Source of the DNA: Scyliorhinus canicula
Lineage: Eukaryota
Length of the DNA stretch: 64,000 bases
NCBI RefSeq assembly: GCF_902713615.1
Contig: NC_052151.1
Span: 33,220,429 to 33,284,428, forward strand
Direction: 5' to 3'
Positions 1 to 64,000 of this stretch are shown here, piece after piece (the first letter of the stretch is position 1; each line of letters opens with the position of its first letter). The translations under genes were made by a program, and so were the position numbers. The notes beneath the pieces are model-generated. The model was not told where the DNA came from. It made no database searches and was given only the letters and a program-made list of their open reading frames with translations.

Positions 1-62
1 TTGAACCCGGGTCCCTGGCACTGTGAGGCAGCAGTGCTAACCACTGTGCCACCGTGCCGCCC
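1..62 (-). mobile_element. 5' tRNA-like head of a V-SINE (HE1-like), cut by the window edge
   Basis: Reverse complement reads GGGCGGCACGGTGGCACAGTGGTTAGCACTGCTGCCTCACAGTGCCAGGGACCCGGGTTCAA (A and B boxes), matching other copies in the window. Confidence 0.85.
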
Positions 63-322
63 CGTTAAGTACTTCGTGATAACACAGACAATGTACATAT
101 ATACAGGGTATTGTGCAAACTATGAGCGAACTGCATGCTTGCTACGACCCAGTCCTCTGTTCAGTCTACAACTGACCCTATAGTTTCAGGTCATGTGTCT
201 CTTCACATCACGCTGTACGTAGGACTGTTTCCATGGCCCACATTAACCCTTGCTACGACAGATATCATTCTGCGACATAATGGCCTCCCGACTCTTCCTC
301 TTTCTTCACATTTACATTTACT

Positions 323-876
323 GGCCTGAATTTTGCGTTGAGGGCGTGTCTGTAGATGGCGCAGGCGGGAGCGAATGTGAAACCCGCTCCCACCCAAGAT
401 GGTGTCGTTAACGTGACATTATTACATTGGCTAGCCAGTTAATGGCCATCCAGCGTGAAACATGCTTTGTGAAAGATTGAGCGCTGCCAGGGAGGGCAGG
501 AAGAGGGCGGGTGCCAAGGAAAGGGAGGGTGCGGGCTGGCAGTTCCAATGTACTCCCTCAGGACGGCAGCAGTGGCGGAGGTGCCTGAGAGAGCTGTGGA
601 CCTGTGCAAGATAAATATCAATGGCAGCACAATCATATAGGCCTCAGGCCTCAGTCCCCAGACACATGTACTTGCCAATTGACCCGTCTGCCAACCGTAG
701 AGGTCAAGGGGCAATGTAAATTCCCTGTCCATTGCTGGTTAATTCATTTTAATGGGCTTCTTGATTGTCGCTGGGGTATGTTTCCGACTCGCATGTGTGC
801 CCGCCGACCTAAAAATGAAGTAAGGGCACAATGGCGGTGGGACACGTGCCTGAGGTCTATCGATAAAATTCTGGTC
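323..876. mobile_element. Old non-autonomous PIF/Harbinger-like DNA transposon (MITE)
   Basis: Imperfect TIRs GGCCTGAATTTT...AAAATTCTGGTC, flanks ACT/ACA, GC-rich interior. Confidence 0.5.
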
Positions 877-967
877 ACAGTCTTTAATATCCTGTTAAAT
901 ATTTAAAGCAAAAGTGCGGCTTAAATCTTTTATCACTGTCAGTGGGTTTGTTCCTGACAGTATTGTG

Positions 968-1270
968 TCAGCTTGGCTCAGTCATTGTGCTCTTATCTCC
1001 AGGTAAGATGATTTTGAACCCACCGTCAGAGTCCTCTGCACAAAATGAATAATGCCACAATGTATTACCGAGAGTACACTGCACCAACAGGACTGCCATC
1101 CTTCAGATGAAGCATTACGCCAACTGACTGCTCAATTGGTTAGATGGATGTTAAAAATCCCCTGCATCCCAACGCTCAAATAGAAGGATTTTAAATTAAG
1201 ACATGGTTATTGTGTCAGGTTTCTCATTAAATAGAATTTTTTTTAATTAAGAAAGTGATTAATTGGCTAA
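968..1270 (+). mobile_element. Degenerate DeuSINE (SacSINE1/AmnSINE1-like) remnant
   Basis: tRNA-like head followed by CTTCAGATGAAGCATTA...GATGGATGTTAAAAATCCC; similar to 34120-34435. Confidence 0.45.
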
Positions 1271-1524
1271 ATGGTACCTATTTTTCCAAGAGATTGATCG
1301 ATTTCTCCACTTCTCTCGCTGGTTCTGGGATGTCGAATAGCAGATCGTACCATAGCCTATCTGCTTTGCGGAGGAACAGGCTGGAGCCATTTTGAAACCA
1401 TGGACATAGCCAATCGGCTATGGGACCCAAACTGATTTGCAAAGGTAGCTCGCCGGATTAAGGCCAGTTCAGTATCGAGAGATCCAGAGACCACTGGGGT
1501 GGGAGGGGGAAAGGTTTTTTAAAA

Positions 1525-2103
1525 TTAAAATTCATTCATGTGATGTGTGCATCACTGATTGGATCAGCAATTATTGCCCATAACTATTGCCCCATGCTAG
1601 GCCATTTCAGAGGGCAGTTTCAGGGTCAACCATATCAATAAATAAATAATCTTTTATTGTCACAAGTAGACTTACATTAACACTGCAATGAAGTTACTGT
1701 GAAAAGCCCCTAGTCGCCCCTAGCCCGGCACCTGTTCGGGTACAGAGAGGGAGAATTCAGAATTCACAGCTGGTACGGGAATTGAACCAACTCTGCTGGC
1801 CTTGTTCTGCATCACAAACCAGCTGTCTAGCGCACTAAGCTAAACCAGCCCGTTTGCCTCGGACCTGGAGTCACATGTAGGCCAGGTATGGGATGTCCTT
1901 CTCTAAGGGAACAGTTGTGAACCAGATGGGTTTTTCGGACAATCGCCAATGGTTTCAGAGTCACCATTAGACCTTTAATTTCAGATTTATATTGATCCAA
2001 ATTTCAACATCTGCCTCGATGGGATTCAGCATGGGTCCCCAGGGCATTAACCTGGGTCTCACGATTACTGATCCAATGACAATGTCACTAACCATTGCCT
2101 CCC
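1525..2103 (-). mobile_element. tRNA-derived SINE with CR1-like tail, interrupted by the SINE at 1640-1851
   Basis: Homologous to 59270-59596 and 60182-60528; its tail matches the 3' end of the LINE at 22075-23358. Confidence 0.7.
1640..1851 (-). mobile_element. SINE with tRNA-Ile-like head and Rex-type tail
   Basis: Minus strand starts GGGCTGGTTTAGCTTAGTG and ends CTTTTCACAGTAACTTCA...TTGTGACAATAA. Confidence 0.8.
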
Positions 2104-2519
2104 TATGACCCCTCTCCCCTGTCATGATAGAGGGTGGATGGTGGGGGGGTGCGGTGTAGGGTGGTTGGTAGAAAGCATGGTTGGAAGTGTGGGTAACAAC
2201 TACCTGGGTTAGTTTTGAGAATTCCAGCTTCCACAAAAATAGCATCAATCTTACCTATTGATGGGCCTGTGTGGCTTTATTGTCAGTGGGGAAGTGCATG
2301 GCTCCGACCAGTTCTACCCTTAACTGTACAAGGGGGTCTTCATCCCTTTATCCTAGTACAGGTAATCATCAGGGACCATGGTGACTTTACTTCGTCATTC
2401 ACCTCATTGCCATTTGTGAGACCTATTCCTCTTTCTTGACAGAAAGAAATCCCATGGTGAGATGGGGGCCTATAAATCAAAAGTATAGATCTGAACTAAC
2501 TGAAAGAGGGGGGGGGGAG

Positions 2520-3112
2520 GCCGGGGGACAGGTGCCGTTTCCCATGGCTGGCGAGTCTAGAACTCGGGAGCTCAGTCTCAGGATATTGGATTGCCAGTTA
2601 GGACTGAGATGAGGAAATACTTAATCACTTCATCAGAGGGCATTGAACCCTTGCAATCCTGCAGTTGTTGATGCTCAGTTGTTGACCATAATCAAAGCCG
2701 AGATCGATAGCATTTTTGGGATCTCTAATTCCGAAGAGGATTATGGGATATGACAGTCAAGTGAGAAAGTGGAGTTGACGTTGAAAATCAGCCATACTTC
2801 AGGGCAGCACGGTGGCCTAGTGGTTAGCACAACCGCCTTCATGGCGCTGAGGTCCCAGGTTTGATCCCGGCTCTGGGTCACTGTACGTGTGGAGTTTGCA
2901 CATTTTCCCCGTGTCTGCGTGGGTTTCGCCCCCACAACCCAAAAATGTGCAGAGTAGGTGGATTGGCCACGCTAAATTGCCCCTTAATTGGAAAAAATAA
3001 TTGGGTAATCTAAATTTATAAAAAAAAAGAAAATCAGCCATAATTCTATTAACGGTGGGGCAGGCTGGAGGAGTGGTGTGGTCTACTCCTGCTCCCATGC
3101 CTTACGTTCTTA
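2520..3112 (+). mobile_element. Degenerate CR1 LINE 3' fragment carrying a SINE insertion
   Basis: Similar to the 3' ends of other CR1 copies (TAGGACTGAGATGAGGAAA...ACTCCTGCTCC). Confidence 0.6.
2802..3028 (+). mobile_element. Short V-SINE with poly(A) tail and 14-bp TSD
   Basis: V-SINE head and core, poly(A), direct repeat GAAAATCAGCCATA at 2783-2796 and 3029-3042. Confidence 0.9.
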
Positions 3113-3251
3113 CATTCTTCCTTTGTGAAGCTGCACTGGCCTCACTAGTGAAGTAAAGCAAGTAACTTTAAAAATGCAGTCGTCTGTCTCCTGTCTCTCT
3201 TCCAGCTGACTTTACAGGCAGGGCTAGTCACAGTGGCTTCCCTGCTCAAGT

Positions 3252-3546
3252 AATAAGAATAATAATGTTTATTGTCACAAGTAGGCTTACATTAACACTG
3301 CAATGAAGTTACTGTGAAAAGCCCCTAGTCGCCACATTCTGCCGCCTGTTCGGGTACACTGAGGGAGAATTCAATATGTCCAGATTACCTAACAGCACAT
3401 GTTTCGGGACTTGTGGGACGAAACCGGAGCACCCGGAGGAAACCCACGCAGACACGGGGAGAACGTGCAGACTCCGCACAGTGACCTAAGCCGGGAATCA
3501 AACTTGGGACCCTGGTGCTGTGAAGCAACAGTGCTAACCAGTGTGC
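3252..3546 (-). mobile_element. V-SINE with Rex-type tail
   Basis: V-domain core (GGGTTTCCTCCGGGTGCTCCGG) plus tail ending TGTGACAATAA. Confidence 0.85.
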
Positions 3547-3845
3547 TAATCAGAATTAAAAATGACAGCCCGTGTCCAATCAGACCCAGACTGACACACA
3601 CAGTTGAGGACGCACATGCCTGCTCAGAATGAACAGATCACTGAATCAATGGGATTCCACCAGGACATCAGTGGGCAAGGCACCTCGCTTTGTTACCTAT
3701 CCTCCTGGATTCTGCTCGGCACGTAGGGCTAAAATTGCCCCTTGAAATTACATTCACACTGAAATTTAAATGGCTTAATACAATTACTCAATTAACTGTT
3801 CTCTCTCATTTTCTGTCACTTTATGAATACTCTGTGTAATAAGAT

Positions 3846-5171
3846 CATAAGACCATAAGACATAGGAGCAGAATTAGGCCACTTGGCCCATCGAGTCTAC
3901 TCCGCCATTCAATCATGGCTGATATTTTCTCATCCCCATTCTCCTGCCTTCTCCCCATAACCCTTGATCCCATTATTAATCAAGAACCTAACTATCTCTG
4001 TCTTAAAGACATTCAGTGAATTGGCCTCCACAGCCTTCTGCGGCAAAGAGTTCCACAGATTCACCACCCTCTGGCTGAAGAAATCCCTCCTCATCTCTGT
4101 TTTAAAAGATCGTCTCTTTAGTCTGAGATGGTGTCCTCTGGTTCTAGTTTTTCCTACAAATGGAAACATCCTCTCCATGTCCACTCTATCCAGGCCTCGC
4201 AGTATCCTGTACGTTTCAATAAGATTCCCTCTCATCCTTCTAAACTCCAACGAGTACGGACCCAGAGTTCTCAAACCTTCTCTATACAACAAGTTCTTCA
4301 TTCCAGGGATCATTCTTGTGAACCTTCTCTGGACCCTTTCCAAGGCCAGCACATCCTTCCTTAGATATGAGGCCCAAAACTGCTCACAATACTCCAAATG
4401 GGGTCAGACCAGAGCCTTATACAGCCTCAGAAGAACATCCCTGGTCTTGTATTCGAGCCCTCTTGACATGAATGCTAACATTGCATTTGCCTTCTTAACT
4501 GCCGACTGAACCTGCACAATAACCTTAAGAGAATTGTGAACAAGGACTGCCAAGTCCCTTTGTGCTTCTGCTTTCCGACGCATTTCCCCATTTAGAAAAT
4601 AGTCTGTGCCTAAATTCCTCCTTCCAAAGTGCACAACCTCACACTTTTCCACATTGTATTTCATTTGCCACTCCATTGCCCACTCTCCTAGCTTGTCCAA
4701 GTCCTTCTGCAGCCCCCTTGCTTCCTCAATACTATCTGTCCCTCTACAGATCTTTGTGTCAACAATGCCTTCAGTACCTTCTTCCAGATCATTAATGTAT
4801 ATTGTAAAAAGTTGTGGTCCCAGCACAGACCCCTGAGGCTCACCACTAGTCACTGACTGCCATCCTGAAAAAGATCCCTTTATCCCCACTCTCTGCCTTC
4901 TGCCAGTCAACCAATCCTCTATCCATGCCAGGATCTTACCCTTAACACCATGGGCTCTTAACTTATTTAACAGTCTCCTATGCGGCACCTTGTCAAAGGC
5001 CTTCTGGAAATCTAAATAAATCACGTCCACTGGTTCTCCTTTGTCTAACTTGCTTGTTACCTCCTCAAAGAACTCTAACAGATTTGTCAGACATGACCTC
5101 TTCTTGACGAAGCCGTGCTGACTCAGTCCTATTTTATCATGCACTTCCAAGTGCTTCGCGATCTCATCTTT
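3846..5171 (-). mobile_element. CR1 (HER1-like) LINE, 3' part; decayed ORF2 reverse transcriptase
   Basis: ORFs 3930-4397 and 4404-5213 contain QHGF..RSCLTNL, YLDFQKAFDKVPH and PQGSVLGP; (TCTTATG)n 3' tail; continues at 11262. Confidence 0.95.
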
Positions 5172-5516
5172 TTTTTTTAAATAATTTTTATTGAAATTTT
5201 TCGATACAAACATTTACCCCTACTACATTTTAAATTATAACACAACAAATCCCCCCCTGGAAAATCCTCCCCACGCCCTCCCCCGCGCGCACCCCCCCCC
5301 ACCCTCTCCCCCCCCCCCCCCCCCCCCCGCGCTACCAGTCTAGCAACCAAACCGTTTTTCCCTTTCTGCCGATGGCCTCGGGCAGTCATTGCCCGCGACC
5401 CCCCGCTGACGTGCTCCCTTCGTTGCTATCCCCCCCCCTCCCTTCCCCCCCCCCCCTCCCTTCCCCCCCCCCCCCCCCCCTTCTCCCCGGGTTGCTGCTG
5501 TTTCGGCCTCCAGTTC

Positions 5517-8500
5517 CTATCTCTGATCCAGAAAGTCAAGGAAGGGCTGCCACCGCCGGAAGAACCCCTGTACCGACCCTCTCAGGGCGAATTTGATTCT
5601 TTCCAATTGGATGAAGCTTGCCATGTCGTTTAACCAGGTGTTAACACTTGGTGGCCTTGTGTCCCTCCACTGAATCAAGATCCTTCTCCGAGCTACCAAG
5701 GACGCAAAGGCCAATATTCCGGCCTCCCCTGCCTCCTGTACTCCTGGCTCCACCCCAACCCCAAAAATCGCTAGCCCCCACCCTGGTTTGACCCTGGTTC
5801 CCACCACTCTCGATACCGTCCCCGCCACCCCCTCCCAGAACTCTTCCAGTGCCGGGCACATCCAGAACATATGTACATGGTTCGCAGGGCTTCCCGAACA
5901 CCTAACACACCTGTCCTCACCCCCGAAGAACCGACTCATCCTAGTCCCCGTCATATGGGCTCTGTGCAGCACCTTAAATTGGATGAGGCCCAACCTTGCG
6001 CACGACGACGACGAATTGACCCTCTCTAAGGCATCCGCCCATGTCCCATCTTCTATCTGCTCTCCCAGCTCCGCTTCCCACTTGTCTTTCAGCTCCTCTA
6101 TCGATACCTCCTCCACCTCCTGCATTATTTTGTAGATGTCCGAGACCTTCCCTTCTCCGACCCAGACCCCTGACAGCACCCTATCACTCACCCCTCTATC
6201 GGGAAGCAAGGAAAATCCTTCCACCTGTCGTCTGGCAAATGCCTTCACCTGCAGGTATCTAAACGTGTTCCCCGGGGGGAGCTCAAATTTCTCCTCCAGC
6301 TCTCCCAGGCTCGCAAACCTCCCCTCTATGAACATGTCCCTCAGTTGCCTGATGCCCGCCCTGTGCCAGCTCTGGAATCCCCCGCCAGTGTTCCCCGGGA
6401 CAAATCTGTGGTTCCCTCTCAGTGGCGCCGCCATCAGACCCCCCACTTCCCCCCTGTGTCGCCTCCACTGCCCCCAGATTTTAAGGGTGGCCGCCACTAC
6501 CGGACTCGTGGTATACCTTGTGGGGGGGAGCGGCCATGGTGCCGTTACTAGCGCCCCCAGGCTTGTATTGCCGCAGGACGCCCTCTCCATACGTTTCCAA
6601 GCTGCCCCCTCCCCCTCCATCACCCACTTGCGCACCATCGATGCGTTCGCCGCCCAGTAGTATCCGGAAAGATTGGGTAGCGCTAATCCTCCACTGTCCC
6701 TACTCCGTTCCAAGAAAATCCTTCTCACTCTAGGGGTGCCATGTGCCCACACATAGCCCATAATGCTGCTAGTTACCTTCTTGAAGAAGGCCCTGGGGAG
6801 AAAGATGGGCAAGCACTGGAACAGAAACAAGAACCTCGGGAGGACCGTCATTTTGACTGACTGCACCCTCCCTGCTAGCGACAGCGGTACCATGTCCCAC
6901 CTCTTGAACTCCTCCTCCATCTGCTCCACCAGCCTTGAAAAGTTCAGCTTGTGGAGGGTCCCCCAGTTCCTTGCCACCTGCACCCCCAAGTACCTGAAGC
7001 TCTTTACTGCTCTCTTAAAGGGGAGCCGCCCAATTCCCTCCCCCTGATCTCCCGGGTGTATCACAAAGACCTCACTTTTACCCACATTTAATTTATATCC
7101 CGAAAAGTCCCCAAACTCCGCTAGTATTTCCATTACCTCCGGCATTCCCCCTTCCGGGTCCGCCACATATAACAACAAATCATCCGCATAGAGTGATACC
7201 CGATGTTCCTCCCCTCCCCTTGTCAGTCCTCTCCACCCCCCTGAACCCCTCAGTGCCATCGCCAACGGTTCGATCGCTAATGCAAATAGTAAGGGGGATA
7301 GGGGGCATCCCTGCCTGGTACCTCGATGGAGCCCAAAATACTCTGACCTCCTCCCGTTTGTAACCACACTCGCCATCGGGGCCGAATACAGCAGCTTCAC
7401 CCACTTGATAAATCCCTCCCCAAACCCAAACCGTTCCAGCGTCTCCCACAGGTATTCCCACTCCACCCTATCGAATGCCTTCTCCGCATCCAGTGCTACC
7501 ACTATCTCAGCCTCCCCCTCCACTGCTGGCATCATAATCACATTCAACAGTCTCCGGACATTTGTGTTAAGTTGTCGTCCCTTTACGAACCCCGTCTGGT
7601 CCTCATGGATTACCCCTGGCACACAATCCTCTATTCTGGTTGCCAGGACCTTTGCCAACAGTTTGGCATCTACATTCAAGAGGGAGATAGGCCTGTAGGA
7701 CCCGCACTGTACAGGGTCTTTGTCCCGCTTCAGGATCAAGGAGATCAGGGCCTGTGACATTGTCGGGGGCAGAACCCCCCCCTCTCGCGCCTCATTGAAG
7801 GCTCGCACCAGCACTGGACCCACCAAGTCCACATACTTCTTATAAAATTCCACCGGGAACCCATCCGGCCCCGGCGCCTTCCCCGCCTGCATCTGGCCTA
7901 TCCCTTTAACTAGCTCCTGCAGCTCTATCGGCGCCCCAGCCCCTCCACCCGTTCCTCCTGGACCTTTGGGAACCTCAATCTATCGAGGAAGTTCTCCATT
8001 CCCCCCCTCCTCCTGGGCGGCTCAGACCGGTACAATTCCCTGTAGAAATCCCTGAAGACCCCGTTCACCTCTTGCCCCTTCTGCACTACGTTCCCTCCCT
8101 TCTCTCTCACTCCCCCAATCTCTCTGGCTGCATCTCGCTTGCGCAGCTGGTGTGCTAGCATCCTGCTCGCCTTTTCCCCGTACTCATAGACCGCGCCCTG
8201 TGCCCTTCTCCATTGCGTCTCCGCCTTCCTAGTGGTCAGTAGGTCAAACTGGGCCTGTAAACTGCGCCGCTCCCTCAACAGCCCCTCCTCTGGTGTCTCC
8301 GCATATCTCCTGTCCACTTCTATAAGTTCCCCCACCAGTCTCTCCCTCTCCTGCCTCTCCTTCCTTTCTCTGTGTGCCCTTATGGAGATCAGCTCTCCTC
8401 TGATCACTGCTTTCAGGGCCTCCCAGACCACCCCCACCTTCACCTCGCCCGTGTCGTTCGTGCCCAGATATCTCTCAATGCCCTTCCGGACCCTTCCGCA

Positions 8501-9310
8501 CACCTCATCGTCCGCCAGCAGCCCCACATCCAGGCGCCACAACGGGCGCTGGTCCCGTGCTTCCCCCAGTTCTACCTCTACCCAGTGTGGTGCATGGTCC
8601 GAAATCGCAATGGCCGAGTACTCCGTGTCCTGCACTCTCGAAATCAGCCCCCTGCTCAGTACAAAAAAGTCTATTCTGGAGTACACCCTGTGGACGTGGG
8701 AGAAAAAAGAATACTCCCTCGCCCTTGGCCTGCCAAATCTCCAAGGGTCTACCCCCCCCATCTGCTCCATGAACCCCCTTAGCACCTCTGCCGCTGCCGG
8801 CCTCCTATTCGTCCTGGAACTCGATCTGTCCAGCCCAGGGTCGAGCACTGTATTGAAGTCCCCCCCCATGATCAGGCCCCCTGCCTCCAGACCCGGAATG
8901 AGGCCCAACAGGCGCCTCATAAAACCCGCGTCATCCCAATTCGGGGCATACACATTCACCAGCACCACATTCTCTCCCTGCAGCCTACCCTTCACCATCA
9001 CGTACCTACCCTCCTTATCTGCTACCACCTGCGCCGCCACGAACGACACCCTCTTTCCCACCAAAATCGCCACCCCCCGGTTCTTTGCGTCCAAGCCTGA
9101 GTGGAACACCTGTCCCACCCACCCCCTTCTCAGGCGTACCTGGTCTACTACTCTCAAGTGAGTCTCCTGCAACATTGCCACATCCGCCTGCAGTCCCTTT
9201 AGGTGTGAAAAAACCCTTGATCTCTTGACCGGCCCATTCAGCCCCCTCACGTTCCAAGTAATCAACCGGGTCGCGGAGCGACCCGTCCCTTTCCCCTGTC
9301 TATTAGCCAT
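5517..9310 (-). CDS. L1 ORF2p (APE endonuclease, reverse transcriptase, CCHC) split by a 1-bp frameshift at 7934-7937
   Basis: ITWNVRGL, LQETH, GGDFN, SRIDF, SDH (EN); KAPGPDG, GTRQGCPLSP, LYADD (RT); CVRC..HVHMFWMC. Adding one G gives a 1264-aa ORF from the ATG at 9310. Confidence 0.93.
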
Positions 9311-10266
9311 GTCCTGTCCCCTGTTCGCCCCGGGTCGACCCTCCCCTTCTGACCCGTTCCCCATGGCGATGGCCCCCCCCCCTCTCTCCTCCCGTTCTTC
9401 CCTTCCCGTCCTCGGCCTTTCCAGCAGCAACCCGATATCCCCCCCTAACCCCCCTTCCCCCCCCCCCCCCCCCCCCCCCCCCCTGGCTAGGACCCCTCCT
9501 AGCCGCGGTGTATCCACCATCGTACTCCCGAGAGTCAGCTGGTTTTCGCTGACCCGGCTGCCCCTGCCACACTTCGACTCCTCCCGATGTGGGGGGGGAG
9601 GGGCCTCCCCCCCCCCTTGCCATCCCTCTCTGACCCCGCTTCAGCGCGGGAAAAGCCGCCATTGCTGGCCACACCCCACTCTTCTCTCCTCCCCCTTCCT
9701 CCGTCCCGCGCGCGGGAAACAGGGGAAAGCCCGCGCTTTCGCCCGGCCACACCCTACCCCGCCATCTTCAATTCCACCCCCGTCCCCATCCAAGCCCATA
9801 AATAAGAAGCCCCCTTAAAACGAGAGGAAGAAAAAAGAGAAAAAGAAAACACGCATAACCAACTTGCACCCCCCCCGTCCCGCCTCCCCAACTTAACAAT
9901 ATAACAATATAAATAACAAATCTCAAATAAATACATAAATACATAACTATGCCTGCATAACTAAATGACTACCCAATAATAACGTATTTAACCATCACCC
10001 TCCATCGAACAGAACAGTAACCATAATCCTTAAAGAACAGATCAAAAAACAGTAAAAAAGCCCCCCTACAACAACAATAATTAAGGGAAGTTGGCAACGG
10101 GAAGAGACACACAAAAAGGAACAAAGAAACCCCCCATAACACAAGTTTCAAAGAAACCAAACGATCCATCAACTTTAACCAAGTTCCGACCTGGCCTAAG
10201 AAAGACATGGGCCACTTGATCAGTCAAGGGTACTCGGGCGGCCTCGACCGCCGGCGTTCCCAAGTT

Positions 10267-11112
10267 CTAGTTCAGGTCCAGCTTTTCCTCCCGAACAAAA
10301 GTCCATGCCTCCTCTGGGGTCTCAAAGTAATGGTGCTGGTCCTTGTAGGTGACCCACAAGCGCGCTGGCTGCAGCATTCCGAACTTGATCCTCTTTGCGT
10401 GCAGCACCGCCTTCGTCCGGTTAAACCGGGCCCGCCGCTTTGCCACCTCCGCACTCCAGTCCTGATATATCCGCACCGTCGAATTCTCCCATTTGCTGCT
10501 TTTCTCCCTCTTGGCCCACCTCAGCACTTTCTCCCGATCACAGAAACGCTGGAATCGCACCAGCACCGCCCTCGGGGGCTCGTTCGCCCTAGGCCGCCTA
10601 GCCATGACCCGATATGCTTCTTCCAGCTCCAGGGGCGATGGACCGGCCCCCTCTCCCATCAGGGAGCTCAGCATCTCCGCTACATATTTCGGGAGATCAG
10701 GCCCCTCCAGGCCTTCTGCTAGGCCCAGGATCCTCAAGTTCTTCCGCCTCATTCGAGTGTCCAGCTCCTCAAAGCGGCTCTGCCATTTCAGGTGGAGTGC
10801 CTCGTGCACTTCCACCTTTCCCACGAGGACCGTGGCCTCCTCCTCCCTTGCAGTCATCTCCTGCTGCAGCTCTCTTATCGACGCCTCTTGGGTCGCCTGG
10901 GCCCCCATCAGCCTTGTGGTCGTCGCGTTCATAGACTCTAAGAGTTCCACTTTCAGCTCCGTAAAACACCGAAGGAGAGCGGCCTGCTGCTCCTCCGCCC
11001 ATTTTCTCCAATCTTCTAGTGCGCCACCGGCCGCCATTTTGGTCCTCTTCCCCCGCTTTTTTCGGGGAGCTGCTGCCGCTTTTTTTGTCGCCCCACTCCG
11101 AGTACCGACCAT
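10267..11112 (-). CDS. L1 ORF1p (coiled coil, RRM, CTD; transposase_22 type), 281 aa from the first ATG
   Basis: Heptad region, RRKNLRILGLAEG, PRAVLVRF, IYQDWS, PARLWVT, FETPEEA; frame is open. Confidence 0.92.
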   Translation of the reverse strand: MVGTRSGATKKAAAAPRKKRGKRTKMAAGGALEDWRKWAEEQQAALLRCFTELKVELLESMNATTTRLMGAQATQEASIRELQQEMTAREEEATVLVGKVEVHEALHLKWQSRFEELDTRMRRKNLRILGLAEGLEGPDLPKYVAEMLSSLMGEGAGPSPLELEEAYRVMARRPRANEPPRAVLVRFQRFCDREKVLRWAKREKSSKWENSTVRIYQDWSAEVAKRRARFNRTKAVLHAKRIKFGMLQPARLWVTYKDQHHYFETPEEAWTFVREEKLDLN

Positions 11113-11261
11113 AAAGTTGGTCTCACTCTCCTCAGGGAGCCTTCCCCCACCGGGATTCGTCTTTACAGTACCGTCGGGGCCCTCCAATCGGCCCTTAAAC
11201 ACCTTTGTCGCAGGAGCTGCCAAATGTGCGACTTAGCTGGTCATAGCCGCAACCGGAAGTC

Positions 11262-11663
11262 CGATCTCATCTTTAATAACAGACTCTAAAGTCTTACCAA
11301 TGACCAAAGTCAGGCTAACCGGCCTATAATTTCCCATCTTCTGCCTCCCTCCCTTCTTAAACAGTGGTGTTACATTAGCCACTTTCCAGTCCTCTGGGAT
11401 CCTTCCTGCCTCCAGTGATTCCTGAAAGATCATCACTAATGTCTCCACAATTTCCTCCGTTATCTCTTTTAGGACCCTGGGGTTAGTCCATCCGGTCCAG
11501 GTGACTTATCAACCTTCAGACCTTTCAGTTTCCCCAGAGCCATCTCCTTAGTAATGGTCACTGCATTCACCTCTTCCCCCTGATTCTCCTGGAGCTCTGG
11601 CATCCCACTGGTGTCTTCCACCGTGAAGACTGATGTAAAGTAACTACTCAATGTGTCTGCCAT
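11262..11663 (-). mobile_element. CR1 LINE, 5' part of the copy interrupted by the L1
   Basis: KSPGPDG and WKVANVTPLFKKG..NYRPVSLT; the peptide ESVIKDEI joins DEIAKHL across the L1. Confidence 0.93.
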
Positions 11664-11967
11664 AACTCCAAAGGAAACTGTTAGTAAAGTAACTGGATTT
11701 ATTTACATATACACAAAGTATTGCTGTACGTCACATCCCAGTGCCTGCTTTTATCCTCTAATCTGACGAGCCCTAGATGGTGGGTCTCCACCCCCTACCT
11801 GGGGAGCTCATATTCAATAAGCCCCATCGGAAGATCAGTAAATATTATCACATGATCCTCATGGCGGTTGCAAGATTCTGGAACAGTTCTGTTCTGTCAA
11901 GTCGCTACCTATGCTCCACAATTTTATGCAGTTTCCATTGTCTTCATCAATGATAGTAACAGTGCGG

Positions 11968-12130
11968 ACTGGCTGAGGTTATTCATGAAGGACCCGCCTT
12001 CTTAACCTCACCCCTCGCCTAGTGATTGGTGATCCTCAGGTTAAATCACCACCAGTCAGCTCTCCCCCTCAAAGGAGGAAGCAGCCTCTGGTCATCTGGG
12101 GCGATGGCGAATTTACCTTTCTTTACCTTT
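11968..12130 (+). mobile_element. SINE fragment with (ACCTTT)-type tail
   Basis: CCTCAGGTTAAATCACCACCAGTCAG body ending TTTACCTTTCTTTACCTTT. Confidence 0.4.
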
Positions 12131-14481
12131 ACACAATGGTGCATCATTATTATGTTGCTTGCCGATGAACAATTGCTCACTAATTCTCGGTTAACTGTCT
12201 CCTCTAAATTGGCCTCCAGTGCTTCTCAGGAATTTGCTGTACACAACAGAACAAGCTGAATGGCAGCAGATTTCCTTGATGCTGAGGAGGTTTACGGGAC
12301 TAAATGATGCACAAGGGACCGAGGCACAGGATCCGGAGGCAAATGGCGACCATATCGCTACCCACCTCAATTTCCACCACTTTAAGATCCAATCAGGGCC
12401 CGGTCAGATCTGTCCTCCCAGTGGGGTCTACACTGGGATTGAGGTGCAGGAATAACTTGTATATATGGAAATAAATGCAGTTACGTTCATGACAGTTTCC
12501 TTTGGAGTTATTACATAGAATATTCATAAAGCAACAGAAAATGAGAGGGAACATCACAGTTAATGAATTAATTGTATTAAGCCATTTAAATTTCAATGTG
12601 AATGTAATCCAGCTTTCACTAAGTAACACGTGCGTTCCCTGGACAAGAGTCTGGCTGCTGCTCCCTCGGCGACAACATGTCATTTGTGTCAGTGGAGCTG
12701 TTGATGATCAGTGTTGTTAGCAGTGGAATCTGCCAGGTAAGCAACAAAGCAAACTCTATAATTCATGCTATTAACACACTATCATTCCAATCTCCACCTC
12801 CCTCCCACTGGAATTTTTGTTGTTGCAATATTCCAAGAGTGAGGTCAGTGGAAATGTGTTGGATGGTTCCGCAGGTTAGAGAAATGCCAAATGTGGTGGA
12901 ATGTATTGTTGTAGCAGACTGGATGGAACGCCGGATTGACAGGGCAAAATTGGGACATGGGTGAAACCCGCATTGCAGCCAATCCCTCCAGTTTCTCAAT
13001 AAGTTATCAAACAGTTTGTGACATTTCCTGGTGTTGGGTCTTTTAAAGAAGCCAAAGATAATATGGTGTTGGTGACAATGAGTTGATGTCATTGGACTTC
13101 TGAGCCAAAGGCTCAAACTAGAAATCCTGAGAATAATCCCAACGCCTGCGTGGAAATTTGAATTCAATCATTTAACAAAACTCTGAAAGACCAATGTCAG
13201 GTAAAAGGCTTGTCTTAAAAATCCCCGGCTGTTCACCCCTGTGTCCTAGAAGAACGTCCTTACTTGTGTCGGCCTACATGTGACTCACCAGCATGGCTGT
13301 TTCTTTGGTGAGACAGCCTTAAAAATCACTCTGTTGTTCCAAAGTCATTTAAGCATTGTAGTGATAACCTAAAGCTGAGGACAGATGATAAACGGGATTT
13401 AAAGTACATTCTTGAAGGTGCTACGTTGATATATGGATCCTATCCAAGCCCGAGCTGCTCAGTGCTGTGCATTGTGACCCTGTTTCAGAACACAGCAAGA
13501 GGTAAATAGCTGCATGTGACAGTAATGTTTCATGACTGCTTGTAGGAGGGCCCGGCCAAGGTGGAAAAAAAACCCTCCTATTTTCCATTGTGAAACTGGA
13601 TGTTTTTGCGCAGAGACATGTTTTCACAGCTGGGTGATTGGTATTCCAGGCACACAAGCCTATCTCCTCACAGGACAAGCATGGTAATCAGTCATTTGGG
13701 GCTAAACACTGCCTATATTCAGCTGCTCAAGTGGATTTGCTCAGAACAGTCTTTTTCGCTTTTCGCTATTCGGTTTGCAGGACAGCAGACCAGCATTCAT
13801 TGCCCATCCCGGATTGCCCTTGAGAAGGCGGTGGTGAGCTGCCTTTGTGAACCGCTGCATCGGCGCTGGACATGGTAGCTGGTCAGTGTGAGGGGATCAA
13901 ATTTATGTGGGGGGCACGTACATCATTCCAGATTCCTTTCCTGGCACCTGTCTGCCCCACACAGCTGGGAAGTTTGGTCTCTGCCCTTCCACAGATGGGT
14001 TTTCCCTGGTTCCATTTGGTCAACCCAACCTTGGCTCCCCTAGCTGTAAGTCCGCCGATTTGGGCTTCAAAATCATTTGGAGACTGAGACTGCCATGGTT
14101 CATTGATGAGGAGCTTGAGACTTGTATGTATAAACACGTACTGTTTATTGTTAGTCTTTAACTATTTACAAATTCCAGGTTACTGGCATGCATGATTGCG
14201 CATGCGAACATATGAAAATGCATGTTCTCTCCAGATTGTTCTCCGCACCTATTACCATGTGACTCTGCCCATTATACTATGGGCGGTGCTGTTCTCCAGT
14301 CCCATGTCAAGTACCTCAACATTAAAATGGCGTGCAGACAAATAACATTAACATCTCACATCTGGAAATAAACCTCACTCTGGCTGAACGCAGCCAGGCA
14401 ACCAGGGACCCCATGCCTTGGCAGTGCTCATGCCTTCTTCCATCTGTAATGACCACATTTACTTCATTAAGGTGGGGGCGG

Positions 14482-14512
<31 letters not shown>

Positions 14513-15214
14513 TGGCGGGAGGTTTATTTGGAAACTTCCAGAAATAGTTGAGGCCTAGCACAAACGGGTCTGATCTATTTTCCAGAAGGTTCCTCCGGTC
14601 TCCCACTGGAATATGTAGATTTTTTTTCTCAAGCCAACATCCTGAGCAAAAAAACATACAAATTATAATTAGTTTGACACATTTAGTAGAATATTGAATG
14701 TTATTGAACGCAGCGGCTATCACTCAATATTATAGACTGGTGGGGGGGGCTTCCATTGAGAGGGCCAGAAATGATATAACTTAATAAAATATCAAATTAG
14801 CTTACATCTTTCCTTTCCCATTTTTCATCTCTGCAGAAATTAGTATCGCTAAAAGAAAGATCCTTCTTAAATAATACATTTCAATTTTGAGATTTAATTT
14901 TGAATTCATTTTCCATGTATGAATAACAGCGCAGTCCTCCCAGAATTTTCTTTTTTTTAAGTTAACCCATTTTCTGCCGGTTTTTTTTCTTTGTGATCTC
15001 CTCCAGGTGCACAAAACTACCAGGAAATGGGATAGGAACAGCTCAGTAGCAAAGGAATGGAGGACAAAATTGTCAAACTGCCTTTATCCATTCAACTATT
15101 GAAAAAAATTTTTTTTTGAATCTAATCTGATGTGAGTGTAAGAATGGGGCAGGAGTCGGCCATAGGCCTCTTCATGTCTGTGCCATGCCATTTAATAGGA
15201 TCGTGGCTGATCTT

Positions 15215-15393
15215 GAAATTAAATGAAATTAAAATCGCTTATTGTCACAAGTAGGCTTCAATGAAGTTATTGTGAAAAGCCCCTAGTCGCCACATTCCGG
15301 TGCTGTTCGGGGAGGCTGGTACAGGAATTGAACCCGTTGGTCTTGTTCTGCTTAACAAGCCCATTGTTTAGCCCACTGTGCTAAACCGGCCCC
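15215..15393 (-). mobile_element. SINE with tRNA-Ile-like head and Rex-type tail
   Basis: Homologous to 22356-22550. Confidence 0.8.
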
Positions 15394-15419
15394 TACTTGG
15401 ACCTCAGCTGCACTTTCCT

Positions 15420-15641
15420 TTTTTAAAAATAAATTTAGAGTACCCAATTCACTTTCTCCAATTAAGGGCCCTTTAGCGTGGCCAATCCACCTAGCCTGCA
15501 CATCTTTGGGTTGTGGTGGCGAAACCCACGCAAACTTCGGGGAGAATGTGCAAACTCCACAGTGACCCAGAGCCGGGATCGAACTTGGGACCTCGGCAAC
15601 GTGAGGTAACAGGGCTAACCCACTGCGCCACCGTGCTGCCC
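15420..15641 (-). mobile_element. Short poly(A)-tailed V-SINE with 14-15-bp TSD
   Basis: CAGCTGCACTTTCCT at 15405-15419 and 15641-15655; same family as 2802-3028. Confidence 0.9.
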
Positions 15642-15747
15642 AGCTGCACTTTCCTGTCTGATCCCCCATATCCCTACGTACAGTTCAAAAATCTACTGAG
15701 TGCGATCCTGGAGATGCTCAGCGATTGAGCAGCCACAACTCTCTGGC

Positions 15748-15942
15748 ATAAGCATTAGGAGTAGGAGTAGGCCACTCGGCCCCTCAAGCCTGCACCACCA
15801 TTCAACAAGATCATGCCTGATCTGATTGTAACCTCAGCTCCACGTTCCTGCCCGACCCCGACAACCTTTCGCCCCCTTGTTAATCAAGAATCTATCGAGC
15901 TCTGCCTTATAAAAATATTCCAAGACATTGCTTCCGACGCCT
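15748..15942 (-). mobile_element. CR1 3'-end fragment
   Basis: GGCCACTCGGCCCCTCAAGCCTG...AATCAAGAATCTATC, similar to other CR1 ends. Confidence 0.65.
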
Positions 15943-16771
15943 ACGTTTAACGGGGAGAGCGGCAATGTCCATAACGATTACAGTGGGGTTCCAGGGTAAC
16001 AGGGGGAGGCTGGAGAATGATCAGAGGGAGGTCTACTTGCTGATCTCAGGGTTCCAGAATGATCAGAGGGGCGTCCATGGCGACAAGGGGGAGGTTGGAA
16101 GCTGGTCTCAAAGTAAAACTGCAGCCCGATGGAGTGACACACTTAAAAAAGACCCTGAGAGAAAAATTGCAAGGGGAGGGGTCAGAAGCCATGTGGGCGG
16201 GGTTGATGGATGTGTTTAAGGGCCCATAATTTTTGCACATGAGAGAATAGGGATCTGTGCTCAGCAGTCATTAGGACTTATTGAAAAGGTAGTGAAACAG
16301 GAACCTTAATCGTGGTGCACTGTGACACGATTACACACTAAGGTTTGGGGGTCACGTTTCAGTTGGTGCCATTGAGCCTGTTGCCATCAGAGGAATATGA
16401 GAAGGGAGGAGTGATCACACCATTAAGGGGGTATAGAGGCAGTATATATATGGTCTATGAGACCCTCCAAATTGCATTGTGGAATAGACGTGGCTTCCAA
16501 GGCACAAGGCTTCCACAAATTCCGAAAATGCAGGGCAGGTGTGAATCCAAGTCCAAATGTAACAGCCTGTCAGTGCCTTGTATCAAAAGCTGTGCTCGAG
16601 CCTCTCCAACCCTATTTGCAATTGTGCTGTCATATTGCTGAAGGGGATCAATACTTGAGTTAGCGCCTGGGAAAGATGTGTATCTAATGAGCACAGCCCA
16701 AGGAGTTCTCACTGGATTTCAGCCTTGGAGTGGGAGGGTTTTTCTTTGCAGGGTAAGCTGTCCTCAGGAAG

Positions 16772-17960
16772 AACATAGAACATAGAACGATACAGTGCAG
16801 TACAGGCCCTTCGGCCCACGATGTTGCACCGACATGGGAAGTCAAAAACTAAAGGCCATCTAACCTACACTATGCCATTATCATCCATATGCTTATCCAA
16901 TAAACTTTTAAATGCCCTCAATGTTGGCGAGTTCACTACTGTTGCAGGTAGGGCATTCCACGGCCTCACCACTCTTTGCGTAAAAAACCTACCTCTGACC
17001 TCTGTCCTATATCTATTACCCCTCAATTTAAGGCTATGTCCCCTCGTGCTAGCCACCTCCATCCGCGGGAGAAGGCTCTCACTGTCTACCCTATCTAACC
17101 CTCTGATCATTTTGTATGCCTCTATTAAGTAACCTCTTAACCTTCTTCTCTCTAACGAAAACAACCTCAAGTCCATCAGCCTTTCCTCATAAGATTTTCC
17201 CTCCATACCAGGCAACATCCTGGTAAATCTCCTCTGCACCCGTTCCAAAGCTTCCACATCCTTCCTATAATGAGGCGACCAGAACTGTACGCAATACTCC
17301 AAATGCGGCCGTACTAGAGTTTTGTACAGCTGTAACATGACCTCATGGCTCCGGAACTCAATCCCTCTACCAATAAAGGCCAACACACCATAGGCCTTCT
17401 TCACAACCCTATCAACCTGGGTGGCAACTTTCAGGGATCTATGTACATGGACACCGAGATCCCTCTGCTCATCCACACTACCAAGAATTTTACCATTAGC
17501 CAAATATTCCGCATTCCTGTTATTCTTTTCAAAGTGAATCACCTCACACTTCTCCACATTAAACTCCATTTGCCTACTCTCAGCTCAGCTCTGCAGCTTA
17601 TCTATGTCCCTCTGTAACCTGCAACATCCTTCCGCACTGTCTACAACTCCACCGACTTTAGTGTCGTCTGCAAATTTACTCACCCAACCTTCTGCGCCCT
17701 CCTCTAGGTCATTTATTAAAAATGACAAACAGCAACGGCCCCAGAACAGATCCTTGTGGTACGCCACTCGTAACTGAACTCCATTCTGAACATTTCCCAT
17801 CAACCACCACCCTCTGTCTTCTTTCAACTAGCCAATTTCTGATCCACATCTCTAAATCACCCTCAATCCCCAGCCTCCGTATTTTCTGCAATAGCCGACT
17901 GTGGGGAAACTTATCAAACGCTTTACTGAAATCCATATACACCACATCAGCTGCTCTACC
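16772..17960 (-). mobile_element. Young 5'-truncated CR1 LINE
   Basis: RT motifs (FADD, YCVQFWSP); (TTCTATG)n tail; nearly identical to 36547-37927. Confidence 0.95.
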
Positions 17961-18068
17961 CCCGTAGAAGATGGAGTGCAGAGTGTAGGCTGCAGGCAGA
18001 GCTGCCTTCTCCAGAATAAGGTGAATAGCTGCCGGGTGCCACCTGGCAGATCTTCGAGAAGAGCCTCA

Positions 18069-18796
18069 GCCTGAGGTGCCTGGTCAGGTGGGGCCCATGG
18101 AGGACCCAGAGCCTGAGGTGCCTGGCCTGGTGGGGCCATGGAGGACCCAGAGCCTGAGGTGCCTGGTCAGGTGGGGCCCATGGAGGACCCAGAGCCTGAG
18201 GTGCCTGGCCTGGTGGGGCCCATGGAGGACCCAGAGCCTGAGGTGCCTGGTCAGGTGGGGCCCATGGAGGACCCAGAGCCTGAGGTGCCTGGTCTGGTGG
18301 GGCCATGGAGGACCCAGAGCCTGAGGTGCCTGGTCAGGTGGGGCCCATGGAGGACCCAGAGCCTGAGGTGCCTGGTCAGGTGGGGCCCATGGAGGACCCA
18401 GAGCCTGAGGTGCCTGGTCTGGTGGGGCCCATGGAGGACCCAGAGCCTGAGGTGCCTGGTCTGGTGGGGCCCATGGAGGACCCAGAGCCTGAGGTGCCTG
18501 GCCTGGTGGGGCCCATGGAGGACCCAGAGCCTGAGGTGCCTGGTCAGGTGGGGCCCATGGAGGACCCAGAGCCTGAGGTGCCTGGCCTGGTGGGGCCCAT
18601 GGAGGACCCAGAGCCTGAGGTGCCTGGTCTGGTGGGGCCCATGGAGGACCCAGAGCCTGAGGTGCCTGGTCTGGTGGGGCCCATGGAGGACCCAGAGCCT
18701 GAGGTGCCTGGTCTGGTGGGGCCCATGGAGGACCCAGAGCCTGAGGTGCCTGGTCTGGTGGGGCCCATGGAGGACCCAGAGCCTGAGGTGCCTGGC
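18069..18796. repeat. 42-bp minisatellite, about 17 copies
   Basis: Unit GCCTGAGGTGCCTGG(T/C)C(A/T)GGTGGGGCCCATGGAGGACCCAGA; two units are 41 bp. Confidence 0.97.
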
Positions 18797-18807
18797 ACAT
18801 TTTGGAT

Positions 18808-20017
18808 TAGACCATAAGACATAGGAGCAGAAATAGGCCACTTGGCCCTTCGAATCAGCTCCGCCATTCAATCATGGCTGATATGTTTCTCATTCCCATT
18901 CTCCTGCCTTCTCCCCATAACCCCTGATCCCCTTATTAATCAAGAACCTATCTATCTCTGTCTTAAAGACACTCAGTGATTTGGCCTCCATAGCCTTCTG
19001 CGGCAAAGAGTTTCACAGATTCACCACCCTCTGGCTGAAGAAATTCCTCCTCATCTCAGTTTTAAAGGATCGTCCCTTTAGTCTGAGATTGTGTCATCTG
19101 GTTCTAGTTTTTCCTACAAGTGGAAACATCCTCTCCACGTCCACTCTATCCAGGCCTCGCTGTATACTGTAAGTTTAAATAAGATCCCCTCTCATCCTTC
19201 TAAACTCCAACGAGTACAGACCCAGAGGCCTCAATTGTTCCTCATACGACAAGCTTTTCATTCCAATATCATTCTTGTGAACCTCCTCTGGACCCTTTCC
19301 AAGGCCAGCACATCCTTCCATAGTTACAGGCCCAAAACTGATCACAATACTCCAAATGGGGTCTGACCAGAGCCTCAGAGATACATCCCTGGTCTTGTAT
19401 TCTAGCCTTCTCGACATAAATGTCAACATTGCATTTGCCTTCCTAACTGTCGACTGAACATGCACGTTAACCTTAAGAGAATTGTGAACAAGGACTCCCA
19501 AGTCCCTTTGTGCTTCTGATTTCCTAAGCATCTCCCCATTTAGAAAATAATCTATGCCTCTATTTCTCCTTCTAAAGTGCATAACCTCACACTTTTCCAC
19601 ATTGTATTCCATCTGCCACTTCATTGCCCACTCTCCTAGCCTGTCCAAGTCCTTCTGCAGCTCCCAGCTGCTTCACCAATACTACCTGTCCCTCTACAGA
19701 TCTTTGTATCATCTGCAAACTTAGCAACAGTGCCTACAGTTCCTTCCTCCAGATCATTAATGTATATTGTGAAAAATTGTGGCCCCAGCACTAACCCCTG
19801 AGGCACACCACTAGTTGCTGACTGCCATGCTGAAAAAGACCCCTTTATCCCCACTCTCTGCTTTCTGCCAGTCAGCCAATCCTCTATCCATGCCAGGATC
19901 TTACCCTTAACACCATGGGCTCTTAACATATTTAGCAGGCTCCCAACTTCTAACTTGTCTAACTTCCTTGTTACTTCCTCAAAGAACTCTAACAGATTTG
20001 TCAGACATGACCTCCCT
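18808..20017 (-). mobile_element. CR1 LINE fragment, same family as 3846-5171
   Basis: CCATAAGACATAGG tail; RT peptides GVPQG..GP and KFADDTK; several frameshifts. Confidence 0.93.
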
Positions 20018-20181
20018 GAGGTCCCGCCTCAGAACATTCCCCGATGAGGTCAGTGCCTTCCCGAGTGAACCTTCTTCATTCTGGTTGGTCGGAAGCTAGG
20101 GCAGGTATGACCTCTCCCAGGATGCACTGTGGGCATCCCTAAAGCGTTAATTTCTTCTCCTGAGAGTTATTTAATGTTAGG

Positions 20182-21511
20182 AAGCAGTGGTTAGGTCATC
20201 CCTTGTAGGAGATGGTCATTGCCGGGCATTTGTGTGGCACAAATGTAATTTGCCACTTGTCAACCCAAGTCTGGCTATTATCCAGACCTCACTGCATTTA
20301 CACATGAACTGCTTCAGTGTCTGAGGAGTGGCGAATGATGCTGAGCATTGTGCAATCCTTAGTGAATATCCCCACATCTGGCCTTGCATTGGAAGGACAT
20401 TGATGAAGCAGCTGAAGATGGTTGGGCTGAGCACACTACCCTGAGGAACTCCTGCAGTGATGTCCGGGGACTAATAACGACAACCATCTTCCTTTGTGCC
20501 AGGTATGACTTCAGCAACGGAGAGTTTTCCCACTGATTCTCATTAACTCCAATTTTGCTTGAACTCCATGGGCTGGATTCCCCGATTTTCAGGCTGCATC
20601 CTGACGCCGGCACGGGAGCGATGGCCTTTTATGACCGAAAATTCAGCGCAAATGGTCACCGATCCTCCGTTTGGCTGGGGGCTAGCATGCCGGCAGCATA
20701 GAGCACCCGGCTCTAGCTGCCAATATGGCCGGAGAATTGGCGGGTCTGTGGCCACGCATGCGCACATGGCGCCAACCGCGCACGGACCAGGCCTGCCAAA
20801 TAGTGTCCCCCTCCTTTTGGCCGGCTCGCGACCCCCTGGATTACCCCCCGACAGTGCCCCCAGCCCCTGCCAAAGCCCCACCTGCTGGTGTATCGGCCCT
20901 CCCCCGACTGTGGCGGCCCTGACTCAGTCCGCAGCCACTACGCCAAGTTCCCAACAAGTAATACCATGGGAGACCGACGCCGTCGGGAACTCGGCCAGTT
21001 GGGGCTGAGCATCAGGGGGAGGGCCTCAGGCAACGTCCTGAGGCCGTCGATACGGTGTGTGGTGGATTGCTACAGTACGCTGCTTTGGAGGGAGATAAGC
21101 ATCGCGAAAGCAGCGCCGTCCCCGATTTCGGCGCAAATTTTGATTCTCCGGCCGATTGCCAAACCTGATTTTGGCATCGCAGACTGGAGAATCCCGCCCC
21201 TTGATGCCATACTCGATCAAATGCTGCCTTGATGTGAAGGGCAGTCACTCTCACCTCACCTCTGGCATTCAGCTCTATTGTCCATGTTTGAACCAAGGCT
21301 GTAATGAGGTCAGGAGCTGAGTGACCCTGGCGGAACCCAAACTGAGCATCCGTGAGCAGGTTAATGCTGAGTAAGTGCTGCTTGATAGCACTGTTAATGA
21401 CTCCTTCCATCACTTTTCTAATGATGGAGAGTAGACTGACAAGGTGGTAATTGGCTTGATTCGATTTGTCCTGTTTCTTGTGTAAAGGTCACAACTGGGC
21501 AATTTTCCACA
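20182..21511 (-). mobile_element. CR1-like LINE RT fragment (second family), interrupted by a MITE
   Basis: QFGFRQGHSAPDL..IKAAFDRVWHQG; homologous to 22075-23358. Confidence 0.85.
20570..21199. mobile_element. GC-rich PIF/Harbinger-type MITE
   Basis: TIRs GGGCTGGATTCCCC / GGAGAATCCCGCCC; 3-bp flanks CAT/CTT; host LINE sequence resumes after it. Confidence 0.85.
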
Positions 21512-21652
21512 TCTTGCATGTCTCATTCACCTGAGGAAGGATCAGTGCTATGAAAGCTAGTGTTTGAAACAAACATGTTGGACTTTAACCTGGTGTTGTA
21601 AGACTTCTTACTGTACTCACCCCAGTCCAACGCTGGCATCTCCACATCATGG
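21512..21652 (+). mobile_element. Penelope-like element terminal-repeat fragment
   Basis: CACCTGAGGAAGG...GAAAGCTAGTG...TGTTGGACTTTAACCTGGTGTTGT...AGTCCAAC, resembling vertebrate PLE ends as I recall them. Confidence 0.7.
21528..21562 (+). ncRNA. Minimal type I hammerhead ribozyme motif (stem II degenerate)
   Basis: CAC-CTGAGGA-(AGGATCAGTGCTAT)-GAAA-GCTA-GTG: CUGANGA and GAAA boxes, stem I CAC/GTG, palindromic AGCT. Confidence 0.6.
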
Positions 21653-22074
21653 CTCCTTCATGATGCTCGTGAAAACCTAACTCTTTGATCAAGATTTAGT
21701 CATCTGGCCTCATATCTCCTTATGTAGCTCAGTGTCAAATTGTGTTTAATTACTTCCGGAAAAGTGGGGTCGACACAAGGCGTAACAGTTCGTTCTTAGC
21801 TTGCAACCAAGGTAGGATTTTCAAATATGCTCCCCTGAACTTCCTAACCATGACCAAATATGCTCCTCCTAACTATACATTCAAAATCTGCTGGCTCAGC
21901 GAGACCCTGACAATCCCTGTCCTCAAATTACAGCCACAACATCCCAGACGCAGGTTCTTCCTCCACCCCTTTGACCACTGCTCTCCTTAGCCCCACTTCT
22001 TCGGCAACCTCGAGGTCCTGAGGATGGCTTGCTTCAATGGGTTCTGCAATGACAATAAGCAGAATGGTGACTGC

Positions 22075-23358
22075 CCTAGCTAAACTGGAGTCAATGGGAA
22101 TCAGGGGGAAAACTCTCCGTTGGTTGGAGTCATACCTGTCACAAAGGAAGATGGTTGAGGTGGTTGGAGGTCAATCATCTCAGCTCCAGGATATCACTGC
22201 AGGAGTTCAGGGTAGTGTCTTAGGCCCAACCATCTTCAGCTGCTTCATTAATGACCTCCCTTCCATCAGAAGGTCAGAAGCGGGGATATTTGCGGATGAC
22301 TGCATCAATGTTCACCATCGTACATGACTCCTCAGATAATGAAGCAGTCTATATCAAAATGAAATGAAAAAAAAAAATGAAAATCGCTTATTGTCACGAG
22401 TAGGCTTCAATGAAGTTACTGTGAAAAGCCCCTAGTCGCCACATTCCGGCGCCTGTCCGGGGAGGCTGGTACGGGAATCGAACCGTGCTGCTGGCCTGCT
22501 TGGTCTGCTTTAAAAGCCAGCGATTTAGCCTTGTGAGCTAAACCAGCCCCTAATGCAGCAAGACCTGGACAATATTCAGGCTTGGGTTGACAAGTGGCAA
22601 GTTATATTCGCGCCACACAAGTGCCAGCCAATGACCATCTCCTACAAGAGAGAATCTAACCATCTGAATGCCCCCTGACATTCAATGGCATTACCATCGC
22701 TGAATCCTCCACAATCAACATCCTGGGGGTTACCATTGATCAGAAACTGAACTGGACTAACCACATTAATACTGTGGCTGCCAGGGAAGGTCAAAGGCTA
22801 GGAATCCTATGGTGAATAACTCACTTCCTGACCCCCCAAAAGCCTGTCCGCCAGCTGTAAGGCACAAGTCAGGGGTGTGATGGAATACTCTCCACTTGCC
22901 TGGATGAGTTTAGCTCCAACAACACTCAAGAAGCTCAACACCATCCAGGAGAAAGCAGCTCACTTGATTGCTCCCTCTTCCACAAACATTCAAACCCTCC
23001 ACCACCGATGACAGTGGCAGCCGTGTGTACCGTCTACAAGATTCACTGGCGGAACGCACCAAGGTTCGTTAGACAGCACCTTCCAAACCCACAACCAAAT
23101 ACCTGGGAACTCCACCACCTGGAGGTTCCCCTCCAAGTAACGTAACGCCCTGACGAGGAAACATATCACAGTTCCTTCATTGTTGCTGTGGAAAAATCCT
23201 GGAAACTCCTTCCTAACAGCACAGTAGGTGTACCTATACCTCAGGAACTGCAGCGGTTCAAGAAGACAACTAGTAATCACATTCTGAAGGTCAACTAAGC
23301 ATGGGCACTAAATTCTGGCCTAACCAGCGATGCCCACATCCTGTAAATTAATTTTTAA
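22075..23358 (+). mobile_element. CR1-like LINE, 5'-truncated, with a SINE insertion
   Basis: QGSVLGP..FINDLP..FADDC; 3' end CTGGCCTAACCAGCGATGCCCACATCC. Confidence 0.88.
22356..22550 (-). mobile_element. Young SINE with tRNA-Ile-like head and Rex-type tail
   Basis: GGGGCTGGTTTAGCTCAC...GGTTCGATTCCCGTACCAGCC head; (TTTCA)n end; nearly identical to 56575-56759. Confidence 0.9.
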
Positions 23359-23359
23359 A

Positions 23360-23725
23360 CAAGTCCTAAAGGGGCTTGACAGGATGAACGCTGAGAGACT
23401 GGATTGGACGGGGAATGTAAAACACAGGGGGCACAGTCACTAGATAAGTGGCTGATCATTTAGGACTGAGAAGAAGGAAAATATGAAGCGAAATTAGTTC
23501 ACACTAGCCTTGTGAACCTTTCCCCACAGAATGTTATGCATGTTCCATGATTGAATACATTTGAGGCTGGGACAAACAGATTTATAGTTTCTCAAAGAAT
23601 CAAAGCGATATCGGGGTGGGGAGCAAGAAAGTGAAGTGGAAACCCATGATCAACTGTGATCATATTGAATGGGGGAGCAGTCTCGACGGCCACGGGGTGT
23701 ACGCCTGCTTCTAGTTTTTGTGTTC
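23360..23725 (+). mobile_element. Degenerate CR1 3' fragment
   Basis: AAGGGGCTTGACAGG...TTTAGGACTGAG...GATCATATTGAATGG. Confidence 0.6.
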
Positions 23726-23806
23726 ATGTCTGTCTCCAACAGACACCAAGTACAAGAACTAAGAACAAACATTTCCTTTTCACTGATGACCATTGTTACT
23801 AATATG

Positions 23807-24426
23807 GGCCGGGGTTCTCCGATCCCGCGCCAGGTCGGAGAATCGCCGGGGGTGGGGGGGGGGGGAGAATCGCGCCACGCCGCTCTGACGCCGGGCCGCT
23901 GATCTCTGGCGACCGTTGAAAGCGACCCCCCCCCCCCCAACTTCCCGGCGATTCTCCGCACTCGACGGGCCGAGTGCCCGCCGATTTCTGCCACGTCCCG
24001 CCGGCGTGGGTTCCGTATGGTCCGACCCGGCGGAACCTCGGGGTTCTGGCTGCGGGGGCTGTCCTGGTTGGAGGCGGGGTGATCCAATTCCGGGGGGGGC
24101 CTCCATGGCCAGACCCGCGATCGGGGCCTACCAATCAGCAGGCAGGCTAATTTCGGGGGGGTGGGCCGATGTTCCTCAGCGCCGGGCCCATGTAGGGCTC
24201 CGCCATATTTCCCAGGGGCCGGAATGGAGCCAGCAACCCACGCGCATGCGCGATCCTGCAAGGGCTGTGTTGCGGCGGCTTTCGAGCGCACAGCACTCTA
24301 CCGCCATTCTAGCCCCCTAGGAAGGGGTGAATGCCTGGGCCTGGAGGCCCGTTGACTCCGGCATCGCTCGCGCCAGGTTTTGACACCGGCGTCAACACTG
24401 GGCCGGGATTTCGTAGAATCCCAGCC
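23807..24426. mobile_element. GC-rich PIF/Harbinger-type MITE
   Basis: TIRs GGCCGGGGTTCT / AGAATCCCAGCC; exact 3-bp TSD ATG. Confidence 0.88.
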
Positions 24427-24449
24427 ATGAAGCTTTTAAGATTACGTTT

Positions 24450-25105
24450 TGTGACTGTCTCAAAATGGAGGAATGAAGGGGGTCATGTGACTTGCTATGA
24501 ACTCTGTCCAATAACAGATTTGGATGGTTTGGTTGTTCAGGTTAAAGTGGGAAGGAGGCAGCGGCTCGGTTGTCATACTGGGAAACAGGTGAAGATATTC
24601 ACACCTGTAAATGGCTAGGGTCGTTGTGCTGACAGTGAGTAGACTTTCAGTCTCCAGACCTTTGGGCAGAAGAAAAGAAGAAAATCTCCAGGAGATTTAT
24701 CCTGTGTGGCCAAACATCGCGGTGAAGCATCATCAGAGGAAGCTTTATTGTTTGTCGTGGATTTGGAAACATTCTGAAAAGGGTAGCACATTTATATGGT
24801 CACTCAAAGCTACTAATTGGCAAAATGGGGAAACCTGAAGCTTGGACGGACTGTGGACTGTATCCTCTAAAAAATAAAATTCATGGAGAGGGAAGTGTAA
24901 CATACAACTCAGGTGTGCGGTTAACGGTTGTGTTGAAGCATTGAAAAGGGTTAGCTTCTCTGTTCTTCAGAATATAAGTTGCCTACAAAATAGTGTTTAG
25001 TCAGTGCTGCTTTTTATTTGTTAAAATAAAAGTCTTAAAACTTGAACTCTTACCATTCAATTCCTTTAATTTGGTCACTGGGAATTCAATTTTTTTTTCA
25101 AGCTA
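24450..25105 (+). mobile_element. Possible decayed LTR
   Basis: Starts TGTGAC, AATAAA near 25025; no clear TSD. Confidence 0.3.
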
Positions 25106-26595
25106 TCGATAAACATCCCAATGAAGGAAAGGCTTCCATGTATAATCTACATCACGTCAAAGGTGCCTCACTATTTCTGGATGGTTAGAAGGCACAAGTG
25201 CCCTTCATGTCCAATATTGGGAGATCCTCTGAGGGATTTAACACTTAAACGGACAGTATTGATAATATAGAAATTGATTGATTTGCCCCTTGGGACTTAC
25301 GGCTCCATTGCTAAATTGCCCCCCCCACCCCGCCCCGCCCTGCTCCTCAACATACGAACATCTGAACAAGGGGCAGAAGGAGGCCATTCAGCCCCTCAAA
25401 CCTGCTCCGCGATTTAATAATATCATGGCTGATCTGATAATAACCTCTCGCCTACCCCTGATAACCTTTTATGAACATATGAACAAGGTACACCCGGCCC
25501 CTCCAATTGCCGTCACCGATGGCAAAATGGGTCACGTCATCACATGTTGGAAGTTTAAATTAGAGAAGGACTCTTTTGTAAACTTTTTTAACACAGGACT
25601 TGACCTCGTAGCCTTTGCACTGAGGAGGAAGGTGTGCGATTAGCTGAGCCGCCACTGACTCCCGAACATATTTGAATCAGCAGTGATATAACATAGATTG
25701 TTTCAAAAGATGAAGTGGTACAGTGTTGCGAAACTTCCTTTGTAAATTAGTAAACCAGGGACCAGCTCTTATCTAGTTCCAGGGATTAAATGGACTGTGG
25801 CAATATCATGTATTGCTAATTAAAGAGTGCTGAGAAGGACGTCTTTTGAGGTTCTGGTTCATTTAATTTGTCAGGGCGATTAGCAGGAGGCTAACATTGC
25901 TACTGACCCACACTGCACCTGATCTAATGGTGCTCTGCGCTGTTACTTAACACAAAATGAGAGGATGCTCATCCTCCGGCTCCATCATCCATCAAATTAA
26001 TGAGCACAGCAAAAAGCAGTTGACCTTACTCCTGACAGATAATATATTAAAACCAAGAGCAAAACGTGGGTTAGAGTTGAATTATTGGAAGCAGCTTTCA
26101 TTTGGTTTTCTAGCTACAGTGCTCCTCGTGATACAGAAGCTCATTCAGATGTGAATGAGACTGACAGAAGATAATTTACAACAACAAAAGGGCTGGGAAA
26201 AATTAAACTGCACAGCTCAGCAAAGTGGAAGTAAGAATCTTTATTCTCCTCTCCTGTCTCCACCTCAAGTGTTCAGCTTCCATGTCAGAGAGGTCCCACA
26301 GGCCCCAATCGACTTGGAGCGCCTCCCCCAGCCCACGGGCTTCGGGGTTTACTTGCCCTCGGCCCTCAGGCTGAGTGTATGTCGGCACCCAAAGCCAAGG
26401 CCTTCGAGCACCGCGGGGAGCCTGCAGGATCACGGGAAGCACCGGATGGTGTCAGTGAGCCGCTTCCATCAATTTCCGCGAGAGTTGCACAAGAGGAATG
26501 GGAAAACAGCTGATGGGCTGTCAACGGCAGTTCGACAAGGCCCTCCCCCCACCCCACACACACCCAATCGGGTTAATGAGATAATCTTTAAGTAA

Positions 26596-26921
26596 GGGCA
26601 GCACGGTAGCATGGTGGTTAGCATAAATGCTTCACAGCTCCAGGGTCCCAGGTTCGATTCCCGGCTGGGTCACTGTCTGTGCGGAGTGTCCTCCCTGTGT
26701 CTGCATGGGTTTCCTCCGGGTGCTCCGGTTTCCTCCCACAGTCCAAAGATGTGCGGGTTAGGTGGATTGGCCATGCTAAATTGCCCGTAGTGTCCTAAAA
26801 AGTAAGGTTGGGTTGGGGGGGGCCTACGGGTATAGGGTGGATACGTGGGTTTGAGTAGGGTGATAATTGCTCGGCACAACATCGAGGGCCGAAGGACCTG
26901 TACTGTGCTGTACTGTTCTAT
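26596..26921 (+). mobile_element. V-SINE (HE1-like) with CR1 tail type A
   Basis: Tail CAACATCGAGGGCCGAAGG..CTGTACTGTGCTGTA matches the 3' end of CR1 36547-37927. Confidence 0.92.
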
Positions 26922-27153
26922 ATATCTAAGGTTGTGGCAGAATTTCAGTTACGGGCTTCGGCTGCAAAGTCCAGCTCCGTAGTGCTGCTGGTGCCGGTTT
27001 TCGCAGATGCCTCGGGATTTGAAAATGTCAGCCCATCCGCTTCACGCCACTTGTGGCCCAGACCACGGGGCATGCCGAGCATAAAAATGTGTTTGCGTCG
27101 TCATGCCATGCAGGCACCCTATGTATGGAGAGTGGGAAGATCGTGACTTCATT

Positions 27154-27462
27154 GGGCGGCACGGTAGCACAGTGGTGAGCACTGTGGCTTCACAGCTCCA
27201 GGGACCCAGGTTCAATTCCCGGCTGGGTCACTGTCTGTCCAGAGTCTGCACATTCTCCCTGTGTCTGCGTGGGTTTCCTCCGGTTGCTCCGGTTTCTGCC
27301 CACAAGTCCCGAAAGACGTGTTGTTCGGTGAATTGGACATTCTGAATTCTCCCTCAGTGTACCCGAACAGGCGCCGGAGTGTGGCGACTGGGGGATTTTC
27401 ACAGTAACTTCATTGCAGTGTTAATGTAAGCCTACATGTGCAACTAATAAAGATTATTATTA
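27154..27462 (+). mobile_element. V-SINE with Rex-type tail
   Basis: Head, V core and TTTTCACAGTAACTTCA...AATAAAG(ATT)n. Confidence 0.9.
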
Positions 27463-27916
27463 TTTAGCCTCTAGAGTTGATTTTGTTTTGCTGTTTATTC
27501 TTTCAGGGATGTGGGCGCCACTGTCAAGGCCAGTATTCTGGCAATGCCCGCTCTTCCTGGCAGTAATCACAACACTTTCATCTTGAGTGAATCAGCTGAT
27601 CCCAAGATATTGGAGCCACTGAAATGAAACAGAGGCACTAAGGCTGGCTGACTGGTGACATGTGGTCCCCTCCATTGGTTATCCATATGTGGACAGTGTG
27701 CACATAATGAGAGCCAAGCTGTCACCAGGAACGTCATGGAGCAAACCAAGAACATTCTATAACAATGGTTCTGTTGTAAACACTGCTCGGAGCGGGAGAG
27801 CTTTCCAGCATTCGCTGGGGTACGTTTCCAACTTTGGAGTTTGCTGTGTGCTTCTCAACCTTACTGTCATGAAGATGCAACAGCTGTCATCAGGCCTTTG
27901 ATGTAGGCCATGGGGA

Positions 27917-28266
27917 GAATCATAGAATCATAGAATTTACAGTGCAGAAGGAGGCTATTCGGCCCATCAAGTCTGCACTGGCTCTTGGAAAGAGCACCCC
28001 ACTCAAGCCCACCCTATCCCAGTAACCCCGTAACCCAGTAACCCCACCCAACCTTTTCGGACACTAAGGGCAATTTAGCATGGCCGATCTACCTAACCTG
28101 CACATCTTTGGACTGTGGGAGGAAACCGGAGCACCCGGAGGAAACCCGCGCAGACACGGGGTAGAACATGCAGACTCCGCACAGATAGTGACCCATGCCG
28201 GGAATCGAACCTGAGACCCTGGCGCTGAAAAGCAACAATGCTAACCACTGTGCTATCATGCTGCCC
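27917..28266 (-). mobile_element. V-SINE with CR1 tail type B
   Basis: Tail GATGGGCCGAAT.GCCTCCTTCTGCACTGTAAATTCTATGATTCTATG. Confidence 0.9.
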
Positions 28267-28267
28267 A

Positions 28268-28357
28268 GAGAAGGAGGATGAGGGAGAGGAGAAGAAAGAG
28301 GAAGTAGAAGAAAAGGAAGAGGAGAACAAGGAGGGGGATGACAAGGAGGAGGAAAAG
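28268..28357. repeat. Purine-rich (GAG/GAA) low-complexity tract
   Basis: Directly visible. Confidence 0.8.
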
Positions 28358-28667
28358 GATCTCTACTGCTTCACTATTCCCCCGCTTTCCTCTGCTACCC
28401 ACTGTTAGAGAGTCCTTCAGGCCTGAAACCTGAAATAAAGACAGCATAGAAAAAATGACACAACAATTTTATCCAAAAAACACTTTCAATAATACATAAA
28501 AAGTTCAACTGTACAAGACTGTGAATTGCTTTCATGCCTGTCTTCCCTGCTCTGAGTTCTCCTATACCATGCCACCCCAGTAGCTACAACATGGCTGCAG
28601 ACTTTCACTGGGGGAGACTGCAGATAGTCTTGCAGGGTGACCTTGAGTAGCTTTGGCTCTTGAGGAC

Positions 28668-29058
28668 TGATGTGTTGGGCAGGCTGGGTCTGCTTGATGC
28701 AGTGTCGCGAGAGACAGACCTCCAACACTTGGCGAGATGCAACACGATTTTATTTGACATCTAACTATTTTACATGTTCAACTGTGAGTTGACACTATGC
28801 TAAATTGACTGGAGACCTGAGGCTAGCCTGACCAGACTTACTGACTACCACATGGTGTTTGCACTGGCTATGCCCACGAGCTCTGACTGTCTCAGAGGCT
28901 GGATCCCGAGAGAGCGGGAAAACTAGTGCCCTCTGACTTTATAGTGGTCGTGTCCTGTCTGATGATTGGTTGCTCTGTTCTGTGTGCTTACTGGTCATCC
29001 TGTGTGTCAATCACTGCCTGTCTGCACTCCATCGTATACATAGATGTATATTATGACA
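28668..29058 (-). mobile_element. Solo LTR (391 bp)
   Basis: TG...CA termini, 5-bp TSD AGGAC, TATAAA and AATAAA on the minus strand. Confidence 0.85.
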
Positions 29059-29679
29059 AGGACCTAGCCCCGGACTGTGCCATTTTGGAGTGGTAGCTGC
29101 ACTCTGGGCTGGCTGACTGAGAGGCAATGACAAAGGCACTGATGGCAAGACAATTGTGAGAGCATGAAGGCAGCATGGAAGCATTGGGGGTGGGGGTGGT
29201 GGGGGGGGGGGGGGGATAAAGAGGTCAGGTTAGAGAGGCCACACGGGAGGGTTAAAGGGGGTTACCATATTTGGAAGGTTGTTCCCAATGAGCACAGGGG
29301 TTCCCGACAAAGAAGGTACCCTCTTTCCTACCCCCAGCAGCCCATGCAGAGATAGCTGTCACGTTGTTCACCATTACCCTACCTTCCTCCACAGGCTGCA
29401 ATACTGCTGCAGAGGTGGACTGAGACTCTTATCTGTACACTTAAGCACCTCTAGAGGCCTATAGGCAGAGGGACTGCTTCATGCCTTACCCGCTGGTTGG
29501 GGTGGGCAGAAAGGTGGTGGACTTGCCACCTCCTTTATTTTACGTGTTCTACCTGCTTTCAAATACACCAGCGGGAGGGGGGTGGGGAGGGGGGGGGAGG
29601 GTGGAGGGCGTACAATTCACCCCCCCATTTACTCCTCGATCTCCATGGTTACCCATTCCAATTCCCTTCTCAACATATG

Positions 29680-29912
29680 TGTGATGACGGTATTAATAAC
29701 TGCTGTAAACGGTACCTGACCTTTAATACCTTTCCCCTTTAAGAGGCTTGGAACCCTGGGGGACTCCGCCTCTGGCTATGCCCCCAGGAAACGGTATATA
29801 GGATAAGGCTCCATGTGGTGAGCACACTTCTCTCGAATGCTGTTCAGTTCTCTGTAGACTAAAGCCTTTTGATTACCGACTTCGCTCTCGCGTCGTAATT
29901 GAGGGTGCCTCA
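29680..29912 (+). mobile_element. Solo LTR (233 bp)
   Basis: TG...CA termini, 5-bp TSD ATATG, TATATA box. Confidence 0.85.
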
Positions 29913-30474
29913 ATATGCTTGGAGGGTCTCTTGTCTTCTTGGTGAAACATGGCCTCCGGCCTCCTTTCTACCTCCCGGACTAGTGGTCCTGTCAATGCAG
30001 CAAAGAACCTTGGCTGAATGTTGAATATGCAGTCAGGCAGCAGCATGTGTTGCCTTGGGCTGCACATCGTCGGCATGGTGATGGACAGGTAGCACAAAAT
30101 TTGCATCCTGTATGCCTTGCTTCGATGAGCTTATCATACACTGAGGTTGCCATGCCCAGCAATGCATCTGATCAAACTTTTAACCCTCAGTTTTATCTTT
30201 TTTGAAATTATCCTTATCTTTATACGAGGCAATTATGTGACATTATTATTATAGTAAAATAGCCCCAAGTTGCTACACAGAAGCGTCGTCAAGCAAAATA
30301 TAACAGCAAGCCAAGAAAGGAGATAGTAGAGCAGAGCTTGAAGGAGAGGGCGCGTTTCAAAAAGCATCTCACAGAAGGACGAAGAGGCAGCAAATTCCAG
30401 AGCTTTCAGAATAGGCACGAGATGACAGGGAAGATAATGATGGAGTGACTAGAATTAGAGATGCGTAAGAGATT

Positions 30475-30785
30475 GGCGGCACAGTAGTACAGAGGTTAGC
30501 ACTGTTGCTTCACAATGTCAGGGTCCCTGGTTTGATTCCTGCTTGGGTCACTGTCTGTGTGGAGTCTGCACGTTCTCCCTGTTTCTGCGTGGGTTTCCTC
30601 CGGGTGCTCCGGTTTCCTCCTACAAGTCCCGAAACACGTGCTTGTTAGCTGAATTGGACATTCTGAATTCTCCCTCTGTGTACCCGAACAGGCGCTGGAA
30701 TGTGGCGACTAGGGGCTTTTCACGTAACTTCATTGCAGTGTTATTGCATGCCTACTTGTGACAATAATAAAGATTATTATTATTT
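30475..30785 (+). mobile_element. V-SINE with Rex-type tail
   Basis: Same family as 27154-27462. Confidence 0.9.
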
Positions 30786-31611
30786 TCCTTGAGGGGTTCC
30801 CATATCTCTGTGAGCTGCAGGGCTGGAGGTGATTACATTGACACAGAGGGCGAGGCCACATGGAGGGATTTTTAAACAAGGACGATAATTCTTCAATGAA
30901 GTCGTTTTCCAACTGGGGGCAGTGTAGGTCAGTGGGACCCAACGTGCTCTGCCCCGATGATCCTTCTAACCAAAGACAATAAGAGGAACATCTGCCTTTG
31001 CACATTGGGTAAAACACAGTTAAAGCACACACACTAATTTAGAGCACTCAAATTAACTCGTGTGACTCGCATATATTAATTTTATATCTATTTGACAGGT
31101 CAATGTCCACCCTACCTTCCAGTGCGTTTAGTGATACAGTATACAGATGTTCAATCCAAGGCCAAACATCAAGTCTATATTATCTGCAAGACTACACTGA
31201 GTACCTCATGGTGAAAGACTGACGCTGAGAGCTTTCCTTTGGAAATCTGCCCAGACTCTGTGACATTCCCTGCTTCAATCCCTGCTTTCTGAGAACGCTG
31301 CAGTCTCCTGTCAGGAGGCCAAGGAAAAGCTTCTTGTGCCAACATTTCTCTGTGAAGTTGTTTATCTGATCTGAAGTTAACATTGAATTGCTATTTGACC
31401 TTTGACAATGCACGCTGAGGATCCTTAGCAGGTGGCCACCAAGCCTCCTTTATTCCGGAGTATTTGATTTTCCTGCCTTTATTTGATTGGGAATATGAAT
31501 TACTTTGTTTCTGCCATGTAACTTTATTAGGTGCAGAATGCAGGGACAGGCACTGATCCAACAACTTGTCTGGTATAATAAGACACCACCTGCCTGGAGT
31601 CACCAGTGATA

Positions 31612-31948
31612 GGGCAGCACGGTAGCATGGTGGTTAGGATAAATGCTTCACAGCTCCAGGGTCCCAGGTTCAGTTCCCGGCTGGGTCACTGTCTGTGCGG
31701 AGTCTGCACGTCCTCCCCGTGTGTGCGTGGGTTTCCTCCGGGTGCTCCGGTTTCCTCCCACAGTCCAAAGATGTGCGGGTTAGGTGGATTGGCCATGCTA
31801 AATTGCCCGTAGTGTCCTAAAAAGTAAGGTTAGGGGGGGTGGGGTTGTTGGGTTACGGGTATAGGGCGGATACGTGGGTTTGAGTAGGGTGATCATTGCT
31901 CGGCACAACATCAAGGGCCTGTTCTGTGCTGTACTGTTCTATGTTCTA
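31612..31948 (+). mobile_element. V-SINE with CR1 tail type A
   Basis: Nearly identical to 32992-33349. Confidence 0.92.
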
Positions 31949-32799
31949 TAGATCAGCAATGGGACTACCAGTGTGGCTAATTGGAATGCTCTTTCAAAGG
32001 GCCAGCACGGACATGATGGACCAAATGGCCTCCTTTACTGATCAGTCTATGATTCTTTGAAGAAAGAATTACTCTTTTTTTTGTCTCTGTGGGACCGGAC
32101 GTTTTAAAAATATTGTTAGCTGTTTTTATGTTAAAGCAAAGGAACCTTATCGTTATTCCTGAATTGCTTTTATTTTGAATGGTTTTGTGCTAAAAAACGG
32201 GGGTGTTCATGAATAAAAATAACCCCAAAAGAAGAAGGTAGAAAGAGGGTGTGTTCAGGGTGTGCTGTTGCTGAGTTTTGCTTGTGCCAATGGATTGGGT
32301 TAGAGTACAACAAAGGTACAGCAACAACCCAGCTCTCCCCTCAACACCTCGGTGAAGGACTACTGATCTTGAAGATGTCATAATTGTGAGATTCATTGAC
32401 CTAAAGTGAGATTTGTTTCTTTCTTCCGACAGAATTCAACAATAGTCTGCTTTTGTGGCAATGCCGGTTGTAAATGAATGTAGTGGGACTGTCGTAGATA
32501 CACAGCTCTTCCCAATAGCATGATGGGTCAATGCACCACAAACCTAGGTTTGACCCCCCCCGGGCAGTTCACTCATCTCAGCCGGAGCAAGGTTTGTGAA
32601 CGCTCACTGAAATGTTGCCATGCCGCCACGTGACTGTGTAACCGAGGCAATTGCATGAGATCTACCATCGAATTTGAGGAATAAAAATAGATATCCAGCA
32701 GCGCAATCGGCAGAGCAACGCTTGTCCCTGTTTCTATAGTGACAAAGTAAAAATGTTCGACTGCTTCAGGAAATTGAACATTCATATCATTAGCTTTTT

Positions 32800-32975
32800 C
32801 GTGCATGTGAGTGCATGGGCATGTGTGTGAGTAAATGTGGGTGAGGGGTATGCATGGGCATTGGTGTATGTGTAAGTGAGGGTACATGAGAGTGGGAGTG
32901 TGTGTGCGGGTGCATGATTGTGCATGTGTCCATGTGTGTGCATGATTGTGTGTGTGCATGTCTATGTGTGTGCAT
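32800..32975. repeat. Degenerate (TG/CATG) microsatellite
   Basis: Directly visible. Confidence 0.8.
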
Positions 32976-32991
32976 TATCACAATAACATTT

Positions 32992-33349
32992 GGGGCAGCA
33001 GGGTAGCATGGTGGTTAGCATAAATGCTTCACAGCTCCAGGGTCCCAGGTTCGATTCCCGGCTGGGTCACTGTCTGTGTGGAGTCTGCACGTCCTCCCCC
33101 TGTGTGCGTGGGTTTCCTCCGGGTGCTCCGGTTTCCTCCCACAGTCCAAAGATGTGCGGGTTAGGTGGATTGGCCATGCTAAATTGCCCGTAGTGTCCTA
33201 ATAAAAGTAAGGTTAAGGGGGGGGGGGGGGTTGTTGGGTTACGGGTGTAGGGTGGATACGTGGGTTTGAGTAGGGTGATCATGGCTCGGCACAACATTGA
33301 GGGCCGAAGGGCCTGTTCTGTGCTGTACTGTTCTATGTTCTATGTTCTA
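32992..33349 (+). mobile_element. V-SINE with CR1 tail type A
   Basis: Head, V core and (TTCTATG)n tail. Confidence 0.92.
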
Positions 33350-34119
33350 ACATGTGAAGGGGTGAACTGATTCTCCTCTAGTCAACCTTCTCGGTAGGTT
33401 CCAACAAAGGTGTATGTTTCTTTTTCACAAGGAAACACCTTCTCCAACTCAGAATGTATTTAACTATTTAAGCTGTGAGCAATAAGGAGACAATCCAAGT
33501 TTTCTTGAGTGAAAGAAAGAGAACATTTATTAATCACTAAACTCAAGAGAATAATAAAAACACCACGTTGTATCAGAAGTCCAATAAAAGGAGCAAAATA
33601 ATATATGGTTAGGTGTCCTTTGTTGGTCCTTCAGGGATGGATTTTAAATGCTGTGGCTAATTTAGTTCAGTTGATTTCTTGGATGTGGTCGGATGGAGAA
33701 GATATTACGATTATGATCAGATCTCAGGTCACTGGTGGGCTGGCTTCTTGGGCCGGGTGACAAGTAAGAGAAGGAGAGTGGGTAGCCCTCAGGCTGTTTC
33801 CTCTGCTGAAGCCTTTCGGTGTCACTTGCCATCTCTTTCAGTAGCTGGGCTGCCTCGTCTTGAAGAACTTCACCCATTATGCGTTTCCAAGAGGCTTTGG
33901 GCGGGTCTTTCTGTGGCAGCATTTGCTTCAATATCCAGCACTCTGTATTTTTCATGTCTCTCCCTCAGTTTCGAGTTTCAATGGGTGCCTGATTTATAGG
34001 AAATGCCTCTCCCTTCACACTCCACTGAGGGTGATTTGTTTGTTTCACACATCTTGGAACATGGTCTCCTATTTTTAAGCAGTTTGCTCTGTCTCAATTC
34101 CATTTGCAAAATTTCCAGT

Positions 34120-34435
34120 CAGGAGCATTGTGAGTTCAAGTCCCCCTCTGGAACTTGAGCATAAAAATCAAGGTACCATTACACTGCCTTGCTGTCTTTT
34201 GGATAGGAGGGTATACCAAGGCCCTGTCTACTCTCTGAAGGGGACTTTAAAGATCTATGGCACAACGCCAAAGTCAAACTATGGGAATTATTCCCAATCT
34301 CCTGGTTGATAGCCATCAATGCTGCAACAACAGATTATTTGGTCACTACCGCATTGCTGTTTGTGGGAGTTTGTTGTGCAAGTAAGTTACCACATTTGCC
34401 CACATAATAATAGTGAGAGCATTTCAATTGGCTGA
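34120..34435 (+). mobile_element. DeuSINE remnant (SacSINE1/AmnSINE1-like)
   Basis: Deu-domain-like AACAGATTATTTGGTCACT..CATTGCTGTTTGTGGGAG. Confidence 0.65.
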
Positions 34436-34437
34436 AA

Positions 34438-34531
34438 GGGCATGGTGGCACAGTAGTTAGCACTGCTGCCTCATAGCTCCAGGGACCCCAGTTCGATTCC
34501 GACCTTGGGTGGCTGCCTGTGCGGAGTTTGC
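34438..34531 (+). mobile_element. V-SINE head fragment
   Basis: A and B boxes plus start of the V core. Confidence 0.7.
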
Positions 34532-34958
34532 TTCAGAGTTACTCAAACCGTGAAGGAGGGTGAATGGAGCAATGCTAATAGCTGTGTGTGTGCGGGAGCT
34601 GTCAATCACAGTCTAGTAAAATCAATGTCAAAGAGAAATGAATGAAAGGCTTGTAGATCAAAGATCAGAGGGAGTTTAAACCCAGCTGACTGTTTTCCTC
34701 TTTCCAGGAATTGACAGATGCTGCTTCCTGTGCCTGAGCCGGAAGGTGTATTGTCCAGATTAGTTTTTAAAGCAGTAATTTCTTTCACTGCCTCTGGTTT
34801 GTCCTCTAGCTTCCAGACAGGGTTTTTCTTCTGGGTTGTCTGTGGGTGGTCTCCTTATTTAGGAGGTCTCTGTGTGGAGTCTCTTTATTTAGGGGGTCTC
34901 TGGGGCTCCTTATTTCAGGGGTTCCTGGGGGTCTCTTCATTTGGGGTTCTCTCTATTT

Positions 34959-35260
34959 GGCAGCACGATAGCACAGTGGTTAGAACTGTTGCTTCACAGC
35001 GCCAGGATACCAGATTCAATTCCCGGCTTGGGTTACTGTCTATGCAGAGTCTGCACGTTCTCCCTGTGTCTGCGTGGGTTTCCTCCGGGTGCTCCGGTTT
35101 CCTTCGACAAGTCCCGAAAGACGTGCTGTTAGGTAATTTGGACATTCTGAATTCTCCCTCTTGTGTACCCGAACAGGCGCCGGAATGTGGTGACTAGGGG
35201 CTTTTCACAGTAACTTCATTGCAGTGTTAATGTAAGCCTACTTGTGACAATAATAAAGAT
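34959..35260 (+). mobile_element. V-SINE with Rex-type tail
   Basis: Same family as 27154-27462. Confidence 0.9.
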
Positions 35261-35269
35261 CACTATAAT

Positions 35270-35645
35270 ATTCAAATCTATTTCCCCTGGTCACTGACCT
35301 CTCTGTGAACAAGCTCTTCCCATCCACTCTATCCAGACCCCTCTCAGTTTTGGACATCTGAATCAAATATCCCTAACCCTCTTGTTTCAAAGATAATAAA
35401 CCCAGCCCAGCCTATCTTTCCTCGTAGCTGCAATTCTTCCAGTCCTGGCAACATGCTTGGAAGTCTCCTCTGTATCCTTCTGACAGAATTACAGACTGTC
35501 TAGTGATGAGGTGACCAGAACTGCACACGTTACCCAAGTGGTGGCCTAACTAATGTTTTATACAGTTCCAGCATAACCTCCCTGCTCTTGCATTCGCTAC
35601 CTTGGCCAATAAGCTGGCCGTCTTAACCATCGTATTGACCTGTAT
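35270..35645 (-). mobile_element. Old CR1 fragment
   Basis: CATCCACTCTATCCAGACCCC...GACCAGAACTGCACAC. Confidence 0.65.
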
Positions 35646-36057
35646 TATTGACTCAGACTGGCAGAGGAGGGAATGCTGCTGATTCCTGGTTTGGGGATGA
35701 AGGCAGCCCAGCAGGATGAGGCAGGTGTAAACCCTGCCTGCTTTGCTGGTCTCTGACACAGAGACAAATCTGTCACACTGTCAGACAATTTAGCATCTGG
35801 GGCGTACAGAAGGGGGATAAACCTTTTGAGTTATATTCTTCTTTCCGCCAGGAATGAAGTAACCTAGAAATGGTCAAGCCTTTTCTTGTAAGTAAACAAA
35901 ATGACATTCCACTGTTTCATTTGCACCATCTTCATTCAGAGCTTGGATGAAGCTGGTCCTAACAGTATGCGTACTCCATCCCTTCCCCTTACGGCCTTCA
36001 ATCTCCCAAAGTATCATCAGGACTATCAGATAAATAACTTTCTACAGCTGGTATTGA

Positions 36058-36402
36058 GGGCTGCACAGTAGCATTGTGGATAGCACAATTGCTTCACAGC
36101 TCCAGGGTCCCAGGTTCGATTCCGGCTTGGGTCACTGTCTGTGCGGAGTCTGCACATCCGCCCCGTGTGTGCGTGGGTTTCCTCCGGGTGCTCCGGTTTC
36201 CTCCCACAGTCCAAAGATGTGCAGGTTAGGTGGATTGGCCATGATAAATTGCCCTTAGTGTCCAAAATTGCCCTTAGTGTTGGGTGGGGTTATTGGGTTA
36301 TGGGGATAGGGTGGAGGTGTTGACCTTGGGTAGGGTGCTCTTTCCAAGAGCCGGTGCAGACTCGATGGGCCGAATGGCCTCCTTCTGCACTGTAAATTCT
36401 GT
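36058..36402 (+). mobile_element. V-SINE with CR1 tail type B
   Basis: Head, V core and type B tail. Confidence 0.92.
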
Positions 36403-36546
36403 GACTGACTGAAATATGTAGAGCCTTCCCTTCTTTCCTACTGCTGCATGTCCTGATTCCCATGGCATTGCTTTTTATACCCTAAGGCATTGTGCCCACT
36501 TTATCTTCAAGGGTAATTCAATATATAAATTCAATATATAAATTCA

Positions 36547-37927
36547 GATAACCCCGGTAACTATAGGCCGGTGAGCCTAACGTCTGTGGTGGGTAAGGTC
36601 TTGGAGAGGATTATAAAAGATACGATTTATAATCATCTAGATAGGAATAATATGATTAGGGATAGTCAGCATGGTTTTGTGAAGGGTAGGTCATGCCTCA
36701 CAAACCTTATCGAGTTCTTTCAGAAGGTGACTGAACAGGTAGACGAGGGTAGAGCAGTTGATGTGGTGTATATGGATTTCAGTAAAGCGTTTGATAAGGT
36801 TCCCCACGGTCGGCTATTGCAGAAAATACGGAGGCTGGGGATTGAGGGTGATTTAGAGATGTGGATCAGAAATTGGCTAGTTGAAAGAAGACAGAGAGTG
36901 GTAGTTGATGGGAAATGTTCAGAATGGAGTTCAGTTACGAGTGGCGTACCACAAGGATCTGTTCTGGGGCCGTTGCTGTTTGTCATTTTTATAAATGACC
37001 TAGAGGAGGGCGCAGAAGGATGGGTGAGTAAATTTGCAGACGACACTAAAGTCGGTGGAGTTGTAGACAATGCGGAAGGATGTTGCAGGTTACAGAGGGA
37101 CATAGATAAGCTGCAGAGCTGGGCTGAGAGGTGGCAAATGGAGTTTAATGTGGAGAAGTGTGAGGTGATTCACTTTGGAAAGAAAAACAGGAATGCGGAA
37201 TATTTGGCTAATGGTAAAATTCTTGGTAGTGTGGATGAGCAGAGGGATCTCGGTGTCCATGTACATAGATCCCTGAAAGTTGCCACCCAGGTTGATAGGG
37301 TTGTGAAGAAGGCCTATGGTGTGTTGGCCTTTATTGGTAGAGGGATTGAGTTCCGGAGCCATGAGGTCATGTTGCAGTTGTACAAAACTCTAGTACGGCC
37401 GCATTTGGAGTATTGCGTACAGTTCTGGTCGCCTCATTATAGGAAGGACGTGGAAGCTTTGGAACGGGTGCAGAGGAGATTTACCAGGATGTTGCCTGGT
37501 ATGGAGGGAAAATCTTATGAGGAAAGGCTGATGGACTTGAGGTTGTTTTCGTTAGAGAGAAGAAGGTTAAGAGGTGACTTAATAGAGGCATACAAAATGA
37601 TCAGAGGGTTAGATAGGGTGGACAGCGAGAGCCTTCTCCCGCGGATGGGGGTGGCTAGCACGAGGGGACATAGCCTTAAATTGAGGGGTAATAGATGGAC
37701 AGAGGTCAGAGGTGGGTTTTTTACGCAAAGAGTGGTGAGGCCGTGGAATGCCCTACCTACAACAGTAGTGAACTCGCCAACATTGAGGGCATTTAAAAGT
37801 TTATTGGATAAGCATATGGATGATAAGGGCATAGTGTAGGTTAGATGGACTTTAGTTTTTTTTTTCCATGTCGGTGCAACATCGAGGGCCGAAGGGCCTG
37901 TACTGTGCTGTATCGTTCTATGTTCTA
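36547..37927 (+). mobile_element. Young 5'-truncated CR1 LINE with an open RT frame (36571-37839, 422 aa)
   Basis: QHGFVKGRSCLTNL, YMDFSKAFDKVPH, GVPQGSVLGP and FADD in one frame up to the natural stop; (TTCTATG)n tail. Confidence 0.96.
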
Positions 37928-40159
37928 TCTGGTACATCTGCTCTTTCGCAGTTGTGCAGCCAGTGCGATGTTACAGCTGGCACGTGCAGGCCCTCTCTGT
38001 AGTGTACACACACAAAGCATTGATGGTGAGGCGATAGTTGCGATGAGAATTCAGTCAAACTGCAGCCTAAATCAGAGGAGTCGAACCGCCCTCAGGCTTC
38101 TGGCCATTTCTTTCTGCCTACTCTACCCTCTAAACATTGATCTGCCTCCTTCCGCAGTGTGCTGGCATTCAGCGCATGCTTTCACCACATCTGTGAACCT
38201 GTTGACCTAAATCTGTGTGTCCTCTGTTACCACATGCTTAATACAGAATGGGCCTTGTTGCAGCCTTTTGTTGGTACAGGTGTTGCAATTGTGATGATTG
38301 GCAGACTATCATCTGTATATAATATGAGTAGTTCATCAACACTTTAAATTCGATGATCTATAATCTGCAGGTGCATTATAAGTTATATGTTTTACTGTTG
38401 TAGTTATAGCATCCGACCAGCAGGTGGGGCGAGTATGGAGTCCCAGGACCCGGATGCACCATGTGCTCCTTCAGAAGGTGTTTGTTAGGAGTTGATAGCA
38501 GTCGCAGATTAGAGCAGCTCTGTTGGATCTTAGTGTAAGTTAGTGTTATTTCCAACTGTATTCATCGTAGGCATTTTAGTCATTTGTTAGTGTAGGATTA
38601 GTAACAAATAACTTTGTTAAAAAAAGTCTAATGTTCTTTGCTCACATGGCAATATCGAGATTCCACATCAGCCCATCAAAGAATATTACAGCAATAGCCC
38701 GCCTAATGCAAATCTCAAATGCCCATCCAAGGAGAAATTGCATAAGCAAGCTCCCCCCCCGCCCCAAAAAAAGCACACACACACACACTTTCAGCCTGGT
38801 TGAATTGATACATGGTTGCTGAGAAGTAACATTTTCCCGTGTAGATTTCAAAAGCGTTAAATGCACAGAAAAGGATTGAAAGTGATACCATGAAGAGTAG
38901 GTGATCTTTTTTCCCTTCGTTCGCTGCCGAAAGACATGATTCCTTGCTGGTGCACATTTGCGCAAACAGCAGACACTTTCCAGTAACAGCCATGAATGGC
39001 GAGTTCCCACATTTTAGTCAAGGCAGTGAGTGTCTAGACGGTAAACAATGGTGTGAGGGGCTTGGAGGGTATACATCACAATCTGGTTAACGCCCAGCGT
39101 CTACATTCCAGCATGGGATAAGGGGATTGCAGTCAGGAGGAGGAACTGTGCCAAATCTTTCCCTTCGCAGTACTGCCCCAATACTGTGTGAGATTCCTGA
39201 TTGCACTCTGAAGGTCACATGTTACATGGAACGTGTGAACCTACCTGACAGGAGGGACAGCTCTTCTGAGGTTGGGATAGAGCCGCTCAAGGTTAATTGC
39301 CGCAGTGTCGCTTCAGCAGAATGGAACGGTTGGGGGAGTATTGCGAACGTGTTGATCTCACATCATGTTTGTTCAGTGGACTGTAATCCTTAAAATACCA
39401 ATATCCTTCCCACAGCAGCAATCATTCCCTTAGGCGAACTGATTGTGGCACAAGTTAACGGTTTCCAATTCTTTTGATGCCATGTTTACCTTAGTTTTTT
39501 TCTTACAACTTGTCATGTCAACAAGGTGAGGGACGTTGGCGCTGGGGCAACCGAACCCTCAACATTTTGGACTCTTGGTGCAGGCTGTTCCGTTCAGGAG
39601 TCTAAGGCCAATGGCAGAAGGGGAGATCAGGGGAACAGCTGAGCACACGCTATCTTCCATTGTTCACGTATTGATTATTCATCCACGAGGAGCATGGTGG
39701 GCAGGTGGTCGCCTCCCCCGTCGTTACCTAATGAGGTCAAAGGTCCAGCCGGCAGCTGGATGCACATTGACTCATTGCAGGCCGGGAGCTCCAGGTGATT
39801 ACTCCAGTGTCCTTGTGGCCACAACTCTCACTGGGCAAGCTGGCAACCACAACCCGGGACATGTAACTAAGACATCCAGATAAGAACACCGTCTGCAATA
39901 CTCCCATGTTCAGATCAATGTCCACCGTTGCAATGTACTTTGTTCGCCAGCATCTTTACCTTTTCAAAGCCTTGGCGCCTTTTGCAGCTCGGATCGTTGC
40001 TCCTACCGATCCAATACCAACCCACAATGTTCCCTCCGCCTCCTCATCTGAATGAGAGCCATTATACCAAGGCAGGCTTGCCTGGAGCAGGCAACATGGA
40101 TGTCTCTGTGGATTCCTGCCTCTCACTGCAGCCAATGGCAAAAGGCACAGAAAGAATGG

Positions 40160-40698
40160 CAGTTCTAGACTTTGCTGGGATCTCGATATTGCAAAGACCC
40201 ATGGGGGGGGGCCAAGAGGTGGGGGCCTGAAGGTGGGGAATGAATAGGAGGAGCATGGAGGGGAAGGGGTCTGAAAAGAGGGGAGGGCTTAAAGGAGGAG
40301 TGGGGCCTGAATAGGGGAGGGGGCCTTTGGTGACCCCATTGCAGGTGTCAGTCACTTGGGGGGGGTGGAGGAGGGGGACGCTTATACCAGCGATGAGGGG
40401 TGCGCCTGATGGCGGAGACTGGCAGGGAGTGGGATCTCTGCTGGTGAGTGGGGGAGAGGCTGGTAGACTGTAGGGTTGTCTGGAGATTGGAAAAGGCGCC
40501 GCAATCTCCGAGGATCTCGCCTGGCCGGCGTCTTTGGGATCTGCATGTTTCTTTCCCGGTGGGAATCCACCCAAGTTCCAAAATAATGACTAATTGCGAG
40601 TGGATTGTGATCTGGATCGTACCAACACACCCGACGGGAAGCTCACTGCTTTTCACACCGGAGACAAGACACAGAAATTTTCTGGGAGAATTCCGCCC
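40160..40698. mobile_element. Right end of an old Harbinger-type element (left boundary uncertain)
   Basis: Ends in TIR GGAGAATTCCGCCC like the other MITEs. Confidence 0.4.
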
Positions 40699-40902
40699 CT
40701 TATTCTTGCCCCTGGGATACAATAGCAGAACAAGAGTGATAGATTGGATGAGTGAAAGGGTGCCCAATTCTCAAGTGGTGTTGGCCCCTCTATGACCAGT
40801 CATTTTCCATGGATTTCCATGGTGGACGATCAAGGGTTTTGCTCTTCTTCACCCTAACTCGGGGCCGGGCCAGAGAATCCCCGCGACCGGCTCGAATCGG
40901 GC

Positions 40903-41098
40903 CACACCGCCCCACTGCCCCACCGCCCCACCGCCCCACCGCCCCACCGCCCCACCGCCCCACCGCCACACCGCCCCACCGCCCCACCGCCCCACCGCCA
41001 CACCGCCACACCGCCACACCGCCACACCGCCCCACCGCCCCACCGCCCCACCGCCCCACCGCCACACCGCCCCACCGCCCCACCGCCCCACCGCCCCA
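40903..41098. repeat. 8-bp tandem repeat (CCGCC[C/A]CA)n, about 24 copies
   Basis: Directly visible. Confidence 0.95.
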
Positions 41099-41490
41099 AC
41101 ACCGGGACGCTATTCTCCGCAGAGTGGAGAATCAGTGCCATTGGCACCGGCGCGGTTGGCACGGCGCCGGTCGTGGCCATTCTACGTGGCCGCCCCGTCG
41201 ATGCTCCGGCACGGGATGGGCCGCGCGGCTGCAGCAAAAAAACCCGAGTCCCGCTGGCGCCGTTCTAATCTGCTCTCAGCCTGCAGGACCTCGGCATGGA
41301 AGGGTCTGGGGGCGGCCTGTTGGGGGGGGAGTGGGGGTCCGACCTCAGGGGGGGGACCTCCGTTGTGGCCTGGCCTGCGATCGGGGCCCACCGATCGGCA
41401 GGCCGGCCTCTCTGGCTGGGGGCCTCCTTTCTTCCGCACCGGCCCCTTTAGCCCTATGCCATGTTGCGTCCGGCTGGTGTGGAGAAGGGA

Positions 41491-41747
41491 GCCACTGTGC
41501 ATGTGCGCGTTGGTGCCGGTGCCACTGTGCATGTGCGTGTTGGCGCCGGTGCCACTGTGCATGTGCACGTTGGCGCCGGTGCCACTGTGCATGTGCGTGT
41601 TGGCGCCGGTGCCACTGTGCATGTGCGTGTTGGCGCCGGTGCCACTGTGCATGTGCGCGTTGGCGCCGGTGCCACTGTGCATGTGCGCGTTGGTGCTGGT
41701 GCCACTGTGCATGTGCGTGTTGGCGCCGGTGCCACTGTGCATGTGCG
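41491..41747. repeat. 30-bp tandem repeat, about 8.5 copies
   Basis: Unit GCCACTGTGCATGTGCG(C/T)GTTGG(C/T)GCCGGT. Confidence 0.97.
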
Positions 41748-42332
41748 GACCCAACTGCACCCAGTTGACGCCAGGATCAGCAGCGGCGTGGGCCACTCCA
41801 GTGCCGTTCTGGCCCCCTGTAGCGCCAAAATTGCTGATCCTGAGGCCGAGTTGACGCCGTCGAGAATCACATTATTTCCCAGGCCACATGATAATTCAAT
41901 TAAATAGGAATGAAGAAAGCAGAGGTTTCAATTGATGCAAATATTCTTCTTGTCAGAGGAGCTGTTCCTCTGCCGGGTTATTTCTGTGGCCGAGACGCAG
42001 ACCCAGAGTGTTAGCTTTCATTTATTCACAGGTTGAGAGAACAGTTTGAATCGCTTCAGCAAGGCAACAGATAATCAGGGGCGATGACAGTCCTGAACTG
42101 CTCCGCTACACAAGACATTGTCAATGACTAAAGATCCCGTACCTAACTTGGCGGAAATGGAACGATAACAAGAACCAACCTCTGGTCTGTGGGAGGAGCA
42201 AACCTTGTGGAGTAGGAACAAAAGCAATAAGAGGAGAACAGCAGTGGGGTGGGGCTACAAAGCTAAGCGTTTATTTTTTCCTATTTCAGCATATTTACAT
42301 AGCTAATGGAAGATCCCTTCATTTTACTTTAC

Positions 42333-43513
42333 GGACGGGATTCTCTGACCCCCCGCCGGGCCGGAGAATCACCAGGGGGCGGTGTGAATCCCGTCCCACC
42401 GCACCGCCGCAGGCTGCTGGATTCTCCGGCGCTGGTTTTTCGGCGGGGGTGGGAATCGCGTTGCGCTGGTCGAGGGCAGTTGGCAGTGGCCCCCCCCTCA
42501 CTGCCCCCCCCCCCCACCCCCTCGCCGATTCTCCGCTCCGCGATGGGCCGAGTTGCCCGTTTTTGGCCAGTCCCGCCGGCGTAAATCAAACCGGGTCCGT
42601 ACCGGCGGGACCTGGCTCTGCCGGCGGCCTGCGGAGTCCTCGGGGGGACGTGTGGAGATCTGGCCCCGGGTCCACGGCCCACCGAACCGTGGGCAGGCCT
42701 GTGCCATGGGGGCACTCTTTCCCTCCGCGCTAGCCGCTGTAACGGTCCGAAATGGCCGGCGCGGAGATGAACCCCCCTGCGCTTGCGCTGGAATGACGCC
42801 AGCACACGCTGCTGCTCCTGCGCATGCGCCAACTCATGGCGGTTGGCGTGGCGCCAACCGCGCCGACGCCGGCCTAGCACCTGAAGGTGCGGAGGATTCT
42901 GCACCTTCTGGGCAGCCCGACGCCGGAGTGGTTCACGCCACTCCCCATCCTGCGACCGGTGAGGGTCTAGCAGCCAAGCTGGGAAAAGCTCCCGGCTCGC
43001 ACGACAAAAACAACTGCAGGATGGCTGGGTCCGTGGTCGTGCATGCGCCGGGCGACAACGTGCAGCGGTCTCTCCGTAAAACGTGGCACTGGCCAACCGC
43101 GGACCTAACCTGCCAAATACTGTCACCCTGGCCACCCCTCAGTCCCCCAGCCCTAGCAGAAGCACCGCCTCCCCCCCACCCTCCCACCAGCGGCACGGCT
43201 CCTGGCCTAGTGTGGCGACGCTGGACACAGTCGGCAGCCGCCACACCAGGTTCCCGACCGCCGAGACCCCACTTCAACTGTGCAGTTGGGAACTCAGCCC
43301 ATCAGGGGCGGAGCATCGTGGGAAGACCTTCAGGTGACGTGCTGGCGCCGTTCCAACGGCGTGCGGCGCACGACGTGATGACGCCATTTCGGAGGGGGCA
43401 GAGGATAGAAAACCAGCATCATACCGGCGGCGCCCCCTATTTGGGTGTCGGAAGGGATTCTCCACCCGGTTGCCGATTACGATATCAGCATCGAACAATG
43501 GTGAATCCTGCCC
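42333..43513. mobile_element. Composite Harbinger-type MITE
   Basis: TIRs GGACGGGATTCTC / GTGAATCCTGCCC, flanks TAC/AAC; left half resembles 46339-46934 (reversed), right half resembles 20690-21199. Confidence 0.75.
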
Positions 43514-43859
43514 AACATTTTCTGGCTTTAACTAATATTATTTGATCTATTTAACACCGTTGCTGTTTGATTCGTGTACCTGGTGAACGGGTGTACAGCG
43601 ATGAGACCTCTTAAAACTGAATAGCTGGGATGCCAGTTTATAAAACTACTAGAGTAGTTTTATAAAAGCTAGTTTATTAAGGATTGAGATTAGTTATAGA
43701 ATGTGTACTGGGTAATCATCATTAACTATTAAACCTGTATTTTAGGACATAGCAGCGATAATCACGTAGGCTCTGGCTACAAGCAGTGGCCACAATGCAT
43801 GATGGGATTTAGGCTAGCTAACTTGCCCATGTTTTTGAGACGCAGGAGATGTGTGGTAA

Positions 43860-45290
43860 GCAGATTACATAGTGGACGTAAACACATTTTTTTCAGTGGC
43901 CTTCAATATCCTCTGGAACAATCTATGATTTGCTTTCTTGAGCACCAACTCGGTTCTTGTCCGTCCATATCATGCGTGATGTCCATTTGAGTTATTTCAT
44001 TTCAAATGGTCTTATTCGAGCCTCTTTACTCCGCTGAATGGTCCAGCTCTCACAGCCACACATTGTCACCGGCCTCACAGGGACGTTTAGAAGATAATAT
44101 TTTGTTGTAATTGAGATCCTGTGGCTCCATTCTCTTTGAAGTGAGTTCACAATGTCACGACCCTTGTTAAGTCTGGCCCAAGTTTTGTTGGTAGACTCCG
44201 CATCTTCCGTGATGTGTGACCGAAGATAGCGGAAAGCATCAAGTTCTTCAAGCTGAAATGTGTTCATCAGAATTCTGCCAATCTTTCCACTGTTCCCATC
44301 ACCCTGGTCTTGTCAACATTGATCAGGAGACTGTTTACGGTTAATTCAATCAAGATGATCGACCAGCTCCCTTGCTGAGATGGCTGTGGTGATATGCCTG
44401 TAGATAACATTACATGTACTCAGCAGTGTGACCTCCCACAAGCAGGTGGCGCAAGACATCAGTCAGGTGACATCCGACCAGCAACAGAAGTTTGTAAGGC
44501 GTACACAAGGACAGTTGCACATAAGGGTCGTGCCAGGAGAGTCTAGAGGAAACTCTGTAATAATTTGGTCTGTATAAGATTTGTATCGTTACTTAACCAC
44601 ATTTACATTAATAAAACATCCTTCTAGCCTAGCCAGCAGCAGTTCCGTAGAATCATTGCAAGACAAGATAACTGAACACAACAATGGCGAGCAGAATGAT
44701 GTAATTGGCATGCCAAACCTTCAGAACTTACCGCCTGCCAATTGGTTTCCCACCTTTGTATCCACCATGTCTCTCATGGCCATTTCAGCAAAGATATCGA
44801 ATAAATATGGTGAGAGGGTGCACCCCTGTCCAACACCTGTTCTGAAACAGAATCGTTCTCAGAGGCTACCGGCAACTCTGACCCTAGCTCATTGCTTACG
44901 GTAAAGCTTGCCCAGCAAGTCAATTAAAAGTGGTGGATATCCCATGCTTCACATTATCAACCAGAGCTTCCACTGTGAGACAAAATCGAATCAAAATCAG
45001 TGAAGCGCATGGATATTGACTACTGATGTTCTTGGGATTTGTGTATTGCGATTTTACGACGAGTGACTTGATCCCTGGCCCCTCTTTCCGCGTCAAATTC
45101 TAGCCTGCTCATCAACAACCTCATTCTGTGTCTTTTTCCGGATTCATTCCAGGATGATCCTGGACAAGGTTTTAGGAGCACACAGGAGGTAAAAGCAATT
45201 ATGCTATCATTTGTGCACTGTTGCAAATCGCCTCTGTTTGGAAGAGGTGGTGTACTCCTGTAGTGCCGCACATTTTCTATACATCCTGTC
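43860..45290 (-). mobile_element. Decayed RTE-clade LINE, interrupted by a solo LTR
   Basis: FRYL..I, CGCESWT..RI..FEMK and GVGQGCTLSP.LF remnants. Confidence 0.8.
44385..44683 (+). mobile_element. Solo LTR (299 bp)
   Basis: TGT...ACA termini, 5-bp TSD ATGGC, AATAAA. Confidence 0.88.
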
Positions 45291-45419
45291 TACGACTGTT
45301 TCTCTTCCCATTGCAAAGTAATGCATATATAATGCCACCTTTTTAAAGGTGCCCATTACTGTCCTTCTGCCCCCAAAAAGAGGCAAATCCGTAGGTAATG
45401 AGACCAAAGCTGCAATCAG

Positions 45420-45899
45420 TACCTGCAGGTGGAGAGGAGATTTCCACTGGACAGGAGGGCATGTCTTATGAAGAAAGGTTGAGGGAGCTCGGGCTTTTCT
45501 CACTGGAGCGAAGAAGGCAGAGAAGTGACTTAAGAGAGGTACACATGATAGAGGTGTAAAAGATGATGAGAGGCATGGATAGAGTGGATAGCCAGAGACT
45601 TTTCCCCAGGATGGAAATGGCTGTCACGGGGGGGACATAATTTTAAGGTGATTGGAGGCCGGTATGGGGGAGATGTCAGGAATAGGTTCTTTACACAGAG
45701 TGGTGGGCGTGTGGAATGCTCTGCCAGCAGAGGTGGTGGAGTCAGAGTCATTAAGGATATTTAAGCGACTCTTAGACAGGCACATGGACAGCAGTAAATT
45801 GAAGGGGTGTAAGTTAGGTTGAGCATATATTAGGATAAATGGTCGGCACAACATCGTGGGCCGAAGGGCCTGTACTGTGCTGTACTGTTCTATGTTCTA
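45420..45899 (+). mobile_element. CR1 3' fragment
   Basis: TCTTATGAAGAAAGGTTG...GGGCCGAAGGGCCTGTACTGTGCTGTACTGTTCTATGTTCTA. Confidence 0.88.
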
Positions 45900-46024
45900 A
45901 GAGCTTAATATTAGGAACCCCTGGGCTTGCAAATGAGTGTAATTGGTGGGAACCCATCATGTGTTTAATTCAATCTGTGGGTGTGGCCAGCTCTGTGGTT
46001 GGAGTAAACTTCTAAACCAATCTT

Positions 46025-46199
46025 GGCCGGAATTCTCTGACCATTGGGTATCCCTTGTTCCCGTCGGCAGGCTACCCCCGCCCACAGGTTTCCCGGTGGC
46101 CTGGGGTGGTTTCAATGGGAAATTGCATTGACAAATGGCAGGGGCAGATCACCCCACCCCAGCGAAGCGTGCAACGCTGAGGACCAGAGAATCCAAACC
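46025..46199. mobile_element. Short Harbinger-type MITE
   Basis: Imperfect TIRs GGCCGGAATTCTCTG / CAGAGAATCCAAACC. Confidence 0.5.
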
Positions 46200-46279
46200 C
46201 TTTTTCATCGGCTTCGGCTGGTTTCAGGCAAATTGTGTAGACAAAAAACAGGGGTGACCTGAACGAACCCCCAGGCCAT

Positions 46280-46305
46280 TGTGTGTGTGTGTGTGTGTGT
46301 GTGTG
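46280..46305. repeat. (TG)13 microsatellite
   Basis: Directly visible. Confidence 0.95.
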
Positions 46306-46338
46306 CACTTCCTGTTAATTCTTGTCCTTATAAACCCC

Positions 46339-46934
46339 GGGCGGGATTCTCCCGTACCCTCCGCACCTTCAGGGACTAGGCCGGCACCGGAGTGGTTTGC
46401 GCAAACCCGGCAGGCGTGGAAGGCCTTTGGCGCTGCGCCAGCCGGGGCCGAAGGGACTCTGCCGGCTGGCGCGGGTCCGCGCATGCGCAGGAACGTCAGC
46501 GGCTGCTGACGGCATCCCCGCGCTTGCACGGGGGGGGGGGGGTTCACCTACGCGTCGGCCATCGCGGAGGCTGACACGGCCGGTGCGTAGGAAAGGAGTT
46601 CCCCCACTGCACAGGCCCGCCCGCGGATCGGTAGGCCCCGATCGCGGGCCAGGCCACCGTGGGGACACCCCCCTGGGGCTAGATCACCCAGCGTCCTCCC
46701 CAGGACCCCAGAGCCCGTCCGTGCCACCAGGTCCCGTTGGTAAGGGACCTAATATAATTTATGCTGGCAGGACTGGCAAAGAACAGGCGGGACTTCAGCC
46801 CATCGCGGGTCGGGGAATCGGCTGGGGGGGGGCCGCTGCGAGAATTCGGCGGCCGGCGGGGATGGGATTCACGCCGCTCCCCCGGCGATTCTCCGACCCA
46901 GCGGGGTGGGGGGGGGGGTCGGAGAATTCCGCCC
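46339..46934. mobile_element. GC-rich PIF/Harbinger-type MITE
   Basis: TIRs GGGCGGGATTCTCC / GGAGAATTCCGCCC (13/14 match); 3-bp TSD CCC. Confidence 0.88.
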
Positions 46935-47494
46935 CCCTATATTAACACTGACTATATAAACTGCCACTATAAACTTCAAACTCTAGCTTAGATTTTCCTC
47001 GAGACTTGTATCCACAGCTTCGTGACCCTTGAATTGTGAAGAAAGAGGAAATTCTGGAGTAAGTAACTCATACCACTTATTACACCACTTAATATTTTCC
47101 TGAAATGATTGTTCTGTGGCATCCACCATACCAATTAGAATATCATTATCTTAGCTTCAGTCACAGTAATGGCTGAGGCATTTTTCTGCATTTAAACCAG
47201 TTTCACACTGCAGACACTTGGAATTTTAAGAAGAATTGTCTCTGTGACTGCCAGCAGTGTGGTATTGATTTTGAAATTAATTAATTGAATCAGACTTGTA
47301 CCTTGAAGTGACACAAATGGAGTTCCGACTGAACTCGCTTCCCCTTGGAGCACCTATAACAATGATCTTTAATCCCAAGACTGAGAGAGGGAGATATTTT
47401 GGCAAAACAGCCAAGGCTTAAAGAACAAGATTGCATTCTTCTGGGTATAAAGAAACCTTCAGATATCACCCAAACATTAGAATCATCCATCGGC

Positions 47495-48025
47495 ATTGGA
47501 TTTGGATTTGTTTATTGTCAATTGCACCGAGGTATAGTGAAAAGTATTATTCTGTGAGCAGATCAAACAGATCATTTAGACATGAAAAGAAAAGAAAATA
47601 CATAAAAAGGCAACACAAGGGTCCACAATATAAATGCATAGACGCCGGCATTGGGTGAAGCATACAGGAGTGTAGTATTGATCAGGTCAGTCCATAAAGG
47701 GGTAGTTTAGGAGTCTGGTAACAGCGGGAAGAAGTTGTTTTTGAGTCTGTTCGTGCGTGTTCTCAGACTTCTGTGTCTCCTGCCCGATGGAAGAAGTCGG
47801 AAGAGTGAGTAAGCCGGGTGGGAGGAGTCTTTGATTATGCTGCCCACTTTCCCCAGGCAGCGGGAGGTGTAGATGGAATCAATGTACGGGAGGCAGGTTC
47901 GTGTGATGGACTGGGCGGTGTTCACGACTCTCTGAGATTTCTTGCAGTCCTGGGCCGAGCAGTTGCCATACCAGGCTGTGATGCAGCCAGATAGGATGCT
48001 TTCTATAGTGCATCTGTAAAATTTG
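47495..48025 (-). mobile_element. Rex1/Babar-type LINE 3' fragment
   Basis: C-terminal peptide SHPAYSLFRLLPSGRRHRSLRTRTNRLKNNFFP; end TGACAATAAACAAATCCAAATCC. Confidence 0.85.
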
Positions 48026-48522
48026 GTAATTTTACCAACCTTTCAACAGTTCAAAGAAATCCTAGTTTCACAGCAAACCATTTTCTGGATTAGCTTGTTC
48101 TATTTTACTGCTTTCGATATAGAACCTATGGACAGCTCAAATGAAGCATGCAATGACTCAAAGGAAAATAAAATAAAATAGATAAAATGCCATGCTGGAA
48201 TACCTTAACACACTGCCTTTTTATTGTTCACTATTATAAAAATGGAAGTTTCCTGAATATTACGATTGCACTGCAACCCTTTTAAACAGAGTAGTCTGCA
48301 TGGATGCATGAATGATGAATCAAGCTCATACGAAGAGCAAAATCTTTTTGTTGACCAATGGCTGTGCTGCCGACCTACCCCCCCCCCCCCCCCGATTCAC
48401 CAGCGCCCTTCGCTGTGCTGCACTCAGATCAGTTTCGTAGCTCATCACCAGCGCATTGAGGCCTAAAATGTCCGACCTAACGGTGTTAGAAGGAAATTCT
48501 GAGCTGTTGTAAAATGCACACT

Positions 48523-48843
48523 TAGAATCATAGAATTTACAGTTCAGAAGGTGGCCATTCGGCCCATCGAGTCTGCACCGGCCCTTGGAAAGAGCACCCT
48601 ACTGAAGCCCACAACACCACCCTATCCCCGTAACACAGTAACCCCACCTAACCTTTTTGGACACTGAGGGGCAATTTAGCATGGCCAATCCACCTAACCT
48701 GCACATCTTTGGACTGTGGGAACACACGCAGACACGGGGAGGATGTGCAGACTCCGCAAAGACAGTGACCCAAGTCGGGAATCGAACCTGGGACCCTGGA
48801 GCTATGAAGCAAAAGTGCGAACCGCTGTGCTACCGTGCCACCC
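48523..48843 (-). mobile_element. V-SINE with CR1 tail type B
   Basis: Same family as 27917-28266; small internal deletion. Confidence 0.88.
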
Positions 48844-48910
48844 ACACTTGCACGAGAACATGCCAGCATTGATCCCACAACCTCCCTTTTGGGCAACAGG
48901 AAAGCTTTGA

Positions 48911-49141
48911 TTTTTTTTTCTTTTTTCAAAATTTAGAATACCCCAATTCAGTTTTTCTAATTAATGGGCAATTTAGCGTAGCCAATCCACCTACCTATCC
49001 ACATCTTTGGGGTGTGGGGGAGAAACCCACGCAAACACGGGGAGAACGTGCAAACTCCACACGGACAGTGACCCAGAGCCGGGATCGAACCTGGGACCTC
49101 GGCGCCGTGAGACTGCAGTGCTAACCACTGCGCCGCTGTGC
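48911..49141 (-). mobile_element. Short poly(A)-tailed V-SINE
   Basis: Same family as 2802-3028; TSD not convincing. Confidence 0.85.
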
Positions 49142-52100
49142 TTTGCTTGTTAAACAGCAGAAAACTCGACAGGTGATGGAAGCAGAGGGTTCAAGTGGTG
49201 GGGGACATGTGAGTGGGTGGGGGAGGGGGTTGATGTCCAATTCCTGGGAAATTAACTTGTTAGCTTTACTGTTTCCCTTTCTTGTCACTGTAGCCTGGAT
49301 TTTCTGGAATGTTGGAACATAAATAAAGCGTAATAATATTTGTTGGGCCAACATAGCCTGACAAAACCAATTGGAATGATGCCCCCCCCCCCCCCCCCCC
49401 CCCCCGCATCTTGGTTATTTTACTCTGTGATCCCTGAGAAAAATCCAAGAAAAGGATAAGATTTACCATGCAGTTCAGTCTTTGGTGTATGTCTCTGTTT
49501 ACTAACAGTCCGCCTCGGTTCCCCTGTGCAATGTCGGAGCTCGGTTTATAAATTGCTCTTGAATGTTGGTTGAACACATGCCAGTTTGACAAGAATAACT
49601 TGGACATTATTTCCCACCATCGCTGCGAGATCACAGAAGAGAATCCCGCCACTTTAGCGCAGAATAAAGTGTAGTCGTTAGGCTATAATAACAGGGCCAC
49701 ATCAGTTCTTTACGTTCAAAGAGTGATGTGAGAACCACACGTAGCTACTGGAGCTACGATTGAAGAGGGAATCACATAAGCACTCGAAAGCGGAAAACCT
49801 GAAAGGAGGCAGGGAAATGGGCCAGATGCTTCCGACCCTGCTGATATTTCCCAGATTAAATCAGATCGCTCTGATTTGGAGCTCTCAATAGTGCCCACGG
49901 GACAGACACTTGCTTCTGCGCAAGGTTTTCGCCGATTCTACCACATACCTCGAGATAACACTCCTATCAGCAAGACAAGGTCAAAGGATGCTGCTCAATC
50001 CCTCACTGAGAACTTCCATTCCAAACATTGCACTTTTGCTGAAGGCAAGATTTGAGTTTGTTTTCACTCTCCCACTGCCCGGTGGCCACTTTAACTGCCC
50101 AGTGGCCACTTTCACTGCCCGGTGGCCACTTTCACTGCCCGGTGGCCACTCTCACTGCCCGGTCGCCACTCGTAGTGTCCGGTCGCCACTCGCACTGCCC
50201 GGTGGCCACTCTCACTGCCCGGTGGCCACTCCCACTGCCCGGTGGCCATTCCCACTGCCCGGTGGCCACTCTCACTGCCCGGTGGCCACTCCACTGTCCG
50301 GTGGCCACTCTCAATATACAGTGGCCACTCCCACTGCCCGGTGGCCACTCTCACTACCCAGTGGCCACGCCCGCTGCCCGGTGGCCACTCTCACTACCCA
50401 GTCGCCACTCCCACTGCCCGGTGGCCACTTTCACCGCCCGGTGGCTCCTCCCACTGCCCGGTGACCACTCTCACTGCCCAGTGGTCACTCTCACTGCCCG
50501 GTGGCCACTCTCACTGCCCGGTGGCCGCTCTCACTGCCCGGTGGCCACTCTCACTGCCCGTTGGCCACTCTCACTGCCCGGTGGCTACCCTCACTGCCCG
50601 GTGGCCACCCTCACTGCCCGGTGGCTACTCCCACTGCCCCAGTGGCCACTCCCACTGACCAATGGCCACTTTCATTGCCGGGATGCCACTCCCACTGCCC
50701 GGTGGCCACTTTCACTGCCCGGTGGCCACTCCCACTTCCCGGTGACCGATCCCAGTGCCCGGTGGCCACTCTCACTGCCCGGTGGCCACTCTCACTGCCC
50801 GGTGGCCACTCTCACTGCCCGGTGGCCACTCCCACTGCCCGGTGGCCACTCTCACTGCCCGGTGGCTACTCTCACTGCCCGGTGGCCACTCCCACTGCCC
50901 GGTGGCCACTCCCACTGCCCGGTGGCCACTCTCACTGCCCGGTGGCCTCTCCCACTGCCCGGTGGCCACTCCCACTGCCCGGTGGCCACTCCCACAGCCA
51001 GGTGACCGATCCCAGTGCCCGGTGGCCACTCTCACTGCCCGGTGGCCACTCTCACTGCCCGGTGGCCACTCTCACAGCACGGTGGCCACTCTCACAGCCC
51101 GGTGGCCACTCTCACTGCCCGGTGGCCACTCTCACTGCCCGGTGGCCACTCTCACTGCCCGGTGGCCACTCTCACTGCCCGGTGGCCACTCTCACTGTAG
51201 GGTGGCCACTCCCACTGTCCGGTGGCCACTCCCACTGCCCGGTGGCCACTCTCACTGCCCGGTGGCCACTCTCACTGCCCGGTGGCCACTCCCACTGCCC
51301 GGTGGCCACTCTCACAGCCCGTTGGCCACTCTCACTGCCCGGTGGCTACCCTCACTGCCCGGTGGCCACCCTCACTGCCCGGTGGCCACCCTCACTGCCC
51401 GGTGGCTACTCCCACTGCCCCAGTGGCCACTCCCACTGACCAATGGCCACTTTCATTGCCGGGATGCCACTCCCACTGCCCGGTGGCCACTTTCACTGCC
51501 CGGTGGCCACTCCCACTTCCCGGTGACCGATCCCAGTGCCCGGTGGACACTCTCACTGCCCGGTGGCCACTCTCACTGCCCGGTGGCCACTCCCACTGCC
51601 CGGTGGCCACTCTCACTGCCCGGTGGCCACTCTCACTGCCCGGTGGCCACTCCCACTGCCCGCTGGCCACTCCCACTGCCCGGTGGCCACTCTCACTGCC
51701 CGGTGGCCTCTCCCACTGCCCGGTGGCCACTCCCACTGCCCGGTGGCCACTCCCACAGCCCGGTGGCCACTCTCACTGCACGGTGGCCACTCTCACAGCC
51801 CGGTGGCCACTCTCACTGCCTGGTGGCCACTCTCACTGCAGGGTGGCCACTCCCACTGTCCGGTGGCCACTCTCACTGCCCGGTGGCCACTCTCACTGCC
51901 CGGTGGCCACTCTCACTGCCCGGTGGCCACTCTCACTGCCCGGTGGCCACTCTCACTGCCCGGTGGCCACCCTCACTGCCCCAGTGGCCACTCCCACTTC
52001 CCGGTGACCGATCCCAGTGCCCGGTGGCCACTCTCACTGCCCGGTGGCCACTCCCACTGCCCGGTGGCCACTCCCACTGCCCGGTGGCCACTCTCACTGC

Positions 52101-54987
52101 CCGGTGGCCACTCTCACTGCCCGGTGGCCACTCTCACTGCCCGGTGGCCACTCTCACTGCCCGGTGGCCACTCCCACTGCCCGGTGGCCACTCTCACTGC
52201 CCGGTGGCCACCCTCACTGCCCGGTGGCTACTCCCACTGCCCCAGTGGCCACTCCCACTGACCAATGGCCACTTTCATTGCCGGGTTGCCACTCCCACTG
52301 ACCGGTGGCCACTTTCACTGCCTGGTGGCCACTCCCACTTCCCGGTGACCGATCCCAGTGCCCGGTGGACGCTCAAACTGCCCGGTGGCCACTCTCACTG
52401 CCCGGTGGCCACTCCCACTGACCGGTGGCCACTCTTACTGCCCGGTGGCCACTCTCACTGCCCGGTGGCCACTCCCACAGCCTGGTGGCCACTCTCACTG
52501 CCCGGTGGCCACTCTCACTGCCCGGTGGCCACTCTCACTGCCCGGTGGCCACTCCCACTGACCGGTGGCCACTCTTACTGCCCGGTGGCCACTCTCACTG
52601 CCCGGTGGCCACTCTAACAGCCCGGTGGCCACTCTAACAGCCCGGTGGCCACTCCCACTGCCCGGTGGCCACTCCCACTGCCCGGTGGCCACTCCCACTG
52701 CCCGGTGGCCACTCCCACTGCCCAGTGGCCACTTTCACTGCCCAGTGGCCACTCTCACTGCCCGATGACCATTCTCACTGCCTGGTGGCCAATTTCACTG
52801 CCCTGTGGCCACTCCCACTGCCCAGTGGCCACTTTCACTGCCCAGTGGCCACTCCCACTGCCCAGTGGCCACTATCACTGCCCGATGACCACTCACACTG
52901 CCTGGTGGCCACTTTCACTGCCCAGTGGCCACTCCCACTGCCTGGAAGCCACTCAAACTGCCCGGTGGCCACTCCCACTGCCCGGTGGCCACTCCCACTG
53001 CCCGGTGGCCACTCCCACTGCCCGGTGGCCACTCTCACTGCCTGGAGGCCACTCTCACTGCCCAGTGGCCACACTCACTGCCCGGTGGCCACTTTCACTG
53101 CCCGGTGGCCACTCCCACTTCCCGGTGACCGATCCCAGTGCCTGGTGGCCTCTTTTACTGCCCCGTGGCCACTCCCAATGCCCGGTGGCCACTCCCACTG
53201 CTCGGTGGCTACTCTGACTGCCCGGTGCCACTCTCACTGCCCAGTGGCCACTTTCACTGCCTGGTGGCCACTCCGACTGCCCGGTGGTCACTCTCACTGC
53301 TCGGTGCTCACTCTCAATGCCCAGTGGCCACTCTCACTGCCCAGTGGCCACTCCGACTGCCCGGTGGTCACTCTCACTGCGCGGTGCTCACTCTCACTGC
53401 CCGGTGGCCACTCCGACTGCCCGGTGCTCACTCTCACTGCCCGGTGGCCACTCTCACTGCCCGGTGGCCACTCTCACTGCCCAGTGGCCACTCTCACTGC
53501 CCGGTGACCACTCTCACTGCCTGGAGGCCACTCTCACTACCCGTTGGCCACTCACACTGCCCGGTGGCCACTCTCACTGCCCGGTGGCCACTCTCACTGC
53601 CCGGTGGCCACTCCCACTGCCCGGTGGCCACTCCCACTGCCCGGTGGCCACTCCCACTGCCCGGTGGCCACTTTCACTGCCCGGTGGCCACTCTCAATGC
53701 CCGGTGGCCACTCCCACTGTTCGGTGGCCACTCTCACTTCCCGAAGGCCACTCTCACTTCCCGATGGCCACATTTACTGTCCGGTGGCCACTTTCACTGC
53801 CCAGTGGCCACTCTCAATGCCTGCTGACCAGTCTCACTGCCCGGTGGCCACTCTCACTGCCTGGTGGCCACTCTCACTGCCCGGTGGCCACTCCCACTGC
53901 CTGGTGGCCACTCTCACTGCCCGCTGGCCACTCTCACTGCCCGCTGGCCACTCCCACTGCCTGGAGGCCACTCTCACTGCCCGGTGGCCACTCTCACTGC
54001 CCAGTCGCCACTCCCACAGCCTGGTGGCCACTCCCACTGCCTGGAGGCCATTCTCACTGCCCGGTGGCCACTCTCACTGCTCGGTGGTCACTCTCACTGC
54101 CCAGTGGCCACTCTCCCTGCTCGGTGGCCACTCCGGCTGCCCGGTGGTCACTCTCACTGCCCAGTGCCCACTCTCACTGCCTGGTGGTCACTCTCACTTC
54201 TCGGTGGTCACTCTCAATGCCCGGTGGCCACTCTCACTGCCCGGTGGCCACTCTCACTGTCTGGTGGTCACTCTCACTGCTCGGTGGTCACTCTCACTGC
54301 TCGGTGGTCACTCTCACTGCCCAGTCGCCACTCCCACAGCCTGGTGGTCACTCTCACTGCTCGGTGGTCACTCTCACTGCCCCGTAGCCACACACACTGC
54401 CCAGTGGCCACTCTCCCTGCTCGGTGGCCACTCCGGCTGCCCGGTGGTCACTCTCACTGCCCAGTGCCCACTCTCACTGCCTGGTGGCCACTCCGGCTGC
54501 CCGGTGGCCACTCTCACTGCCCAGTGGCCACTTTCACTGCCTGGTGGTCACTCTCACTGCCCAGTGGCCACTCTCACTGCTCGGTGGCCACTCTGACTGC
54601 CCGGTGCCACTCTCAATGCCCGGTGGCCACTCTCACTGCCCGGTGGCCACTCTCACTGTCTGGTGGCCACTCCGACTGCCCGGTGCCACTCTTACTACCC
54701 AGTGGCCACTCTCACTGCCCAGTGGCCACTCTCACTGCCGGTTGACCACTCTCACTGCCCAGTGGCCACTCCACTGTCCGGTGGCCACTCTCACTGCCCG
54801 TTGGCCACTCTCACTGCCCGGTGGCCACTCTCACTGCCCGGTGGCCACTCTCACTTCCCGGTAGCCACTCTCACTTCCCGGTAGCCACTCTCTCTGCCCG
54901 ATGGCCACATTTACTGCCCGGTGGCCACTCTCACTGCCCAGTGGCCACTCTCACTGCCCGGTGGCCACTCTCACTTCCCGGTGGCCA

Positions 54988-55170
54988 GGGTTTAGCACAC
55001 TGGGCTAAATTGCTGGCTTTTAAAGCAGACCAAGGTAGGCCAGCAACACGGTTCAATTCCCGTATCAGCCTCCCCGAACAGGCGCCGGAATGTGGCGACT
55101 AGGGGCTTTTCACAGTAACTTAATTTGAAGCCTACTTGTGACAACAATTTTCTTCTTTCTTCTTCTTCTT
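54988..55170 (+). mobile_element. SINE (tRNA-Ile-like head, Rex-type tail) inserted in the satellite
   Basis: Homologous to 22356-22550; (TTC)n end. Confidence 0.88.
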
Positions 55171-55760
55171 CACTGCCCAGTGGCCACTCCCACTGCCCGG
55201 TGGCCACTCCCACTGCCCGGTGGCCACTCCCACTGCCCGTTGGCCACTCCCACTGCCCGGTGGCCACTCTCACTGCCCGGTGGCCACTCCCACTGCCTAG
55301 TGGCCACTTTCACTGCCCAGTGGCCACTTTCACTGCCCAGTGGCCACTCCCACTGCCCAGTGGCCACTCTCACTGCCCGATGACCATTCTCACTGCCTGG
55401 TGGCCACTTTCACTGCCCAGTGGCCACTTCCACTGCCTGGAAGCCACTCACAGTGCCCGGTGGCCACTCTCACTGCCTGGTGACCAGTCTCACTGTATGG
55501 TGGCCACTCTCACTGCCTGTTGACCAGTCTCACTGTCCGGTGGCCACTCTCACTGCCCGGTGAGCACTCTAACTCCCCGGTGGCCACTCTCACTGCTCGG
55601 TGGCCACTCTCACTGCCTGATGGCCATACCCACTGCCCAGTGGCCACTCACACTGCCCAATGGCCACTCACACTGCCCAGTGGCAACTCATATTGCCCAG
55701 TGGCCACTCCCACTGCCCAGTAGCCATTCTCACTGCCCAGTGGCCACTCCCACTGCCCAG

Positions 55761-55875
55761 AGGAAACCCACACAGACACGGGGAGAACGTGCAGACAGTG
55801 ACCCAGCGGGGAATTGTACCTGGGACCCTGATGTTGTGAAGCCACAGTGCTAGCCACTTGTGCTACCGTGCTTCC
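55761..55875 (-). mobile_element. V-SINE 5' fragment inside the satellite
   Basis: AGGAAACCCACACAGACACGGGGAGAACGTGCAGAC...TGTGCTACCGTGC. Confidence 0.8.
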
Positions 55876-56248
55876 CGGTGGCCACTCACACTGCCCGGTG
55901 GTCACACTCACTATCCAGAGGCCACTCTCACTGTCCAGGCAGTGTTTTGGCAGAGGCCATGCCTCTGGGGGTTTTGAGGATTTGGTCCATTTAGTACTGG
56001 ATGGATTTGGATTGGGTGGCGATCACTACCTGGCAGTGAAGGTGAAAATTAACACTTTAAGGTTCCGGAATAAATTAAAGTGACCCCCTCAGCCACAATA
56101 GTGAGTTACAATTACCCCGCTCATCTCCATAATCAGCTACAAATACTACCTCCCCACCAGCCTCCGTAATGAGTTAAAATTACCCCCCCATCCCCGAGAA
56201 TGAGTTACATTTACCTCCTCAGCCTCTATAATGTTGCAATTATCCCCT

Positions 56249-56789
56249 CATAGAATTATAGAATTTACTGTGCAGAAGGAGGCCATTCGGCCCATCGAGT
56301 CTGCACTGGCTCTTGGAAAGAGCACCCTACCCAAGGTCAACACCTCCACCCCATCTCCATAACCCAGCAGCCCCACCCAACACTAAGGGCAATTTTGAAC
56401 ACTAAGGGCAATTTATCATGGCCAATCCACCCAACCTGCACATCTTTGGACTGTGGGAGGAAACCGGAGCACCCGGAGGAAACCCACGCACACAACGGGG
56501 AGGATGTGCAGACTCTGCACAGACAGTGACCCAAGCCAGAATCGAACCTGGGACCCTGGAGCTGTGAAGCGATTGAAAATGAAAAATGAAAATTGCTTAT
56601 TGTCAAGAGTAGGCTTCAATGAAGTTACTGTGAAAAGCCCCTAGTCGCCACATTCCGGCGCCTGTTCGGGGAGGCTGGTACGGGAATCGAACCGTGCTGC
56701 TGGCCTGCTTGGTCTGCTTTAAAAGCCAGCGATTTGGCTGAGTGAGCTAAACCAGCCCCTTGTGCTATCCACAATGCTACCGTGCTGCC
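56249..56789 (-). mobile_element. V-SINE (tail type B) containing a nested SINE
   Basis: Head is split at 56575/56760; otherwise nearly identical to 36058-36402. Confidence 0.9.
56575..56759 (-). mobile_element. Young SINE (tRNA-Ile-like head, Rex-type tail) nested in a V-SINE head
   Basis: Nearly identical to 22356-22550. Confidence 0.9.
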
Positions 56790-59269
56790 CCCTCAGCCTC
56801 TATATTGTTACAATGACACCCTCAGCCTCTATAATGTGACAATTACCCCTCTCAACCACTATAATGAGTATCAATTAACCCCTCAGCCTCTATAATGTTA
56901 CAATTGCCCCTCTCAACCTCTATAATGTTACAATTACCCCCTCAGCCTCTATAATGTTACAATTACCCCCCTCAGCCTCTATAATGTTACAATTACCCCC
57001 TCAGCCTCTATAATGTTACGATTACCCCCCTCAGCCTCTATAATGTTACAATTACCCCCTCAGCCTCTATAATGTTACATTTACCCCCTCAGCATCTATA
57101 ATGTTACAATTACCCCCTCAGCCTCTATAATGTTACAATTACCCCCTCAGCCTCTATAATGTTACATTTACCCTCCCTCAGCCTCTATAATGAGTAACAA
57201 TTACCCCCTCAGCCTCTATAATGTTACAATTACCCCCATAGCCTCTATAATGTTACAATTACCCCCTCAGCCTCTATGTTACAATTGCCCCTCTCAACCT
57301 CTATAATGTTACAATTGCCCCCATAGCCTCCATAATGTTACAATTACCCCCCTCAGCCTCTATAATGTTACAATTACCCCCTCAGCCTCTATAATGTTAC
57401 AATTGCCCCCTCAGCCTCTATAATGTTACAATTACCCCCCTCAGCCTCTATAATGTTACAATTACCCCCTCAGCCTCTATAATGTTACAATTGTCCCTCT
57501 CAACCTCTATAATGTTACAATTACCCTCTCAGCCTCTATAATGTTACAATTATCCCTCTGAGCCTCTATAATGTTACAATTACCCCTCAGCCTCTATAAT
57601 GTTACAATTACCCCTCTGAGCCTCTATAATGTTACAATTATCCCCTCAGCCTCTATAATGTTACATTTACCCTCTCTCAGCCTCTATAATGAGTTACAAT
57701 TACCCACTCAACCTCTATAATGTTACAATTACCCCTCAGCCTCTATAATGAGTTACAATTACCCCCTCAGCCTCTATAATGTTGCAATTACCCCCCTCAG
57801 CCTCTATAATGTTACAATTATCCCCCTCAGCCTTTATAATGTTACAATTACCCCCTCAGCCTCTATAATGTTACAATTACCCCCTCAGCATCTATAATGT
57901 TACAATTACCCCCCTCAGCCTTTATAATGTTACAATTGCCCCCATAGCCTCTATAATGTTACAATTACCCCCCCCCCCCAGCCTCTATAATGTTACAATT
58001 ACCCCCTCAGCCTCTATAATGTTACAATTGTCCCTCTCAACCTCTATAATGTTACAATTACCCTCTGAGCCTCTATAATGTTACAATTATCCCTCTGAGC
58101 CTCTATAATGTTACAATTACCCCTCAGCCTCCATAATGTTACAATTATCCCCTCTGAGCCTCTATAATGAGTTACAATTACCCTCTCTCAGCCTCTATAA
58201 TGTTACAATTACCCCTCTGAGCCTCTATAATGAGTTACAATTACCCACTCAACCTCTATAATGTTACAATTATCCCTCAGCCTCTATAATGAGTTACAAT
58301 TACCCCCTCAGCCTCTATAATGTTGCAATTACCCCCCTCAGCCTCTATAATGTTACAATTATCCCTCTGAGCCTCTATAATGTTACAATTATCCCCTCAG
58401 CCTCTATAATGTTACAATTACCCCTCTGAGCCTCTATAATGAGTTACAATTACCCACTCAACCTCTATAATGTTACAATTATCCCTCAGCCTCTATAATG
58501 AGTTACAATTACCCCCTCAGCCTCTATAATGTTACAATTGCCCCCATAGCCTCTATAATGTTACAATTACCCCCCTCAGCCTCTATAATGTTACAATTAC
58601 CCCCTCAGCCTCTATAATGTTACAATTACCCCCCTCAGCCTCTATAATGTTACAATTGCCCCTCTCAACCTCTATAATGTTACAATTGCCCCTCTCAGCC
58701 TCTATAATGAGTATCAATTAACCCCTCAGCCTCTATAATGTTACAATTGCCCCTCTCAACCTCTATAATGTTACAATTGCTCCTCTCAACCTCTATAATG
58801 TTACAATTGCCCCTCTCAACCTCTACGTTACAATTACCCCTCTCAGCCTCTATAATGAGTTACATTTACCCTCTCAGCCTCTATAATGTCACAATTACCC
58901 CTCTCAGCCTCTATAATGAGTTAAAATTACACCCCTTAGCTACTCTAAGATTAAAATTATCGCTTCACTCTCCATAAGCAACTAAAATTACCCATCCCAA
59001 CCTCTGTAAGAGTTGAAATTACCCCCTTATTCGCCATAAAGAGTTAAAATAGCCCCTTTCAAACCCCATGAATTAAAAGTATCATCTTGGCGTCCATAAT
59101 CATTTATAATTACCCCCTTAGCCTTCATAATGAGTTAAATTATCCCTCCAGCCTCCATAAAGTGTTGAATTACCTCTCCCATCCTCCGTAGTAAAGAGTT
59201 AAAATGCTGTTAGCATCAATGGCCAAAATATGCCGATCACCTTAAAGGATATCTCTGGCGCATGTTTTT

Positions 59270-59596
59270 AAAAAAAATTCATTCATGGGTTGTGGGTTTC
59301 GTTGGGTAGGTCAATATTTATTGCCCATCCCAGAGGGTATTTAAGAGTCAACCACATTGCTGTGGATCTGGAGTCTCACAAAGGCCAGACCAGGTAAGGA
59401 TGACAGATTAGATTCCTGATGGATCTTTCCAGCAATCAACAATAGTTACTACTGTATTGGACTTGCAATTCCAGATTTTTGTTGAAGTTGAATTTCACCA
59501 CCTACCGTGGTGGGACTTGAACCTGTGACCCCAGTGGATCACCCTGGGTGTCGGGGTGATTAGCTCAGTAACAACACCACTACGCCATTGCCTCCC
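59270..59596 (-). mobile_element. tRNA-derived SINE with CR1-like tail
   Basis: Homologous to 1525-2103 and 60182-60528. Confidence 0.75.
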
Positions 59597-60181
59597 TGCC
59601 CCACAAGCACACGACAAGTCGGCTTGCAGGATAGTTAACGCTGGCAATTTACCACTGACATGGGGAGAAAAAGGCATTTTATTACTCTGTAATTTACAGA
59701 CTGGAATTTACCCAGTGAAGCCGTGAGGTGCAAAGTGCTGTTTTACAATTGGTACCAGACAGCTCTATTGTCTCGCTGTTTCATCATTTTGTAAAAATAG
59801 GATTTGAATTACCTTCTAGTAGTAAACCTGCGCAATTCTGCATTGCCAAGGCAGTCGGTCGCCGTGGTTACATCAAACTGACGACTTCTACTTGTGGTTA
59901 GTATAATTTACACAAGATCCTGCCGGAGAATTTGATGGTTCCCTCATGTCAACAGGGGGAAAAGTTTGATGGGGTAACCAGTAGCCTGGAATGACAGGTG
60001 ACAAGAGCTGACCTCGGAACCAATGTTGGAACAACGAACAGAAATTTCAGCTGCTCCTTATTCTAGTTTCTTATAAGAAGATTCCGTGCCACTTATTAAA
60101 TCTGAGCTGGCAAAATGTTTGGAGCTGCCTCTCTCTTTCTCTGGTACTGTTCAGAACCACATAATCCCTGCTGCCGCTAGT

Positions 60182-60528
60182 GGAGTCAGTGCCGTAGTGG
60201 TATTGTCACTGGGCTCATAATGCAGAGACCCTGGGTAATTTCTGGGGCCCCTGGTTCAAACCCCATCAATGCTGATGGTGAAATTTTAATTTAATAAAAA
60301 TCTGGAATTACAAAATCTAATGATGACCATGAAACCATTGCTGATTGTTGTTAAAAACCCATCTGGTTCATTAATGCTCATAGGAAGGAAGGAAATCTGC
60401 TGTCCTTACCTGGTCTGGCCTACATGTGACTCCTCATGATCCACAGCAATGTGGTTGACTCTTACTGCCACTCAGCTCGAGGGCAATTATGGATGGGCAA
60501 CAAATGCTGCCCTTGCCAGCGATGCCCA
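60182..60528 (+). mobile_element. tRNA-derived SINE with CR1-like tail
   Basis: GTAGTGG...GGTTCAAACCC head; tail GGGCAACAAATGCTG..GCCAGCGATGCCCA matches the LINE end near 23300. Confidence 0.8.
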
Positions 60529-60536
60529 AATACTTG

Positions 60537-60737
60537 GGGTGGCATGGTAGCACAGTGGTTAGCTCTGCTGCTTCACCAGCACCTGGGTCCCAGGTTCGAT
60601 TCCCACTTGGGTCTCTATCTGTGCGGAGTCTGAACCTTCTCCCCGTGTCTGCGTGAGTTTCCTCTGGGTTTCTGAGTGTGACGACTAGACGATTTTCACA
60701 GTAACTTCAGCGCAGTGTTAATAATAAAGATTATTAA
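60537..60737 (+). mobile_element. Degenerate V-SINE with Rex-type tail
   Basis: Head, partial core and TTTTCACAGTAACTTCA. Confidence 0.7.
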
Positions 60738-60759
60738 TATTCTGAAAGAATTTTTAAAA

Positions 60760-61050
60760 TTGGTCCATCGTATCTGCTTGGTTCTCCAAATGAGCATCAT
60801 GGCTTAGCCTGTACTCCTGCACATTGTTTCTATTCAAATAATCATCTAATGCCCTCTTGAATGCCTCGAGTGAAGCTGCTATCACCACATCCCCAGGCAG
60901 TGCACTCCAGACCTCAAACATTTGCTGCGTGAAAATGTACTTTTTCTGTCAGTGGCTTCTTTCGCAAATCAATTTAAATTTATCCCTTCTTGTTTTTGAT
61001 CTTTTTATGAGGGAACAGTTTCTCCCTATCCACTCTGTCCAGCAATGAAC
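60760..61050 (-). mobile_element. Old CR1 fragment (left part of the host of the fold-back unit)
   Basis: AATGCCCTCTTGAATGCCTCG...CTATCCACTCTGTCC; continues at 63517. Confidence 0.65.
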
Positions 61051-61404
61051 TAAGACCATAAGATATAGAAGCAGAATTAGACTAATCGGCCCATCGAGTC
61101 TGCTCCGCCATTCAATCATGGCTGATATTTTCTCATCCCCATTCCCCTGGCTTCTGCCCATAACCCCTGAACCCCTTATTAATCAAGACCCTATCTATCT
61201 CTGCCTTAAAGACACTCAGTGATTTGGCCTCCATAGCCTTCTGCGGTAAAGAGTTCCACAGACTCACCACCCTCTGGCTGAAGAATCCTCTTCATCTCGG
61301 TTTTAAAGGATCGTCCCTCGAAGGGATCATCAAGGCGAACATCTCCCGCACTTCTTCGGATGGTGACGGGAGATCATTGGAAGACCAGGGCAGAATCTTA
61401 CCAA
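61051..61404 (-). repeat. Left arm of a ~355-bp inverted repeat (CR1 3' end 61051-61318, unique 61319-61387, TIR 61388-61404)
   Basis: Reverse complement of 63162-63516, about 90% identical by eye. Confidence 0.93.
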
Positions 61405-61930
61405 AGAAATGGTAAAATGTCAGTTCTGCAGCGAAAAACAGTGCAAATCCCACCGGCAGGGTCGGTGAGAATTCCCACGGAATATCGAGACTCAGAAACA
61501 AAAGATTTTTTTCTCCGTCAATCACGCCGTGCTAATTTGCTCGATTCAGGGAGACGTAATCACTGCAATCACTGGGGAGCCCCGTTTAAATGCCTCCCCA
61601 GCACATGCCTTAGATCCAATAGAGGGGATGCCATCCAGAAAGTCGGCTCCACAATTTTCAGAGGGAGCCCTGACCAGACTACTGGATGGAGCACAGCAGA
61701 GGTGGGACGTTCTGTACCCGCACTCCAGGGTGCGGCCCGCCAGCAAGGTGACCAGACGTACTTGGGCGTGCCATAGCGGCATTAGTTAGTGCCAGCTCAC
61801 TGCAGACGAGGACGGGGCAGCAGTACCCAAAGAGAGTGAACAACCTTCTTTGTGCAGCCAGAGCAGGTCATTGACCCCCAGTCTCTCAATGCAACCCCTC
61901 GCCCATCCCTCGCCCCTCCGAGATAATCTT
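61388..61930 (+). mobile_element. PIF/Harbinger transposon left end
   Basis: TIR GGGCAGAATCTTACC followed by a Myb/SANT-like coding remnant. Confidence 0.75.
61628..61868 (+). pseudogene. Harbinger Myb/SANT-like DNA-binding protein remnant (frameshifted)
   Basis: MPSRKSAPQFSEGALTRLLDGAQQRWDVLYP...RRTWA / AIAALVSASSLQTRTGQQYPKRVNNLLCAAR matches the NAIF1/MSANTD-type pattern; frameshift near 61768. Confidence 0.7.
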
Positions 61931-61964
61931 TCACCACCTCGTGGGTTGCCCACCTGTCACACTC

Positions 61965-62125
61965 TTCCTTTCGAGGATGAAAGTCATGGGTTCAAGCCTG
62001 ACCTCAGAACTTGAGCACGTAGTCGAGGCTAACACACCAGCAGCACTGAGGCAGCACTATACAGCTGGGAGTGAGATCCCCGTCAAAGCTGCTTTTCAGG
62101 TGGATGCAAAGAAATTCATATATAC
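61965..62125 (+). mobile_element. DeuSINE-like head remnant
   Basis: GGGTTCAAGCC..CAGAACTTGAGCAC..GAGGCTAACAC. Confidence 0.45.
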
Positions 62126-62215
62126 AAATAAAAGAGGGTGAGGAAAAGGTCAAAAGGTTACCTGTTCCATGGAGTCAGTCTCATTCAGTCCTGCAACGAG
62201 ACGACATGACCCTCC

Positions 62216-62783
62216 TGTTATGGGAGAGGTGTATTCAGAACCCCAAAATGTATCATGGAGTTCAACCAACCCCCACCTTTAATGGATTGTTGCTTTTGAA
62301 GCACACGGCTTGTTCCCCAGGTGTAGTATTACAATTATGGACACGTAGTTTTTAAAACAAAACAATGTTTATTCCATGAACTCAAATTAACCTTTTAAAT
62401 AAACATTGGATCTCTTAACACCCCTTACTTCAAAGATAACCCCGAAAATAATACACTATCCAATCCTGCAAACTGTTCCTTTACACATCCAAAAGACTTA
62501 ACAAATCCTTCAAATAGAAGCACATTAGATTTACATTCAATACTGAGACCTTTTTACAATTCCGATTTCACCAAAGGATTAAGAGATAGTCCTTCATGGC
62601 AGAGATCACCAGCAATGCAGCTCACAGCCACACCCAAGCTTTCTTCAAACTGAAACTAAAACTCCCAAAAATCAGAAGTGAGCTCAGCTCCCCCCGTGAC
62701 ATTACTTCAGTAATATGATCAGCCTCATTTCTTCAAGGTACATTTCTTAAACATCCAATTCTTAAAGGCACTCTCACATGACA
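62216..62783 (-). mobile_element. Solo LTR (568 bp), probably Gypsy-type
   Basis: TGTTATG...CATGACA inverted termini, 4-bp TSD CTCC, AATAAA on the minus strand. Confidence 0.88.
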
Positions 62784-62826
62784 CTCCCAAAACTCCCCAG
62801 ACACCGGCAGCTGCATAATCTCCCGG

Positions 62827-63160
62827 AATTTGATTTGATTTATTGTCACATGTACTGAAGTACAGTGAAAAGTATTTTTCTGCGGCCAAGGAAACGTACA
62901 CAGTACGTACATAGTAGACAAAAAGAATAATCAACAGGAAACATTGACAAACGGTACATCGACAAAACAGTGATTGGTTACAGTGCGGAACAAGGGGCCA
63001 AACAAAGCAAATACATGAGCAAGAGCAGCATAGGGCATCATGAATAGTGTTCTTACAGGAAATAGATCACTCCGAGGGGGAGTCGTTGAGGAGTCTTGTA
63101 GCTGTGGGGAAGAAGCTGTTCCTATGTCTGAATGTGCGAGTCTTGAGACTTCTGTACACC
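62827..63160 (-). mobile_element. Rex1/Babar-type LINE 3' fragment
   Basis: YRSLKTRTFRHRNSFFPTATRLLN; end CTTTTCACTGTACTTCAGTACATGTGACAATAAA(TCAAA)n. Confidence 0.85.
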
Positions 63161-63161
63161 C

Positions 63162-63516
63162 TTGGTAAGATTCTGCCCTGGTCTTCAAATGATCTCCCGT
63201 CACCATCCGAAGAAGTGCAGGAGATGTTCGCCTTGATGATCCCTTCGAGGGACAATCTTTAAAACAGAAATAAGGAGGAATTTCTTCAGCCAGAGGGTGG
63301 TGAATCTGTGGAACTCTTTACCGCAGAAGGCTGTGGAGGCCAAATCACTGAGTGTCTTTAAGAAAGAGATAGATAGGTTCATGATCAATAAAGGGATCAG
63401 GAGTTGTGTGGAGAAGGCAGGAGAATGGGGATGAGAAAATATCAGCCATGATTGAATGGTGGAGCAGACTCGATGGGCCGAGTGGCCTAATTCTGCTCCT
63501 ATGTCTTATGGTCTTA
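63162..63516 (+). repeat. Right arm of the inverted repeat (TIR 63162-63178, unique 63179-63247, CR1 3' end 63248-63516)
   Basis: Reverse complement of 61051-61404. Confidence 0.93.
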
Positions 63517-64000
63517 TCCAATCTCTCTTCACAGCTAAAACTCTACAGCCCAGACAACATCCTGATAAATCACCTCTGCACCCTTTCCAGGGCTATCACA
63601 TCCTTCCTTTCATGTAGATTCCAGAACTGCGTACAATAATCTGGCCTAACCAATGTTTTATATAGTTCCATCATAACCTCCCTACTCTTAAACTCGATGC
63701 CTCAGCTAATAAAGGCAAGTATACCATATGCCTTCTTAACCACTGTATCCACTTGCTCTGCTACCTTAAGGAACTGGTATACATGCACAGCAAGATCCCT
63801 CTGGCCCTTGGTGCTTCCAGGGTCATATATTCCCTTGCCTTTTTTATTCTGCCCAAGTGCATTACCTCACACTCACCTGGATTGAATTCCAGTTGACACT
63901 AATCAGCCCATCTGACCAGCCTGTCTCCATCCTCCTGTAATCAAAGGCTATCCTCACTATTTACCACCCCATTAATTGTTGTATCGTCCTCAAACCTCAT
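63517..64000 (-). mobile_element. Old CR1 fragment (right part of the host)
   Basis: AACATCCTGATAAATC..CTGCACCCTTTCCAGG..CAGAACTG..TATGCCTTCTTAACCAC. Confidence 0.75.

What the first reader, a model, noticed from the sequence alone, without database searches (positions are those of the whole stretch)
61051..63516. Two-tailed fold-back unit: outward-facing CR1 tails, a shared unknown 69-mer and Harbinger TIRs around a 1.76-kb core
Seen: 61051-61404 and 63162-63516 are inverted copies, about 90% identical by eye. Both CR1 pieces are 5'-truncated at the same base, and both are fused to the same 69-bp non-CR1 sequence (2 differences) and a 17-bp TIR, GGGCAGAATCTTACCAA. They share a variant (GGTAAAGAG) where the copies at 3846 and 18808 have GGCAAAGAG. 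Homology stops exactly at the CR1 3' terminal repeat (TCTTATGGTCTTA) on both sides. The unit interrupts an older CR1 with no TSD and roughly 80-90 bp of host apparently missing. Established: CR1 proteins recognise the 3' tail, and independent 5' truncations rarely coincide. Inference: this is either a non-autonomous element that can be retrotransposed from either strand because both transcripts end in a CR1 tail, a local retrocopy of a TIR-69mer-CR1 chimeric RNA, or a template switch triggered by TIR pairing. A read-through RNA would form ~350 bp of dsRNA.
Basis: partly seen in the sequence, partly recalled or inferred. Interest (0 to 1): 0.75.

Follow-up and report, generated by a model that had tools for sequence, protein, structure and literature searches.

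The report
One-off two-tailed CR1 insertion scar
The inverted pair of CR1 tails is real, but it looks like a single old rearranged insertion inside an older CR1 in this shark genome, probably made when a CR1 reverse transcriptase primed from both broken DNA ends. It is not a mobile family and not a Harbinger transposon.

Summary
Window 61051-61404 and 63162-63516 are inverted copies, 91% alike. Each arm is the last 269 bp of an abundant CR1, including its 3' hairpin and 17-nt tail, joined at the same base to the same 86 bp of non-CR1 sequence. The unit sits in one older CR1 with no target-site duplication and about 70-78 bp of host missing.

- **Harbinger label:** there is no support for it. 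The 17-mer occurs only as the inner tip of the two arms. Its flanks are CCA and TGG, not a TWA duplication, and no transposase or Myb domain was found.
- **Mobile family:** this does not fit. In contigs of three DNA runs the 86-mer has summed depth 3-15, like the unique core, against 10^5-10^6 for the CR1 tail. That means about two copies, both here.
- **Origin of the 86-mer:** it is not the missing host piece, not a detectable continuation of the adjacent L2-like fragment, and not a known small RNA.

My best reading (about 0.45) is one complex CR1-driven insertion. A read-through RNA ending in a truncated CR1 tail was reverse-transcribed from both ends of the break ("dual priming"), with a target deletion. 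A DNA-level inverted duplication is the main rival.

One point is unexplained: the 86-mers differ at 2 of 86 positions and the CR1 parts at 29 of 269. Interest is modest.

The parts
60760..61050 (-). Host: 3' part of an older, diverged CR1 (flank A)
   Evidence: nhmmer with a profile of five window CR1 copies: 61042-60760 matches profile 290-575, E 3e-13. Alignment.
61051..61318 (-). Left arm, CR1 part: the last ~269 bp of an abundant CR1 family, with its 3' terminus abutting flank A
   Evidence: nhmmer 61319-61051 matches profile 365-610, E 2.5e-53. 3' hairpin predicted. Contig depth 4.5e4-1.2e6.
61319..61404 (.).
   Evidence: Differs at 2 of 86 positions from the right copy. Bin depth 3/9/15, i.e. 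low copy. No Rfam, tRNA or special fold. A contig of run X1 spans 61349-61608 with 1 mismatch.
61405..62137 (.). Core, left part: low-copy sequence. 61553-61903 is a low-copy repeat, roughly tens of copies
   Evidence: Depth 0.6-25, and 36-563 for 61553-61903. No match elsewhere in the window. No Pfam hit in six of its longer ORFs.
62138..62824 (.). Core, middle: fragments of high-copy repeats, not classified
   Evidence: Depth 8e3-6.7e5.
62825..63161 (-). Core, right end: 5'-truncated L2-like LINE fragment. Its short-repeat 3' tail lies at 62825 and its truncated end abuts the right 86-mer
   Evidence: Second copy at 47498-47774. Residues 33-58 of the minus-strand ORF match LINE C-terminal proteins, E 5e-6. 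Loose ends at 62839.
63162..63247 (.). Right copy of the 86-nt non-CR1 segment
63248..63516 (+). Right arm, CR1 part: the last 269 bp of the same CR1 family, with its 3' terminus abutting flank C
   Evidence: nhmmer 63248-63519 matches profile 366-613, E 5.5e-60. Hairpin z -3.15. Loose ends at 63257 and 63517.
63517..63937 (-). Host: the more 5' part of the same older CR1 (flank C)
   Evidence: nhmmer 63734-63519 matches profile 3-211, E 6e-34. BLASTN 63937-63514 against positions 692-1133 of the long copy at 3847.

Best explanation
The unit is a single-locus scar of one complex CR1-mediated insertion into an older CR1.

Somewhere in the genome, a read-through transcript of ordinary repeat-rich DNA ended in a 5'-truncated CR1 copy of 269 nt with its hairpin and tail. 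The 86-mer was simply the unique DNA next to that truncated CR1. CR1 reverse transcriptase recognises its own 3' end, so such an RNA can be copied.

At the target, both 3'-OH ends of the break primed on that CR1 tail. This was either a staggered cut about 75 bp apart or a resected double-strand break. One cDNA ran about 2.1 kb and the other only 355 nt. The two cDNAs were then joined inside the insertion, and the roughly 70-78 bp of host between the nicks was lost.

This accounts for the two outward tails, the identical CR1 'truncation', the shared 86-mer, the mosaic core, the missing TSD and the deletion.

Shown: the anatomy, the low copy number, the single host CR1, and that the structure is old. 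Inferred: the RNA template, the priming at both ends, and which arm is the short cDNA.
For: Both outer junctions lie exactly at the canonical CR1 3' terminus, where hundreds of family contigs diverge. Both arms keep the 3' hairpin and the same 17-nt tail.

The arms share one junction to the same 86-mer, so they copy one template.

The flanks are collinear parts of one older CR1, with about 70-78 nt lost and no TSD.

The 86-mer and the left core are low copy, which fits a one-off copy of ordinary genomic sequence.

The CR1 parts of the arms share only one derived variant. They are as far from each other (89.3%) as from unrelated family copies (88.8-91.5%). The arms therefore date from about the time this CR1 fragment was made, not from a much later duplication of an aged insertion.

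Arms at 91% identity cannot be a sequencing fold-back artefact.

Dual priming by two RNAs at the two nicks has been proposed for L1 (PMC2837659, section 11). Stringent 3'-end recognition by CR1-type LINEs is established (PMC3747384).
Against: No source locus was seen, and none could be searched for.

The published dual-priming model predicts a TSD, whereas here there is a deletion.

A single origin predicts equal divergence along the arms. Instead the 86-mers differ at 2/86 and the CR1 parts at 29/269 (Fisher p 0.015). This needs arm-to-arm gene conversion or chance.

Microhomology at the internal junction cannot be judged without the source.

The core could also have grown by later insertions.
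Confidence: 0.45

Rival explanations
1. Two steps at the DNA level. First an ordinary CR1-tailed insertion (core plus one arm). Then a local inverted duplication of 355 bp by break repair or replication template switching (fold-back type), placed at the other end of the insertion.
For: The 86-mer occurs only in the two arms, so one arm may be the template of the other. LINE-associated fold-backs are documented (PMC11702581). Earlier notes on this genome report a template-switch scar and a snapped-back arm (untested here). The same tail length in both arms follows automatically.
Against: A DNA-level copy has no reason to end exactly at the CR1 3' terminus, or to land exactly at the junction between flank A and the earlier insertion. 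A later duplication should leave shared private mutations in the CR1 parts, and only one shared variant is seen. Fold-back copies normally have little or no spacer, and here there are 1757 bp.
Confidence: 0.25
2. Two separate retro-insertions of a rare 355-nt chimeric RNA (86-nt head plus CR1 tail). This would be a very low-copy SINE-like unit whose two copies happened to land head to head 1.76 kb apart.
For: Both arms end inwards at the same base, as full-length copies of one RNA would. The CR1 tail and hairpin are intact enough for recognition.
Against: Copy number is about two, both here. No tRNA, 5S or Rfam-type head was found, and the head folds no better than shuffles. The 1757-bp core between the arms is not host CR1 and would need yet another insertion. 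Two hits in one 75-bp target are very unlikely.
Confidence: 0.1
3. One reading: a two-tailed non-autonomous element that can be retrotransposed from either strand and exists as a family.
For: Both strands would give an RNA ending in a CR1 hairpin plus tail.
Against: Depth of the 86-mer and left core is 3-25, against 10^5-10^6 for the CR1 tail, in three DNA runs of two organisms. No other copy was found in the 64-kb window. One RNA run showed essentially no expression over 61319-62137.
Confidence: 0.05
4. A DNA transposon (Harbinger or another long-TIR element), with the 17-mer or the whole 355 bp as its terminal inverted repeats.
For: There is an inverted repeat at both ends of a 1.8-2.5 kb unit. 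61553-61903 is a low-copy repeat.
Against: There is no TWA or any other direct duplication at either candidate boundary (CCA/TGG at the 17-mer...GAAC/TCCA... at the outer ends). No transposase or Myb domain was found. The termini are canonical CR1 3' ends shared with about 10^5 CR1 copies. The 17-mer has no other copy. The host lost about 75 bp, which cut-and-paste insertion does not cause.
Confidence: 0.04

Closest known systems
Dual priming, a proposed variant of L1 twin priming (Meyer et al. 2010, PMC2837659)
   Same: Two RNAs, or one RNA used twice, are primed at their 3' ends from the two nicked strands. This gives an insertion whose two outer ends are both LINE 3' ends in opposite orientation, joined internally.
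   Different: It was proposed for L1 from loci with only a short 5' poly(T) and with TSDs. Here the LINE is a stringent-type CR1, the second cDNA is 355 nt and fully overlaps the first, the template is a chimeric read-through RNA, and the target shows a ~75-bp deletion instead of a TSD.
Twin priming / 5'-inverted L1 insertions
   Same: The second DNA end primes reverse transcription, producing an inverted segment inside one insertion.
   Different: In twin priming the inverted part comes from an internal, adjacent and non-overlapping region of the RNA, and only one end carries the tail. Here both arms are the same 3'-terminal 355 nt.
LINE-tailed non-autonomous retroposons (SINEs with CR1 tails such as SacSINE1 or TguSINE1; PMC3747384, PMC5729268)
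   Same: A non-LINE 5' part is fused to a CR1 3' end that the CR1 machinery can recognise.
   Different: Those are families with many copies and a pol III head. This junction has about two copies, no recognisable head, and occurs as an inverted pair.
LINE-associated fold-back or inverted duplications (PMC11702581)
   Same: Inverted copies arise at a break that carries reverse-transcribed sequence.
   Different: Those are large chromosomal fold-backs in cell lines with host DNA inverted. Here only the retro-copied 355 nt is inverted and the host flanks stay collinear.

Membership tests
CR1-tailed SINE or non-autonomous retroposon family | Many dispersed copies with different flanks | tested here: not met
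   The 86-mer bin has depth 3/9/15, like the adjacent low-copy core bin 61436-61552 (6/9/25), against 10^5-10^6 for the CR1 tail. There is no further copy in the window.
CR1-tailed SINE or non-autonomous retroposon family | LINE-derived 3' end with recognition hairpin and tail repeats | tested here: met
   Both arms fold into the family's 8-bp stem plus inner stem, followed by a 17-nt tail. nhmmer matches reach the profile end.
CR1-tailed SINE or non-autonomous retroposon family | Small-RNA-derived head (tRNA, 5S, 7SL) with an internal promoter | tested here: not met
   ARAGORN found none. Rfam gave no match at E up to 1. The head fold has z 0.21.
PIF/Harbinger DNA transposon | 3-bp TWA target-site duplication flanking the TIRs | tested here: not met
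   The flanks of the 17-mer are CCA and TGG, which are part of the longer inverted repeat. The outer flanks are not a direct repeat.
PIF/Harbinger DNA transposon | DDE transposase and/or Myb-like gene, or clear derivation from an element that has them | tested here: not met
   No Pfam hit at E up to 1 in six of the longer core ORFs. The ESM Atlas gave no named neighbour. No such domain appeared in nine of the longest window ORFs, 269-791 aa.
PIF/Harbinger DNA transposon | TIR sequence shared with other family copies | tested here: not met
   At up to 3 mismatches the 17-mer occurs only in the two arms. Depth there is low.
Twin-priming 5'-inverted LINE insertion | Inverted and direct parts are adjacent, essentially non-overlapping parts of one RNA, with one tail only | tested here: not met
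   The arms are the same 355 nt, and both carry the tail.
Dual priming (two-ended TPRT) | LINE 3' terminus at both outer junctions, in opposite orientation, inside one target site | tested here: met
   The flanks are one older CR1.
Dual priming (two-ended TPRT) | Target-site duplication, as drawn in the published model | tested here: not met
   There is no TSD, and about 70-78 nt of host is missing. A nick stagger in the opposite sense, or a resected break, would be needed.
Dual priming (two-ended TPRT) | An RNA template carrying the same chimeric junction (a source locus) | not testable with these tools

The most novel reading that the evidence does not exclude
The unit is a very low-copy 'two-tailed' retroposon. 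Because both strands end in a functional CR1 hairpin and tail, either transcript can be mobilised by CR1, and this locus is one of a handful of copies, or the master. The depth data allow at most about one further copy, so this is nearly excluded but not formally.
Probability: 0.05. Interest if true: 0.7.

Novelty: new variant of a known kind. Interest (0 to 1): 0.3.

Why it matters
If the two-ended priming reading is right, this locus is a natural and unusually legible record of a mechanism so far only postulated for L1. Both ends of a LINE-made break would have been extended from the LINE's 3' tail, here by a CR1 that needs its own tail. It would also show a CR1 tail mobilising about 2 kb of unrelated transcript, which bears on why retrocopies are rare but not absent in CR1-dominated genomes.

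As a single old locus with no sign of function or mobility, it does not change any general picture. For annotation, the practical lesson is that identical '5' truncation' plus a shared unknown segment can mark one rearranged insertion and need not mark a new family.

Tried and rejected
(1) **The 86-mer as the host CR1's missing ~75 bp.** The sizes are similar and it looked similar by eye. The alignment score to the matching segment of five CR1 copies equals that of shuffles. nhmmer finds no hit. Depth is 3, against 1.8e3-2.8e4 for the host flanks. Rejected.

(2) **The 86-mer as the continuation of the adjacent L2-like fragment.** The reading frame looked continuous. The DNA score equals shuffles, and so does the protein score. 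A phmmer scan of 1.8 billion proteins aligns real LINE proteins only to residues 33-58, outside the 86-mer. The one hit over residues 6-52 is a low-complexity repeat protein. Unsupported.

(3) **The 86-mer as a small RNA.** No Rfam match, no tRNA and no special fold.

(4) **A Harbinger Myb-like fragment at 61529-61786, recalled from memory.** No Pfam hit and no ESM Atlas lead.

(5) **Other copies elsewhere.**
- An exact-pattern scan of metagenome contigs gave 0 hits. This is uninformative for a shark.
- None of six junction-spanning ORFs is in the protein collection.
- The word search with the ORF at 61295-61525 (minus strand) found nothing.
- The findings index by sequence was blank, which means nothing here.

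(7) **Expression.** One oligo-dT RNA run had essentially no reads over 61319-62137, so there is no verdict on the dsRNA idea.

Full report
**1. What is there**

The repeat finder and BLASTN confirm an inverted repeat. Window 61051-61404 pairs with 63162-63516 at 91.3% over 356 columns, E 6e-143, with 1757 bp between the arms.

Each arm has two parts. The outer 269 bp is the 3' end of an abundant CR1 family.
- Two other copies in the window (3847-4117 and 18802-19077, minus strand) match the arms at 89-92%, but only from 63248 onward. Upstream they continue with sequence shared between the two of them and absent from the arms.
- A profile of five window CR1 copies places the start of homology at 63248 (right) and 61319 (left), and its end at the CR1 terminus.
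- Both arms keep the family's 3' hairpin and a 17-nt tail.

The inner 86 bp (61319-61404 and 63162-63247) is not CR1. The two copies differ at 2 positions.

**2. The host**

The flanks are two collinear pieces of one older, diverged CR1 on the minus strand. 63734-63519 matches profile 3-211 (E 6e-34) and 61042-60760 matches profile 290-575 (E 3e-13). About 70-78 nt are missing and no direct repeat lies at the ends. The whole 2466 bp is therefore an insertion with a target deletion.

**3. Copy number**

I laid Logan contigs of two DNA samples of the source organism, one DNA run of a second organism and one RNA run on 60500-64000 at 85% likeness or more.

| Region | Summed contig depth |
|---|---|
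| CR1 parts of the arms | 4.5e4 to 1.7e6 |
| Bin 61319-61435 (left 86-mer) | 3.0 / 8.8 / 14.7 |
| Adjacent core bin 61436-61552 | 5.8 / 8.9 / 25.4 |
| Single unique contigs in the same runs | 2.3-4.6 |

- The 86-mer therefore exists about twice, both times here, with room for at most about one more copy.
- Loose ends at 63257 carry the canonical upstream CR1 sequence, so ordinary family members run on where the arms switch to the 86-mer.
- Loose ends at 63517 have many different continuations, which marks the family's true 3' terminus.
- A 260-nt contig of run X1 bridges the left inner junction (61349-61608, one mismatch). It may be the source sample, so it is weak independent support.
- No listed piece bridges the right inner junction.
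- Arms that differ by 9% cannot be a read-level fold-back artefact.
- The RNA run had essentially no reads over 61319-62137.

**4. The Harbinger label**

- At up to 3 mismatches the 17-mer occurs only at the inner tips of the two arms.
- Its flanks are CCA and TGG, which are simply the next bases of the longer inverted repeat, not a direct TWA duplication.
- Six of the longer core ORFs have no Pfam hit at E up to 1.
- An ORF that I recalled as Myb-like got no support from Pfam or the ESM Atlas.
- Nine of the longest ORFs (269-791 aa) of the window hold LINE RT and endonuclease domains, and no transposase.

The label is unsupported.

**5. What the 86-mer is not**

- It is not the host's missing piece. 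Scores equal shuffles, nhmmer finds no hit, and depth is three orders of magnitude below that of the host flanks.
- It is not detectably the continuation of the L2-like LINE fragment that abuts it. That fragment is 62825-63161, minus sense, with a second copy at 47498. Residues 33-58 of its ORF match LINE C-termini. The DNA and protein extension tests equal shuffles.
- It is not a tRNA, not an Rfam family, and not unusually structured.

The simplest reading is that it is a scrap of unique DNA that lay next to a truncated CR1 at some source locus.

**6. Age and relatedness of the arms**

In the CR1 part the arms are 89.3% alike. That is no closer than either is to the unrelated copies at 3847 and 18802 (88.8-91.5%).

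Where the arms differ, the odd state is rare in the family at each arm-difference site among the 40 listed rows (for example 61171, 61189, 63272, 63364, 63406 and 63409; 400 further rows were not shown). Each arm has therefore collected about 4.5-5.6% private changes.

The arms were thus made at about the time this CR1 fragment itself was made, not by a much later duplication of an aged insertion.

One point is unexplained. The 86-mers differ at 2/86 and the CR1 parts at 29/269 (Fisher p 0.015). Arm-to-arm gene conversion over the inner ~90 bp, or chance, are the candidates. No single-origin model predicts this difference.

**7. Mechanism**

Three facts need one cause:
- both outer ends are exact CR1 3' termini;
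- both arms copy one chimeric template;
- the whole block sits in one target with a deletion.

Target-primed reverse transcription from both DNA ends on an RNA ending in a CR1 tail explains all three. CR1-type LINEs recognise their own 3' end (PMC3747384), so a second priming would start at the tail. It would not start internally as in L1 twin priming.

This is the 'dual priming' scheme that Meyer et al. postulated for L1 but could not demonstrate (PMC2837659). One cDNA of about 2.1 kb would carry the mosaic core, a copy of ordinary repeat-rich transcript. The other would have stopped after 355 nt. Which arm is the short one cannot be told.

The rival is a DNA-level inverted duplication after an ordinary insertion. 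LINE-linked fold-backs exist (PMC11702581), and earlier notes on this genome report a template-switch scar and a snapped-back arm (I did not test them). That rival does not explain why the copy ends exactly at the CR1 terminus and lands exactly at the older junction.

The family, SINE-like and transposon readings fail on copy number, head and TSD.

**8. Verdict**

The Harbinger and mobile-family readings are rejected. The retrocopy reading is kept and sharpened to two-ended priming, with confidence about 0.45.

This is a one-off, old, apparently silent structure. It is of moderate interest as a possible natural example of dual priming by a stringent LINE.

Limits:
- No whole-genome or cross-species search was possible.

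Noticed in passing
window 63162-63253 versus 63254-63516 (and the mirror positions in the left arm): Divergence between the arms is uneven: 2 differences in the inner 92 bp, then 8 within 63254-63281, and 29 in the 269-bp CR1 part overall (Fisher p 0.015). Arm-to-arm gene conversion or chance are possible causes. This is unexplained.
   Followed up: partly
window 3847-5400 and 5517-9520, minus strand: A 1.55-kb CR1 3' portion with an RT ORF (4404-5213) lies next to a second LINE with long ORFs holding endonuclease (7925-9520) and RT (5517-7892) domains. That element may be nearly intact.
   Followed up: partly
window 60500-60733: A very high-copy repeat (contig depth 3e5-2e6) whose family continues into a tRNA-like B-box sequence at the loose ends. 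It is well represented in the oligo-dT RNA run (about 360-550 reads per bin on each strand). It is probably a SINE fragment.
   Followed up: no
window 62825-63161 and 47498-48020: Two 5'-truncated copies of an L2-like LINE. Its C-terminal ORF motif (…RSL.TRT…NSFFP…LLN) matches fish and shark LINE proteins, and its 3' end is a short tandem repeat.
   Followed up: partly
window 49910-54864, plus strand: A dense stack of overlapping long GTG/TTG-started ORFs on one strand with only spurious Pfam hits. This suggests a compositionally biased or tandem-repeat stretch.
   Followed up: no
window 61436-61903, run X10 (second organism): Contigs of a second organism cover the low-copy core at 85% likeness or more (depth 25-563). 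The unit, or its source sequence, may therefore predate the split of the two species.
   Followed up: no
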